From positions 1,860,001-1,924,000 of the forward strand of contig CAKKNE010000002.1 of the NCBI GenBank assembly GCA_918797485.1: 64,000 bases of DNA. The letters run 5' to 3'. This document shows, in pieces, positions 1 to 64,000 of this stretch (within the stretch, counting starts at the first letter, position 1; every line of letters starts with the position of its first letter). This DNA comes from Pelagomonas calceolata (taxonomy: Eukaryota). The position numbers were made by a program, and so were the translations under genes. The notes beneath the pieces are model-generated. The model was given only the letters and a program-made list of their open reading frames with translations, did no database searches and was not told the origin of the DNA.

Positions 1-866
1 CGACGACGCAGTCGCCCCTGCACGACGTCAGCGAAATTAGTAGAAACCACGCGGCGGCGCCCGAACTGCGGTTGCCGACGATCCCGTCACCAGCAAAGCT
101 CGTCGAGGGCCTCAGCCGCGAGCAGACGGCGGGCGCGGTGTTTGCTGCGTTCGTCGCCGTGAAACTGGGCCTGGGCCCGGCCTTCGCGCAACTGACGTGC
201 GTCGCGCTGGGCCTGGCCGTCTTCCGCGTCGCGCGGAAAGTCGCCAATTTAGACGACGAGGGCGCGTTCCGGGCGGCCTTTTCTGCCTCACTATGTCTTG
301 CATTCGTTATCGCCTGCGTCGGGGTCACTGCCGCCGACGTCTGCGCTTTGTTAGCATTAGGAGCGGCGGCGACGAAGCCTCCACAATCATCTTTTACTGG
401 AGACGCTTTGAAGACTGTATTGAAGGCCGAGCGCAAGGCGACGCGAGGCCCGAAGCCGCGGGACTTCTGGGGCAAGCTGCAGCGGAAATTCACGAGCGCC
501 GTCGACGACTTCTTTGCGACTTTACAGGATAGAGCCGCGGACGTGCGCTTTTATGATTGTGATTTATTTATGGTCTGTAAAGTCACACCACCGGGCGCGG
601 ATCCCGTGTGGTTGGTGGGAGCGTTTTATCAATGGCACAACGCGAACGCGGTCGCGGTCTACGTCAACCGGTGGTTGGCGGACTTTGCTTCTGCGCACGC
701 CGCGGCAACTAGAAGGAGAGGTGCGGCCCAACAGATGCTCATCCGCGTGCCGCCCGGCGCGCGCGCGGGCCAGCGCTTCCGCGCGAACACGCCGCGGGGA
801 GACTCGATCGAGTTCGTCGTGCCGAACGGCGCGGCGGCGGGAGACGTGATCGTGGTCGCGTACTGA
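1..866 (+). CDS. Hypothetical membrane protein (5'-partial) with C-terminal V-x-V-P-x-G beta-domain
   Basis: The frame is open from the window start to TGA 864-866. It has several hydrophobic segments and a C-terminal IRVPPGARAGQ...FVVPNGAAAGDVIVVAY motif. Confidence 0.65.
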   Translation, partial: TTQSPLHDVSEISRNHAAAPELRLPTIPSPAKLVEGLSREQTAGAVFAAFVAVKLGLGPAFAQLTCVALGLAVFRVARKVANLDDEGAFRAAFSASLCLAFVIACVGVTAADVCALLALGAAATKPPQSSFTGDALKTVLKAERKATRGPKPRDFWGKLQRKFTSAVDDFFATLQDRAADVRFYDCDLFMVCKVTPPGADPVWLVGAFYQWHNANAVAVYVNRWLADFASAHAAATRRRGAAQQMLIRVPPGARAGQRFRANTPRGDSIEFVVPNGAAAGDVIVVAY

Positions 867-1025
867 TCTGATCCCCTCCTCGCGGCTCTTCGGCGAGGCG
901 CGCCAGAGCCCGCGCCCGAGCCCGAACCCGAGGCGCCCGCGGAACGACCGCCTTTGTGTGACTAATCTTATTTTGTGTATCGCCGAGAAAAGAAGTCACA
1001 CACTGCATGCTTAGGTCACACCGTC

Positions 1026-1919
1026 CTAGCCGGCCGGCGGCGGCCGCGGCACCGGCTTACGACGCGCTGGCGCCGGCGCCGGCGCGCCGAAGACCGCCCC
1101 AATGTAGTTCGCCGCCGCGGACAGCTTCTTGGACGCCATGTCGGACACGCTCGAGTACGCGCCGTCGCCCTTGGCCGCCTCGGCAGACGTGTAGGGCTGG
1201 CGCCGCCGCGCCGTGCGCGGGGCCGGCCGCGGGCGCGGCCGCGACGACGTCGTCGTCGTTGTCGGCGGCGGCGGCGGCGGCGAGTCGGCCTTGCGCGGTT
1301 CGGCCGTTGGCGGCGCGGGCGCCGGCGCCGGCACTGGCTCGGTGACGACGGGCGGCACGCTTGCGCTGCGGCGGCGCTGGGCGCGCTGGTCGGCGATGAG
1401 CTGCCGGCCCAGATTCGCGAGCTGCGCGGACGAGAGGCCGTCCGTCGGGATAGACTCCTGGGGCGGCGCCGACGAGCCGCGCCGCCGCGGCGGCCGGGTC
1501 GCGCGCGCCTCGTCCTTGAACTCCTCGGCGCCCTCTCCTCCTCGAGAGCTGCGCCGCCGCCGCCGGGACTCGCGCCACGGGACCTCGAAGTCGTCCGACG
1601 CGCCGCGCGACACGACGCGCGTCGGCGCCGCGCGGCCGCGGCGCACCTTGCCGTCCTTTCCTAAACGCCCTTCGCGCTTCATCTGCCTCCGCATCGTCGT
1701 CTTCTTCAGTACTAGACCGTCCCGCGCGGCGGCGCCCGTCGTGTTGTTGCGTCTCCGATGCCTCGACACGATGTCGTCATAATTATAATCGTCGGCGTTC
1801 TGGGGGCGGTTGCTGTCGGCGGACCGCTCGCTGCGCTTCGCGAGGTAGCCCTCGAGGGCGTCGTCCCTGGAATCGAAGCGGCTCTTGACTTTTGGTTTGC
1901 TCGTTAAGAGGGTGGACAT
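1026..1919 (-). CDS. Hypothetical low-complexity basic/Pro-rich protein
   Basis: 297-aa ATG ORF flanked by AT-richer intergenic sequence. No recognisable domain. Confidence 0.55.
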   Translation of the reverse strand: MSTLLTSKPKVKSRFDSRDDALEGYLAKRSERSADSNRPQNADDYNYDDIVSRHRRRNNTTGAAARDGLVLKKTTMRRQMKREGRLGKDGKVRRGRAAPTRVVSRGASDDFEVPWRESRRRRRSSRGGEGAEEFKDEARATRPPRRRGSSAPPQESIPTDGLSSAQLANLGRQLIADQRAQRRRSASVPPVVTEPVPAPAPAPPTAEPRKADSPPPPPPTTTTTSSRPRPRPAPRTARRRQPYTSAEAAKGDGAYSSVSDMASKKLSAAANYIGAVFGAPAPAPARRKPVPRPPPAG

Positions 1920-2121
1920 GGTGCTGGGCTTTTTGTCTCAGCGCGGCGGGGTGCCAACAATGGCTTGCTGGGCTGGGCAGCAGCTCCGCAGCGTCGGCGC
2001 GCGCTTTCGATGCCTGGCAGCGCCTGGGGGGCTGTGGAAGCCCTTGCAATGCCGCGGTAAAATTCCGGGTCGGCTGGTGCGCCGCAAAAAGCCGGTGAAA
2101 AGCAGGCTCTCAGCAAGCTCT

Positions 2122-2143
2122 CTAGTGTCTTTATGCCGCTAGC
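2122..2143 (+). promoter_or_regulatory. Recurrent upstream motif copy
   Basis: CTAGTGTCTTTATGCCGCTAGC between divergent gene starts (1919 and 2258). Confidence 0.6.
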
Positions 2144-2257
2144 AAGCACGGGGCTTGGCCAGTCAGTACGCCGTGAAGTGGCCGACAATCAAGCCGGTTG
2201 CGCGTTAAAAATCTCCAGTGCTCCTCAGTGCAGCGTCCGCCGAGCAAAAACGCACAG

Positions 2258-3115
2258 ATGATGCACGCCGCAGGAGTGTGTGTGCTGACAGCACTGCGTG
2301 CAGCGGCCCTCACGACGCCGCCGCCGCGCACCGCACCTCGGACGCGCCTCGCGGCAACCCCGCGCTACACCGCGGATTCTTTCCCGTCGGATTTGGCGGC
2401 GACGGACCGCGTGCAGCAGGCCTACGCAAGCGCGCCCGAGTCCGCGAGCTTGCTGCCGCCCGAGCTCGTGCAGTTCGGCACCGGCGCCCTCTTGGCCTAT
2501 GCCATCTACCTGGGCCCGGACTGGATCCTCGCACCACTCGGATGGGAGACGAATATACGACCGGGCCGGGCGGCGACGGACGTATTGGGCCAAGTCATCG
2601 CCCCGGACTCGGAGTTCGCCCGCGAGCGCCAGGCCGGCTTCGACGCGGCGGCGCCCGTGACGGTCCTCGGGGCCGCGGCGCTGCTGTTCCTCTGTTTAGG
2701 CTTCGGCGCCGAGGCGGCGCTGTGCGACGCGCTGGGGAGCTCGACGACGTTCGTCGGCGCGTGGGCGACGTGCGCATGCATCGCCGGCTCGGTCTACGAG
2801 GTCGGGCGGCCCGTAACGCTGAATAGGGAGGAGGCGATGGAGGAGGCGACGCTTGAGGAGGCGTTCGCCGACTTTGCCGAGCGGCGGTTCGAGCAGGCGC
2901 CCACGGCGGCGACGAACGTCATCGAGATCACGCGAGCCTTCCGGCGGTCCGCGCGCGGCAAGGCCTCGAAGTACCGCTCCGCCGAGGCGTCGGTCGCCGA
3001 CGTGCAGATCGAGAGGCTGGCGAAAAGATGGCTCCGCGAGCGCGGCGGCGTCGTCACGTCGAGCGGGTTCCTGAAGGGCGTGCGCCTCTCCGACGAGCCC
3101 GACGTGTTCCGGTAA
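2258..3115 (+). CDS. Putative plastid-targeted membrane protein of unknown function
   Basis: ATG at 2258. Signal peptide (MMHAAGVCVLTALRAAAL) then an R/P/T-rich transit-like stretch and about 3 hydrophobic helices. Confidence 0.7.
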   Translation: MMHAAGVCVLTALRAAALTTPPPRTAPRTRLAATPRYTADSFPSDLAATDRVQQAYASAPESASLLPPELVQFGTGALLAYAIYLGPDWILAPLGWETNIRPGRAATDVLGQVIAPDSEFARERQAGFDAAAPVTVLGAAALLFLCLGFGAEAALCDALGSSTTFVGAWATCACIAGSVYEVGRPVTLNREEAMEEATLEEAFADFAERRFEQAPTAATNVIEITRAFRRSARGKASKYRSAEASVADVQIERLAKRWLRERGGVVTSSGFLKGVRLSDEPDVFR

Positions 3116-3201
3116 CTTGTGCTGTTTTTTTATCACGCGGTATTGTTACGGTGCTGGGACTGTGGGCGGGCCCTGGGCGGGGAGACACCGCTGTTTTTTA
3201 A

Positions 3202-3227
3202 TTGCTAGTGTCTTTACATCCGCTATC
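3202..3227 (+). promoter_or_regulatory. Recurrent upstream motif copy
   Basis: TTGCTAGTGTCTTTACATCCGCTATC, about 170 nt upstream of the DOHH ATG. Confidence 0.6.
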
Positions 3228-3393
3228 GCCTAGTTTTATTAACCGGCAAAACGCAGCTGCAACGGAGCTAATCGCTCGCCAACTGGCGCCTGCTGCACAT
3301 CAGAAGCACGTCTTACAACGCACAGCTCGAGCTGCAAAGCTTGGACGCGCAGCTCTTGAGTGGTGCTCTCTCAAGCAGTGAGCTCTCCAAAAA

Positions 3394-4470
3394 ATGGCCA
3401 CATTCCAGCAACCACCCACAGAAGTATTAATCTGCAGCTTGGTGCCCGCTGCTGAACTGGAGGACGTCGGCATACAAACCAAATGCGCGTTCGCAACTCA
3501 AACACCGGGCGACCTGCCCGTCGCGCAGCGCATGCGCGCGGCCTACTGGCTCAAACACGCCTACGACAACGGTGACGACGAGGCGGAGAAACGGTCGGCA
3601 CGACGAGCGTTGGAACGAGCCGCCGCGCACGCGCCGCACGGATCGTTGCTCAGGCACGAGTGCGCGTACGTCTTGGGCCAGCTCAGGGACGCGCAGGCCG
3701 CCCCTGCGCTCCAGACGATCCTCTGCGACACGGCCGAGGACGCGATGCTGCGGCACGAGTGCGCCGAGGCGCTGGGCGCGATCGGCGAGGGCGACGCGGT
3801 GCTCGAGCGCTTGTCCAGGGACGCGAGCGAACCGTTCGAGGTGCGCCAGACCTGCGAGATCGCGCGCGACTTCTTGAAATGGAGACGAGCGGGTTCTGAA
3901 GGCGCGGCGCCCATCGCTTGTGCTTGTATGTTATCACCATTTAACTCACACGATCCCGCGCCGCCGGACCCAGCTCATGTCAATTGGAGTTGTGATCAAT
4001 TAGAAGATAAACTGCGGGATGCGTCCGCGGACATGTTCGAGCGGTATCGGTGCATGTTCTCGCTGCGGAATAGAGGTGGGGAGGACTGCGTGCGGGCGTT
4101 AGGAAGGACCCTATCTTGCGATCAGTCGTCTCCCTTGTTACGCCACGAGGTCGCGTTCGTCCTCGGGCAGCTTCAGCACCCGGCATCTCTCGAATACCTG
4201 GAGGCTTCGTTACGACGAAAAGGCGAGCACGCCATTGTGAGACACGAGGCCGCCGAAGCGGCAGGCGCGTTGGAGGGCTGCTGGGAGGCGTGCGAGAAAC
4301 TACTAGGAGAGTTTCGGAACGACGCCGACGTCGTCGTGGCGCAGTCCTGCGAGGTGGCGTTGGACGCGGCGGACTATTTTGGGCGGGCGTCGTTCGCGCA
4401 GGAGAAGGCCGGGCACTTCAACCTCGCCGGCGCGCTCGGCGACCTCGCCGTCGCCACGTCTGGGGACTAA
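3394..4470 (+). CDS. DOHH: Deoxyhypusine hydroxylase (HEAT-repeat di-iron monooxygenase)
   Basis: Four His-Glu motifs (RHECAYVLGQ, RHECAEALGAIG, RHEVAFVLGQ, RHEAAEAAGAL), plus DPAPP linker and RYRCMFSLRN. Confidence 0.93.
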   Translation: MATFQQPPTEVLICSLVPAAELEDVGIQTKCAFATQTPGDLPVAQRMRAAYWLKHAYDNGDDEAEKRSARRALERAAAHAPHGSLLRHECAYVLGQLRDAQAAPALQTILCDTAEDAMLRHECAEALGAIGEGDAVLERLSRDASEPFEVRQTCEIARDFLKWRRAGSEGAAPIACACMLSPFNSHDPAPPDPAHVNWSCDQLEDKLRDASADMFERYRCMFSLRNRGGEDCVRALGRTLSCDQSSPLLRHEVAFVLGQLQHPASLEYLEASLRRKGEHAIVRHEAAEAAGALEGCWEACEKLLGEFRNDADVVVAQSCEVALDAADYFGRASFAQEKAGHFNLAGALGDLAVATSGD

Positions 4471-4564
4471 TGTGTATTGTGTCATAGACGCCGTCGCCGC
4501 GCCCCACTCTACAAACTACGAGAACATGAACCTAGACTTGCGGGGGGAGAGGGGGATCGTACAT

Positions 4565-5557
4565 CTACTCATATTCGGGCGGCACCTTGCCGCCGCCGTC
4601 CTTGATCGCCTTGACGAGCGTCGCTTTTGCCTTGGCGCCGTACGCTCTGATTTCCGGGATCGGGACGTCCTCCTCGACCTTCTTGAGTTCCGGCAGCAGC
4701 TTGTCGACGAAGGGCTCGACGTCCTTCGCGTCGCAGACGAGCTTGCACATGTTGTCGACGACGACGCAGCACTTTCGCTTCGTCTGGACGTCGCGGTCGC
4801 GGAGACCCCTTCCAAGTACGGGCACAATAATAGCTAACGTCGGCCTGTCCACTTGCGACACGAAGGTCGTGCCCATCAACCGATCCAGAGCCGACACGTT
4901 CTCCTTGGGGTTCGCGTTCGCGCTAATCAACACGGGCACGATGGGCTGGACGTCGGGGTTGTGGATGACCGTGCAGCACTCGCCGAGGCAGGCCTTGGCG
5001 GCCTGCTTGACCTCGGGCTTCGTGTCCCACATGTTCTCGGTGACCTTGGGGACGACCTCGGGGAGGAGCTGGCCGATCTGGGTCGGCGCCGTGTGGGCCA
5101 AGGTACCTAACAGTTTCAGGCAGCCGACCTTGGTCTTCCAGGAGATCGTGCCCATGCCGGCGAAGAGGAAGGGGAGTAAGGTAGCGGCGGCGTAGGGGTT
5201 GACGGCCTGGACGAAGGCCGAGAGGCAGGCGTCGACGGCGTTCGCGACGGTCTTGACCTTGTCGTCGAATCTCTCAATGAGCGCGGGGAGGACGAGGAGC
5301 ATGTAGGGCTCGAAGTGGAGGCCGAGTTTCGTGTGGAGCGCGTGGCAGACGAGCACGGCGCCCTCGCGCGCGGCGACGTTCTTCGCTTCTCCTAAGGACG
5401 CCATGACCTTGGCGGGCAAAGCCATGGACATGATGCTCGCGACGCCCGCGGCCTCGACTCCAGAAGCGAGCTCGGCGGCGGCGGCGGAGCGCGCGTCCGA
5501 CGTCTCCTCGGACGTGGCCTTCGTGTAGAGCGCGGTGAGCGCTTCGAAGGCCGCCAT
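4565..5557 (-). CDS. HEAT-repeat protein resembling the isolated N-terminal domain of eEF3 (no ABC domains)
   Basis: WKTKVGCL, LPEVVPKVTENMWDTKPEVK, NPDVQPIVPVLI, TTFVSQVDRPTLAIIVPVLGRGL and KRKCCVVVDNMCKLV match eEF3/GCN1-type HEAT repeats. Stops after 330 aa. Confidence 0.8.
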   Translation of the reverse strand: MAAFEALTALYTKATSEETSDARSAAAAELASGVEAAGVASIMSMALPAKVMASLGEAKNVAAREGAVLVCHALHTKLGLHFEPYMLLVLPALIERFDDKVKTVANAVDACLSAFVQAVNPYAAATLLPFLFAGMGTISWKTKVGCLKLLGTLAHTAPTQIGQLLPEVVPKVTENMWDTKPEVKQAAKACLGECCTVIHNPDVQPIVPVLISANANPKENVSALDRLMGTTFVSQVDRPTLAIIVPVLGRGLRDRDVQTKRKCCVVVDNMCKLVCDAKDVEPFVDKLLPELKKVEEDVPIPEIRAYGAKAKATLVKAIKDGGGKVPPEYE

Positions 5558-6577
5558 TGTTTCGATGCCTGTGGGGGTTCGCGGTGATGCGGGCGACGTG
5601 TGGCGCGCGGCGATCGGATGCGGCGGTTTCGTGGGCGCGCGCGGCTGACCGGTTGCTGTGCACGTGTGTTACGAGTCGCGGTTGCTAGCCGCGCGCCGCG
5701 CGTGCGACGAACACAAATATTGGCGGGCGATGAAACTGCGCTGCAGCAAAAATGGATGCGCGAGCGCGCGCCGCTGCAACTGAGTTTTGTCGGCATTTAA
5801 GTACGCGTCTTGAGACCTGTTCGCGTGTGCTTAGACGCTGTTGCATTACGTTTGGCGTAGCGCGGCAGTCCGGCAAAAAGTCTATAGCCAAAATGAGTGC
5901 TGACACACGCGAGGCCCCAACGTATGTACTACAAATTGCCGATAAAGGTCCTCAAGAGACGACTGGACGCGTCCTGTGACCGATCCAGGCGGCCTTCGTG
6001 CAGATTGGCGACAGCTTGGTCGCAACGCGGCCCGCGGCGTCGTCGCGTGCCGAACTCACGGAGCGACTCCCGTCCAAGCGAAGCACCTTGCAACGGAGGG
6101 GGCGACCCGTAACCCAAGCGCCACGGGCACCGTCGCATCGTCCTCCTTGAAGTCGCGGCGTCGGGTCGTGTCGAGCCGCGCCGCGTCAAGTTGCGCGTTT
6201 CCACTCGTCCGATTTTTGCCATCGGCCACGCGCACCGCGTGGAGTCGCTCGTACGGGTCTCGCCGGGAGGCTGCCAACTGCCCGTCACATTTACGAGAGG
6301 CAGTGCATTAAGCGAAGAGGCTGTGCATCGAGGTCAAGTTGCAACCAGGGCCTCCGCAGTCACGCCGCAGAGGTATATTTCAGAGTTATCACCGCTGCGC
6401 AACGCGCGCGTGCAACGCCGCGCGACAAAAAGATTACGAGCGCTGCAACATCGCAGGCACAAGTGCAAAGCGGCGCGTCGGACCGCAGCGGTGCCGCGCG
6501 TGCGCCCGGCAATTGCTATACTGCTGCTCGTCGCCGCATTGATCCAAGTCAGCGCGGCGCGCGGCCTACGACCAAAA

Positions 6578-9500
6578 ATGTTCATCGCGAGAGCGGCGCG
6601 GCCCGCGCTGCAGCGGCCGGCGCGCCGCTGGCTCCGGGCGGCGGCCGCCGCGCGAAGCCGGAAAGGGCTCTTACAAAGGGGCGGCAGGAAGGCCGCGCTG
6701 GCGACGAGCGCCGACGTGCCGCCGGACCCCTCGACCTACGCGCGCGTCGCGCTGATCCTCGAGGACGGTTCCGTGTTTGAGGGCAAGTCCTTCGGCGCCG
6801 AGCCGCCGGCCGGGGGCACGTTTGCGGAGGTCGTCTTCCAGACCGGCATGGTCGGCTACGCCGAAGCGTTAACGGACCCGTCGTACCGCGGCCAGTCGCT
6901 CGCGATGACGTACCCCATGGTTGGGAATTATGGCGTGCCCAACAATAACGATAAAGATCCCCTCCAGCCGTTGTTGCCCCGTCGTAGCTTCGAGTCCGAT
7001 AGTATTCACGCGGCCGCGGTTATTTGCCAGGACTATTCCAATCACTTCTCGCACTGGGAGGCGACGCAGTCTCTCGGAAGATGGTTACATGATCAAAACG
7101 TGCCTGGGGTCTGTGGTATTGATACGAGAAGATTGACGAAGGTCCTGCGGGAGCGCGGCTCGATGCTCGGGCGGTTGGTGAAACTCGGTCCCGATGATGC
7201 CTTACCGACTTCCCATGGTACGGACGCCGAAGCGACTGCGTTGCGCGCTAGACATTTAGTCGACGAGGTGTCCATCACGGAGCCTATCACGTACAAGGCG
7301 CCGAACGAACGATTGTCGGTCGTAGCCGTCGACTGCGGCATGAAGGCCAACATGGTGCGCGAATTTAATGCCCGAGGCGTCACGGTGACGGCCGTGCCCT
7401 GGGACTATGATTTCTTGGACTTGCTGGACAAGTCCGACGGGTTATTTGTGTCGAATGGTCCCGGCGACCCGACGCAGTGCCAAGTGACCATCGACAACTT
7501 GAGGACGGCCCTGAACCGAGAAGGCGACGCCTTGCGCCCGATGTTCGGCATCTGCCTGGGGAACCAGTTGACCTCGTTGGCGTGCGGCGCGTCGACCGTG
7601 AAGATGCCGTTCGGGAATCGCGGCCAGAACCAGCCCGTCCTCGACGCCCTGCAGCCGGGCGCCTGCATGGTCACGTCGCAGAACCACGGCTACGCCGTCG
7701 ATCCCACGAACCTCCCGGACGGCTGGCAAGCTTTGTATACGAACGCCAACGACTTGACGAACGAAGGCCTGGTTCACACGTCAAAGCCCTTCTTCACGGC
7801 GCAGTTCCACCCGGAAGCCCACGGCGGCCCGACGGACGCCGCTTATCTCTTTGATGTCTTCGCCGATGCGTGTTCACGGTACAAAGCGGCGAGAGCGACT
7901 GGTTCTACAGTAGATCAAGCATTAATATGGCCCAAGACCATTAACGACTACACGCCGCCGGCCTACCCGAAGAAAGTCCTGTTACTTGGGTCAGGTGGCT
8001 TGTCCATCGGCCAAGCGGGCGAGTTTGATTACTCTGGTGCGCAGGCCATCAAAGCACTTAAAGAGGAAGGCGTCGAGGTCGTGCTGATGAACCCGAACAT
8101 CGCGTCGGTCCAGACGAACGTCGATCCGTCGCAGTCCCAGGAGGAGCGCTTGGCCGACAAGGGCGCCGCGGATCGGGTCTTCTTTTTACCCGTCACGCCG
8201 GACTACGTCGAAGCCGTCCTCGAGAAGGAGAAGCCCGACGCTATTTTAATAAGTATGGGCGGCCAGACTGCCTTAAATTGCGGTATCGAATTGGACGAGT
8301 CCGGCGTGCTCGCCAAGCACAACTGCCGCGTGCTCGGGACGTCGATCGAGACCGTGATAGCCACGGAAGATCGCGAAATCTTCAAGAACAAATGTTTAGA
8401 AATAGGGGAGCCCTGCGCCAATAGTATCGCGACGAACACCGTCGAGGAGGCCTTGGCCGCGGGCGAGAAAGTGGGCTACCCTCTGATGGCGCGCGCGGCC
8501 TTCGCTCTCGGCGGTCTAGGAAGCGGCATCTGCCAGGACGCGGACGAGTTAAGGACGCTCGCGACGAAGGCTTTAGCTGTTTCTCCCCAATTGCTCATCG
8601 AGAAGTCGATGCTCGGCTGGAAGGAGGTCGAATACGAGGTGCGGCGCGCGGCGTCCCTTTGACCTTCGACGCGACGCGTCTCCGTCTTCTGATGAAGGGG
8701 GTGGTCTCTTCTTCGATTTCGAGTACCGAGACACTGATATACAACACAGGTCGTCAGAGATCAACTCGACAACTGCATTACCGTGTGCAACATGGAGAAT
8801 TTTGATCCATTAGGCGTGCATACCGGCGATTCGATAGTCATAGCACCGTCGCAAACTTTGTCGAATGAGGAGTACCACATGCTTAGATCTGCCGCGTTAC
8901 GAGTCGTCCGACACTTGGGTATTGTCGGCGAGTGCAACATCCAGTACGCCTTGCATCCCGAATCGTTAGAATACTGCATTATTGAAGTCAACCCAAGACT
9001 CTCACGCTCTTCAGCCCTAGCTAGCAAAGCGACGGGCTACCCCCTAGCCTTCGTCGCGGCGAAACTGTCCATGGGCGTCACCCTGCCGGAACTCAGGAAC
9101 ACCGTGACCGGCGGCGCGACGATCATGGGCTTTGAACCTGCATTAGACTACTGCGTGACCAAGGTCCCGAGGTGGGACCTGGGGAAGTTCCAGGGGGCCA
9201 ACCGCGTGCTCGGTTCGGCCATGGCGTCCGTCGGCGAGGTCATGGCTATTGGCAGGACCTTCGAGGAGAGCTTCCAGAAAGCCTTGCGCATGGTCGACCC
9301 GTCGAATCCCGGCTTCGAGCCCATTGATGGGATGGAGTTACCCGACGACTCGCTCGAGAAGAAATTGGTTATTCCGACGGATCGACGCGTCTGGGGCATC
9401 GCCGAGGCGTTGTACAAGGGCCAGGGGTGGGATAAACACAGAGTCAGAGACCTGACCAAAATTGACGACTGGTTCCTCAGTCGCTTGGACAAGATCGCCG

Positions 9501-11494
9501 CGACCGGTAAAGATAAGGACAAGTGGGCCGCCTTGAAACCTCTTATTCAATCGCATGATGCGAAGGCTACCTCGTTACTCAGAGAAATAAAACAACTGGG
9601 CTTCACCGATGAACAGATTGCGAACTTCTGTGGTGGTTTATCTGATGACGACGTCCGTGCTTGTCGCAAAGCTTTAGGAGTGATACCTAGAGTGAAGCAG
9701 ATCGACACCTTGGCGGCCGAGTACGCGGCAGAAACAAATTACTTGTATACGACGTACCATGGGGACGATGATGACCAGTTAGCTGGCGACGCGAAGGGAG
9801 GCACGCTCGTATTAGGCTCGGGACCGTACAGGATCGGGAGTTCGGTAGAATTTGACTGGTGCGGGGTAAGTGCCATGCGCGCGTTGCGAGGCTCCGGCGC
9901 CAGAGGTGTCATGGTCAATTGTAACCCGGAAACGGTCTCCACGGACTATGACGAGTGCGACGCGTTGTACTTCGAGGAACTCAGCAAGGAACGAGTCTTA
10001 GACGTGTACGAGCGCGAAGGTATCGACACGGGGTGCGTCATTTCGATGGGGGGCCAGATTCCCCAGAACCTCGCCGGTCCCATCCACGCCGCCGGCGCGC
10101 GCGTCCTAGGCACGCACCCGGACATGATCGACGCGGCCGAGGACCGGTCGAAGTTCTCGGCTCTCATGGACGCGGCTGGAGTTGATCAGCCGAGGTGGGC
10201 CGAGTTATCTTCCCATCAACAAGCGGTGGACTTTGCGTCGGAGGTCGGCTATCCTGTTTTAGTAAGGCCTTCGTTCGTTTTGAGCGGTGCGGCCATGAAG
10301 GTCTGTAGGGACGAGGAAGGCTTGCGGGCGCACCTAGATATCGCCAAAGAAGTCAGCCAGGACTACCCCGTCGTGGTCTCGCAGTTCGTGCGCGGCGCTA
10401 GAGAGCTAGAGATGGACGGCGTCGCGAAGGATGGGGAGGTCGTCTGCTGCCAGGCGCATGAGCATGTGGAAGACGCCGGTGTTCACAGTGGTGATGCGTC
10501 TCTCTTGTTGCCTCCCCAGACTCTATCGGATTATGTCCTTAGACGTGCTAGAGAGGCCGTGCGGGAAATCGTGAAGCAATTGCAGATCTCTGGGCCGTTC
10601 AACATCCAGTTCTTGGTCGGTGGTCGTACTAGTGGTAGTAAAGATGAAGATGAATTAGATGGTTCGTTTGCGTCGATGAATGATGTGAGGGTCATTGAAT
10701 GTAACCTGAGAGCGTCTCGGAGCGTACCGTTCGTGTCCAAGGCGACTGGAGTCGACTTCGCGGACGTCGCGACTCGCGTGTTGGCCGGTTTGCCTTTACC
10801 GGATGAGGAAAAATTACCGCAACTCTTCCCGAGGGAGGGGCAAGCCCCGCAGAACTTTGTGGCGGTGAAAGCTCCCATGTTTTCATTTGCTCGGCTGCGG
10901 GGCGCCGATCCCGCGCTCGGCGTGGAGATGTCCTCGACGGGCGAGGTGGCCTGCTTCGGTCGCGACAAGGAGGAGGCCTTCCTGAAAGCGTTACTGTCGA
11001 CGACGATGAAGGTGCCCACGGCTGGCTCCGGTGACACCGTCCTTGTGTCGTTCGCGGCACCGCTCGCGCATCGCGCCCTAGGCCCGGCCTTCCAGTTGCA
11101 TGATCTAGGCTATGACTTAGTCGGCACGGAGGCCACGGCCTCGTACTTAAGGGGACGGGGCGTGCCGTGCAAGACGGTGGCCTTCCCCACGGACGACTCG
11201 ATGGTCGAGGACGCGACGGCGACCGCTCTGTTACGGGACAAGAAGATTAAGTTGGCGGTGAACTTACATGCGCCGGAATCCAAAAGATTGGAGGACAACT
11301 ACATGATCCGGCGGACGGCGGCGGACTTCGGCATCGCTTTGGTCACGAACCCGCAAGTGTTTGAGTTACTCGCGGCAGCTCTCACGCGGCACAAGAAGGG
11401 CGACATCCTCGCGGCGAACCCCTCGGACCTCTTCTCCTACTACGAGCGCGAGCCGTCGACGGACGCGTGGACGGGCGCGAACGAGTTCCACTAG
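6578..11494 (+). CDS. CPS: Carbamoyl-phosphate synthetase, fused GAT+synthetase, mitochondrial (urea-cycle CPS I/III type); exons 6578-8638 and 8750-11494, ~1601 aa
   Basis: Motifs SNGPGDP, GICLGNQ, QFHPE, GQAGEFDYSG and IEVNPRLSRSSALASKATGYPLA. Arg-rich mitochondrial presequence. Splicing restores EVEYE|VVRD. No DHOase/ATCase domains. Confidence 0.93.
8639..8749 (+). other. Spliceosomal intron (111 nt, GT-AG) in CPS
   Basis: GTGCGG donor, CTGAT branch-like site and ACACAG acceptor. Removal joins the two CPS ORFs in frame. Confidence 0.9.
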
Positions 11495-11634
11495 TCGTGC
11501 GCGCACCCCGCTCTCGAGCGGAACCCACACCTATCCATAAGCTCCCTCACGCGCGCCTAACGACAAAAAATCTATCTAGCACATTACGCGCGGCGGGCGG
11601 GGCCCCTTTTGGGCGGGGAATTGGGGGAGTCGCC

Positions 11635-12567
11635 TCAGCGCGCGCCGAAGGAGATGATCGGCTGGGACCGGTACCGCGAGTCGAGCATGCGGCCCATGGA
11701 GCCCTGGATCTGGTACTTCGGGCCCGGCCGCACCTCGAGCTTGTTGCCGCCCTCGCCGGCGTACGGCCGCTGCGCCGCCGTGCCGAACGTCGCGGAAGGA
11801 TAGCTCTTCTGGGAGGACAGGACGGGCTTCGCCTCGCCCTTCTCGTTGCGGCCCTCCTTGAGGGGGTCGATGTAGTGGCCGGGCCCCGGCTCCTGCGCGC
11901 GCGTCTTCGCGCCGATGTTGTGTCTCCCACCACCGATCGTCGAGATTTTTGAGCTACGGTACTTGGACTCGATCTGCCGCCCACAGCTCCCGTGGGAGTC
12001 GTACTGGCCCGGAGCAGGTCTAGATTTGTTCTCGCGTTCCGCGGCGTTGTTGTAGGTGCGGGGCCCTGTCATGAACTTGACGCCCGGGATGTTTCTACCG
12101 GTAGACAGCATGCGCTGGCCCTTCTCGATGGCCGCCGCATCGTAGGTTTGCGGCGACGGCTCGGCCATGCGGGTCTTCGTGCCGGGGCCGCTCGTCGCCA
12201 ATCTAGGTCCCGTGGAGAACTTCATGCGCGGCGCGCTCCGGATCTTGCTCTGCACTTGGATACCATACGTAATATTGTCCAATTGATACTTCGGGCCGGG
12301 GTTCGTCGAGGCGTTCCCCAATTGTTTCTCGATGGGCCTCCCGCAATCGTTGATCGCTTCGCGTCCAATGCAGGCCGACGGCTCGGACCTCGTTTTCGAC
12401 TCGACGGACTTGACCTCGCCGTTCTTGTTGCGTCCCAGCGTCAGAGGATTGATGTACTGGCCGGGGCCCGGCAGGTTCGGGTCCGCGCCCATCTGCTTGT
12501 CGACGACGGCCTTGCGCGCGGCGAGGCAGAGGCCGAAGGAGGCGAGGGACTGGCCCGTCTCCGTCAT
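11635..12567 (-). CDS. SHIPPO/ODF3-like (sperm-tail PG-rich repeat) axonemal protein
   Basis: Repeated PGPGQY/PGPKY/PAPGQY/PGPGHY motifs about 40 aa apart. Likely ATG at 12567. Confidence 0.8.
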   Translation of the reverse strand: MTETGQSLASFGLCLAARKAVVDKQMGADPNLPGPGQYINPLTLGRNKNGEVKSVESKTRSEPSACIGREAINDCGRPIEKQLGNASTNPGPKYQLDNITYGIQVQSKIRSAPRMKFSTGPRLATSGPGTKTRMAEPSPQTYDAAAIEKGQRMLSTGRNIPGVKFMTGPRTYNNAAERENKSRPAPGQYDSHGSCGRQIESKYRSSKISTIGGGRHNIGAKTRAQEPGPGHYIDPLKEGRNEKGEAKPVLSSQKSYPSATFGTAAQRPYAGEGGNKLEVRPGPKYQIQGSMGRMLDSRYRSQPIISFGAR

Positions 12568-12969
12568 GGTGGCGTTGCTCTTGCTGTTGCGTGTGCGCCT
12601 TACGGGGCCGCGCGGGGCGGTGTGGCGCTGTTTTGGCGCTCTCTGGCTGTTTTGCTTTACGCGCGCGCGGCGGGGCTGCGCTCGCGTTCCTTGGCCGCGC
12701 GGTATGTAGCGCGGGCTGGGCTTAGCTTGTCTTGGGGCAGCGTTGCCTCCTTTTAGCGTCAGAGACTCACAACTTATTCGATGAAGCGAGCGCTGTGGCG
12801 CTGTCCTCAAGGAACGTTGGGCTCTGGGGGAATTTGGGGTACGCCGCAGACGCGATGGCCGAGGCAGTTCCGCGTAGAAGGAGGTATGCTGTCGCGAAGG
12901 ACGCGACCCGCGCCCGCCGCCGACGACTCGGCGACGCGCCCGCGCCGCCCACGAGTCCTAGGAAGTCCC

Positions 12970-14772
12970 TTACTTCTTCCCCCCCTTCGAATCACCACCT
13001 TCAAGGCCCGCGATCAACTCCTCGAGGCGGTCGCAGTCGCCCTTGAGCTCCTTCATGAACGTCGCGAGGTGCGCCGTCTGCGTCCAGAGCGCCTGGAGCT
13101 CCGACCCGAGCGGCTCCGGGAATGTACTAGAGGCTTCACCCGAAGATGACACTTTCTCGGCCAACGACGCCGACGCCGCATCCAAGTCGGCGTCGTGCTC
13201 CTCCTCGGGCGCGAGGTCGGGCATCTGGTCGTCCGCGTTCTGGAAGTTCAGGACCTTGTCAGAGAACATGGTGATGACGAGCGGCGTGGCCACCGACGCG
13301 GGGGGCTGCGTCGCCGGGACCAATGTATACGATCCGGGTTCCAACCAGCAGGCGGCCCAGACCTGGCGCTTCGCGTCGAAAGCTCGCGTCCCGCCGACGA
13401 TCTCCGCAGCCTTGAACTTCGCCGCCCGCCGACCGCCCTTGACGTGCTGGATCGAAAACCCGATCCCGAACAAGTCCTCGCGCCCCAAGGGATCCGGCTT
13501 GTGGAACCTACTATCTTCCTGTGATAAGGTAGCGCAAAATCTAGTAGCTTCAGTAACATCAAACACGTACTGGGGATTCTGGGGCCAATCTCCATCCGTC
13601 GGCGGGCCGCCCGTGCCCGAATCTTGGGAACCGGGCAACCAGGTCCCTCGATAGGACATGAACGACCCGTCCTTCTCGTATTCCCTCGACACAAGTAAAG
13701 TGTCGAAGGCCCCGACGAAGTCGGTCCACTCCATCCAGAACTCGTGCGCGTCCTTCTCCCGTAGGATGGGCATGCCATCCTCACCCAACTCCAGTTTCTC
13801 CTTCATGCCGCACTGCTCCGCGATGGGCTGGTACTCGTTCCAGAGCGCATGCCCTTCGCACCAGCGACCTTTCCACTTCCCGAAGCGCCACGGCGTCGTG
13901 AGCTTGACCATGTGCTTCTCCATGTAGTCGTACTCCACCGTCGCGTCGGCCTCGCAGTGCTTGATCTCCAAGACCGTGTACATGTGCGCGTTCACGAGAC
14001 CGTCCGGCTCGAGGTAATCGGCGGTCAAGGGGTCGCCGGACCGGCGCGGCCCTACGCTCCGACAAACACCAACCAATCCTTCTCTGGCAAGGGCATCGAT
14101 CAGGTCGTTCCACAACGTCTCTGACGACGAGGGCATCGCGATCCGTTCTATCGCTCGGCCCGTGACGTCCTCCATCGCTTCATCCAAGGTACCCCCACCC
14201 AGCGCTTCGTAGCAGCCATGGAGCTTCGCGTAGGCCTTCTCGACGACCATGACCCACGTTTCCGACGGGTCGACGGACCGCGCGAAGTGCGGCGTGCCGT
14301 TCCGCCCGCAGGGAATGCGGTCGTCGACGTGGACGTAGCGCCACCGTCCGCTCTTGAAGAATTTCACCGTATATATGCCCTTGTCCGCGCATTCCGACGA
14401 GACCAGTACTCGTTTCACCTTTTCTGCCGTGTTTAACAGGCCGAGAGCTGATAGGAACCACCTGTCTCGTAAAGCGCCCTGGACCAGGCCGCCATGCACC
14501 TCATTTATTGGAATAGGTTCGATTACGCCCTTGATGGAACCCACCTCGGATATTCGCGGCCAATTGACCACGTCTGGAGGTATCCCGTACTTCGGCGGGT
14601 GCAGCGGATCATAATATAGAGAAGTGCCGTCCGCTTTGAAATGGGGATCCTCGAACTTCTCGTCGTCCTTTAAGCTATTTATGAGCTTCCTTTCGCCTAT
14701 GCGAGCCTTATCATCGGACTCGTAGCTGCAGTAGTGCTGGGCGAAGGCGCCGGCGTCGAGGGAGCGGGCCAT
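12970..14772 (-). CDS. Calpain-like protein (CysPc + domain III), probably catalytically inactive
   Basis: FEDPHF, VDDRIP, EKAYAKLHGCYEAL and FWMEWTDF. The catalytic QGxLGDCW motif reads QGALRDRW. Confidence 0.88.
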   Translation of the reverse strand: MARSLDAGAFAQHYCSYESDDKARIGERKLINSLKDDEKFEDPHFKADGTSLYYDPLHPPKYGIPPDVVNWPRISEVGSIKGVIEPIPINEVHGGLVQGALRDRWFLSALGLLNTAEKVKRVLVSSECADKGIYTVKFFKSGRWRYVHVDDRIPCGRNGTPHFARSVDPSETWVMVVEKAYAKLHGCYEALGGGTLDEAMEDVTGRAIERIAMPSSSETLWNDLIDALAREGLVGVCRSVGPRRSGDPLTADYLEPDGLVNAHMYTVLEIKHCEADATVEYDYMEKHMVKLTTPWRFGKWKGRWCEGHALWNEYQPIAEQCGMKEKLELGEDGMPILREKDAHEFWMEWTDFVGAFDTLLVSREYEKDGSFMSYRGTWLPGSQDSGTGGPPTDGDWPQNPQYVFDVTEATRFCATLSQEDSRFHKPDPLGREDLFGIGFSIQHVKGGRRAAKFKAAEIVGGTRAFDAKRQVWAACWLEPGSYTLVPATQPPASVATPLVITMFSDKVLNFQNADDQMPDLAPEEEHDADLDAASASLAEKVSSSGEASSTFPEPLGSELQALWTQTAHLATFMKELKGDCDRLEELIAGLEGGDSKGGKK

Positions 14773-15139
14773 GCGTGGAGAGGGCTGCCTTCTCCAAAAA
14801 CGTGCGCCGGCGCCGGCCTAAGCGCACGGCGGGCAGCCTTAATCCGCAGCGCTCCCTCTGTGTTTTTGAGTGCCGGGTTTCGCGGATGCGGCCCGGGACC
14901 CGTCCCCAGCGGTCCGAGGTCTCCCCCGGGCGGCTGGGACGCCGTGGTTGCTCCTTGTTCGTGGTCGCTCTGCGTCTGGCGCGAGAGCACAGCGCGACAC
15001 AGCGCTTTACGTACGCGAGGCATTTCAAGTCGCGTGAAGGCGCACAGGGCCGCGGCGGGCGGACTCGCAGCCGTCGGGCCTCCGCCATCGAGTTTGGGCT
15101 GCCCGGCCGCGCCGACGGCGCCGCCACTGGCCCAAAAGG

Positions 15140-16099
15140 ATGACCCTCCCGCCCATCACGCCGCACACCACGACGATGCAGCCCGCCATGCCCACCTTCG
15201 CGACGCACTTCCGCGAGCGCGTCGGCGGCGTCCACCGCAAGCGCAACAAGCTCGCCCGACGGCACCTCGGCGCGGCGCGGCTCGGCATCGCGAAGGAGCA
15301 CGCGCGCGACGTGAAATTGCGGCTCCGCGCGGACCGCGACGAGGTGTTGAGGCGGCGCCGCGCGGAGCTGAAAGATATGGAGCGACGGCGGAAGAAGATT
15401 GACGTACAGCGGAAGGAGATGGAGGAACGCACAAGGCACATGCGGTTGATGCGGCACAAGGTGGAGACGGCGGACCTGACGACGCGGTGGCACGGTGTTG
15501 GAGGCGCCGAGGTGCCGCGGCGGGATTTGCGGACGATGAGGCGCGCGCGTCGAGTACCAGAACATAATGCGTTCTCGACGGTGCTGGAGCGCGACCGCAT
15601 GGCCGAGGCCGCTTTGGCCGAGAAGAGCGCCGGCGTGTGCATGAACCGGCGCCTCTTCTCCATTCAACAAAGTGAAGAAATCGACAGGAGGACCGAGACG
15701 GCCTACCGGGACCATAGGCATCTCGTGGACGAGAATCAAAGTAGAGCTCGAGTCCACGTCAAGGCGCCCTGTCCCCGGTTTGAACAGAAAAGGGTGCTGG
15801 ACACAAATGACGAGATCGCCGTCACGTTGGAAGCGGAGAAGTGGCTCGCGGTGCACAAGAACCGGGACAAAATAATCGCCAAGCTTGAGAGGCGGGACCT
15901 GAAGAGTAGGTGCAAGGCGCGCGACGACATGGATCGGTTCTGGGATTCGACGAGCGAGCGCCTCGCGAAGCTGCCGCCACCGGTCAAGATTATACCGAAG
16001 GGCAGCGCGTGGCAGCGCCTGCCCCAGAACCGCCTGCCGGAGTGGTCTATAGATACGACGGTCTTCCTGGGGGCGCAGCCGCCTGTTACGAGCCTCTAG
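15140..16099 (+). CDS. Hypothetical charged coiled-coil protein
   Basis: 319-aa ATG ORF with coding-like codon use and R/E/K-rich helices. Confidence 0.6.
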   Translation: MTLPPITPHTTTMQPAMPTFATHFRERVGGVHRKRNKLARRHLGAARLGIAKEHARDVKLRLRADRDEVLRRRRAELKDMERRRKKIDVQRKEMEERTRHMRLMRHKVETADLTTRWHGVGGAEVPRRDLRTMRRARRVPEHNAFSTVLERDRMAEAALAEKSAGVCMNRRLFSIQQSEEIDRRTETAYRDHRHLVDENQSRARVHVKAPCPRFEQKRVLDTNDEIAVTLEAEKWLAVHKNRDKIIAKLERRDLKSRCKARDDMDRFWDSTSERLAKLPPPVKIIPKGSAWQRLPQNRLPEWSIDTTVFLGAQPPVTSL

Positions 16100-16255
16100 C
16101 TTTCCTTGTCGGAGCCGCCCGCTCGCGCCCGCGCCCCGCGTTCGCCTGTGGCGCCGCGCCGCTCGTGCCGCTGCCGACGCCGACGACCCCCGACGCCGTC
16201 GAGGCGACGCATGTATGTGTGTTAAGAAGAAAGACGATAGAAAATTAGACAGTTC

Positions 16256-17230
16256 CTAGGGCACGACCGCGGCCTTTTTTTTCGGCTTCTCGACGCGACC
16301 GGCTCGCTCGAGCGACCAGTCCTCCAACATAAAGGCCGGCTTGTACTCCTCATTTGATAGGAGCGCCGGGTTTCGTTTCGTCGATGAGACTGATCCTAGT
16401 GAAGTGTAGCCCTCGTCGTACAAGGAACAATAAGGCAGGTCGAACGTCCTCAAGAAGCTCCAAACATCACCGTAACTCCAGTCCAAAATAGGGTTCACGC
16501 GCATGAACGCCGGCATCCACTCCGACGACGGCTCGAAGGGCTTCTGGTCGCCGCAGTTCGGGTCGCCCTGGCGCGTGCCGAGCACAAACGCTAATGCTCG
16601 GGGCTTCGCGTCGCTCACGAGTTTTTTGAGACCATCGACATAGCCGACGTCCGGCGCCACGGGCTCCACGGCTAACTCATCAGCTAGCGCCTCGCAGGTA
16701 TCTCTCACAAAGGTGCGGACTTCCCCGAAGTCGTCGGACGCGTCGAAGTAAATACATTTCGGTTTTTCTCTATTCGAACTTTTGACGGCGTGGGCGTGTC
16801 TAGCTGCTCGTAATAAGTGCAAGATCACACAGGCGTCTTTCCCTCCGTTGAAGGACGCGTAGACCTGTGTGGAAATCAAATTTACGGCGCGGTCGTTCTC
16901 CACGCCATCGATGCGACGCCTGCTCGATGGCGTGGCGATGTCGGTTCTCACCGCTTCGTCGCCGAGCAATGACTTGTTGAAGAATTATCGGGTGCACCCG
17001 ACACACTGGTTGATTTCCACACAGGCGTAGACGGCATCGGGCCCAAACACCCGCAACGCGTCCTCGAGGATTTTTATCGAGTTGTCGATCTTGTGCCTTA
17101 ATGGCTCGTCGCTGTAGTCGACAAATCTAGCGTGGAGTGCCGCTGCGTCGCCCACATCTTGTGCGCGCAGCCGAGGCGTGGACACCATCGCTCCGGCCAA
17201 ACTGCTCATGATCAAGATCGCTCTAATCAT
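16256..17230 (-). CDS. FLAD1: FAD synthetase (PAPS-reductase family); exons 17230-17033 and 16864-16256
   Basis: Spliced sequence gives DAVYASFNGGKD, GTRQGDP, MRVNPILDWSYGDVWSFL, YCSLYDEGYTSLG and ERAGR. Confidence 0.9.
16865..17032 (-). mobile_element. Introner (TIR/TSD intron-generating element), 168-nt intron
   Basis: Perfect TIRs CTGTGTGGAAATCAA (16865) and TTGATTTCCACACAG (ends 17024). Perfect 8-bp TSD GCGTAGAC at 16857-16864 and 17025-17032. GT donor comes from the TSD and AG from the TIR. Confidence 0.93.
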
Positions 17231-17506
17231 CGCGCCGGCCGCATGGCGCAGTGGTGTGAGCTGTGCCGTGTGCCTTGTCTACGTCTGCGCCACTACTGAG
17301 CCTGGCTGGGCAAGCTGGCCGGCTCATTTTGGTGGCCTAGTGCCTCTCTTTGCCTAGCCGCGCCCGGTACCCGTAGGCCCGGAGCTTTCGGGACCGCCCG
17401 AAACGCGACGGCTCCGTGGCGAAGCATCCATTTTTTTTGCCCACGCGGCTTCAACAGTCTGTCCTCAAGTTTGCAGCCGCAGCCAAATGCGAGAGCGCCA
17501 CGCGCA

Positions 17507-18598
17507 ATGCCGCCCAGACGGAAAAAACGGGCGGCGGCGAGCGGCATTGATGCCAGTACGCGCGGGGGACCGGGAAATTCATCAATATCGACGCCTGCAG
17601 CGCCCGAGCCAACTGCAATTCAAGCTCCCTCAGCAAGCGTGCACGCAACCGCACCGGTGCAGCCCGCAGCCGTAAACGCGACGGCGCCGTCGCCTGTCAG
17701 CGCGCCGGCGCCCGCGGCACCGGCCGCGCCGCCCGCAGCTGTAAATGCACAAGCGCCGCCCGCGGCGCCGGCCGAGCGGCGCATGACCGACCTCGCGGCG
17801 GCCGCCGCCGAAGCGCCGAAGCCGGACCCGCCGAAGCGCAAGCGACCGAAGAAGGAGGGCGGCGCGGCGCGCAAGGGCAAGTGGACCGTCGAGGAGTACG
17901 AGTACACGACGCGCATCATCGAGCTGTTTAACGGTGGGCTGCTGGAACTGCCCGAGGGCGTGACGCTGCGGGCGCATCTGGCGCGGAAGCTGAGCTGCGA
18001 CCCGATGCGCATCACGAAGAAGTTTAGCGGAGCGTCGTGTCTTGGTAATAAAGTTTTCCACAGCGCGGGCGCGCGGCCGCGCGGCGACCGGCCGCGGCCG
18101 TCGCCCCAGCAGCTCGAGGAGGCGGCGCGCGAGTTGCAAGTTCTGGAGGGCCGGTTCCAGGACGCGTGCGTGCGGTCGTCCGAGTCGAAGGACGTGCGCA
18201 TGATCGACCTCGAGGCGCGGTTCCAGAATTCCGATCGGGTCGTGTCGACGCCGGCCATCGACGCCTTCATCATGCAGAGCTGCCAGCCGACGTGGGACCC
18301 CGACCACGTGGCCTCGGCGCCGCCGCCTCTAGCGGAGCCGCGGCCCCTCGCCCCAGCGCCTAGTGCGCCGGCGGCGTCGTTCCCCGTGCCGCAGATCACG
18401 CAGCTCCCCGCGCCCGCTGCGGCCGGACCGGCGCCGGCCTCGCCCCAGACGTCGAACGACCAGATCGCTGCTGGTCTACTGTTGGGCTTCGGCCGGGCCT
18501 GCTCCCAAAATAGTGGTGACAGCTCGGAGCTCGTCGGCTTCGTCGAGGACGTCACCAGCCGCGCGGCCGGGCCGCCGCCGCCGCCGCCTGAATCCTGA
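17507..18598 (+). CDS. Putative transcription factor with stramenopile-type Myb-like RKGKWT...CDPMRITKKF domain
   Basis: RKGKWTVEEYEY...GLLELPEGVTLRAHLARKLSCDPMRITKKFSG, NLS-like PKRKRPKK and Pro/Ala-rich flanks. Confidence 0.75.
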   Translation: MPPRRKKRAAASGIDASTRGGPGNSSISTPAAPEPTAIQAPSASVHATAPVQPAAVNATAPSPVSAPAPAAPAAPPAAVNAQAPPAAPAERRMTDLAAAAAEAPKPDPPKRKRPKKEGGAARKGKWTVEEYEYTTRIIELFNGGLLELPEGVTLRAHLARKLSCDPMRITKKFSGASCLGNKVFHSAGARPRGDRPRPSPQQLEEAARELQVLEGRFQDACVRSSESKDVRMIDLEARFQNSDRVVSTPAIDAFIMQSCQPTWDPDHVASAPPPLAEPRPLAPAPSAPAASFPVPQITQLPAPAAAGPAPASPQTSNDQIAAGLLLGFGRACSQNSGDSSELVGFVEDVTSRAAGPPPPPPES

Positions 18599-18667
18599 TC
18601 TCTCTCCTTTCTTTGCTTTGCTGGAGCTGAAATCTAGTCGTTGTGTAATGTTCGCTTTATCGTGTGC

Positions 18668-19855
18668 CTAGAAATCCCCAAGCAAGCACGGATCCCCCAC
18701 GCCTCCGCGCGTCCACCACCCGAGCGCCTCGAGCTCGCTCCGGCAGTTCGTCGAGTGCCGGTCGCGCACGGCGCCGTGCGCGAGGCCGTCGGGGTACCGC
18801 AGCTGCATAGTCTTCGGCGAGCAACCCCCCTGCGCGCAGGGCTTGAACGCGGGCTCGCCCGTCCGCTTCCGCCGCTTCGCCTCGCGGAAGAGCCAGCGCC
18901 GCCACGGGTGCGCGTAGACGGTCGCACGGGAGTACGCCGCATAGGCAGCAAAGAAGAGGTCGTCGACGAAGAAGCAGCTCGGCAGGCGGCCGCCCGGGAG
19001 TAGCTCGCGGCCCCACCTGCGCGGGAGCGAATCGCGTCGATGGCGTAATAGCGACGAATACAAGACGCCGGCCGCCGACCGCTCGAGCTCGCCGAAAAGT
19101 GACAAAGGCGCCGCGAGCATGTCGCCGGCCTGGGCGACGCAGACGGAGTCCTTGATGGGCCGGCCGCGCGGATAAAAGTAGGAGTAGTAGGTCCACACGG
19201 TCTTTGTGGCGTCGTAGCCTACAGGTTTAGACGACGAGAAGCCGACGTGCAGCAGCGTCGCCAGCGCGAACGGCTCCCACTCGTGGTCGTCATCGGCCGC
19301 CACGACGATCGCCTTTTCACGGTCGTCGCCAGCCTTCGCGAGCAAGGCCGGGTCGCTCCGCAGCGCCTCGACCGCGCCCACGAGCTTCGTCGCCGGGCCG
19401 TAGTCGTGCGCGGGATTCGCGACGACGACGCACGGCGCGCACGGCCCCTTTGTTGATCGCGCCGCGGCGTCAAGCTGCGCGAGCCACGCCGGCGGCTCGA
19501 TGCGCTTGCCGTTCCAGTGACTGCGGCGGTTGTTGTAGACGTCGGGGATGCTCACGACGATCAGCGCCGGCTGCGACTGGTTCAATAGGCTTCGCACGGC
19601 CGGCTCGACAGCGGCCACGCGCGTCGGAGTAGTCGTCAGCGCCACGACCACCGGATTGCGGACGGGCGGCTTCGCGAGCAGCGCGCCGGCGGCCTTGAGC
19701 GCCGGGTCCTCCGGGTACTGCGACCGGTGCACGTGGGCGCCTTTGACTGTTTTGAGGTGCGGTCGGCTGTCCAGGATGGCTTGCATCCAAAGCGGGACGT
19801 CTTTGCTGGCGCACGTGGTGACTAGGAGGGCTGTCAGGGCGAGATTGCGTCGCAT
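18668..19855 (-). CDS. Secretory GT-A fold glycosyltransferase-like protein
   Basis: Signal peptide from ATG 19855. Motifs VVALTTTPTRV, DYGPATKL, ADDD (DxD) and VDDLFF. Confidence 0.7.
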   Translation of the reverse strand: MRRNLALTALLVTTCASKDVPLWMQAILDSRPHLKTVKGAHVHRSQYPEDPALKAAGALLAKPPVRNPVVVALTTTPTRVAAVEPAVRSLLNQSQPALIVVSIPDVYNNRRSHWNGKRIEPPAWLAQLDAAARSTKGPCAPCVVVANPAHDYGPATKLVGAVEALRSDPALLAKAGDDREKAIVVAADDDHEWEPFALATLLHVGFSSSKPVGYDATKTVWTYYSYFYPRGRPIKDSVCVAQAGDMLAAPLSLFGELERSAAGVLYSSLLRHRRDSLPRRWGRELLPGGRLPSCFFVDDLFFAAYAAYSRATVYAHPWRRWLFREAKRRKRTGEPAFKPCAQGGCSPKTMQLRYPDGLAHGAVRDRHSTNCRSELEALGWWTRGGVGDPCLLGDF

Positions 19856-20159
19856 TTTTAAGGTGCGAAGCTGTGCAAATGGACCAGAGGTACAGGCGGA
19901 CTGCGGAGCAAGCGGTTTGGTCGCGTGTATGCGGTGGTGCTTGTTTTGCAGCGGCGTGCCAGCGCCCGACAGGATTTTCACCATCGAAACTGAGGTTGAG
20001 TCGGGGGCAAGTGGCGGATGGGTGAATCAAAACATAACATGCGCCCAGAGGAAATACGCGCCCCAGAGGACAGGATGGAGGGGGAATAACCAGCGAGCGT
20101 GCCGAGCGACGCGGGTCGGAACAGCCAAAAGAGAAAGGGCAGCCTCGTATGAAAAGGGT

Positions 20160-20175
20160 GGTTTTTGTAAAAACC
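20160..20175 (-). terminator. Histone mRNA 3' stem-loop (H2B)
   Basis: On the minus strand, ACCC-GGTTTT-TACA-AAAACC-ACCC forms a 6-bp stem with a 4-nt loop, identical to the copy after H2A. Confidence 0.8.
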
Positions 20176-20282
20176 GGGTAGAATTGGGGTGTCCAGGCGG
20201 CCGTGAAACACGTGAATGTTTCAACAAGGCGCTTTTCGCTCGCGAAGGAGCCGCGCCGTTGACCGCGGACGGTGCGAGCTGT

Positions 20283-20633
20283 TTAGCTCGACGAGAACTT
20301 GGTGACGGCCTTGGTGCCCTCGGACACGGCGTGCTTGGAGAGCTCGCCCGGGAGCATGAGGCGGACGGACGTCTGGATCTCGCGGGACGAGAGCGTCGCC
20401 TTCTTGGAGAAGCGGCACAGCTTGGAGGCCTCGAGGGCGATGCGCTCGAAGATGTCGTTGATGAACGAGTTCATGATCGACATGCCCTTCTTGGAGATGC
20501 CCGTGTCGGGGTGCACCTGCTTGAGCACGCGGTAGATGTACGTCGAGTACGATTCCGTGCGCGACTTCTTCTTCTTGGCGCCGCCGGCCTTCTTGGGGGC
20601 TTTCGCCGACTTCTTGGAGGGGGTCTTGGCCAT
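20283..20633 (-). CDS. H2B: Histone H2B
   Basis: [38 protein letters not shown]...[16 protein letters not shown] at 20633. Confidence 0.98.
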
Positions 20634-20650
20634 GTTGCTGGTGGTTGTGT

Positions 20651-20888
20651 GTTTGCTTTTCTTCCGATGTGTTGGTGTGGAGGGCAGCCCGCTGGAGCGC
20701 ACACATTTCCGGGGCGCGGGCGAGCCGCTAACTTTTGGCGACGAATGAAATTGTGACCCTAGTATCTTTTTCCCCTCTAGGGTCGCAAAATGATTCGTCG
20801 CCAAAAATTAGCGGCGCGCTGACGCCCCGGAAATGTGTGCGCTCCAGCGGGCTGCCCTCCACTCCAACACATCGGAAAAAAAACAAAC
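20651..20888. promoter_or_regulatory. Palindromic bidirectional H2B/H2A promoter (inverted repeat, ~112-bp arms, 14-nt spacer)
   Basis: 20651-20762 is the near reverse complement of 20777-20888, e.g. GGAGGGCAGCCCGCTGGAGCGCACACATTTCCGGGGCG / CGCCCCGGAAATGTGTGCGCTCCAGCGGGCTGCCCTCC. Confidence 0.85.
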
Positions 20889-20897
20889 TCTTACATC

Positions 20898-21287
20898 ATG
20901 TCTGGCAAAGGAAAAGGTGGCCGCGGCAAGGGCAAGGCCAAGTCCTCCGGCTCGTCGTCCTCGGCGTCCAAGGCTGGCCTCCAGTTCCCGGTGGCGCGCC
21001 TCAACCGCTACCTCCGCAAGGGCAAGTACGCCTCGCGCGTCGGCGTCGGTGCCGGTGTCTACATGGGCGCCGTCCTCGAGTACCTCTGCGCCGAGATCCT
21101 CGAGCTCGCGGGCAACGCCGCGCGCGACAACAAGAAGACGCGCATCGTGCCGCGCCACATCCAGCTCGCCGTCCGCAACGACGAGGAGCTCAACAAGCTC
21201 CTGGGCTCGGTCACGATCGCGTCCGGCGGTGTTCTCCCGAACATCCACGCCACGCTTCTCCCCAAGAAGTCGGCGTCCAAGAAGTAA
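20898..21287 (+). CDS. H2A: Histone H2A
   Basis: [53 protein letters not shown] and GGVLPNIH. Confidence 0.98.
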
Positions 21288-21343
21288 GCGCCTCGCTTGC
21301 TGACTTCGGCCGCTCCCACGAGCGCGCCAACATCATCTTACCC

Positions 21344-21359
21344 GGTTTTTACAAAAACC
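21344..21359 (+). terminator. Histone mRNA 3' stem-loop (H2A)
   Basis: ACCC-GGTTTT-TACA-AAAACC-ACCC, 57 nt after the stop codon. Confidence 0.8.
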
Positions 21360-21694
21360 ACCCTGGACACCCGAAGCAACCTTTGCACTTCCGCCGTCGG
21401 CCACCACCGAGGTTAATTTTTTTCCCCCTCCCGCCCCAGCCGTCCCGCGTCGCTCCCAGCTTTAGCCAGCGGCCCCGCGAAGCCCCCGACGTGTCCGCGT
21501 TTTTGCCCCGCACCTAATCTCTCCTCGCGCACGACATCGTCGTGATTTTTGTGGGCAGGGCAGCGGATTGCACGCATTACTTGCGTGTTGGCTGGAGAGC
21601 CGTCGCATTGCACGCATTACTTGAGTGGAGTTGGAGTTGGTTCGTGGGACGCACCCACCGGGCAGCCGCGGCCCACGCCCACTCCACTCCTCCC

Positions 21695-23019
21695 ATGGGG
21701 CTGCCACCATGCCGCGCGCTGCTCTACCTCACGACCGCGGCGACGGCGCAGAACCTGATCCACTACGCGGCGCCGGGCGGGAGCACCGGAATCACGAGGG
21801 AGAGCGGCCGCGCGCGCGTCAACATCGCCGTGTCGCCGCACCACGTCAGGCCCACCTTCCGCAAGCCCTTCTACCAGAAGCCGAAGACGGACCCGGCCTC
21901 GCTCAAGAAGGCTTGTAAAGCGTCCATCAAGGAGGCCTGGCGGCCCAAGACCCAGAAGGTCGGATATACCTACCACAAGAACGCCTGCTCTCGCGACGCG
22001 CGCGCGTCGCAACGGCGCACGTGGCAGCCCGCGAGATGTCCCCACGTCACGCCATCAACGGCTAAAAAGTGCCTCGCGAAGAAGAATATTACCAGAATCG
22101 TTTTGATCGGCGACTCGCTGACGATGCAGCTCTGGGGCTCGCTGCTGTGCCGCGAGGAGACGAAGTGGGGCTTCGGTGCGAAAGTTGATGGCCAGATACA
22201 ACATGAAAATGTGAACTACGACCAGCGGAGCCAGCGGGGGTTTTCGGTTGCCGATGCCACGGTGGGAGACGGTCTGACGTGGACCTATTTACGAGTAAGG
22301 GGCATGCAAAGAGCCGGGGCGTTGACGCGAGCTTTAGAAGTGGCGTTCGACCGGGGGATGTTGGATCAGAGGGCACTGTACGTCGTGAACGCGGGTTTGT
22401 GGCACCTGCTCTGCACCACCAATATAAATGAGTGCCTGGAGACGTACGAGAACGACGTAGACAAGTTCCTGAAGGTGCTCACCGCGCGCGCCGACGGCCC
22501 GGTCGTCTGGCGCTACACGACGGCCGTGCATCCGGCCCTGTTCCCGCGGCGCATGAGTCCCGTGGATCAGCGGAAGTTCCGGAGTTTCACGGACGAGAAC
22601 GTGCGCAGCTGTGTAGAAATCAACCAGTGAGTTATGTTATCGCCATCGAGCCGACGCGATCGCGGCGACAACGTCGCGTCGATGGCCTGAACTCCACGCC
22701 ATCGAGCAGACGCAGTTACGGAGACGACATCGCGTCGATGGCGTGGGGCGCCCGAAATTTGATTTTCACACAGGTGCGGCGCCTCAACAAGGTCGCAGAC
22801 ACCGTCATCAGGCGCGACTTCCGCGACAAAGTAACCGTCCGTCGCGACGCGTACAACTTCACGGTGAATCTCGAGGACGAGGCCTATCTTAGAGGAGACG
22901 CGCGGCACCCTGCGTCGGGAGCGCTCAAGTCCCTCGTCTCGTTGCTATTCGTCGAGGACGCGTGCGACTACGGGCGCCTCGCGCGCGGCCTCGTGGGTCG
23001 ATGGTGGCAGGACTGGTAG
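21695..23019 (+). CDS. Secreted SGNH/PC-esterase (TBL-like) family protein; exons 21695-22600 and 22774-23019
   Basis: Signal peptide, WQPARC, IVLIGDS and VNAGLWH. The DARHP (DxxH) motif lies in the exon after the Introner. The splice junction reads EN|VRRLN. Confidence 0.8.
22601..22773 (+). mobile_element. Introner, 173-nt intron
   Basis: TIRs CTGTGTAGAAATCAA (22609) and TTGATTTTCACACAG (ends 22773). Degenerate TSD GTGCGCAG/GTGCGGCG. Internal CGCGTCGATGGCGTGG motif. Confidence 0.9.
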
Positions 23020-23070
23020 TTAGTGCGCTTGTGTAAATGTATTATATTCACTCGCGTGGACTCGTTTGTA

Positions 23071-23095
23071 CTAGCGCATTGTGAGACACTAGCAA
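23071..23095 (-). promoter_or_regulatory. Recurrent upstream motif copy
   Basis: CTAGCGCATTGTGAGACACTAGCAA (motif in reverse orientation). Confidence 0.55.
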
Positions 23096-23285
23096 TCGAG
23101 CACAGGTCCTTTGCACCCGGTGACCCGCAGCCGCTACCGGCACCGGTATCCATCCGCAGACCACGCACATAGGTTAGCGGCAGCGCTTGCGCCAGAGGAA
23201 AAGCCGTGAAAACGAGTGCCACACATAAATAAGTGTGTGCCATAAATACTTGTGTGCCTGCTGCACGCTGCCACGCTCAGCATTT

Positions 23286-23546
23286 ATGCAAATAGACGCG
23301 CTCTGGTGCGCCTCCATCGCCGCGCTGCTGGCACCGTTCACGTCGCTGCTCGTCGCCCACCGCACGAAGACCGGGAACCCGCCGACGCCGCTCACGGAGC
23401 AACTCGTGGCCGCGATCTACCGGCGCGCGGGCGGCTACGGGTTAGCAGCACTTCCGTTCCTCACGATCACGACGGGCTACGTCTACGTGTCGTCGCTCGA
23501 CGCGTTCTTCAAAAGAGTGCGGCAACAATGGAGTCCGACAACCTGA
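23286..23546 (+). CDS. Small (86 aa) two-TM hypothetical protein overlapping the TBC start
   Basis: ATG at 23286, strong GC3 codon bias and two hydrophobic segments. Ends 19 nt inside the TBC ORF in another frame. Confidence 0.5.
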   Translation: MQIDALWCASIAALLAPFTSLLVAHRTKTGNPPTPLTEQLVAAIYRRAGGYGLAALPFLTITTGYVYVSSLDAFFKRVRQQWSPTT

Positions 23547-25171
23547 AGGCCTTCGCTGCGAAGGTCAGGCGATCGTGGGCGGCTAGCAAGCCAAAACGCG
23601 ACGCCGCGGCGCAGCGGCTGCGCCAGTCGGCCGAGGAGTTCTCGGTGATTGTCGCGGACAGCGCGTCGGCGGCCGCCGCGTCCGCCAAGCGCAGCTGGGC
23701 CGAGGGCGCGCCGGCGCGCGCCGAGGCGGCGGCGCAGCTCCGGCGCACGGCGAGCGAGACGGTCGTGGCGATGGAGCGCGGCGCGCAGCAGCTCGCGCGC
23801 GCGGCGCAGGCGGCGCGGGACGCGCGGCGGCGGGCGCGGAGCAGCCAGGTGCCGCCACGGCCGAGCGTCGCAGGGCGCCCCGCCGGCGCGGCGAAGACCG
23901 CGGCTGTTCTCAGGTTACGCCAGCGCAAGGGCGGCAACCGCCGCGGCGGCGGCGAGGCGCGGGGCGCGGACTACGCGCTGAACCTGTTAGCGTATGTCGG
24001 CACGTTCGAGGGCATTGCCTCCGCGCGGAGCGTCTGCCGCGGCTGGTACCGAATTCTGGCCGCCGACGCGCGGGCGCAGGACCTGCGGCGCTTCGTCGCG
24101 CGGCACGGTTCCGTGACGCCGAAAGCGCGGCGGGCCTTGTGGCTAGAGTCCTGCCGGCTGTCGCCTTGCAACGTGGTCGACGCGGGCCTGCGGGACGCCT
24201 ACGCCGACGCCGCGCGCCGCGGGCAGGAGGGCGAGTGGTGCGAGGCGATCGACACGGACGTGCCGCGGACGCCATTGGTGTTGTTGGCCGGTATCGAGCG
24301 CAGTACGCTCGCGTCGGTGCTGCGCGCTGTCGCGTTCCGGCGGCCCGACGTCGGCTATTGCCAGGGCATGGACTACGTCGCCGCCATCGTTTTAAGAGCA
24401 TTGCGCGAGGGCGGCGATTCCGAGGACGACGCGCCGCCGCGCGCGTTCGCCATGCTGGCGTGCCTGCTCGCGCGCGACGGCATGCTGCGCGGGCTGTACA
24501 CGCCAGGCTTTCCCGAGGTGCGGCGGCGGTCCTACGCGCTGTCGACGCTCCTCGCGGCGACGCGGCCCGAGCTCTCGGCGCACCTCGAGAGGATCGGCGC
24601 GTGCGTCGAGGTCGCGGCCTTTGCCCCGTGGCTCCAGACGGCGTTCGGCTACCACGCCGGCGAGGCCTGGCCGTATGAACTCGTTGCTCGAGCATGGGAC
24701 GTGTTCCTGGTCGAGCGGCACTGGAAGGTGTTTGCGCGCCTCGCGTTATATGTGGTGATCGTGCTGCCCGACGGCGGCCCGCTGGAAGAGGTGATGCCGC
24801 TCATGCAGCGCCTGGAGCACGTCAAGCTGGGGGCCGACGCTGATGCTGACGCGTCGCGGTTCGTGCTGGAGCGCGCGCTCGACCTCAAGGTCACGCGGGC
24901 GATGCTCGACGCGCTCGGCGACGAGTTCGAGGCGCTCACGGCGCCGGCCGCGCCCGCGTCGCCGCCGCCGTCCCAGCCATCCAGCCCGCCGCCGCCGCGA
25001 AGGGTCTCGAAGCCTCCGCTTCATGCTATCCCCGCCGCGCCGCAGTACTCCGTCCCGCCCCGCTCGAACCCGCCGCCGCGGACGGACGCGCCCGCGCGGC
25101 GAGACGTCCGGCGGCCGTCGCGGGCCCGAGCTTCGGGGCCGCCGTCGCCGCCGCCTTTCACTGATCTATGA
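23528..25171 (+). CDS. Rab-GAP TBC domain protein
   Basis: IDTDVPRT (IxxDxxR), GYCQGMDY (YxQ) and RAWDVFL, with a Pro-rich tail. Likely ATG at 23528. Confidence 0.88.
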   Translation: MESDNLKAFAAKVRRSWAASKPKRDAAAQRLRQSAEEFSVIVADSASAAAASAKRSWAEGAPARAEAAAQLRRTASETVVAMERGAQQLARAAQAARDARRRARSSQVPPRPSVAGRPAGAAKTAAVLRLRQRKGGNRRGGGEARGADYALNLLAYVGTFEGIASARSVCRGWYRILAADARAQDLRRFVARHGSVTPKARRALWLESCRLSPCNVVDAGLRDAYADAARRGQEGEWCEAIDTDVPRTPLVLLAGIERSTLASVLRAVAFRRPDVGYCQGMDYVAAIVLRALREGGDSEDDAPPRAFAMLACLLARDGMLRGLYTPGFPEVRRRSYALSTLLAATRPELSAHLERIGACVEVAAFAPWLQTAFGYHAGEAWPYELVARAWDVFLVERHWKVFARLALYVVIVLPDGGPLEEVMPLMQRLEHVKLGADADADASRFVLERALDLKVTRAMLDALGDEFEALTAPAAPASPPPSQPSSPPPPRRVSKPPLHAIPAAPQYSVPPRSNPPPRTDAPARRDVRRPSRARASGPPSPPPFTDL

Positions 25172-25400
25172 GTAAATTTGTGCCTATGAACTAAGAAACC
25201 CCCTCACAAAGCTCCTCGCGCCTCGAAACCCGTTTTGACTAAGATTTGCGCGGCGCGCGCCCGCGCGCGTGTTGGGCAGCCCAAACGCTATTTGGAGCGG
25301 ACTGGCGACACGTGTTTGACTGCCGAACAAATACTTTCACCGCGCTCTACGCTTGCGCCCGGAAGCTGGCCGTTCAAAGCATCGGGCAGCCTCTAACACC

Positions 25401-26519
25401 ATGAAGCCCGACGACGCGCCCGTCGACGATCTCCTCGCATTGATCCGAAATTGTCTCGGAGACGCTGCCCAGGGCTGCGCATCGGAGCTCAGGACTCAAG
25501 GCGTGCAAGGCGTCGATGACTGGTCGATCCTCGAGACCGCGGGCGAACAACACTGTCTTGACGTCCTCGCGGCTGTCGCCACGAAGCACTCGTTGAACGC
25601 CGTACAGGTCGCGCGCCTGCGCGTCGCACTGCGGGGGCAGGGGCAGCGGTTCGCCGCGCCGCGCTGCGACGCGGCACCGGTCAAGGACGGCCTCCGACTA
25701 CCCATCGGGCAGGCGTTCCGTCGGTTCACGCTCGGTAACCTGCTGGAGATGATGTTTCTCTTCAGCAATAGGCCGGGCTGGTACCGCGCCGTGTTCGACG
25801 CGCTGGACGGCTACCGCCTCCGGGAGGCCTACTTCGAGAGCTGCCAGATATTTATGTTGGTGTCGGCTCTTCTGATGGGCGGTAATTTGACCCTCATCAC
25901 CTACGATCTCGGTCGGGACCAGACGCGAGGGCCGCCATTGCACATCATCTGCCTCACGCTCAACCTCTTCGCCTTCTTTTGTGGCTTCTGCGCCGTCCTG
26001 TTCCAACTGTACGCGCTGCACGCGTACCTGCCCGTCCACGTCGACAATTTGCGGGACGTGTTGCGAGCGAGTCGCATGCTACCAATGACGGGAGGCCTCT
26101 ACTTCGGGCTGTCGGCATGGGGCATTTTCCTCGGTCTCGTGTGCGAGAGTATGCGCCCCCTTGAGGGCCTCAACTTCTGGCTGTTTAGGGTGAGGGACTT
26201 TGGGTGGGGCTGGCGCATCGTGCCTCTGCTGGCGATGGGTGTCTGCTTCGTTACGGTCCAGATCCCGTTCTTCATTCAAATATCCGGGGTGGATCGAATC
26301 ATCGCGCACTCCGGCGCACTTGGGGAGAGGCAAGTATTACCGAACGAGGCCGTCGCCTGGTCCGCGTCGACGACGAAGCGGTCTCTGGCGGCCGTCGCCC
26401 TGAGCGAACAGAACAGAGACCTTGAGGAGCTGTACGTGCGTCGCCGGCGCGCGCCGCCCGCCGGCGACGCGGCGCCATCGCCCAGGCGCGGCGCACGACT
26501 GATGCCCAAGGCCCGTTAA
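25401..26519 (+). CDS. Hypothetical multi-pass membrane protein
   Basis: ATG at 25401, about 4 hydrophobic helices and coding-like codon use. Confidence 0.7.
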   Translation: MKPDDAPVDDLLALIRNCLGDAAQGCASELRTQGVQGVDDWSILETAGEQHCLDVLAAVATKHSLNAVQVARLRVALRGQGQRFAAPRCDAAPVKDGLRLPIGQAFRRFTLGNLLEMMFLFSNRPGWYRAVFDALDGYRLREAYFESCQIFMLVSALLMGGNLTLITYDLGRDQTRGPPLHIICLTLNLFAFFCGFCAVLFQLYALHAYLPVHVDNLRDVLRASRMLPMTGGLYFGLSAWGIFLGLVCESMRPLEGLNFWLFRVRDFGWGWRIVPLLAMGVCFVTVQIPFFIQISGVDRIIAHSGALGERQVLPNEAVAWSASTTKRSLAAVALSEQNRDLEELYVRRRRAPPAGDAAPSPRRGARLMPKAR

Positions 26520-26533
26520 TGATCTTCAAAATC

Positions 26534-28507
26534 TTAGCACCTCCCTCTCGCCACCCGCCGCGTGGCCCGCATGAACTCGTTCATCTTCAGCTCGGCGGCC
26601 TTGCGGTCGCGGCGTCGCAGCTTTCGGCGCAGCGCGGCGCGCAGGATACAGCGCGTCAGGTGCGTCTCCGCGTCGCGATCGTCGACGGAGTCGCGCGCGA
26701 GCGCCTCTGTGACCGCGGCGACCGAGGGGCCCCGTCGCTGCGGCGCCGACGGCGGTTCGGCGGCCGGGGGCTCGGCGCGGCGCAGGGGCGATGTGGCCAC
26801 CTCGGCGCGGCGCGGCGACGGCGCGTGCTCGGCGCGGCGCGGCGGCGACCGCGGCGGCGACGCGGCCACCGGAGCGGCCACCGGAGCGGCGCGCGGCGGC
26901 ATCTCGGGCGGCGGGAGCGGCCGGGGCGGCGCGTCGGCGCCGCCCGCTCGAGCTCGGGCGCCGCCCAGGCCCGGCACGGTCGAGCGCGGGGACCAGGCCG
27001 CCACCGCCGTCGCGCGGGGCGGCGATGCCTCTCGCGCGGTCGGCCGCGGCGGCTCCGCACCGGCGGCCGGCGAGAGCTGCGGCGCCGGCCGCGGCGCCGG
27101 CGGCTCGCAGCCCGTGTCGGGCGCCATGGGCGGCCGCTCGGACGCGACGGCGTCGACGGCGCCGGCGGCGCGCGGCCGCGCCTCGAAGTCGCGCGCGAGC
27201 GCGTCGACGCGCGCCGCGAGCGCCTCGATCGCCGCCGAGTTTTGCTCCGGCACCGCTCGTTCTCTGCTCTCCGCGAAGGCGTCGATGCGGTCGGCCAGCG
27301 CGCGCAGGCCCGCCTCGACGGCGGCGCCGTCGAACGCCGCGGGCGCCGCGTCGCGCGCCGCGCTTCTGACGGCCGGGCCGCCCCCGGCCGCGTCCACCGC
27401 CGACCGCCGGGGCGCCGCGGGCGGCGGCCCCGCAGCGTCGCGAGCCCCGTCGGGCAGGGCGAGGGCGCTCAAAGGCGGCGGCCCCGCAGCGTCGGGGAGG
27501 ACGAGGGCGCTCTGCGCGTCGTCCCAGAAGGCTCGCGGGAACGTCGGCTCCGCGCGGCGGCGCCGCTCGGCGGCGTCGCAGTCGCGCTCGGCGCGCGTCC
27601 GCGCCGCGCGCGCGCCCGCGAGCGCCGCCTCGAGCCGCGCCGTCCCGGGCGAGGGGCCCCCGACCACAGGCAGGCGCGGCGGCGACGCGACCGTGGACGT
27701 CGCGTAGGACGACGGCCGCGTCACGTCCTGGTCGGTCGACGACGACGAGTCGGCACGCCCATCCCTCCGATCCAGCGCCGCGAAGAGCTCCCGCGACCGT
27801 TTTTCGGACTCGCGCAAGGCGTCGATCTTCCGCGCCAGCTCGTCGGCCGTCTCATCTAACGCGCGCCGCGCCGCCGCGGCGTCCTCGTCTTCTTCATTAT
27901 CGGACCGCGGCGGCGTCGCGTTTTGTGCGAGCGCTTGCACTGCGGTCCTCGCATTGTCGGAACAGCACAACAAACTGCTCAGCTGCGCGTCGCCTTCCAA
28001 CGTAAAGCGCACGTGGCGCTCCTTCGTCAGATCCAACGCAGAAGGGAGGTCCCACAAATGAAACTCGCCGGCCGAGGCGTCGGGCGTTCTGAGCGTCGCC
28101 AGGACTCGGTACGCGTCGCCGTCGCTTGACGCTTCGACCGTCGCTTGTACAGGCGCGTGGCCCGGCGCGCAGCGCCAGCCGACGCTCCTTACAAAATCGG
28201 CGCCGAACCCTAATCGAGGGGCGCCCGCCGCGCTGAGCCTCAGGGCCACGCGCGCCGCCTTCGCGCCGCGCCGCGCGCGCCACACGAGGTCCCGGCTCTC
28301 GTAGAGCAAGTTCTCGGCCTCGCAGCCCGCGGCCTCCGACGAGCACGCTATAATTCGTGCGCCGACGAAGGCCGACGCGAGGTTCGTCGAGCGGCCTTGT
28401 ACCGGCAGGGGGGACTGGGACGGCTCCGAACTGAGCACGGTCATTGGGTCGTAGCGCTGCGTGCCCGGCGTGACCGCGCTCGAGGCGAGACTGCTTCGGG
28501 CTCGCAT
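26534..28507 (-). CDS. Hypothetical protein: N-terminal galactose-binding-like beta-sandwich, coiled coil and Pro/Ala-rich region
   Basis: NLASAFVGARIIACSSE...AENLL...W pattern and a long ORF. The start codon is uncertain. Confidence 0.6.
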   Translation of the reverse strand: MRARSSLASSAVTPGTQRYDPMTVLSSEPSQSPLPVQGRSTNLASAFVGARIIACSSEAAGCEAENLLYESRDLVWRARRGAKAARVALRLSAAGAPRLGFGADFVRSVGWRCAPGHAPVQATVEASSDGDAYRVLATLRTPDASAGEFHLWDLPSALDLTKERHVRFTLEGDAQLSSLLCCSDNARTAVQALAQNATPPRSDNEEDEDAAAARRALDETADELARKIDALRESEKRSRELFAALDRRDGRADSSSSTDQDVTRPSSYATSTVASPPRLPVVGGPSPGTARLEAALAGARAARTRAERDCDAAERRRRAEPTFPRAFWDDAQSALVLPDAAGPPPLSALALPDGARDAAGPPPAAPRRSAVDAAGGGPAVRSAARDAAPAAFDGAAVEAGLRALADRIDAFAESRERAVPEQNSAAIEALAARVDALARDFEARPRAAGAVDAVASERPPMAPDTGCEPPAPRPAPQLSPAAGAEPPRPTAREASPPRATAVAAWSPRSTVPGLGGARARAGGADAPPRPLPPPEMPPRAAPVAAPVAASPPRSPPRRAEHAPSPRRAEVATSPLRRAEPPAAEPPSAPQRRGPSVAAVTEALARDSVDDRDAETHLTRCILRAALRRKLRRRDRKAAELKMNEFMRATRRVARGRC

Positions 28508-28845
28508 GTTTGTGTCCTTAGTAGTGATCGGCACGGCTTCTCTCGCGGATTGAGCCCTGCTCACAGGCTAAACCGGTCAGTGAGCTACCTTCTGACGATT
28601 TATGGGCAGCCACAATGACGGCTGTGGCGCGTAGCAGGCGAAAAAGCTGTGGGCAAACGTGCAAGAAACCCGTGCAAAGGCAGGAGTACACGACGAAAGA
28701 GTATGTGACACGGCGTTGTCCCGTCAGAAAACGAGCCGTCCCGCACGCCGTCGACGAGAAAATGAACTTGCACTTTTAGACAGGGGCGGCCACGCGCGGC
28801 TCCGGACGGAGGCGCGGGTGCGAGGGAAAACCGACCACGGGGCGT

Positions 28846-30409
<1,564 letters not shown>

Positions 30410-31202
30410 CTGTGTGGTGTTTTTGTTATTTGTGCGTGCGTGCGTCGTACGCGCGGCGCGTGGTCGCGGTGGGTCGTACGCTCGACGCGCGCGCAATTGC
30501 CCGCAGCGCGCCGCCCGTGGCGTCGGGTGCGCCGTCGGTGCAATTTTTTCGCGTCTTCTTTGTGTGATTGTCGCTTGCGTTGCAGCGCGCGCTGTTGCGA
30601 TGCAACGCGGCTGGAAGTTGCAACGCATGCGCACAGTAGTGCCTCTGCGTGCGTTGATTCGGCCGATAGGCGATGAATTTGCTTTTTGCCTTGCGCTCGT
30701 TGCATTAGCACGCGCGCGCCTCGGTCTGCAGTTTAAGGCGTCTTGTTACTCCACGCTGCTAAATGCCTGAGCCATGGTTGCAATGTAGTGTTAGTCCTGC
30801 GACAATTGGCAGACGACACGTCGAACTCACCGATGTCTGCCGACGGCCGCCTCCGCCCGTTTGCAGCCGTGGGCGCGCTCTTCAAGAGCCCTCCAGACCG
30901 ATAGGCCCAGTTCCAGGACATTTGTCTATTATCGCGCGGGTTTCTCGACCTGCGAAACCGATTTGGATTTCAGGCCCGTTCCAAGGCCGTGAGTGACCTT
31001 AGAACGCAGTGAACATCTTCCCGATACCTTCGGACAGCGCTCGAAACGAACCGAAGCCGACGCGCCGGTCAGCGCCGCAAAATCGACCTAGCCTCAGGCT
31101 GCCCGCACAGCCCGCGTTCACGCCGGACGCAAAAAACAGGAGCTGAACGCCCCCGCCGCAGCGCCTGCACAGCGCAAGCAAAAACAGGATCGAACGCAAA
31201 CT

Positions 31203-31724
31203 ATGGCCGCCGTCGTGAACCTCCGCCCCGTCAAGGACGACGCCCCCGTAGTACCTGTGCGCAAGGGCAGCGCGTCATTGGGCCACATCAAGGAGAAGCG
31301 CGCCGACGGGAGGGAACCGTGGGACCCGGCACCCGTCGAGATCGTGAAGAAGAGGCGCATCGCCTGGCCTGGCGGTAAAATATCCTCGAACAAGGACGAG
31401 GCGCTCCTGATGTACTTCAGCAAGAAGCTCGCGCGCGGCGAAACCCTGACCGACGCGCAGAAGACGGCATTCGCCCACGCGACCAAGGGCACGCGCTTCG
31501 AGGGTTTATCTGAAGAAGACGCGATGGCCCTCGCGGCGGCCGAGGCGCCCGCGCGTGAACCGGAGCCTGTTGAGGCGCCGCCGCCGAAGAAGGCCAAGAA
31601 GCAGCCGAAGGGCAAAGGTGGCAAGGGGGGCCGGGGCCGCGGGCGCGGCCGCGGAAAAGGTCGCGGGACGAGGCGCCCCGAGCTCACGGCGCGCATCGAC
31701 TCGGGCCTCTCCACCGGGCGGTGA
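31203..31724 (+). CDS. Small basic protein with GR-repeat tail (possible RNA-binding/nuclear)
   Basis: 173-aa ATG ORF with KKAKK and GRGRGRGRG. Confidence 0.6.
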   Translation: MAAVVNLRPVKDDAPVVPVRKGSASLGHIKEKRADGREPWDPAPVEIVKKRRIAWPGGKISSNKDEALLMYFSKKLARGETLTDAQKTAFAHATKGTRFEGLSEEDAMALAAAEAPAREPEPVEAPPPKKAKKQPKGKGGKGGRGRGRGRGKGRGTRRPELTARIDSGLSTGR

Positions 31725-31817
31725 TGTTTTTTAATCTTATTTCCTTGTCACACTCGGACGCGGCGGGGCGGGGGGGAATGCCTTCTTCTAGTCTTCTTAC
31801 ACGAGGACGCCGCGCGA

Positions 31818-32626
31818 CTACTTCTTCGGCGCGCCGACGCCGTACGTCGCCGGCTGAGCGATGCCGCGGATGTTGCCGTAGTACTTGGGCTGCGACACGG
31901 TGCCGGGCTTCTTCGCCTCGGCGGCGAGGCGCTCCTTCTCGGCGGCGGCCGCGGCCTTGGCGGCTTCCTTCGCGGCCTTGGCGGCCGCCTTCTCCGCGAG
32001 GATCCGCTCCTTCTCTTGGATGCCCCGGTCTTCGGCGTCCTTGTAGCCCTGCTGCTGGGCCTCGACGTCGAACTTCTTGCGTTCGGCGTCGAAGGCCTCG
32101 CGGAGGGCCTTCTGCGCTTCCGGCGTCTGATCCTTGGGCACGGGCTTGCCCTGCTTCTCCCAGTTCCACATGCCGAGGTAACCGTTCTTGGCCTGGAACG
32201 GTGCGCCGGGCACCAGGACCTCGCCGCCCGCCGGGAAGCCGATGCGCACGATGCCGTCCGTGCCGACGCCGACGCCCTTGTAGACGCCGCCCTCCGCGAC
32301 GGGCGGCGCCGTCAACGTCGACGCCGCGGCGAACAGCACGAGACCCGCCGCGCCGGCGGCGCCCACGGCCGGGAGCGCCGAGAGCGGGTTTTGTCGCGCC
32401 TCGGACACAAAGTCTATGGCCGCGATTTTCAGGTCCTTCGTCGACGGCAGCGCGGGCGCGGACCTGCGGGCGCGGCGCGCGATGAGTTTTCATTCACATT
32501 CAGATAATTGATTTGCGACGCTGGCGGCTGCGGGAGACTAAGCGAGACTTCTCCGACGCCCGGGAGCTGCAAGGCGGTAGCCGACGACGCGCCAAGAGCC
32601 AGCAAAATGTGGCGGCTGGAAGGCAT
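31818..32626 (-). CDS. Putative plastid-targeted single-TM protein; probable intron 32464-32519
   Basis: Signal peptide MPSSRHILLALGASSATALQ. A 56-nt GT..CAG intron joins the two ORFs in frame. TM segment then an A/K/E coiled coil. Confidence 0.65.
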
Positions 32627-32956
32627 TGTGTGTTTTGACGCTGTGCTTTTCGTCTCAGCACAATCTGATAAGCGAGGCGAGCACACGCGGGCTCAGGCGC
32701 ACTACCCAGCGATACTTTCAAGCTAATATCAACAAAAGCAGGTCTGCGTTGGCAGAGGACAAGGAGGCACTGAATAAGAAAAAAAGCAAGGGCACACGCC
32801 CCGCCCGACTCGGCGCTGTTGCGCGCATGACCCGTCTCTGAAAGGCCTCGCTCCGGGCTGAGAAGACGCATGGCTCGTCAAGTCCCGACGCATTTCTAGT
32901 CGCGCGGATCCGCAGTAGTGGAATATAATTACGCGCCGCTTTTTATCTCAAGCGCG

Positions 32957-33933
32957 CTACGTCGCCTTGTCGATGGCCGCCCAGACCTCGTCGAGGCCCT
33001 GGTTCGCGTCGACGCGCGCGACGCATGAAGAGTAGTGCTCGAGGATGGGCACGGTCTGGGCGTGGTAGCCCGCCAGCCGCGTCTTGAGCGCCTCTTCGGT
33101 GTCGTCGGCGCGCTGCATCAATGCTTCCCCCGTCTCGTCGTCCAACATCGTTTCTACGGACGGCGCGGCGCCGCCGAGGGATTTGGGCGGCGCGAATTTG
33201 GCGTGGTAGCTCCGCCCCGAAGCCTTGTGCACCCAGCGGCCGCAGATGCGCTCCGTGAGCACCGCGTCGGGCACTTCCAACGCGACGACGGCGTTCACGC
33301 ATTCTCCTTTTTCCGCGAGGCACCTGCGCGGCGATGGGGTCTCGGTGGAGTCCGGGCACCGGCCCGAGGCGTCGCATCGATGGCGTCGAGGGCGCGAGCG
33401 GTCGCCCTCGCCCCGACGCTCCGATGCCCCGACCGCCGGCGGCTCGAGGGCGCCCCGACGCCGCCGCCGCGACGTCCGGGCGGTGACTCTCACACCCGTA
33501 GCAGGTAAGCTGGACGCCGCGCAACAAACGCGTCCAGCATCTTGGCCTGGTCCACCGTGCGCGGGAAGCCGTCCAATATAAACCCCTTGGAGCAGTCGCT
33601 CTCCTCGATCCTATCTCTGATGATACCGACCACAATATCGTCTCCGACGAGCCCGCCGGCCTCCATGACGGCCTTCGCCTTCTGGCCCACCTCGCTGCCC
33701 GCGGCGACGGCCGCCCTTAACATGTCGCCCGTCGAGAGCTGGGGCGCGCCGAGCTTGTCCACGAGCTTCGGCGCGTGCGTCCCTTTGCCGCTGCCGGGCG
33801 GGCCGAAGAGGATGACGACCTGGCGCGCGTCGCCGCCGCCCGCACTTATCCGCGTCGGCGGCCGCAGGCCCTGGGGTGGCCGGCTGAAGGCCGTGATCGT
33901 CGTGGCAAGCAATGCAATGCTGGGGAGCTGCAT
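32957..33933 (-). CDS. ADK: Adenylate kinase, plastid-targeted; exons 33933-33530 and 33323-32957
   Basis: [38 protein letters not shown] and QRADD. Signal peptide ends TA-F. Confidence 0.93.
33324..33529 (-). other. 206-nt GT-AG intron in ADK, possibly a divergent Introner
   Basis: Removal restores MLDA|CLAEKG. Short imperfect inverted ends (TTGCGCGGCG / CGCCGCGCAG) and an internal ATCGATGGCGT motif. Confidence 0.8.
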
Positions 33934-35592
33934 GGTGTCACTGCTCCTTGTGCTGGGCTCTTTATGCTGCAACTGCAATGCGTCTGCAGCAAGGGATATT
34001 TGTAATCGCTGCAAATGCAATCTTTTGGCTCGATCCGCGACTGCTGCGTGTGATTTAGCTGCGTTTTTGCGTGTTGGAGATGGCATGCAAGCCACATGAG
34101 AGCTCAGGTCGACCGGCATAAACGTGTCTCGAACCGCGTCGGGAGGCCATGCAGCACTCGCAAGGGCGTTCTTCGCGTTGTCTGTGCAGGCTCGACCTCA
34201 GCTCCCCGCGCGGCAACGAAAAGCGGGGACCGCGATCTGAAGCGTGCCACGAGCCTATGACCTTGTTTGGAGCTGCTATCTTTGCTATTGGGCCAAGGTC
34301 GAAGAGCGCTTCACGAGCTCGCCCCGTGGCGGTATTAATGGGCACGCAGCGGCGCGATTTCGCAAACGAGCTCTGTCTAAGCAGTACACATTACCAACGC
34401 GCCGCGGAAACCGGCACAAGTATCGAAAAAACCGCGCGAGAGACGGCGACCGACTGAATCTCTTATAGAGCTGGATTCAGCTATCTCGCGGCGAACGCCA
34501 TGTCGGCGGCCGCGGCGCCGTTCAGCCTTCCAGCCGCCGTAGGCGCTGCGAACTGTAACGCCGGCGGAGCTCAAATGGACCCGCGCGCGCCGGCGTCCCG
34601 TCGTTGACGTCGTTTTCCGCGAGTTCACATGTTTGTCTAGGGGGTTGATTCGCCCGCAAAATGGCCTCACAGCTCACACCACCACAGGTTCCTCGCCGCC
34701 GCCGCATCGGACCTCAAGCGCACCTCGCCGTCGCCGCGCGTCGTCTCGTCGGAGTCGGACGACGACGTTCCTGAAGTGAGTTACCCGTCCCAGCCGAAGG
34801 TGGCGGTGCCGCGCGGCGACGTCGTCGAAGCTACTGGCGACGACCTGCGCGGCGTCCTCGAGGCCGAGGCCGGCGGCTTCGCGACCTTCGACGACGACCC
34901 CTCGGGTTTATTAGGCCTCCGCCGCATCGACACCGGCCCCGGGGACGCGCCCCGTGTTTTTTTTCAAAAGTGGAGCGAGAGGGGAGCTCCACAGGGGTCT
35001 CGTGGCCGCGTTTGCGTCGATTGCGCGTCGTCTCAAGCTGGATTAACGTCGCTGGCGGAAGCAGGCCAGCTAAGCTTGTTTTGACACAACTTTCGAGCTT
35101 CGTACGTTTAGTGATCGCGGTACCGACCGAGGGCGAACAAACGAGTGCGACAGTCCAAATCCCTGAAAGCGGCGCGTGATCGGCGTTTTGACCGGCGTTT
35201 GCACGCGCCGAGAGGCCAAGCAAAATCATGAGGTTGTCTTCGGCCCGGCGGCGCAATGAGCGCTCCAGCAGCCAGAGGAGCCCTCCTGAGCCCATTGGTT
35301 AGCGCGATAGGCGTCCCGAGATCGGCGGGAGACCTGGGGTCTGCGGCCGGCGGCGGTCCCGAGGCCGCCGCCCGGTCGCCGCGCGGTGGGCGACATACTG
35401 ATACCCCAAATTCAAAAACGAAAATATTATCGTTCAGAGACCAAATCTTCAAGGGCAGGGCCGAAATAACATACCCTCGCGGCTCAAGTCCGCGGCGCCA
35501 CTGCCCAATTCGCAGAGCGGAAATTAAGCTCTGAACTTCACTATTCGGGGGTCAGTCGGAGAGGTCTGTTTTCAAAAGCCATCCGCCTAGGC

Positions 35593-35650
35593 CTGTATAC
35601 ATGTACTATATGTATGATATACATACATAAATATAAATATAAATATATAT
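35593..35650. repeat. AT-rich low-complexity (TA/ATAAAT) tract
   Basis: TATACATGTACTATATGTATGATATACATACATAAATATAAATATAAATATATAT in an otherwise GC-rich window. Confidence 0.7.
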
Positions 35651-36998
35651 GGATTCCTAGTGTGTCGATACGCTAGATCACCAGGTCTTGCGGCTCCCCA
35701 AAATACACCAGCGATTGACGCCGCCATCTACCGTCCAATTGGTACATCATATCAACTCCAGCCCAGTTTTCATCCACAATCGACGGAACCGGAGCCGACG
35801 GCCCGCGCTCGGAGGGCGGGAGAAGAATTCTACTAGACAACTCTCGCGTTTATGTTCGTTTCCTTCCGTTTGTTAGTGGTAGAGTCCATCTAGGCCGATT
35901 GAACACGTACTTATCTATTTTAGATACTCCGTTAGAGCCGCGCGAAACTGCGATTCGGGAGCCCTACGTTTTTACAAAGACGGCCGCAAAACCTAGACCC
36001 GCGAGCATCAGCGACGACACCATCCAGGTGGACCATAACGCCGTTGTTCTATTCACAATCGACCGACTTGCCCGTTCTCCGCGGACGACGGTGCGTACGC
36101 GGGGCACTGAATTGGCCCCAGACCGGTGGTTTGTACAATAAATTTGCGTTTCAGGCGCTTCGGTTCCGGGACGGGGCAGATAATCGGCTTGATTGTATAC
36201 TACATTGCTCTGAGACCCAAAGATGCTCGGCGCGCCTCGTCGGACTCGCGACCACAGGATCTTGTGAAATCGGGGCACCAGACCCGGACCTGCGACCATC
36301 AGCCCGTGTACCATCACCATGGACCATAACGCGATCATTTGTTTCATGACCGACGGACTTGCGCGAGGTCCAGATCAAGATGTTCACGTCCCGAGCGTGG
36401 GCGGCCAAAAGTACCCTTCTCGTGGTGTAGATGTCATATATTTGTAATTGACTATCGGTGGGGTAGTATGGGGTCCGACAAGACCGCTACGGCGACTACT
36501 GGGGGCCCTCGGGTAATTGAAGTTTTTTGCGGGAACGGGACGCCATCGGGTCCAAATTGCAGACTTTTTTCGGGGGCAGAACGGTTCCTGGAGGTCTCTC
36601 GAGGTAGGTCTGTTAGTGGGTAGTCGCCTGCACCGCATACGCCGTCGATGCGGCAGCCTAGTGCTCTTCGAGAGCCCTGGAAGCAAGACCTGCCCTAAAG
36701 ATGCCTAAACGCAGTGGTCTGCTGAGAGAATTCGACCAAAAATGCTTGAAGCGCCGGCGCATGCGGTGTAGGCGCTTGCACGTGTATAGTACCGACCCTA
36801 GGCGACCCCAGGGAGACCTTTTGGGCAGGGATTGACAGGATTCAGCCGGCGCGGCCGCCATAGACCGTAGGGCGCCCTCGGCCGCGAATTAAAAATATTT
36901 AGTTTTTCGGCCCCCAGTACGTGTCCCATTGATCTCTTTGGACCATTAGCGAACCGAACGGTACTCAAACGGCTGCATGCCGCGATTCGTTTTTGCTG

Positions 36999-37022
36999 GC
37001 TAGTGTCTTACCGGCCGCTAGC
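36999..37022 (+). promoter_or_regulatory. Recurrent upstream motif copy
   Basis: GCTAGTGTCTTACCGGCCGCTAGC upstream of the GT8 gene. Confidence 0.65.
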
Positions 37023-37351
37023 TCGACTGCGGCGCGAGTCGACTCACAGCTTGCAATCGAGGTCACCAGCGATCGCCGCGGTTAATCGCAGGCATCGCTT
37101 CGACAGGGCAGTCACACACTTATTGGCTGGAGGCGCACCGGGCGCGCTGCATACAGTGCATAGACATCAGCTGTGCTGCAAGGCGGCCAAGCTCCAGCTC
37201 GGCCCACGGCTGCTCAAACAAGTTCGTTGGAACAAGAAACACCCGCTGCGGACGTGTTCTCACTGCACTAAAAGCTGCGGCAACCGCGGCCACACGTACA
37301 CGCCACACTCGCGCCGCGCTCTCAGAGAGGCGCGAAACCGCAGAGCACAGC

Positions 37352-38347
37352 ATGCAGGCCGCCGCACCACCACCCGCAAGCGACCCAGCGTCTACCAAAA
37401 AAACGCAGCGCGGCGCGTGACGAACGCACAAGCATTGGGAATCTCTCTGACTAAAAGTGAAGAGGAAGCTCTGTCATCCTTGTACCGACGCCGCATTCCT
37501 ATACGACGCCGTCGACGCCCACGCCACGAAGAGCACGCGCAAATCTAAAATCGCGCAGGCGCGCCAGGCCTACGTCACGCTCCTCACGTCCGACGGCTAC
37601 CTCCCGGGCGCCGAGTGCTTATTGCATTCCCTGCGCCAGAGCGGCACGCGGCGGCCCGTCGTGACGCTGGTCACGAGCGCCGTGTCACCGCGGGCCCGCG
37701 CCAAACTCGAGCAGCGCTGCGATCGAGTGATTGAGGTGCCCGCGGTGCCGAACCCGCATTCATCAAGACCAGACCAGGCCGACAAGTGCTGGACCGACGC
37801 GGGCTACACTAAATTGCAAATCTGGTCCTTGCATGACGATTACGACCTCCTTGTTTATATCGATGTGGATGCTATCGTAAGAACAAATATAGACGACCTG
37901 TTCGCGCTCGACGTCGATTTGGCGGCGGCGCCCGATGTCTTCCCTCCCGATAAATTTAATGCGGGCGTGCTCGTGGTACGGCCGTCGCCGGAGACGCACG
38001 CGCGGTTGTTGCAACTCGCGCCGACCGCCCCATCGTATGACGGAGGCGACACGGGCCTCCTCAACTTTTGTTTTCCGGGCTGGTTCGCCGGCCACGAGCG
38101 GTTGCAGCGGCTGCCCTTCGCCTACAACGCGCAGCGGACGATGCACTGGCTGACGCGGGCCGCGCCGGGGTACTGGCAGGCGATTGGTGAGATCCGCGTC
38201 CTGCACTTCTCGTCGGCGCCGAAGCCCTGGGAGGCGCCGGACCGCAAGGGTGATTTGGAGCTCGTGTGGTGGGAGGTGTTTTTATCATCCCAAGTTGCCG
38301 GGTTGGGCGTTGGCGTCGGCGCGGGTGGGACTTTTGGGGGGTTTTAG
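37352..38347 (+). CDS. Glycosyltransferase family 8 (glycogenin-like); probable short GC-AG intron 37413-37457
   Basis: AYVTLLTSDGYLPGA, YTKLQIWSL, YIDVD, FNAGVLV, YDGGDTGLLN and HFSSAPKPW. The N-terminal exon is inferred. Confidence 0.88.
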
Positions 38348-38589
38348 TTTGGTGTAAGTTGGATGTTTGTGCTTTCTTTCTTTCGATTGTCACGTGTGAT
38401 TTTTCACACTGGCTTCGCGAAGCTTCGCGTCGACGGCGTAAAAAACGGGTTTTCCAGGGCATTTTTGCTCCTTGCACTACTTTTGCGTCCTTGGCTTGTG
38501 TAGCCCTGGCTTGCGACTTGAGTGGCGTCGAGGAAAACCCTGCACGTCGGAGCGTCGGGAGCACCCGGCCACGCGCAAAAGCTTTCAGT

Positions 38590-38968
38590 TGAAACAAACA
38601 CTGGGTGCGCGTACTTGAGCGACCCCGACCTGTGGCACGACATGTCCTCGATCGAAGCCATGATTAGGGACATCAAAAACAAGAGCTTGGCCAAGTCTCC
38701 GTACTTTCTCGGACGCTCGCTGTGCGTGAGGAACGCCGGCACGATGACCAAGCCGCTCTCGCTCTTCTGTCCTCAGGCGTGCGGCTGCCATCGCGGTGAC
38801 CAGGATTGTCCGCTGTCGTGCCCGGAGCGGACCGCGCCCGATCCGCCTTGCCCGGCGTATCAGAAGGCAACGTACTGGCTAGACAACTCCACATGCCCGC
38901 GGCTGCCCGCGGCGCAGACCTTCGACGTCGGAGTCGTCAGCGACATCGCGGGCGTTGCTATCGGGTAA
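38590..38968 (+). pseudogene. Orphan C-terminal fragment of a Cys-rich protein (CPxACGC...CPxSCP)
   Basis: Coding-like KPLSLFCPQACGCHRGDQDCPLSCPERT. It lacks a convincing N-terminus and is preceded by non-coding-looking DNA. Confidence 0.45.
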
Positions 38969-39006
38969 TCCATCCTTGAAACAAACAAACTTAGAGTGGA
39001 AGCACA

Positions 39007-39072
39007 GGACCCCGCGGGTCGGCGCCGCCGGCACCAGTAGTTGGTGCCGGCCGCGCGTCATGGTGCGGGTCC
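39007..39072 (-). promoter_or_regulatory. Eukaryotic SECIS element candidate
   Basis: Minus strand reads GGACCCGC-ACC-ATGAC-GCGCGGCCGGCACC-AACTACT-GGTGCCGGCGGCGC-CGAC-CC-GCGGGGTCC, giving helix I, an AUGA/GA core, helix II and an apical AA. Confidence 0.8.
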
Positions 39073-39095
39073 GGAGCGCTTTCCAAAGCACGGCC

Positions 39096-40424
39096 CTAGG
39101 CCGTTGTCCCCTGTCAGGAGGATCCCATGCCGGCCGTGCAGCCGTAGCAGTGGTTGTCGAACTTTATCCGCGCGTCACGAACGTCTTCCGTAGAGGTCAG
39201 GTCGAACACCGATTTTCCCGACCCTAACGGCAGATCTAATTGCTGGTTAAAATCGCAGTCATAGACCCGGCCGTCCCAATTAACGCTTAGAGTGGTCCGG
39301 CACATGAGATTTGGTGCAGTCTCATGATTGAAATTCCTAACAAGTAGGTCCAGGTAGTCGCCGAGCTCCCCTCTACGCGACAGGAAGTCCGCGAACCGTT
39401 TAATGGGCATGTTCGTCATCGTAAACAACTCGTTGAACGACACGCCGAAGTGCTGCTGGAGCTCCTCGGCGTACTTGGTTTGTAAAGCGTCTTGAGGGGG
39501 TGGTAAAAACGCTCCGAGCGGGTTATATACAAGATCTAATTTCAGCTCGCGTCCGTAGCCTACTTCATTTAATCGTCGTAAGCCTTCGATGCTCCGCGCG
39601 AAGACGCCTCGGCCCCGCTGCATGTTCACGTTCTTGTCCGAATAGCAAGGCAGCGACGCGACGACGTGCACCGCATGATCGGCCAAAAAGTCGGCCAAGT
39701 CCTCCTGGCCCGGTTCCGCCAATACGGTCAGATTGCACCGATCAATAATATCGACGTCGGGCCGCAGTTCCCGACATCTTCGCACGATCCTCCTAAATTC
39801 AGGCTGCAGCTCGGGCGCGCCGCCCGTAATATCTAACGTCGTCACGGACGGCGAATTTACCAAAATATCGAGGCACTTGTCCGCGACGTCGCTGGACATG
39901 GCCTCGTGGCGCCGCGGACTGGACTCGACGTGGCAGTGGTTGCACGCCTGGTTGCAGTACAGGCCGATGTTTAACTGTAAAACCTCCGTCGCGAAGCGCG
40001 TGCCGTCGCAGCCGGCCTGTTGGAGTAAATGTTCCGTGAATTCGGGAGCGCCGAGCTCTTCCAAGCACCGCCGCCGCCGCTGCTTCTCCTCGAGCGTGAG
40101 CTTTCTTTGACCGGACTCGCGCAGCTTCTTGGCTGTGAGCTGGAAGTCCTTGTCGTTTTTCATGTCATTTAACGTGTCGTCGACCAACGAGCCCTCCGCG
40201 GCTAATCTAGCTCTTAAATCTTTCAGCCCCTGCCAGTCGCCGCGCGCGGGCTTGCGCTTGACGGGCTTCGGTCTACTGAGTTTTATTTTTGCAGTGTCGA
40301 CGGGCGTGTTGTAGTCGGGGAGTGATCGGGTCGAGAGCGCCGCTCTGGTGCCACCGGGCGGCGGCGCCGTCGCGAGCGGCGCGGCCCCGCGCCGGGCGAG
40401 GCGGCGCGCGGCGCGGAGTGCCAT
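39096..40424 (-). CDS. arsS: ArsS-like radical SAM/DUF3641 protein, predicted selenoprotein (Sec at TGA 39116-39114)
   Basis: CNQACNHCHVESSP, DITGGAPEL, DRCNLT, VASLPCY, YDCDFNQ and HCYGCTAGMGSS-TGA-QGTTA-TAG. Arg-rich presequence. Confidence 0.88.
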
Positions 40425-40768
40425 CTGCACTGGGTGTTTACCGGCTTCCGCGGTGCTCAACAAGGTTGGCTCGAACTACACCGGCGGGTTGGACCGGTGT
40501 GCAACTTGGGCCAGGCTGGAGTGCTACAACCCTGTGGGGCTTGAGCGGCCGGCGTCAAGTGATAAGTGGCACCGCCTGCTAAGAATGCTATTTCCAGAAC
40601 TCAATTCCTAAGGATGGCTCCAGCAGGCCGCTGGAGGCGGCCGCCAGTGTTGTCTCTTGGCATCGAAGCAGCCGCTTCAGCTTTGCTTGGGCTCAGCCGC
40701 AGCCGTTACCAGAAGCGTGACTCGCGGACCTACGACTCGTCCAATGGCATGAAGACCTGTCTGCTTGC

Positions 40769-40792
40769 TTGCTAGTGTCTTACAACCGCTAG
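40769..40792 (+). promoter_or_regulatory. Recurrent upstream motif copy
   Basis: TTGCTAGTGTCTTACAACCGCTAG between the divergent arsS-like and BRCT genes. Confidence 0.65.
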
Positions 40793-41006
40793 GTCGTTCG
40801 GCTTGGGGCCGCGGTTCGCGCTGGCAGGCCGCGCGCCGCGTGCAACGCGGTAAAAAGCGCTGTCGCAGTGCACCAGGCAGTTCAGCACTGCAGCGCTGCG
40901 GCACAAGACGCGGTACCTGCCGTGCGCAGCTCGGGGACGGAGATAACTGTGCACTGCGGTTTTTGAGCTCACGGCAGACAGCGGCGACCGGACAAAAAAG
41001 CAAACG

Positions 41007-43298
41007 ATGAGCCGCTCCCGCTCCAAAACCCCAAAACCCGCCAGCGACCAGCCGCGCATCTTCGTAGACGTCCGCCTCAGCGACGGCATGGACGGCGGGC
41101 TCATGGTGCGCGAGATCCTGGAGAAGCTCGGCGCGCGCGTCCTGCGGTCCTGGGCCGGGACCCGCGCGCGCGCGACGCACCTGGTCTGGAAGGACGGCGA
41201 CGCGCGGACGCAGGAGGAGGCGCGGAACTGCGGCGCCGCGGTCGTCGGCCTGTCCTGGGTGAACGCCTGCCGGGACGTCAACGGCATCGCGCCGACGCGG
41301 GGCCACGAGATCGCGCCGGCCGCGCGGTCGACGGCGCGCGCGTTCCTCATCCAGCGCGAGCTCGCGACGACGGCGCGCAAGCGGCGCCAGACGCCGCGCG
41401 CGCCCGACACGGCGCGGCTGCGCGCCGAGGACCTGCCCGGCAGCGACGACCCCCGCTTCCGCTCCACCACTTCCGGCGAGCGGACGCCGGCGATCGCGCC
41501 GACGGCGCCCTGGAGCGACGGCTCCGAGGGGGACCCCGCGCCGCGCACGGTCGGCGTCGTCGAGGGCACTCCAGCCGTCGAGGCGCCGCGCACGGCCATC
41601 CGCGAGGCCTGGTCCTTCACGCAGCGCGACCGGCGGTCGTCCGGCGCGGCGGCGCCGACGCAGGCCGTCTCGAGCGGCAGCGGAAAGCGGTCGTCCGCCG
41701 CCACGGACATCTACTCCCAGAGTGGCACCGAGGCCGCGCCGACGCAGCCGACGCAGCCCCAGCCGCCGCCCGGGACCCTCTTCTCGCCGCCGGCCGAGGC
41801 GCCCGCGCCCGCGCCGACGACGCGCGGCTCGCGGACGTCCGCCGCGGGCGGCGCCGCGAATTTACTATTGTCGGCGCGGGACCGCTACTGGGACGACGAG
41901 CCGTCGGCGCGCCGGCGCGCGCGCGGCCGCCGCGCGACGCGCGGCTCGCTCGCGCCGGACCCGACGCTGCGCCTCGACGCGCGCCTCGAGGCCGCGTCCC
42001 AGGAGTCGTCGCGGCCCCGGAGCGGCGCCACGGCGCGGTCGTCCCTGACGAGCCCGCCCGCGCCGGCCGCGCGCAAGCGCCGCCGCGCCGTCGGCGGCAC
42101 GCCGCCTGCCGCGCCCGAGACAACGCCGGCGCCGCCCGCCGCGCGGCCGGCGCCGGCCCAGCCGCGGCGCGGCGCGGCGCCGGCGGCGACGACAGCGAAC
42201 CCGTTGCACGCGCGCGCCTCGCCGAAGGCGGCCGCGCGGTCGCGCAAGCGGCGGCGCGTCATCCCCGAAGACCCTGCCGACGCCACGCCGGCGCCGCGCG
42301 ACGTCATCGTCATCGACGGCTCGCCCGAGGAGGCAAAAGCGGCGGCTCCGGCTCCGCCGCCGGCGCGGCGGCGGGGCGCGGCCGTGGCCGCGCCGCCGGA
42401 GGAGGCCACGACGAACCCGCTGCTGCGCGCGGCCGCGTCGCCGCCGCCGGCCGTGCCCGCGCCCGCACTCGCGCCTGCGCCGGCTGCACCGCCCCGCGCG
42501 GCGCCGGCCCAACCGCGGCGCGGCGCGGCGCCGGCGACTTCCAACCCGATGCATGCGCGCGACTCGCCGACGGCGAACCGCACGCGCCGGCGGTCGCGCG
42601 GCGCCGCCGCCATCGACGACGACGAGGCCGCGCGACCGGCCAAAAGGCCGCAGACTTTAGTCATATCCGCGTCCGGTGTTGATCCAGCGGGCCGCACGGC
42701 GCTGCGCGCGGCGGCCGCAGCCGTCGAGCGCGCGGGCGGCGGCAAAGCGCGCTTCGCCGACGACGAACTGCTCGCGAAACTCAAAGGGGTGCTGCCCGCG
42801 CGGGCGACACATTTGGTGGCCCAAGCCACGGATGAGGATGCGAAGCCACCCCGCACGCTCAAGGTTCTGTTCGCGCTCGCACGCGGCGGCTGTGCGATCG
42901 TGCGACCGTCTTGGGTCGAAGCTTCGCGGAGTGCGGGACGCTGGGCAGACGTCGACGACCACCTCGCTGGATATGGCCCGCCGCGGGCCGCAGGCGCCGG
43001 CCGGCGTATCCTCGACGGGCTGGCCGTGCACGTCGCTCCCTCGGCGCTCGGGCCCAAGGATCCTTCGTCGTCCGCGCTGACGGCGCTCGTCTCGGCGGCG
43101 GGCGGAAGGTCTGTCGCGTTGCGCCACGCGGCGGTCGCGCTCGTCGGCACGAACTGGAAGCCCTCGGACTGCCGCCAAGCGGGGTTGCGAGCACTGCACC
43201 GGAGCGGATGCGCACTACGCTTCCGATGGCTCTGCGAAGCCGTCGAGGCGGGCGACGCGGGCGCGGTGGCGCGGGAGTTGTACGCGACGAACCACTAA
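41007..43298 (+). CDS. Multi-BRCT protein with microcephalin (MCPH1)-like layout
   Basis: N-terminal BRCT (KLGARV...THLVWKDG...WVNAC), a long disordered middle and C-terminal tandem BRCT (THLV...RTLKVLFALARG...WVEAS; WLCEAV). Confidence 0.78.
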   Translation: MSRSRSKTPKPASDQPRIFVDVRLSDGMDGGLMVREILEKLGARVLRSWAGTRARATHLVWKDGDARTQEEARNCGAAVVGLSWVNACRDVNGIAPTRGHEIAPAARSTARAFLIQRELATTARKRRQTPRAPDTARLRAEDLPGSDDPRFRSTTSGERTPAIAPTAPWSDGSEGDPAPRTVGVVEGTPAVEAPRTAIREAWSFTQRDRRSSGAAAPTQAVSSGSGKRSSAATDIYSQSGTEAAPTQPTQPQPPPGTLFSPPAEAPAPAPTTRGSRTSAAGGAANLLLSARDRYWDDEPSARRRARGRRATRGSLAPDPTLRLDARLEAASQESSRPRSGATARSSLTSPPAPAARKRRRAVGGTPPAAPETTPAPPAARPAPAQPRRGAAPAATTANPLHARASPKAAARSRKRRRVIPEDPADATPAPRDVIVIDGSPEEAKAAAPAPPPARRRGAAVAAPPEEATTNPLLRAAASPPPAVPAPALAPAPAAPPRAAPAQPRRGAAPATSNPMHARDSPTANRTRRRSRGAAAIDDDEAARPAKRPQTLVISASGVDPAGRTALRAAAAAVERAGGGKARFADDELLAKLKGVLPARATHLVAQATDEDAKPPRTLKVLFALARGGCAIVRPSWVEASRSAGRWADVDDHLAGYGPPRAAGAGRRILDGLAVHVAPSALGPKDPSSSALTALVSAAGGRSVALRHAAVALVGTNWKPSDCRQAGLRALHRSGCALRFRWLCEAVEAGDAGAVARELYATNH

Positions 43299-43512
43299 GT
43301 ATAGATATAAGTCCGTGCTTCTTCTTACGTGTGCGAACGCCTTGTGCGCTCGGCTTGGGAGGGAATCTTCGTATGCGCGGCGCCTTGTGCGCGCGCGTCA
43401 AAAGGGCGAGCGCCTTCACCAATGGTAGCGGCGTGGAGGCAGCGAGCCGGGCGGGTGCCAGAACGCGAGAACCTTCGAGAAGACGTCGTCGGGCATCGAC
43501 CGCGAGTCAAAG

Positions 43513-43720
43513 ATGCGCGTTAGACTCACGCTCAAGATTAGGAAAAATTACGCGCGGGCGCTTTACAAGGACGACAACGCCACCCTCGATGATCTCCGCG
43601 AGGCCGTTAGGATGCTCGAGGATGCGGGACGGACCGCGCGGCGCGTGATGGGTAGCGCGCACCCTCTCACAGCGGCAACAGGACGATCTGCAAGCCGCGC
43701 GAGCCGCGCTCCGCGCCCGT
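43513..43720 (+). pseudogene. Fragment of a TPR/kinesin-light-chain-like repeat protein
   Basis: TLKIRKNYARALYKDDNATLDDLREAVRMLEDAGRTARRVMGSAHPLT is a C-terminal repeat with no upstream body. Confidence 0.55.
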
Positions 43721-43914
43721 ACCGAGTAACTACGAAATTCTCGGGAAACAAAAACGGGGTTAACCGCGTTCAAACGTACGACCTCGGACGTCAACACTAA
43801 AACAACGGACTGATTCACACAATATATATATGTTACAAGAGAAGCAAGTAAGCTTCGCAGTCTCGCCCGGCGGCGCGGACGTGGCACGAGACACGACCGC
43901 ACAGCATCAATAAG

Positions 43915-46900
43915 CTAAGGCGACTCGAAGTGCCGGCGGCGACGGCCTGACCCTGAGCCTGACCCTGAGCCTGATCCCGTGGCGCTGCGCGGCCGCCGCG
44001 GCCGGCCGTCGTCCCCCGCCTCACGGCGCTGGCGCCGTCGACGTCTGCGTCGTTCAGCGGGAGTCTCGTCGGCGAAGCCTTCGCCCTGGATCGGCGATTG
44101 GGCGTTTCCAAAGTACGCACCAAACAATCCGGCCGTGGCATCAGTCTCGAGGGGCGCGACGTCTCGTCGTCGGCGCCCGCTACGGCCTGTGAGCCTTCTC
44201 TTTTGCACCATGGTAGCATAGCCCAGTTGCACTGCTCTACAATCTTGAAACACTCCGTCCGGGAAGTGAGGTATGTCTGGTTTATCAAGTTCGGCGTGGG
44301 GATAGTCGGGTGAAATTTCGACGCCACAGCAATAGCAGAAGTCCGTGCGTTCGCGTGTACAAGGCATCACGTCCGTTGATTTGTGAGTCATATGATTGCA
44401 CGACTCGGGGTCATCCTTTTCTATCACTTTAAAACCTGTGTGGAATCAAAATTCGCGACGCGCTCGACTCCACGCCATCGCGACAGCTGCTCGACGGCGT
44501 GGAGGTGCCAGTTCCTCACCGCTCGACGGAGCCAGCACAGCCGTGAACCCGACGTACTGGTTGATTTCCACACAGCTTGAAACAACCGGGACAGCGCTGC
44601 GCGCCATGCTGTTCTCTCCACTCCTCCACCTCGACGTCGGCCCGCTCGCTACACTTGATATTCGGGTGCCACCTGCGTAGAATTCAACCGGTGAGTCAGG
44701 TTGCGTCGATGACGCAATGAAAATTGATTTCCGCCCAGGATCCACGGGCACTTGCAGCGGACGCACCATCTATAGGCGCAGTACGGGCACTGCACCATGG
44801 GGTCGCCGTCTCTAGGTAAGTTCACGAAGCTGCCGCACTTCAAACAATGTATACCTTCACCGAGCACGGATCTATCATAAAAATCGACGAACTTGCGGTA
44901 CTCCTTCCGCCCGAGCACGCGCCGCGCATGCAAATCAGATATATTTGTGGTGCAGCCGGCGTGATGCATCGGACAGCGAAGGGGAAACCTGTGTGGAAAT
45001 CAAATTTGGGCGCCCCGCTATCGACGCGACACATCCCGATGACATCCCGACGACTCCGTCTACTCGATGGCGTGGAACTGTTACGCCATAGACGCCACGT
45101 CGCCCATGTAATCGCGTCTGCTCGATGGCGTCGAGGTTCACGAAGTTCTCCCGCAATAACTCTCCGGATAAGCTAACTCAATGGGTGATTTCCACACAGG
45201 TAGAGACATCGAGATATCACCTAACGCAGCGTGGCAGTAGCTACGCATACAGCCGACGCAGACGTCGTGGTTGCACGACTGGAGATGTATAACAGCATTG
45301 TCCTCGGCGTAACAAATGCAACAGCTCCCCTTTTTCGTGAAGAGGCGGTTCTGGACCTCGTGGAAGAGCCGCCCGTAGTGCCTTGCGTGGTCCAGTTTGG
45401 GTGCAACGGCCGCGGCCTCGACCGCCCTTGGGGCCCACTGTTTTCTGCCGCGCGCGACGGCGATGCGCTGCCGCTTCCTCCTATCTTCCGCCGAGCCCCG
45501 GAAGACAATACCCCCGGAAACGCCCATGACCAGCGCGAGGAAGCCCCCAACCGCCAGCACGACGATGACCACCGTGGGCATCCTGTACTGTTTTTCTTTC
45601 ACAGGCTGGGACCCGTACAAGGGGTCGTCCCAGCAGAGCTCCCAGTACGGCCTACTTTCACGCGCGGGTCCCGCCGTCAAGCGCACATTTACAGTTGTGT
45701 TCTGGAGGTTCGTCCCGACGTTCACGTAGAGCCTCGTTAATACCCTGCCGCAGAAGATGCGTAAAGGTCGTAAAGTGCGTGTACAACACTCCGCGCCCGA
45801 GATTTTATCTCGACAGTCCTCGCACAGGAACACGAGCTGGCCCGCGGGCGTGTCGCCGCCGTAGACGGCGAAACTAATGCCCTGGCGCAGTTGGAGCGGC
45901 GCGTCGAAGGACACGTCCACATAAGTCACGGCTTCGGTCGCGGAGGCCGCCCAGCCGCAGTCGGGGTACGCCAATGTCGCGTTGCCCTGCCCCAGCGCCC
46001 AGGCCTTTGTCGTAGAAGACGTCGTGTACGTGAGCTCGTCGCTCGCGGAAGGGAGCGCGTACCGATGGCGTTCGAGCACGGCGGGCGCGTTGACCGTGCC
46101 GCAGTGGCGCTGGATATCCGTTTCCAGTGAAGCGCGGGGCGGTATCGCGGCGTGTCCGTCCACAAAGTCCACCTGCCGCTGCTGGACCACTTCCAACCGG
46201 TCGTCCATTCGCACCGAGAGAGACGTCTCCGGGGCGAGCTCGGCCCGCCACGCGGCCGTCAAACCTGTGTGGAAATCAACCAGTGAGTTAGGTCGTGAAC
46301 CTCTACACCAAGGAGCAGACGCAGTTACGGGGACAACGTCGCGTCGATGGCGTGGGGCGTGCGAAATTTGATTTCCACACATTGTCAAACGAGGCAGCGC
46401 CTTGCCCGCCGCAAGCCCGGGCCCCGCGATGTGCGCGTCCTCGGGCCCGTCTTCAGAAGCGGCGGCGAAGCCCTCGTCGGTCCCCGGCGTCTGGAGCAGG
46501 ACCTTGTCCGTTTCCGTGTTCGGCGCAGAGGCCACGAAGTAGTGCGCCAGGAAGCCCGTGCCCCAATCCAGGTCGTCGGAACCCTCTAACGTGGAATAGG
46601 CCACGCGGATCGCGCATCGGTCGGCATACGCCAATGACCCACAGGCCACGGATAAAGGTGGCGGCGGCGCGTCGCAGCCGCCTGCCCTACAGGAGAAGAG
46701 CACGGCGCCCGTGTCCGCTTGCGTCACGTTGAAGGACCCCGCATCACCTAAATCCAAGCGCGGGAACGCGACGACGACGCGCGTCGTCGCCGTGACCGGC
46801 GGCGCCAAGATCCACTCGCAGTCTTGCGAGGGCCGCGCGGCCGCGTCCGGCGCGGAGCCGTCGCTAAACAGGAACGACGACGCTCTTAACACAGAACGCT

Positions 46901-49397
46901 GCTGCGACGATGATGAGGCCCACCACTGTTGATCATCACCGGTCAGGGGCGCGAGGGGCACGAGGTGCGCGCCGCAGCCCTGCTGCGGCCGGTCCGAGAA
47001 GTAGGCCACGTCGAAGCCGCGGCCCGCTATTTCCGTAAAGGTCTGCAACCTCAAAATCATCTCGGGCCCGCTCGAGGCCAGCCACTTCGTGGAAGTACTA
47101 CCGCAGAACGTGTCCAGGATGGCGTCGTTGGACACGCTGCCGTCGTAGATTGTTAAAGATCCCTGGGCGCAGTCCGGTATGTCAATCGCGTTCGCCACGA
47201 GCAAGACGTTGGAACCGCCCCCTACGTCGACGTGCCAGTTGAGATCCAAACCCGACGCCAGCGTGTCCCCGACGTAGGGCGCGCGCACGGATGGTGCGGA
47301 GGCGGCGGCGAGCCGCATCTCGCCGTCGCCGACGCCTCTGCCTTCTGTGAAGGAGGCGTAGTAGCGTGCCTCGAACCCGAGGCCGTCGGGCTCCGCCTCC
47401 GTTTCCAACGTGACGTACAATGCATGTGATGAAGCGTGTAAGATGGGCGGGATCTCCTCGCAGCCCGCGCAGTCCCAGAGTAAGGTTGAGGTTGCATTTG
47501 CACCTCCATAGATCCGGAGCCGCCCGCCGCCCAGGTCGACGCGGTAGAACGCCAGGCTGATAGCTGAGACAATGGGTTCCGGTCGTACGAGCCACTCGCA
47601 CTGCAGCGAGGCGGCCATGGCGTCGGCCGGCGCCGAGCCGTCGCCGAAGACGAAGGAGGCCGCCGTGAGCACGCCGGGCTCGCGCACGTGGCCGCAGCGG
47701 TACTTTGGCGCGTCACTGTAGTACGCGAAGTCGACGGCGCCGCCCTCGGAAGTCGACTGGGAGAGTAATCGTAAAGTAATGCCATCAGAAGCAGGTGGCG
47801 CCGTGAAGGCGTCCGCGACCAACCAGGCCTGCAGGTCGGACGAGCAGTCCCACGTCTTGAGGAGTGGGGGCGACCCCGCCTCCTGATAAGCGAGGGCCCA
47901 CGTCGCCTCGTCGTCGCTCACCGCCCCGCCGTACGCCTCGACGACGTCGCCGCAATCGAGGGATAACGCGTTCCAGGCGATCGCCAAAAAGTCTATAGAA
48001 CCGCCAAACACTTTTGGATGTACGACCCACCTATAATCGAGACTCCCCTTCCAGTTATGCGGCGCTCGGATCGACGTCGCCGCGCCACCGACGAGCTCTA
48101 CTTTTTTAGAACCAGCACCGGCGTCCCAGTCCGTAGTTTCCGTCCAGTAGATGGCCTGCCAGCCCGTCCACTCGCTGGCCTCCTCGGTCACGGGGTCCGT
48201 GTAGTACGCGGAGCCGCTCCCGGACACGTATTCGACGTACAACGCGTCGCCCGACGCTTCTAAGGGAGGCGGCGCCGTGAACTGGCAGCCGGCGCAGGAC
48301 CAGAGGAGAGGAGCGTTTTCACCGTTCCCGTCGTAGACTTTCACACTACCTTCGTATTTTACGGACACGCGTTCGGCCACGAAGATTAAGGACGGCGTCC
48401 AGTCGCTGCGCGAGGGTGGCGGCCACGTTAGTGATTGTATTGAATGATCCAACAATGAAGGCGCGACCAGCCACTCGCACGCGTCGGGGCCGAGCATATT
48501 TCCTGTGGCGGAGGAACCATCTGTTAACAAGGCTGATGGTGCCGTAGCCAACGAAACCTCATCCAACGCCCCGTGCTCTCCACAACTACAATAACTCCCG
48601 ACGTGGCACGCGTCGGCGCCGGCCGCGACGTACCGCGCCCGAAATATGAAATCGGGTTCGTCCTCGGCACTGCCCGAAGCGCTACCCGGTGCTGAAAGTT
48701 GCACCATGACGTTGCCCCTTCGACCATAGACCCACTGCTCTGGAAAATCGGCGTGGGTCCACCGTGCCAGCAGGCCCTCGCCGTCGCTTACCGTGACGGT
48801 GTCGCCCTCGCGTAACGTGGCGGCCTCCACATAGACCGCCACGTCGCACTCCGTGCAATCTTTAGGATTGATCTTCCAATCATACAACAAGGGTCGGGGC
48901 GCTTTGCCGCTGGCCGTCTGCGGGGCTATCATGAGGCCTTGCGCCATCTTGAGCTCGACTTCGTAGGTCTCGCCGTCCGCCCGCTCGCCCATGTCGTCCG
49001 TGTGGGCCAGATACCTGATCTTGAAGCCGGAAGCGCCGCCTCTCGGGGCGCTAAAGGTGATAAGAGCAGCGGTCTTCGTTGTTAAGTAAAACGGCGGCGG
49101 CAGCACTTCCCCACAAGAAACACACCGCCACAGCTGCGCCTCGCTCACGCGCTCCTCGCCCTCGTACATGAAAATCTCGCAGCCGTCACATTGCAGTTCT
49201 TCGAAGACGAGCACGAGCGTCTGCATCGAACTGGAACTGCTCGGCTTGATGGCGTAGGTGCACTTGTCGCCCGGGTCGAGTCCTCCCTCGATATACGTCG
49301 CGAGGTTGAGGCGGCCCGTCAGTGCTGTGACCGTGGCGTCGTGGCAAATGGCCCAGGCGCCGGTGGCGAGCCAGAGGAGGGCCCAGAGGCGACGCAT
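43915..49397 (-). CDS. Signal peptide, ~7-8 CUB-like domains, TM and RBR (RING1-IBR-RING2) E3 ubiquitin ligase, ~1638 aa; exons 49397-46391, 46264-45208, 44988-44746, 44672-44584, 44435-43915
   Basis: Exons sum to 4917 nt (in frame). Repeated CxWxI...F..xDL...YDG...GF..xY CUB pattern. TM is VVIVVLAVGGFLALVMGVSGGIVF. RING1 is CCICY..CNHDVCVGC..RCPMHHAGC, IBR is CLKC..CPYCAYRWCVRCKCPWH...C and RING2 is RCPGC..IEK..SCNHM..FCYCCG. Confidence 0.87.
44436..44583 (-). mobile_element. Introner, 148-nt intron
   Basis: TIRs at 44436 and ending 44575. TSD TTTAAAAC/CTTGAAAC. Removal restores RCPG|CFKVIEK. Confidence 0.9.
44673..44745 (-). mobile_element. Degenerate, internally deleted Introner, 73-nt intron
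   Basis: Decayed TIRs CTGCGTAGAATTCAA / TTGATTTCCGCCCAG. Removal restores CKCP|WHPNIKC. Confidence 0.8.
44989..45207 (-). mobile_element. Introner, 219-nt intron
   Basis: TIRs at 44989 and ending 45199. Degenerate TSD GGGGAAAC/GTAGAGAC. Removal restores DISM|FPLRCP. Confidence 0.9.
46265..46390 (-). mobile_element. Introner, 126-nt in-frame stop-free intron
   Basis: TIRs at 46265 and ending 46382. TSD CGTCAAAC/TGTCAAAC. The ORF track reads through it. Confidence 0.88.
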
Positions 49398-49601
49398 GGT
49401 GGCTAGGTGTGAGCCGTCTGCGTCATCGGTCGCGCGGCATGGTTATTCCGTCCGGGGGCAGCCCGGCGGCGCGCTCAGGTCTAGGCACAGCGTCTGAGAG
49501 CGCCGCGCCGCGCTGCCGCTGAACCCGACCTTTTCTTGCATTTATTATGAGCCATCGTACGTTTGCTTCCACTTGTCCTAGGAGTCCTCGAACGAACCAG
49601 C

Positions 49602-49627
49602 GCTAGCGGCCTGTAAGACACTAGCAA
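49602..49627 (-). promoter_or_regulatory. Recurrent upstream motif copy
   Basis: GCTAGCGGCCTGTAAGACACTAGCAA between the divergent CUB-RBR and fibrillin genes. Confidence 0.65.
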
Positions 49628-49832
49628 ACATCAACCAAAGCAGGCTGAGGCAAACCTCGCGCTGTCGTGCCACATACGTTGATTGCGTTACGCGTGGCGT
49701 AGTCGAGAGACATCGTACGGCTGCTGCCACGACGAATAACAGATCGCACGCGGCTCGTCCGCCAAGGCTCAGAGGCACAGAGAGGTTTAGGGCTCTCCGA
49801 GAGCAATCCCGTCAGCAGCACCGAGCACAACA

Positions 49833-50612
49833 ATGCCACACACCGCAGCGCTCGTCGTGAGCCTCGTTGCCAGCGCTAGTGCTCTCTCCGCGCCGACGTC
49901 GGCGCCCAAGGCAGCGCTCTACAACGCAATCGATAAATTCAACGCCGCCACGGCAATCGACGGAACCGTACCCATAGACTTTGGCGTGAAAGGCGGCGAG
50001 CTCGACAAGAAGTCTCGCGCCCCGCGAAATTTATTTCCGGACGGCTTCGACGCCGTGTCAGAAAACGTGGGCACAGCGGCCAAGGGCGTCATGGCGGCCG
50101 TCGACGCACTCGCCGGCGAGGCGTCGTTGGCCGCCAATGCTGCGGACACCTGGAAGACGGCGGACTCGCCCCTCACGGGCGAGTGGAGCAACCTCTGGAC
50201 TACCGCTGCTGATGCCACGTTCGATTCCAAGAGCGAACGCGGCGCCGCCAAGGTTTCCAATGTGGTGGACGCGAGGAAGGGCCGCATCACGAACGTCATT
50301 AAATTTACGGATCCCGAGAGCAAGGCTGATGCGCTGAGAGTGAGACTCACAGCCAAGGCCGTCGGGGCGCGGCGCCTCGAGCTCACGTTCCGCTGGGTGT
50401 GCGTGACCTTCAAGAAGCGGCTCTTCGGCCTCTTCAAGAGCGTATACGTCCCGCTCGTGCCGGCGACGTTCCTGGCACGCCTGATCTTTTTGTTCCGACC
50501 CAAAATCAAGCCCGCGACGCCGTTCTTCGATTTGCTTTATTTGGATGACGAGCTCCGCGTGCAGAAGACGGGCGAGGGGAATGTGTTCGTGCAGAAGAGA
50601 CTAGTGCAGTAA
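49833..50612 (+). CDS. Plastid lipid-associated protein/fibrillin family
   Basis: Bipartite targeting sequence (ASASA-LSAP), LTGEWSNLWTT and FDLLYLDDELRVQKTGEGNVFV. Confidence 0.85.
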   Translation: MPHTAALVVSLVASASALSAPTSAPKAALYNAIDKFNAATAIDGTVPIDFGVKGGELDKKSRAPRNLFPDGFDAVSENVGTAAKGVMAAVDALAGEASLAANAADTWKTADSPLTGEWSNLWTTAADATFDSKSERGAAKVSNVVDARKGRITNVIKFTDPESKADALRVRLTAKAVGARRLELTFRWVCVTFKKRLFGLFKSVYVPLVPATFLARLIFLFRPKIKPATPFFDLLYLDDELRVQKTGEGNVFVQKRLVQ

Positions 50613-50832
50613 GGAATTGTTGTTTCTAGTGTGTTACAGGACGTAAGCCAAGCGTGGGTTAGGCCCGCTGCCCTCAACGCCACAATATTGCACCATAAGT
50701 GTGCAATTGTTGGCGAGCAGTCATTTTGGGACGTCCTGCCTCGAAAAATAGTGACGGCGCAATCGCTGCGCATCGCTGCGCGTAGTTCCTTAACTCTTGG
50801 AAGTGGCTGATTACGCAAAAATCGCCGTAGCG

Positions 50833-52641
50833 ATGGTGTCCGGCCGCGCAAAGCGCCACGCAGCAATAGCAGGCATCGCCATCGCGACCGGCGTATTCAT
50901 GGAGCTCCTAAAAAACGCGCCGACGCCGCGCCGCGGCAACCCTATTCGCGAGCTCCTCTATGACGTGAAGCTGGAACGGCTGGAGAACGAGTCGCACTTG
51001 GCAACTACATTCCTAAGATCGCAGCCGGATGCGGAACTCGCGGCCTTCCTCGCCGAGAGCGCCGCCGCGACGAACTCGACGTTGGGCAGGATGAGGGCGC
51101 TCGCAAAACGAAGATTATTTTGGGGCCTGCAGCGTTGGTTGGGATTGAGCCGCACGGACGCCTCGGGCTTGCTAAGCATGGCGACGCTCTACGTCGGCTC
51201 GCACCAGCAGTTCAAAGCGCTGGTCAACGGCACGGCGGCGTCGCTCTTAGACGTCGGAAGCGGCACGGGCACGGAAACACAAAAGTTGGCAAATGTGCTG
51301 GAATCCGACGACGTCGCCTGCCTCGAGAGCTCCAAGGCCATGCGCGTCACATTAAGGGGGATGGGCTTTCGCGCCGAGGCGACGCCGGACGAACTGGGCG
51401 ACGAGGCCTTCGCCGCCGCTTCACTACTAAACGTGCTGGACCGCTGCGACGAGCCCGGAGCGTTGCTGAACTTGGTGGCGGATCGAGTGGCCGACGGCGG
51501 TCTGGTTCTGATCGCTTCTGTTTTACCTTATAGTCCGATGGTGCATGAAGGACGCTTCTTATCCCCGTACGGCAAGGCCCAATCACGTCGAGCGAAGCGC
51601 CCGTTGCAGGTGAAGCCCGCGCGGACCTTCGAGGCGGGCGCGATCAACTTCGTGAACAGCGTGCAAGCGGCGCGGCCGGGACTCCAACTAGAAAGCTGGA
51701 CGCGGCTGCCCTACGTCAGTTCGGGCGACACGGGCCGGACGCATTATGTGTTGGACCAGGCGGTCTTCGCGTTCCGCAATGCCATGAAAGACGCGCCGCC
51801 CGCCGCGTGTGCCAAGCGCGGTGATGATCAAATTTACAAGTGGCTCGGGACGCACTTTGAAGAAGGAGGCGATATGTTAGATGCGGGCACGGGCTTCGGG
51901 TCGCTCTGCTGGCTGCTGCGGCGGTCCTACGACTCGCTGACGGCCGTCACCGCGACCAATGAAGGCATGTACGGCGCCAAACCATTACGGGAGATGACGC
52001 GGAACCGGAACGTGAGCGTCGTCATCGGGAACTGGCGGGACGATGGTTTCTTGAGCGATCAGACATATGATGTGGTCGTCGCGGACTACCTGTTCGGCGC
52101 GACGGAGCGGTACTGGGCCTACGGCGCGGACGAGCTGCTTGGTAGGTTGTTAGATAGGGTGCGGCCGGGCGGCACGTTGCTCATCGTGGGCCTCGAGCCC
52201 TACGAGCTCGTGCTCGATAGGAACGAGAAGGACGACAGGCTGGTTCTCGAGGTCGAGGCCATCGGCGACGCCGCGGCGACGGCGGCGTTCGAGCCGAACT
52301 ACCGCGAGCTGCCCGAGCGCTGGATTCGTGAACGGATCGCGCGGACGACCCAGTTCAATGTTGTGGCCACGGAGCGGTTCCCGATGCGCCTCACGGCGCG
52401 GTCGCTGCAGCGGCAGCTCGTCTTCGCGCGCGACTGCCTCGTGAAGATCGAGGACGACGGCCTCCGGGCCGCCTTCGAGGCGCGGGTCCGGGCCCTCGAC
52501 AAGGAGCTTAGCGTGTGGGCGCGCAAGGGCAAGTCCCACCGCCGCGCGCGCAACTACGCGATCGTCGTGCGCCGCGCCGCGCAAGAAGGGGAGGCTGCTC
52601 CGAAAGAGCGCAAGCGGCGCTTCTTCGGGAAGAAGAACTAA
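50833..52641 (+). CDS. METTL9/DREV-like His-methyltransferase fused to a second class I SAM-methyltransferase domain
   Basis: SRTDASGLLSMATLYVGSHQQF, LLDVGSGTG, SLLNVLDRCDEP and WTRLPY fit METTL9. The second domain has MLDAGTG, GNW, YDVVVADYL and GLEPY. N-terminal hydrophobic anchor. Confidence 0.8.
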   Translation: MVSGRAKRHAAIAGIAIATGVFMELLKNAPTPRRGNPIRELLYDVKLERLENESHLATTFLRSQPDAELAAFLAESAAATNSTLGRMRALAKRRLFWGLQRWLGLSRTDASGLLSMATLYVGSHQQFKALVNGTAASLLDVGSGTGTETQKLANVLESDDVACLESSKAMRVTLRGMGFRAEATPDELGDEAFAAASLLNVLDRCDEPGALLNLVADRVADGGLVLIASVLPYSPMVHEGRFLSPYGKAQSRRAKRPLQVKPARTFEAGAINFVNSVQAARPGLQLESWTRLPYVSSGDTGRTHYVLDQAVFAFRNAMKDAPPAACAKRGDDQIYKWLGTHFEEGGDMLDAGTGFGSLCWLLRRSYDSLTAVTATNEGMYGAKPLREMTRNRNVSVVIGNWRDDGFLSDQTYDVVVADYLFGATERYWAYGADELLGRLLDRVRPGGTLLIVGLEPYELVLDRNEKDDRLVLEVEAIGDAAATAAFEPNYRELPERWIRERIARTTQFNVVATERFPMRLTARSLQRQLVFARDCLVKIEDDGLRAAFEARVRALDKELSVWARKGKSHRRARNYAIVVRRAAQEGEAAPKERKRRFFGKKN

Positions 52642-52652
52642 AACAACTGTGT

Positions 52653-53573
52653 TTAGACCGGCGGCCGCGCGTACTGGACGCCGGGAACCACGCCCGTCGT
52701 CGCGTAGAAGTCGTATTCTACGGAGTAGCCGTTCGACGCGAGGTATTCCTGGCGGGCCAGCTGGTCGAGGGCGCACGGCCCGCACCAAAGCATACAACAG
52801 CAGTCGTCGCAACCCGCGCACCAACAACAGACGTCGAGCGACTCGAGGCCGTACGCGCATCTCGGCGACGGGATACCCCATTTGCGCCGAATGCGCCGTC
52901 GGAGCGACCACCCGATGCAGTAGAGGCCGAGGAGAAAAATTCCCGCGAGGACCGCGCCAACGGCAAGGGCCGAGGAGGCACATGCCCGGAGGAACGCCGA
53001 TAACACCAGCAACACGACGCTCGCGACGAAAAGCAGACCACAACACGTCGTGATGCAACGGTGTCTCCCGCGGTGCCCCTGCTTCTCCATGAGTTGGCCG
53101 CACATATGGCACGGACAGCAAAAGCTCGCGAGGCCGGTACCAAGGTAGTCACTGTGATTAAATGAGTCGCAAACGTCCGTCTGGAACTTTCGCTCGTGTT
53201 GGTCCGGCGCCATCGCCGTCGCGCCCATCCGTAATTCGTCCGCGGTCGTCCGCCCCGACGGCGGCTCGACTGTCACAACCACCGCCTCGGCCGGCGGCGC
53301 GGTGGGCGCCAGCGGCTGCTTATATGACATTATCTCTGAACTGAGACTCCGGTCTCTCGAGCTCGGTCGCACGTTGCGGCCACTGCGCGAGTTCACCTAA
53401 TTGTTTCGTAGATCAGAACCACGCGTCGTAGCGCTTGGTCATGCACGGCTCACCGGCAGGACTGCAGGACTTGTCTGACTCCTCCGGGAGATCACGACGC
53501 GGACGGCGGCGATGATAAAAATCGCGCTAAAGAAGATGAGACCGTAGAACCGGGCGAGGATGTCGGCGCTCAT
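52653..53573 (-). CDS. PLAC8 / plant-cadmium-resistance (PCR)-like Cys-rich membrane protein; probable exons 53573-53454 and 53396-52653
   Basis: FCCPC, LRRRIRRKWGI and DCCCMLWCGPCALDQLAR. A 57-nt GTGAG..TAG intron adds an in-frame hydrophobic first exon. An alternative ATG lies at 53330. Confidence 0.82.
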
Positions 53574-53921
53574 TTGGCCTGTGTGTGCGAAGGTGGGACA
53601 ACGAGGGAGCTCGTCATCCCACCTGGACCCACCATGCGCGCGTGCGTCGACGGCGAGCGAAGGCGGTCTCTCCTTTGGGCTCGCCGGGAGACGGTGAATG
53701 TGCCGGGTCCCGCTTGTGGGTTGCCTGGGCCAGGTGGCTCTTTGTTTGCTTGTATTAGTTGTAAGTTGTTCAGGGGGTTTACAACTAATTTTTGAAGGTT
53801 GGTAGTCAGAGCCAGTACCAACTCAACCGCGGCCGACACTTCAGCTCCCCCCGACTCTCTTTTACGCATTTTTTACGCCGGTCAACGCACCTGCCTCGTA
53901 ATTGGGCAAAAGACAAGCATG

Positions 53922-53948
53922 GCTAGCGGCCTTGTAAGACACTAGCAA
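53922..53948 (-). promoter_or_regulatory. Recurrent upstream motif copy
   Basis: GCTAGCGGCCTTGTAAGACACTAGCAA upstream of the PLAC8 gene. Confidence 0.65.
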
Positions 53949-54038
53949 GTATCGCTCGCAGAAGGTGCGTATATGTGACTACACGGCGGAACCCCGACAG
54001 AATAAATAAAACTTAGTAGTAAGGCAACGGGGAGCAAG

Positions 54039-55517
54039 TCAGTGGTTGTGCCCTGCGTGCGGGTCCTCGACCTCCTTGTCCCCGGAGCAGTGCGAGTGGT
54101 CGAGGAGCACGAGGCCGATCGCGACGGCTCCGATGATGAAGAGGACGGTGTTGAGGAGCTTGAGGCGCCACGTCGGGTTCTTGTGCACGAACGTCGCCGC
54201 GCACTCCGTCGCGGCGACGTAGACGTAGACGCCGCCGCTGAAGGCCAGCAGCATGCCGCGGTCGCCGTTGCCCGGCTCCAACCACAAAAACCACCAGGCC
54301 CCAATAACGACGGAGGCGCCACTCACCACATTCACGGCGAGCGCTTGTACCGTCGTGAGGCCGCCGCGCGTCACGAGCATGAAGAAGTCGCTCACTTCTT
54401 GGGCGAGCTCGTGGGCCACCGTCGACGACGCGACGGTCCAGCCCTTGGACTGCTGGCAGTCCAGAAACGCGTTGGCGATGAAGATGCCGTCCACAAAATT
54501 GTGCAGAAAGTCCGAAAGAAAAATCGCGAAGCAGAACGACGCGTCGACCTTCCTCGCGGGCCGTTCCGTGTTCACGGCGTCCGCCTTGATGATATCTGAA
54601 CTCTCGGGGCCGCCGCCGTCCTCGATCTGGCAGCACGGCTCCTCGCAGTCGTCCGCCACGTACAAATGCGACGGGTCCGCCGCCGCCGACACCATACCCA
54701 ACAAATAGCCCGCGAGCACACAAGTCCCGAAGCGCCAGTTCCCCTGCACCTCCGTCTGGTAGGAAACCGCCAACAAATGGCTCGCCTCGATCAGCAGAAG
54801 GTAGAAGGCCGTCGCCAATAAACAACCCACGGCGAAGGCCGCCACGCCCATCGTGAAGGGCTCGTTCTCCTCGAGCTTGCCCACGCCAAAGGCAAACCTC
54901 AATATCGCCCCGACGACCGTGCAGGCCAGGACCAAAAACGATGCGAGCGTCGCGTTGCGCCACGCGCGCGCGTCCTTTTTGTTTTGGTTCTTGTCGGACA
55001 ATGGTGCGGCGCACTCCGCGAGGCGCCGCCGGTGGTCGTGGCCCGCGTGGGGATCGACGCCTTCACCTAAAGTGCAGACGGGCTCCACATCAACACCGGC
55101 GGCGTCCTTGAGGTAGTGCGTCGAGACCTCGATCTCATCGAGCCCGTGCTCGAAGAAGAACGCGAAGAAGCCCGTCGCCTCTGCTAATCGCCGGCCGTGG
55201 TCGTGGCCCGCGTGCGGGTCCGTCGCCGCGGGCGTCGTTATTGTGGTCGCGCCGGCGACGAACAAGGCGCAGGCCGTGACCTCGAGATCATGCGGATTTG
55301 ACGCATTATTGTTGCACTTCGAGAGGCCGCTGGCTAATGTTTTTGCCTCGTCGAGAGCGTAATAATCCAGTGCGTCGAGGCCGACGCCGACGGCGAGCAC
55401 CTTGACGTCTATGGCTGTCGTGAAGATGTAGTTGGTCTCGGCATTGAGCTCGAAGACCGCTACACTCTCATACGCCGCCGCGCAGCCTACCAGGAGGGCT
55501 GCCCGCAGCGCGGCCAT
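54039..55517 (-). CDS. ZIP (SLC39, LIV-1-like) zinc transporter with His-rich N-terminal ectodomain
   Basis: Signal peptide, TM4 DFLHNFVDG and TM5 HELAQEVSDF. DPHAGHDH occurs twice and the C-terminus is DPHAGHNH. Confidence 0.92.
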   Translation of the reverse strand: MAALRAALLVGCAAAYESVAVFELNAETNYIFTTAIDVKVLAVGVGLDALDYYALDEAKTLASGLSKCNNNASNPHDLEVTACALFVAGATTITTPAATDPHAGHDHGRRLAEATGFFAFFFEHGLDEIEVSTHYLKDAAGVDVEPVCTLGEGVDPHAGHDHRRRLAECAAPLSDKNQNKKDARAWRNATLASFLVLACTVVGAILRFAFGVGKLEENEPFTMGVAAFAVGCLLATAFYLLLIEASHLLAVSYQTEVQGNWRFGTCVLAGYLLGMVSAAADPSHLYVADDCEEPCCQIEDGGGPESSDIIKADAVNTERPARKVDASFCFAIFLSDFLHNFVDGIFIANAFLDCQQSKGWTVASSTVAHELAQEVSDFFMLVTRGGLTTVQALAVNVVSGASVVIGAWWFLWLEPGNGDRGMLLAFSGGVYVYVAATECAATFVHKNPTWRLKLLNTVLFIIGAVAIGLVLLDHSHCSGDKEVEDPHAGHNH

Positions 55518-56005
55518 CGCGGTCGCCGTCGCTGGCAGGTGTCGACAGGCTGGGTTGCGTGCCGCACAGGTGGGGCAGCGGCTCAGGGGATGCCTGCAGG
55601 TACGCGCTCTGTGACGTGCAGCGCTTCGCGCAAGCCGGGCAGCTTTTTGCCCAAGCTCTTTGTTGGGGGTGTGGGAGCAAATACCCGAACCTTATCCCCC
55701 GCGCCGCCCCGGAGGAATCCGTGGCAGCCCGACGCCCTGCGGGCGGCGGGCGGGCAGCCCTCAGCCCACCCCCTACTTGACGCCACAACAGAAACTCGCT
55801 GTGTTAATTAGCCACTTGCACGGGAAGTACGCGAATAAGGTAACGGCCGGCGCCGTGGAGGCATTATAGCATGCGAGCGTCGCCGCGTCGTGGCTGCCCC
55901 GCGGAGCGCTTTCGCTCCTGTTGCAACAGCGACGCGCAACCGAGGCTGCCTCCCACCTGCCAGAACGTCCGCGACGCGCGCCAACGCCGCCGTCCCGCAG
56001 GCATT

Positions 56006-56686
56006 ATGTCGCTCCGCAGCCTCCTTTTCCTCGCGATCGCGGCGCCGGCCGCGGCGGAGTACGAATGGTACGGGGTGGTGAAGCTGGCGCACTCGTCGGA
56101 GTACACAATGACGATAAAGACGCTGACCGAGACCATGAACCTCTACATCGCGGAGATCAACGAAGGCGCGGCGCTCGACGTGGCAGCGCTGGACACCATC
56201 GCCGACGGCGCCGAGTCCTACATGAAGACGTACGAGGCAAGAGACGGCACCATCGCTGACGGGGACGAAATCGATGTCGGGGAACAGACGGTCGTGACGC
56301 TCACGATGGGCACCGGCGCCACAACGACGTACGAGCTCCACGTTGGGGCGCACTCCCACCGCCGCCGCCTCTCGGGCGACGACGTCTACTTCGCCATCTT
56401 CGCCGGGCACGGCATCGACGAATGGGAGGACTCGTCGGCTCACTTCCTCAAGTGCGGCGCGGGGGCAGCGTGCGGGGACGTCGCGGCCGGCGCCGACATC
56501 GAGCTGGAGTGCGTCGGTGACGTCGACCACGCGGGCCACGACCACGGCCGCCGCCTCTCGGGCGACCACGAGGAGGCCGCCCCAACGTGCGCCAAGCCGT
56601 CGTCGAGCGACGGCGCGTCGACGCCCGCGGCGGCGGTGGCGCTGGCCCTCGCCGGCCTCGCCGGCGGCCTCGCCCTCTTCCTTTAG
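56006..56686 (+). CDS. Secreted, probably GPI-anchored His-rich protein homologous to the ZIP ectodomain (226 aa)
   Basis: Signal peptide, then YEWYGVV, HSHRRRL, FAGHGIDEWE..HFLK and HAGHDHGRRL. C-terminal SSSDGAS is followed by a hydrophobic tail ending the ORF. Confidence 0.82.
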   Translation: MSLRSLLFLAIAAPAAAEYEWYGVVKLAHSSEYTMTIKTLTETMNLYIAEINEGAALDVAALDTIADGAESYMKTYEARDGTIADGDEIDVGEQTVVTLTMGTGATTTYELHVGAHSHRRRLSGDDVYFAIFAGHGIDEWEDSSAHFLKCGAGAACGDVAAGADIELECVGDVDHAGHDHGRRLSGDHEEAAPTCAKPSSSDGASTPAAAVALALAGLAGGLALFL

Positions 56687-56853
56687 GCCTACCCACCGTT
56701 CGGCTAGGTCCCCCGAGCACAAGAGTAAGACTCGACGCTGTGGGTCTCGGGGCGGCGTTTTCTGTTCAAGTTACGGTTCTTGGGTCTGCTAATTAGCTAT
56801 TAGAGAGGTTAGAGAATGAAGAGAAGAAATGCGTTTCGGAGCGCGAGTACGGG

Positions 56854-58272
56854 TTAGCATTCGGGTTCGAGTTCCTGTTCCAATTCGGGCGCCCAGCTCT
56901 GCGCCGGAGGCGGCCGCTCGGCGGCGAGGACGGCCTCGGCGGGTACCTCTTCCTCCTCGGCCGCGAAGGCCCCCGCGCCTTCGTACCCATACGGGACTTC
57001 CACTCGCACATCCGCTTTGGGTATGGGTACCAGGGGCGGCGGCGCATCGGCCTTTGAGTCCGCGGCGTGTTTGTGCCGGGCCTTGTACGCGGGGCAGCCC
57101 GCACACGCGAAGCAGCACAGCGCGACGCAGCACAAGATAAAGACGAGGGCGCCGCACGCGAGGCCGGCGACGAGGCTGACGTTTAGTTTGCAGCACGCGG
57201 ACGAAGACGAGGCACAGCAGGTGTCTTTTTGGCAGCCTATCTCTTCCATTCCCAAGACTGTCCAGTCTTTCCACCGCCCAGTCTCGAGCCAAAAAACACC
57301 GCAGTGACCGTCGTGGAGATCTTCGGCGGCGCAAGTGCCGCACCCCTGGATGTTCCTGAGTGTGTCGAGCGCCGCGACGGTGTGCGGGCAGTACCCGGGG
57401 CCCATGACGTCGGCGCTCCATTGGTAGAACCCTGGGATGCCCAGCTGAGTATTCTTCTCCGTGCAGCCGTCCTTGTCGACGAAGGAGACGCAGTCCCAAC
57501 CGGTCTGGTCCCCCTCCAGGGCTGGGTCGAGCTGGAGCGAGTACCGCGCGATGAAATCTTCCGGGCAGCAGCCGCCCGCCTGTACCTCCGCCAGGGTCGT
57601 GCCGCAGCCGTACTCGTTGTCGAATTTACTTCCGTAGACGCTGACGCAGCACTCGCCCTCGGCCGCCAAGTCCACGATGCCATCGCCGTCGTTATCCTTT
57701 GTGGCGTCGACGGCGCACTCGTTGTCGCCCGAGAGGCGGCGGCCGTGGTCGTGGCCCGAGTGGTCGACGTCACCGACGCACTCCAGCTCGATGTCGGCGC
57801 CGGGGAAGACGTCCCCGCACGCCGACGCGCCGCACTTGAGGAAGTGGACCGACGAGTCCTCCCACTCGTCGATGCCGTGCCCGGCGAAGATGGCGACGTA
57901 GACGTCGTCGCCCGAGAGGCGGCGGCGGTGGGCGTGCGCCCCGATGTGGAGCTCGTACGTCGACGTGGCGCCGGTGCCCATCGTGAGCTCCACGCATTTC
58001 TGGGTCGTGTCGATCTCGATTTCGGTGCCGTGCGCGGCCGTCGCTCCGTAACAGTACGTCTGCATGTAGGACTCGGCGCCGTCGACGATGGTGTCCAGCG
58101 CTGCCGCGTCGGGCGTCGCGCCGATTTCGGCGATGTAGAACCTCATGGTCTCGGTCAGCGTCCTTATCGTGAGGTCGTACTCCGACGAGTGCGCCAGCTT
58201 CACCACCCCGTACCACTCGTAGGCCGCGGCCGGCGCCGCGACCGCGAGGAGAAGGAGGCTGCGGAGTGCCAT
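56854..58272 (-). CDS. Type I membrane His-rich protein (472 aa): same ectodomain plus Cys-rich domain, TM and acidic tail
   Basis: The N-terminal ~180 aa are nearly identical to the 56006 gene. Cys-rich middle and TM LVAGLACGALVFILCCVALCCF. ATG at 58272. Confidence 0.82.
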   Translation of the reverse strand: MALRSLLLLAVAAPAAAYEWYGVVKLAHSSEYDLTIRTLTETMRFYIAEIGATPDAAALDTIVDGAESYMQTYCYGATAAHGTEIEIDTTQKCVELTMGTGATSTYELHIGAHAHRRRLSGDDVYVAIFAGHGIDEWEDSSVHFLKCGASACGDVFPGADIELECVGDVDHSGHDHGRRLSGDNECAVDATKDNDGDGIVDLAAEGECCVSVYGSKFDNEYGCGTTLAEVQAGGCCPEDFIARYSLQLDPALEGDQTGWDCVSFVDKDGCTEKNTQLGIPGFYQWSADVMGPGYCPHTVAALDTLRNIQGCGTCAAEDLHDGHCGVFWLETGRWKDWTVLGMEEIGCQKDTCCASSSSACCKLNVSLVAGLACGALVFILCCVALCCFACAGCPAYKARHKHAADSKADAPPPLVPIPKADVRVEVPYGYEGAGAFAAEEEEVPAEAVLAAERPPPAQSWAPELEQELEPEC

Positions 58273-58438
58273 ATTATGCACCAAGTGGGGCAGCCACAAG
58301 AGTGTGCCTCGCGCTGCGCCGGCGATTCCCAGCGGGCCAGCGCCAATTGATTCGATCCAATTAGCTGCCCCTGGCCCCAAACGCTGTCGGGTGGGCCAAG
58401 GGGGGCTAAGTTTGCCCCCCATGGCGGCGCCCGCGATT

Positions 58439-58463
58439 GCTAACGTCAGTAAGACACTAGCAA
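58439..58463 (-). promoter_or_regulatory. Recurrent upstream motif copy
   Basis: GCTAACGTCAGTAAGACACTAGCAA between divergent genes (58272 and 58688). Confidence 0.6.
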
Positions 58464-58687
58464 CCACGGCGGGCCGAGCTGCTGCTGAAACTGTTTGTGC
58501 GAGTGCTGTGACCGTACTTGTTAAAACGCGTCCTTGCAGCCCACCACCGCGCTACGGCAAGGCAACAGCAGCTAGTACTATATAGCCCTCCTCGCCACCT
58601 AGCACGCGCGCTGCCGCGGCGGAGCGGCGAGCGCGCAAAACAGACAGCCGCGGCGGAACGGCGGCGACGCGCAAAAAAAAAAAAAAG

Positions 58688-60037
58688 ATGGCCGCCTCCG
58701 TCGCCTCGGTCCTCGGCTTCGCCGAGGAGCCCGTGGCGGAAAGGAACCCCATCGCCGCGGCGTTCGGCTTCCCGGGCGCCTACTGGTGGGAGGCCGACTA
58801 TAACTTACAACAGCCGCACCGCTACGCGTCGTTTGACGCCGGGTCTGTCTCAGGAACGCCGGAGCGACGGCCCGACGCGCGGCGTTATAGCTCAACAGCA
58901 CCTGCCTGGTTTTCTGGCACTACTCCTCCCAAAAAAACTTTCACCGTGAAGCCGAAAACGCCTCCACTCACACACCTCGACTTTAGACCAAGGCGCCCTC
59001 TAGGCAAAGGCAAGTTCGGCGAGGTGTACCTGACGACGCACCAACCGTCTGGAAGATTATACGCCTTGAAAGTCTTACACAAGCGCTTATTGTACAACTC
59101 GAAGCTACGAGAACGGGCGAGGAACGAGAGACGCATCAACGGCGCGCTGGGGCCGCATCCCTTCATCATCCGGATGCAATACGCGTTCGCCACAGAACGA
59201 TGTCTTTGTTTAGTGTTGGATCTGGCGCCGTGCGGCGAGCTCTTCCAGTTAGTAAAAGTGGCCCACCCCTGGAAGAACGGCAAGACCAAGCCGGGCAAGT
59301 TCCCGGAACAGGCGGCTCGCTTCTACGTCGCCGAATGTTTATTAGCGCTCGAGTTTTTACATGAGCGACGTGTCTTATACCGTGATCTGAAGCCGGAGAA
59401 CGTCCTCATACAGCGCGACGGCCACGTCTGCATTTCTGATTTCGGTCTATCAAAACCAGGAGTGAACCATCCCCTGCGCGGCGCGCGGTCCATGTGCGGC
59501 ACGCCCGAGTACCTCGCGCCGGAGATTCTGAGAGGGTCCCACGAGCACGGGTTGGCTGTCGACTTCTGGTGTTTGGGGGCTTTATTCTACGAGTTACTCG
59601 ATGGCTATCCGCCTTGGTTCACCAAAGATAAGAAAAAGTTACTTGAAAGGGTCGCGCGGCGCGACTTGGAGCTGAAACTACCGCGAGGTCTGAAGCCGAA
59701 ATTATCAAAAGATGGGGAGCTGTGCTTAAGGGCATTGTTGCATCGGGACGCGACCGTCCGACTGGGAAGCGATGGCGACGCCCAGGCCGTCAAGGACCAC
59801 CCGTGCTTCGGCATGGTCGATTTTCAGGGTCTCGCGATGAGGCACGTCGACCCGCCCTTCCTGCCGACGCGTTTCGTGGCCGATTTGCGGAGTGACGAAG
59901 AAGTTTTATGGAGTGACGTCAAGGTCGATGCGGATCGGAAATTGCAGAGGATGGATATTAGTGATGACCGCTTCGACGAGATCTTCGCGAAGTTCGAGTA
60001 TCGGGGGGAGCGCGACGTGCTCCTCGAGGAGGCCTAA
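58688..60037 (+). CDS. AGC-family Ser/Thr protein kinase
   Basis: LGKGKFGEV, YALK, YRDLKPEN, DFG, CGTPEYLAPE and PPFLP. Confidence 0.93.
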   Translation: MAASVASVLGFAEEPVAERNPIAAAFGFPGAYWWEADYNLQQPHRYASFDAGSVSGTPERRPDARRYSSTAPAWFSGTTPPKKTFTVKPKTPPLTHLDFRPRRPLGKGKFGEVYLTTHQPSGRLYALKVLHKRLLYNSKLRERARNERRINGALGPHPFIIRMQYAFATERCLCLVLDLAPCGELFQLVKVAHPWKNGKTKPGKFPEQAARFYVAECLLALEFLHERRVLYRDLKPENVLIQRDGHVCISDFGLSKPGVNHPLRGARSMCGTPEYLAPEILRGSHEHGLAVDFWCLGALFYELLDGYPPWFTKDKKKLLERVARRDLELKLPRGLKPKLSKDGELCLRALLHRDATVRLGSDGDAQAVKDHPCFGMVDFQGLAMRHVDPPFLPTRFVADLRSDEEVLWSDVKVDADRKLQRMDISDDRFDEIFAKFEYRGERDVLLEEA

Positions 60038-61335
60038 TAAGTTCCAAACATATTACCGGACGCGTCGCAGGCTACCAATAGGCCTAGTGCGCGTCCGACA
60101 TATGCAAGGGCGATCCTTGAAAAGGGGTCGAGGGCTTTCCAGATTTCGTCGACGCGGCACGGCTCTTGCGAAACGGCGCCGAGCAACTGCGGCAGCACGG
60201 CCTGCAACTCTTCCCGCGCTTGTAATCCGCCGCGGTCGTCGCGCTCGACGTCGTCGCGGTCTTCGCCCGACCGTCTTCGTCTCACATAAACACCCCGGTC
60301 CGTGACACCCATGCCGTCGCGACCGGCCAGCGGCGCGTCCTGCGCGGCGCGGTGCGGCGCGAGGCGCTCCTTCCACGCGCCTATCACATCATTCGGCTCG
60401 ACGCCGACCACGCCGGCCAGCTTGTCGAGCTCCGCGACAGCCCGCTGCCAAGCTTTGGAACCATGCCCGTCGCACACGAGGGGCGGTGCCGCGCACCTTC
60501 TCCAGTACGTGTACTTCTCGAGGCGCGCGGCGATTTTCGCCGGCGTGCGGCCGAGCCAGCACTCCTCGGCCGCCGACGCGCACAGCTTCGCCCAGGTCCA
60601 GTCGTACGTCGCGACGGCGACGGTGGCGTGCAGCGACGGCTCCGCGCCGCAGGTCGCCGCGTGCACGAAGCCGCGGGGAACGTACAAGACGTCGCCCCGA
60701 TTTAATGTAGTTTCGACGGCCCGCGGCGCTTGAGATTCAAAGTCCGCGGGCAGCGCAAAGGCCTTGCCGGCTTGTTCGTCGTTGTTCGGGAACGAAACTG
60801 GCGGCACGGCGTACACAACCCAGGACTTCCGCCCTTCGAGCTGGACGACAAAAACATCTCGATCGTCGGCGTGCGCGTCGACGGCCTGGGCATGTGGTGG
60901 CGTGGCGTACAATTGAACATAGGCATGAGGCAGGTGCGTTCTCAGTGAAACCGAGAGCCGCCGGCACGCCTCGTCCACGCAATCCGCGCGGTTCACTATT
61001 AACGAGCATCCATCCAACCACGCGTGCGCCGCCGACGCGTAGTCGCGCGACGCGGCGCCGTCCCTCATGACGATGCCTTGGGCGGGTGGCGTTTAGGCTG
61101 CCGCAAAAATCGCGGACAGGTCGCGCCAGCGCGGCAGCGACGCTAGTATTGATGCGTCGCAGCTGCGTCTGTACAGTTCCGGCCGCTGCTCCCAGGACTC
61201 GCGGAAGAAGTACTTGGCGCTGCGGGGGCCGAGTAGCGCCTCGATGCCCAATCGTCGGCGGTTTTTCCGTTCTCTTGCGGCGGCGCGGCGCGCGCTGCGG
61301 CACCACTTTCGAGTTCTACGGCCAGCGATGGCCAT
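60034..61335 (-). CDS. JmjC/cupin-4 (ROX, NO66/MINA-like) 2-oxoglutarate oxygenase, with an in-frame TAA at 61095-61093
   Basis: FFRESWEQRP in the N-terminal part; HADDRDVFVVQLEGRKSW and GDVLYVPRGFVH in the rest. Both parts are in the same frame. Confidence 0.75.
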
Positions 61336-61554
61336 CGCTTGCTTTGGGGCTGTGCAGCCGCAAAAGCCAGCAATGCAGCCGCAAAAGCTTGCGCAGCGCA
61401 GCGCAGTATGTGCAGTGTGCTCACGTTGCTGTTCGCCGGCCCGAAAAGCAGCAGCACGCTGTCGCAGCGTAATGAGGTTTATAAATTAAAAGGTTTGATA
61501 GCCGAATAATGCAAAAGACAGCCAGCGCTGCACCAATTCAGCTGTAGCGCCGGC

Positions 61555-61579
61555 TTGCTAGTATCTTACTGCCGCTAGC
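61555..61579 (+). promoter_or_regulatory. Recurrent upstream motif copy
   Basis: TTGCTAGTATCTTACTGCCGCTAGC between the divergent JmjC and Rab genes. Confidence 0.65.
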
Positions 61580-61732
61580 ACACCGTACCGGCCATCGCTT
61601 TCCTTGCCGCCTGTACGGCGGTTACGACTCATACGACTGGCCCGCATTTCTTAGATTAACCCGGTGCGCTGCCCGCTGCTCCTGAACTGGTAATTTTGGC
61701 GCCTCGGGGGCCGCCACAAGCACCGAGGCACT

Positions 61733-62383
61733 ATGACAGCCATTTTCAACTCCGCGGCGGCCCCGAAGAGCTACGAGTTCAAGGTCGTGCTGTTAGGCGA
61801 CCGCGGCGTCGGCAAGACCTGTCTGGTACTACGATTCATCGAGGGCCTGTACAACGCGCGGCAGCAGTCGACGATCGGGGCGTTTTTCCTCACCAAAAAA
61901 ATAAAAACCGCAAGAGGCGACGACTGCAAGATCCAGATCTGGGACACGGCGGGCCAGGAGCGGTTTCGGGCCATGGCGCCCATGTACTACCGCAACGCGG
62001 CGGCGGCCGTGGTCTGCTTCGACGGGACGGACCAACGGACGTTCCAGACGATGCGGACCTGGGTCGAGGAGCTGCGCGCGAACGTCGACGATAAGAAGCT
62101 TGTCATTGCGATCGCGATCACGAAGAGTGATTTGGACGAGAATCGGGCCGAGACGCGACGAAAAGCCGAGGAGTTCGCTTCCAGCATAAACGACGCGTTG
62201 GTGCTGGAGACGTCGGCGAAGAACGATGTTGGGGTCAGAGAGCTCTTCGCGACCGTCGCGGAGCGCGTGATCGAGTTGCGGGGCGAGGAGCTCCTCGCGG
62301 CGTCCGACCGACAAAGGGGCCTGTCCCTGAAAACCGAGCGGGCGCCGGCGCGGGAGCCCGAGCCGTCCAATAGTTGCTGTTAA
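61733..62383 (+). CDS. Rab GTPase (Rab5/Rab22-related)
   Basis: GDRGVGKT, STIGAFF, WDTAGQERF, TKSD, ETSAK and C-terminal CC. Confidence 0.93.
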   Translation: MTAIFNSAAAPKSYEFKVVLLGDRGVGKTCLVLRFIEGLYNARQQSTIGAFFLTKKIKTARGDDCKIQIWDTAGQERFRAMAPMYYRNAAAAVVCFDGTDQRTFQTMRTWVEELRANVDDKKLVIAIAITKSDLDENRAETRRKAEEFASSINDALVLETSAKNDVGVRELFATVAERVIELRGEELLAASDRQRGLSLKTERAPAREPEPSNSCC

Positions 62384-62426
62384 AAATTATACACAAGTTA
62401 GTATGACTACCAGTGGCTCCCATCGT

Positions 62427-64000
62427 TCACGTCCGCGCCGCCGTCGCGGGGTATGTTAAAGACTCGTCGGTCTCCGAGAAGTTGCGCCGCGCCCAGGGCG
62501 CTTCCGAATTCTCGCGTTCGAAATCGCCAAGCTGGCTATCCAACACCTCCGAGAAGGAGCGGCTCGCCGCCGCGCTCGGCGGCTCACGCGGTAAAGGCCG
62601 CGCCACAGCGATCGAACGCACGCGACCCACGGCAGGAGACGCCAGCGGCGACGCCGCCGCCGTCAGCTTCCGGATGTACCTCCTTTCATGCTCCAGCGTC
62701 TCGAACCGATACGCCACCCGGATATCGGGCACGTTCGTCATGCGAATGTCGTTGCCGCCGGCCTCATCATAGCCCTCTCCCAGAAAATGGCGCTTGAACC
62801 TATCTTCCACGCCACTTTGTAGTACGGAATTCCTAGCGATCTCGCAGATGTCCGTCGACGACAGCTTCCAGACCTGGGCCGCTACCGAGTATTCTTCTAC
62901 CAGTGGGTCTTTGGTAAAATGTAACATGAGAGGATCATCGGTAGATAATGAGACATCTAAACCGCGCTTGAAGTACTTCGGGAAGGGGCTCTTCGAGAAG
63001 TCTAAGAATAACCTATTGTTGGATAACGGCGACATCGCGATGCCCATGCGCGCCAAGTAGTACAAGTACTGCAGCGGCGGACTCCTTCGCAGCTGGATGC
63101 CGTGGTTGATCTTCTTCGTGAGTAGAAAGGCCGCGGTTAGATGATCCACATCACCCGCTTCACCACCTGTGCGCAAACCAACCGATGAGTCGGGTGCACC
63201 CGAAAATTCTTCACGAAGTCCTTTCTCGGCGACAACGCGACCATGATGACTGAATCGAGTGGTGTAGGACCCACACCGCCGCGCCGTCGAGCTGGCGTCG
63301 CGTCGATGGCGTGGAGGCCATGATTGAGCCGTGGCGGAGACGCGCCGCGAGAATTTGATTTATGCACAGCTCACCGCAATGAGGTCGGAACTCGAACGTC
63401 GACAGGCCCCGCGACCGTCGTAACGCATTCAAACTTCGAATATTGGCATAGAGGTGGTACATCCAGTAGGCATAGCTCGGCTCGTCGGGCTGATTCCACT
63501 CTGACGGTGTAGCTATAGGGTACCTCGAATCAAGCTTGCGGTCGGGTTTACTCTCGTCATCGACACTATCAAAACCGACGAGAGCCTCCAAAAACGCGTG
63601 CAACTTCGGATGCGAGGCCGGGTCGAGCGAAGCCTCGAACAAGGGCCGGAAGACGTTATCCAAGACTTCCCCGAACGACTCCACCAGACCAGATTTGCGG
63701 TATATTGAATACAATCGGGGAATCTGTACGAGCCACCGGACGTTCGGCGACGACAATTCGTTGTCGACAATCCAAGCCGCTAATTTACTCCATTCATCCA
63801 ATTTCCGGCCATAGACACTGACCCGCCACTCCGCGATCTGGTACTTCGACTGCTCTAAATCGGCAATCACCTCTTTGGTGATTTCCGCGAGGTACCGGCC
63901 CTTCACGTGGTTATCGGTCTTCAGGAAGATTTCCCTCAGTCTCGATTGCCCAGCTGGATTGTACTTGAGGTTGAATCGGTCGAAGCGGTGGAACGTGTCG
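62427..64000 (-). CDS. AMPD: AMP deaminase (5'-partial); exons >64000-63378 and 63166-62427
   Basis: [45 protein letters not shown] and CEIARNSV. Confidence 0.95.
63167..63377 (-). mobile_element. Introner, 211-nt intron with GC donor
   Basis: Decayed TIRs CTGTGCGCAAACCAA / TTGATTTATGCACAG. TSD TTCACCAC/CTCACCGC. Internal CGCGTCGATGGCGTGG motif. Confidence 0.87.

Follow-up and report, generated by a model that had tools for sequence, protein, structure and literature searches.

A beta-sandwich domain with paired His-RRL sites, putatively for metal capture, on a ZIP transporter and two neighbouring proteins of Pelagomonas calceolata

Introduction

A locus of Pelagomonas calceolata encodes three proteins that each carry, twice, a cluster of histidines followed by Arg-Arg-Leu (RRL), and raises the question of whether such sites are cut to set metal-binding peptides free or belong to a device that stays on the cell. 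The question has a wider setting, as both the uptake of zinc by open-ocean algae at very low concentration and the origin of dissolved strong Zn ligands are discussed as open in PMC9010474. We analysed the locus within a window of 64,000 nucleotides (the whole stretch of DNA studied), and all coordinates are positions in this window.

Results

The first of the three genes, P0001 (54039..55517, minus strand), encodes 492 aa in the order signal peptide, ectodomain, ZIP membrane domain and a His tail at the C-terminus. The membrane domain matches PF02535 with 61.3 bits against a curated cut-off of 35.1 (E 1e-16, Pfam), and the translation contains HNFVDG and HELAQE, which we take to be the metal-site residues of TM4 and TM5. 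P0001 is thus a ZIP transporter by family, with putative transport of zinc or another metal. Residues 16–148 (55074..55472, minus) form a beta-sandwich domain that has no name and no Pfam match. Site 1 of the ZIP, residues 102–111 (55185..55214, minus; RRL at residue 109, 55185–55193), is an optional loop insertion and is missing from the ZIP orthologue P0084 (locus L007), while site 2, residues 157–166 (55011..55076, minus; RRL at 164, 55020–55028), is flanked by Cys148 and Cys169, a predicted disulfide.

The stand-alone gene P0002 (56006..56686, plus strand; 226 aa) combines a signal peptide, the domain at residues 19–169, the His-RRL sites and a C-terminal tail. Its site 1 spans residues 116–122 (56351..56371, plus; RRL at 120, 56363–56371); site 2, residues 175–184 (56510..56590, plus; RRL at 182, 56549–56557), lies between Cys169 and Cys195, again a predicted disulfide. 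A GPI-anchor signal consists of a small-residue site, a spacer and a hydrophobic C-terminus, and from the same anatomy in the tail (56603..56683, plus), read by eye, we infer that P0002 is GPI-anchored. Most of 78 homologues have a tail of this type. The second paralogue, P0003 (56854..58272, minus strand; 472 aa), has a signal peptide, the domain at residues 18–165, a Cys-rich region, one predicted membrane helix and an acidic tail, and a Pfam scan gave no match. Its sites are residues 113–119 (57916..57936, minus; RRL at 117, 57916–57924) and 171–180 (57733..57762, minus; RRL at 178, 57733–57741), the latter between Cys165 and Cys186. The ectodomains of P0002 and P0003 are 77% identical, and that of the ZIP is about 30% identical to either (E 1e-8 to 1e-10).

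The ZIP gene and P0002 are arranged head to head around a divergent promoter of about 155 bp (55648..55801), delimited by pile-ups of read ends at 55645–55649 and 55796–55811, and the arrangement is retained in loci L001, L002, L007, L009 and L010. The 5′ UTR of P0002 contains a GT..AG intron (55840..56000, plus; 293–850 joint reads per run), and the reading frame starts at 56006 rather than at an ATG further upstream. Reads from all three genes agree with their expected strands, and among the best 15 of 58 splice joints none that is well supported falls inside a coding region of the three. P0002 accounts for 0.3–0.5% of all RNA letters sequenced and its depth is 123–158 times that of the ZIP gene (mean depth 50–69; P0003, 13–51), in four runs under one sample label for which the metal status is not given; coverage of the GPI-tail region (GC 79%) is very low. 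A palindrome in the ZIP 5′ UTR, TGTCGACA, resembles the plant zinc-deficiency element; it was rejected as such an element, as its frequency is compatible with chance (2 against 0.8 expected) and it is altered in three of five related loci.

The preliminary description had reported a His cluster with RRL twice in each protein, bracketing some 50–60 aa. All six motifs are indeed in frame at their positions, with RRL-to-RRL spacings of 55 (ZIP), 62 (P0002) and 61 (P0003) aa. Bare RRL is frequent (263 in the six frames of this GC-rich 64-kb window); HxH..RRL has 8 matches in the same frames, of which 6 are the sites described here. In 100,000 shuffles of each ectodomain, at least two RRL arose 1–7 times and one HxH..RRL 5–7 times. 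As the three ectodomains are paralogues, the motifs count not as six separate events but as two sites, present in each of three copies of one domain.

Conservation in homologues, which the same description had proposed as a check, holds in one respect and fails in another: RRL is retained in alleles only 47% identical, with RRL codons that differ synonymously, but a His-adjacent RRL occurs in only 17 of 142 non-ZnuA representatives (about 12%; one apparently frameshifted), so that the domain functions without it. This figure, from a non-redundant set, replaces an earlier contrast, drawn from a redundant one, in which 21 of 24 other algal His-cluster proteins had His-RxL. RRL is nonetheless enriched in the 142 representatives (38 observed against 5.6 expected), and 20 of the 38 adjoin at least two His (background 9.6%, p 3e-11). 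Among natural variants, P0084 and P0077 have no site 1 and P0034 (cluster of 9) has no RRL at site 2; others read RFL (P0089), RLL (P0117) or RML (P0132), with the Leu fixed and the middle residue variable, and many algal members follow the His cluster with short tandem repeats of RRL. The His cluster is found in 52 of 56 ZnuA homologues and RRL in none of the 56, a contrast weakened by their low Arg content (1.05%).

The domain spans about 130–150 aa and is a beta-sandwich in the predicted models. That of P0002 (pTM 0.71; mostly beta strands with one long helix) superseded an earlier one built from a 28-sequence alignment (pLDDT 48), and puts site 1 in a loop of low confidence, flanked by strands 106–113 and 126–133 with pLDDT of about 90. 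No family for the domain was found in Pfam or NCBIfam, a PDB sequence search gave no match under E 1.7, and Foldseek returned no structural match at E 0.001; the likeness seen by Foldseek with both models and by VIA (best match Z 4.8, rmsd 4.4, 105 aligned) is that of a generic beta-sandwich. Structure matches in the Atlas, at TM 0.81–0.99, are clusters of ZnuA, ZIP and CobW proteins, and feature matches there were all under 0.9. ZnuA makes up 56 of the 103 proteins that match the domain, with carriers among Poseidoniales archaea, alphaproteobacteria and Prochlorococcus and an insertion point at about profile position 62–79, and 25 ZIP and 8 ZnuA proteins were present among the 145 scanned of the best 150 representatives. 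The prokaryotic copies sit in znuABC/COG0523 clusters; a Prochlorococcus COG0523 protein adjoining znuA has the domain between cobW and CobW_C. In the prokaryotic copies the same His cluster comes next, and all ZnuA and COG0523 copies are without His-RRL. Among the domain-encoding loci we found no viral one. Across 73 sequences E141 and H146 are invariant and H135 and E139 at least 90% conserved, and at locus L040 the domain is fused to an iron-binding Fea1 domain.

Because the domain itself occurs in ZnuA, ZIP and COG0523 proteins, the link to metals is stronger than the motifs alone had led the preliminary description to suppose. A putative role of the domain in metal capture is, in our judgement, likely, and we regard the family as a putative metal-uptake module without prior description, an assignment that would stand even if RRL is uncut. 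The metal captured is probably zinc, which is not certain since the domain is also fused to Fea1.

Discussion

We place the chances at about even that this is a zinc-catching surface domain in which RRL is likely cut and the pieces stay tethered. Such a mechanism would start from the presence of one domain on the ZIP, on the stand-alone protein and on the predicted single-pass protein, with the ZIP and stand-alone genes on one divergent promoter, and from marine-prokaryote ZnuA and COG0523 chaperone proteins that contain the domain as an insert followed by the same His cluster. Metal may be bound by the conserved H135, E139, E141 and H146 together with the His clusters, and the abundant GPI-type copy could gather metal at the surface and pass it to the scarcer ZIP. 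An RxL protease would cut after Leu in the two exposed loops, so that each His cluster would end a free, mobile arm; the fold is predicted to hold site 1 together and a disulfide to bridge site 2, and therefore no 55–62 aa peptide would leave.

We lean toward RRL as a candidate cut site of the secretory pathway, by analogy with known substrates: a cut is plausible, as the motif is conserved, is not found in the prokaryotic homologues, is sometimes in tandem, and is identical to the RRLAE that ASP5 cleaves. The view that RRL is uncut, on surface metal catchers for which it is a basic tag for sorting or charge or has no role, seems to us rather unlikely. It draws on the roughly 88% of non-ZnuA representatives without a His-adjacent RRL, on variants that drop either site, and on the proteome of a pelagophyte (PMC13284251), in which 11 of 17 supplementary files contained none of three short peptide strings and gave no peptide-level evidence of a cut (files 10 and 13–17, outside this scope, may hold relevant tables). 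Against it speak the fixed Leu beside a variable middle residue, the tandem repeats after the His cluster, the retention of the motif in alleles 47% identical, and the cleavage of the same motif in diatoms and Toxoplasma. We think it very improbable that His-Gly-Arg-Arg is a dibasic cut and amidation signal, as in neuropeptide processing, leaving a C-terminal His-amide. Gly does stand just before the RRL of site 2 in most close homologues (56 of 74), but of the 74 distinct His-RRL contexts no more than 23 have it there (Arg in 23, His in 19); the Gly of HDHG is already present in prokaryotic ZnuA clusters, and the fixed residue is Leu, not the second Arg.

If RRL is cut, the pieces would probably remain tethered. 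In all 80 complete sites a Cys lies within 16 aa after site 2, and the other Cys occur as pairs (60 with two and 21 with none; 52 with both and 6 with neither); the disulfides at site 2 are inferred from this parity, in P0003 among many other Cys. The preliminary model, in which both sites are cut and His-tailed peptides of 55–62 aa or the whole ectodomain are freed as metallophores or ZIP regulators, in the manner of silacidins or of ZIP4 shedding, appears unlikely to us. Silaffin and silacidin precursors do free peptides at RXL, the middle segment holds five His and the conserved residues, the ectodomain of human ZIP4 is reported to be cleaved in zinc deficiency, and very high expression fits a secreted ligand. 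However, this segment makes up the last third of the folded domain, with one of its core strands and its best-conserved residues, and each protein has a single domain of this kind, whereas silaffin-type precursors are repetitive. Site 1, a loop that joins two strands of the core, is optional and absent from most family members; site 2 falls within a loop that a predicted disulfide would close, its Cys pair being present in 80 of 80. Release of the peptides is therefore unlikely. A complex prediction for P0002 residues 18–122 and 123–184, for which the alignment was not used, scored 0.01 and speaks neither for nor against tethering.

That the stand-alone copies have become a coat on the cell surface, kept variable by viral or grazing pressure, with metal capture secondary, we hold to be quite improbable. 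The next-door kinase is 99–100% identical between loci in which the gene is only 47–71% identical to P0002, the same loci differ in copy number and exchange C-terminal modules, and expression is very high; yet the His clusters, RRL and putative metal residues are constant across alleles, and the head-to-head linkage to the ZIP is retained in a more distant relative (L007). The coat and metal roles can coexist.

A broader version of the tethered reading, to which we would give only a small chance, holds that a zinc-scavenging domain is common to marine bacteria, archaea and algae, that the GPI copy, among the most abundant messages of this alga, acts at the surface as a zinc sponge serving the sister ZIP, that an RxL protease frees His-tipped ends and that one disulfide retains it on the cell. 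Were this so, a strong zinc ligand would enter seawater on reduction or lysis, and the path of the prion family from ZIP ectodomain to GPI protein would have been repeated with another fold. The locus offers a small, expressible candidate domain present in marine bacteria, archaea and eukaryotes alike; the very abundant P0002 transcript could be a field marker, the exact RRL sites allow a test of RxL processing beyond silica proteins, and the algal RxL protease would gain non-silica substrates.

Among known systems, Toxoplasma TEXEL/ASP5 shares the motif: according to PMC4764566 and PMC6212819, RRL is cut after Leu in the Golgi at any position in the chain, ASP5 cleaves RRLAE and RRLSE peptides, and in LCAT the cut falls within an element inserted between the catalytic residues. 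RRLAE and RRLSG lie here in lumenal parts of proteins with signal peptides judged from sequence; Toxoplasma is an alveolate parasite, and the RFL, RLL and RML of some family members would not fit its RRL consensus. In diatoms, a related algal group, RXL processing of silaffins, silacidins, Sin1 and SAPs removes propeptides or frees repeat peptides, by a protease described as unknown (PMC4557024, PMC5525289, PMC5647440). As in those proteins, RxL in P0001–P0003 is in secretory proteins and precedes small or acidic residues; unlike in the silica-associated ones, the sites occupy loops within the fold of a domain carried by metal-uptake proteins, and between them lies one non-repeated segment inside a confidently modelled domain, with no repetitive units.

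The branch 1a COG0523 proteins of Prochlorococcus and Synechococcus WH8102 contain an insert of ca. 150 aa with 4–6 predicted strands, 1–2 helices and no known domain (PMC3323870, in part). This insert is likely the same domain as in P0001–P0003, because the Prochlorococcus COG0523 protein beside znuA has it between cobW and CobW_C; it is cytosolic and without RRL, whereas the algal domain is extracellular, and the sections of PMC3323870 seen describe no link of the insert to ZnuA, ZIPs, archaea or eukaryotes. For the His-rich ZIP Ot-Irt1 of Ostreococcus, the text available describes no such domain. The prion protein family derives from a LIV-1 ZIP ectodomain (PMC3765157, in part), and here too a ZIP ectodomain also exists as a free, His-rich surface protein, predicted to be GPI-anchored and putatively cleaved. 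The likeness is convergent only, as the fold is helical in PrP and a beta-sandwich in the P0002 model, in which the three-helix PrP fold is absent; and an origin of the domain on a ZIP is not required, because it is also present in prokaryotic ZnuA.

A functional parallel is with diatom ZCRP-B and ISIP2a/phytotransferrin, tethered surface proteins proposed, in PMC9010474, to concentrate metal for scarcer ZIPs and to be a source of dissolved Zn ligands; Zn induction has been demonstrated for ZCRP-B. Like them, P0002 is a predicted membrane-tethered surface protein and a proposed metal concentrator for a ZIP. ZCRP-B resembles NikA and has one N-terminal helix, and no such solute-binding fold is seen in the 226 aa beta-sandwich model of P0002 or among Pfam matches; P0002 is instead an unrelated small beta-sandwich with a predicted GPI anchor, and is paralogous to the ectodomain of the ZIP itself.

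Two His-RRL Sites in Three Paralogues

Translations of all three open frames agree with the preliminary description, in which a His cluster with RRL occurs twice in each of three proteins: the ZIP metal transporter P0001 (54039..55517, minus strand, 492 aa), the GPI-type P0002 (56006..56686, plus strand, 226 aa), and a second paralogue, P0003 (56854..58272, minus strand, 472 aa). The bracketed segment, described there as about 50–60 aa, holds up at RRL-to-RRL distances of 55, 62, and 61 residues, respectively. When each ectodomain is shuffled, two RRL arise in 1–7 per 100,000 trials; of the 8 HxH..RRL matches over the window's six frames, 6 are the sites in P0001, P0002, and P0003. Judged by sequence, the six motifs are two sites (site 1 and site 2, from N to C terminus) in three paralogues and not six events. 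P0001 matches PF02535 above cut-off, identifying it as a ZIP, and carries an N-terminal domain of 130 aa; in P0002 this domain follows a signal peptide and precedes a tail that looks, by eye, like a GPI signal, and such a tail also ends homologues from independent data; P0003 has, in addition to the domain, a Cys-rich region and a single predicted membrane helix.

The genes are intron-poor, in a window with GC near 63%, the figure given for Pelagomonas calceolata (PMC9481584); taken with the marine origin of the database hits, this suggests a pelagophyte-like alga. Four poly(A) runs bearing one sample label show all three to be transcribed from the expected strands. Transcripts start near 55647 and 55802–55811, so that the ZIP and P0002 share a divergent promoter of ~155 bp; the P0002 gene has an intron in its 5' UTR. 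P0002 accounts for 0.32–0.50% of all letters read, at 123–158 times the ZIP depth, and coverage falls across the last 70 bases of its gene, a GC-rich stretch. This head-to-head arrangement is seen again in 5 of 13 metagenome loci, among them L007, where flanking genes are 75–85% identical; the remaining loci are mostly short contigs.

The slot between ZIP and kinase (56006–60034) is hypervariable relative to loci L006, L010, and L011: its gene, present in one or two copies, shares 47–71% identity with P0002, against 99–100% for the kinase, and C-terminal modules (GPI tail, Cys-rich region, FG-GAP propeller) are exchanged. At 57070–57177, reads that carry several linked differences and have loose ends hint at a further allele or paralogue of P0003 whose C terminus differs, like the homologue P0086. 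Separately, the 15-base motif GTAAGAYACTAGCAA, a pattern derived from three copies, occurs nine times with up to 2 mismatches (3202, 23081, 36997, 40769, 49613, 50623, 53934, 58449, and 61555) versus 0.05 expected, and CTAGCG frequently lies a short distance (a few bases) upstream of it. Copies close to the ZIP/P0002/P0003 locus are intergenic, and the motif is possibly a common promoter element.

A Domain Common to ZIP and ZnuA Proteins

The domain has no match in Pfam, NCBIfam, or PDB. With a profile of its core that stops before site 2, 103 longer proteins were matched, including 56 ZnuA. At 40 genome loci (11 ORFs of which were covered by a Pfam scan) it lies within ZnuA of Poseidoniales archaea, alphaproteobacteria, Prochlorococcus, and others, directly ahead of the second ZnuA half. 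It also sits inside one Prochlorococcus COG0523 protein adjoining znuA; a ca. 150-aa insert, its kind given as unknown, is described for such COG0523 proteins (PMC3323870) and is likely the same domain. Atlas structure neighbours are clusters of ZnuA, ZIP, and CobW. The full search gave 702 representatives at 50% identity, and among the best 150 of these, 145 scanned comprised 25 ZIPs, 8 ZnuA, and others mostly without a Pfam family. E141 and H146 are invariant in 73 sequences, H135 and E139 nearly so; together with the ZnuA/ZIP/CobW contexts, these residues point to putative metal binding. A fusion to Fea1/phytotransferrin carrying a His-linked RRL (L040:1–1656, GC 66%, binned with a proteobacterium, the contig probably eukaryotic/algal) makes iron possible as well.

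Other architectures were seen. In the MAG contig L036 (107–2692) an exonuclease I-like region shares a reading frame with the domain and its His tracts, either a real fusion or an assembly chimera; P0176 and P0320 are additional fusions, which involve a region resembling periplasmic-binding proteins (below cut-off) and a Hint module. Many algal members (P0103, P0168, P0173, P0175, and P0177) add a second unnamed Cys/His-rich region with HHD.C and H..E motifs and no Pfam family, which in some of them surrounds the beta domain together with His-RRL.

In a 55-row tree the window copies and their close relatives (pelagophyte-type) form a single clade (support 98/88), and archaeal copies are interspersed with algal-type ones. 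P0168, from Corethron, and P0177, another algal-type protein, both lacking RRL, fall amid archaeal ZnuA copies, a placement that hints at transfer between Poseidoniales and algae.

RRL as a Possible Signal and the Fate of the Putative Peptide

The conservation expected of the motif stands among close homologues, with RRL at 73 of 75 site-1 and 74 of 76 site-2 positions (located positions only, in 82 homologues that are mostly alleles), but does not extend to the family, where 17 of 142 non-ZnuA proteins carry a His-adjacent RRL. Alleles 47% identical retain RRL with synonymously varying codons. It is absent from all 56 ZnuA proteins, of which 52 have the His cluster, a contrast weakened by their low Arg content; it occurs in 2 of 43 genome-locus ORFs, in neither right behind the domain's His cluster. 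In a non-redundant set of the 142, 38 RRL were observed against 5.6 expected, 20 of them with two His no more than 8 residues away (background 9.6%). Allele conservation, absence from ZnuA, this excess, and the few carriers argue that RRL is a real, optional, eukaryote-type addition. RFL, RLL, and RML variants and short tandem RRL repeats point to RxL recognition rather than dibasic cutting.

Cleavage at RRL had been proposed to free His-tailed peptides. A structure model from 73 sequences (pTM 0.71) places site 1 in a low-confidence loop flanked by strands 106–113 and 126–133, both with pLDDT near 90, and the "peptide" is therefore the last third of the fold. Most family members have nothing in this loop, and neither does the ZIP orthologue P0084; in the distant P0141, P0244, and P0316 it holds RRL then His, in reversed order. 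Site 2 is located in a disordered linker. The search pattern demanded a Cys ahead of site 2. Of 87 cases examined, 7 were incomplete or lacked the site; in all 80 complete sites another Cys lay no more than 16 residues further on. Because the remaining Cys are strictly paired and the ectodomains of P0001 and P0002 contain four Cys apiece, C148–C169 (P0001) and C169–C195 (P0002) are predicted to bridge site 2. Peptide release is thus probably not to be expected.

Mechanism and Comparison with Known Systems

The reading we hold most likely, at about an even chance, is a metal catcher tethered at the cell surface, in which the GPI-type copy, being abundant, would collect zinc and feed the ZIP, and RxL nicks would turn His loops into free arms. 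Diatom precursors undergo RXL processing by a protease described as unknown (PMC4557024, PMC5525289, PMC5647440), and Toxoplasma ASP5 cleaves peptides with RRLAE or RRLSE, while in LCAT its cut falls within an inserted element (PMC4764566, PMC6212819). That RRL is not cut at all is a less probable but serious alternative. True release of a peptide is improbable, with site 1 between core strands in the model and site 2 in the presumed Cys bridge, and amidation is very unlikely, as Gly stands directly before RRL in no more than 23 of the 74 distinct contexts. That the stand-alone copies form a variable coat, which is compatible with the other readings, we consider somewhat more doubtful than release. 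P. calceolata ZIP proteins, which PMC13284251 does not name individually, are reported there as higher in iron-replete culture, which argues against a simple iron-uptake role.

Searches of the open-access literature listed no paper describing the domain in ZIPs or ZnuA, or His-RRL sites in metal-uptake proteins of algae. Metal catchers at the cell surface are a known kind, as is RxL processing; within that scope, what is new is the domain and how widely it occurs, the GPI-type paralogue next to its ZIP, and the predicted disulfide-closed sites. A GPI paralogue adjoining its ZIP parallels the prion/ZIP story (PMC3765157), and the role of a surface catcher that feeds a ZIP is the one proposed for diatom ZCRP-B (PMC9010474), a protein unrelated to P0002.
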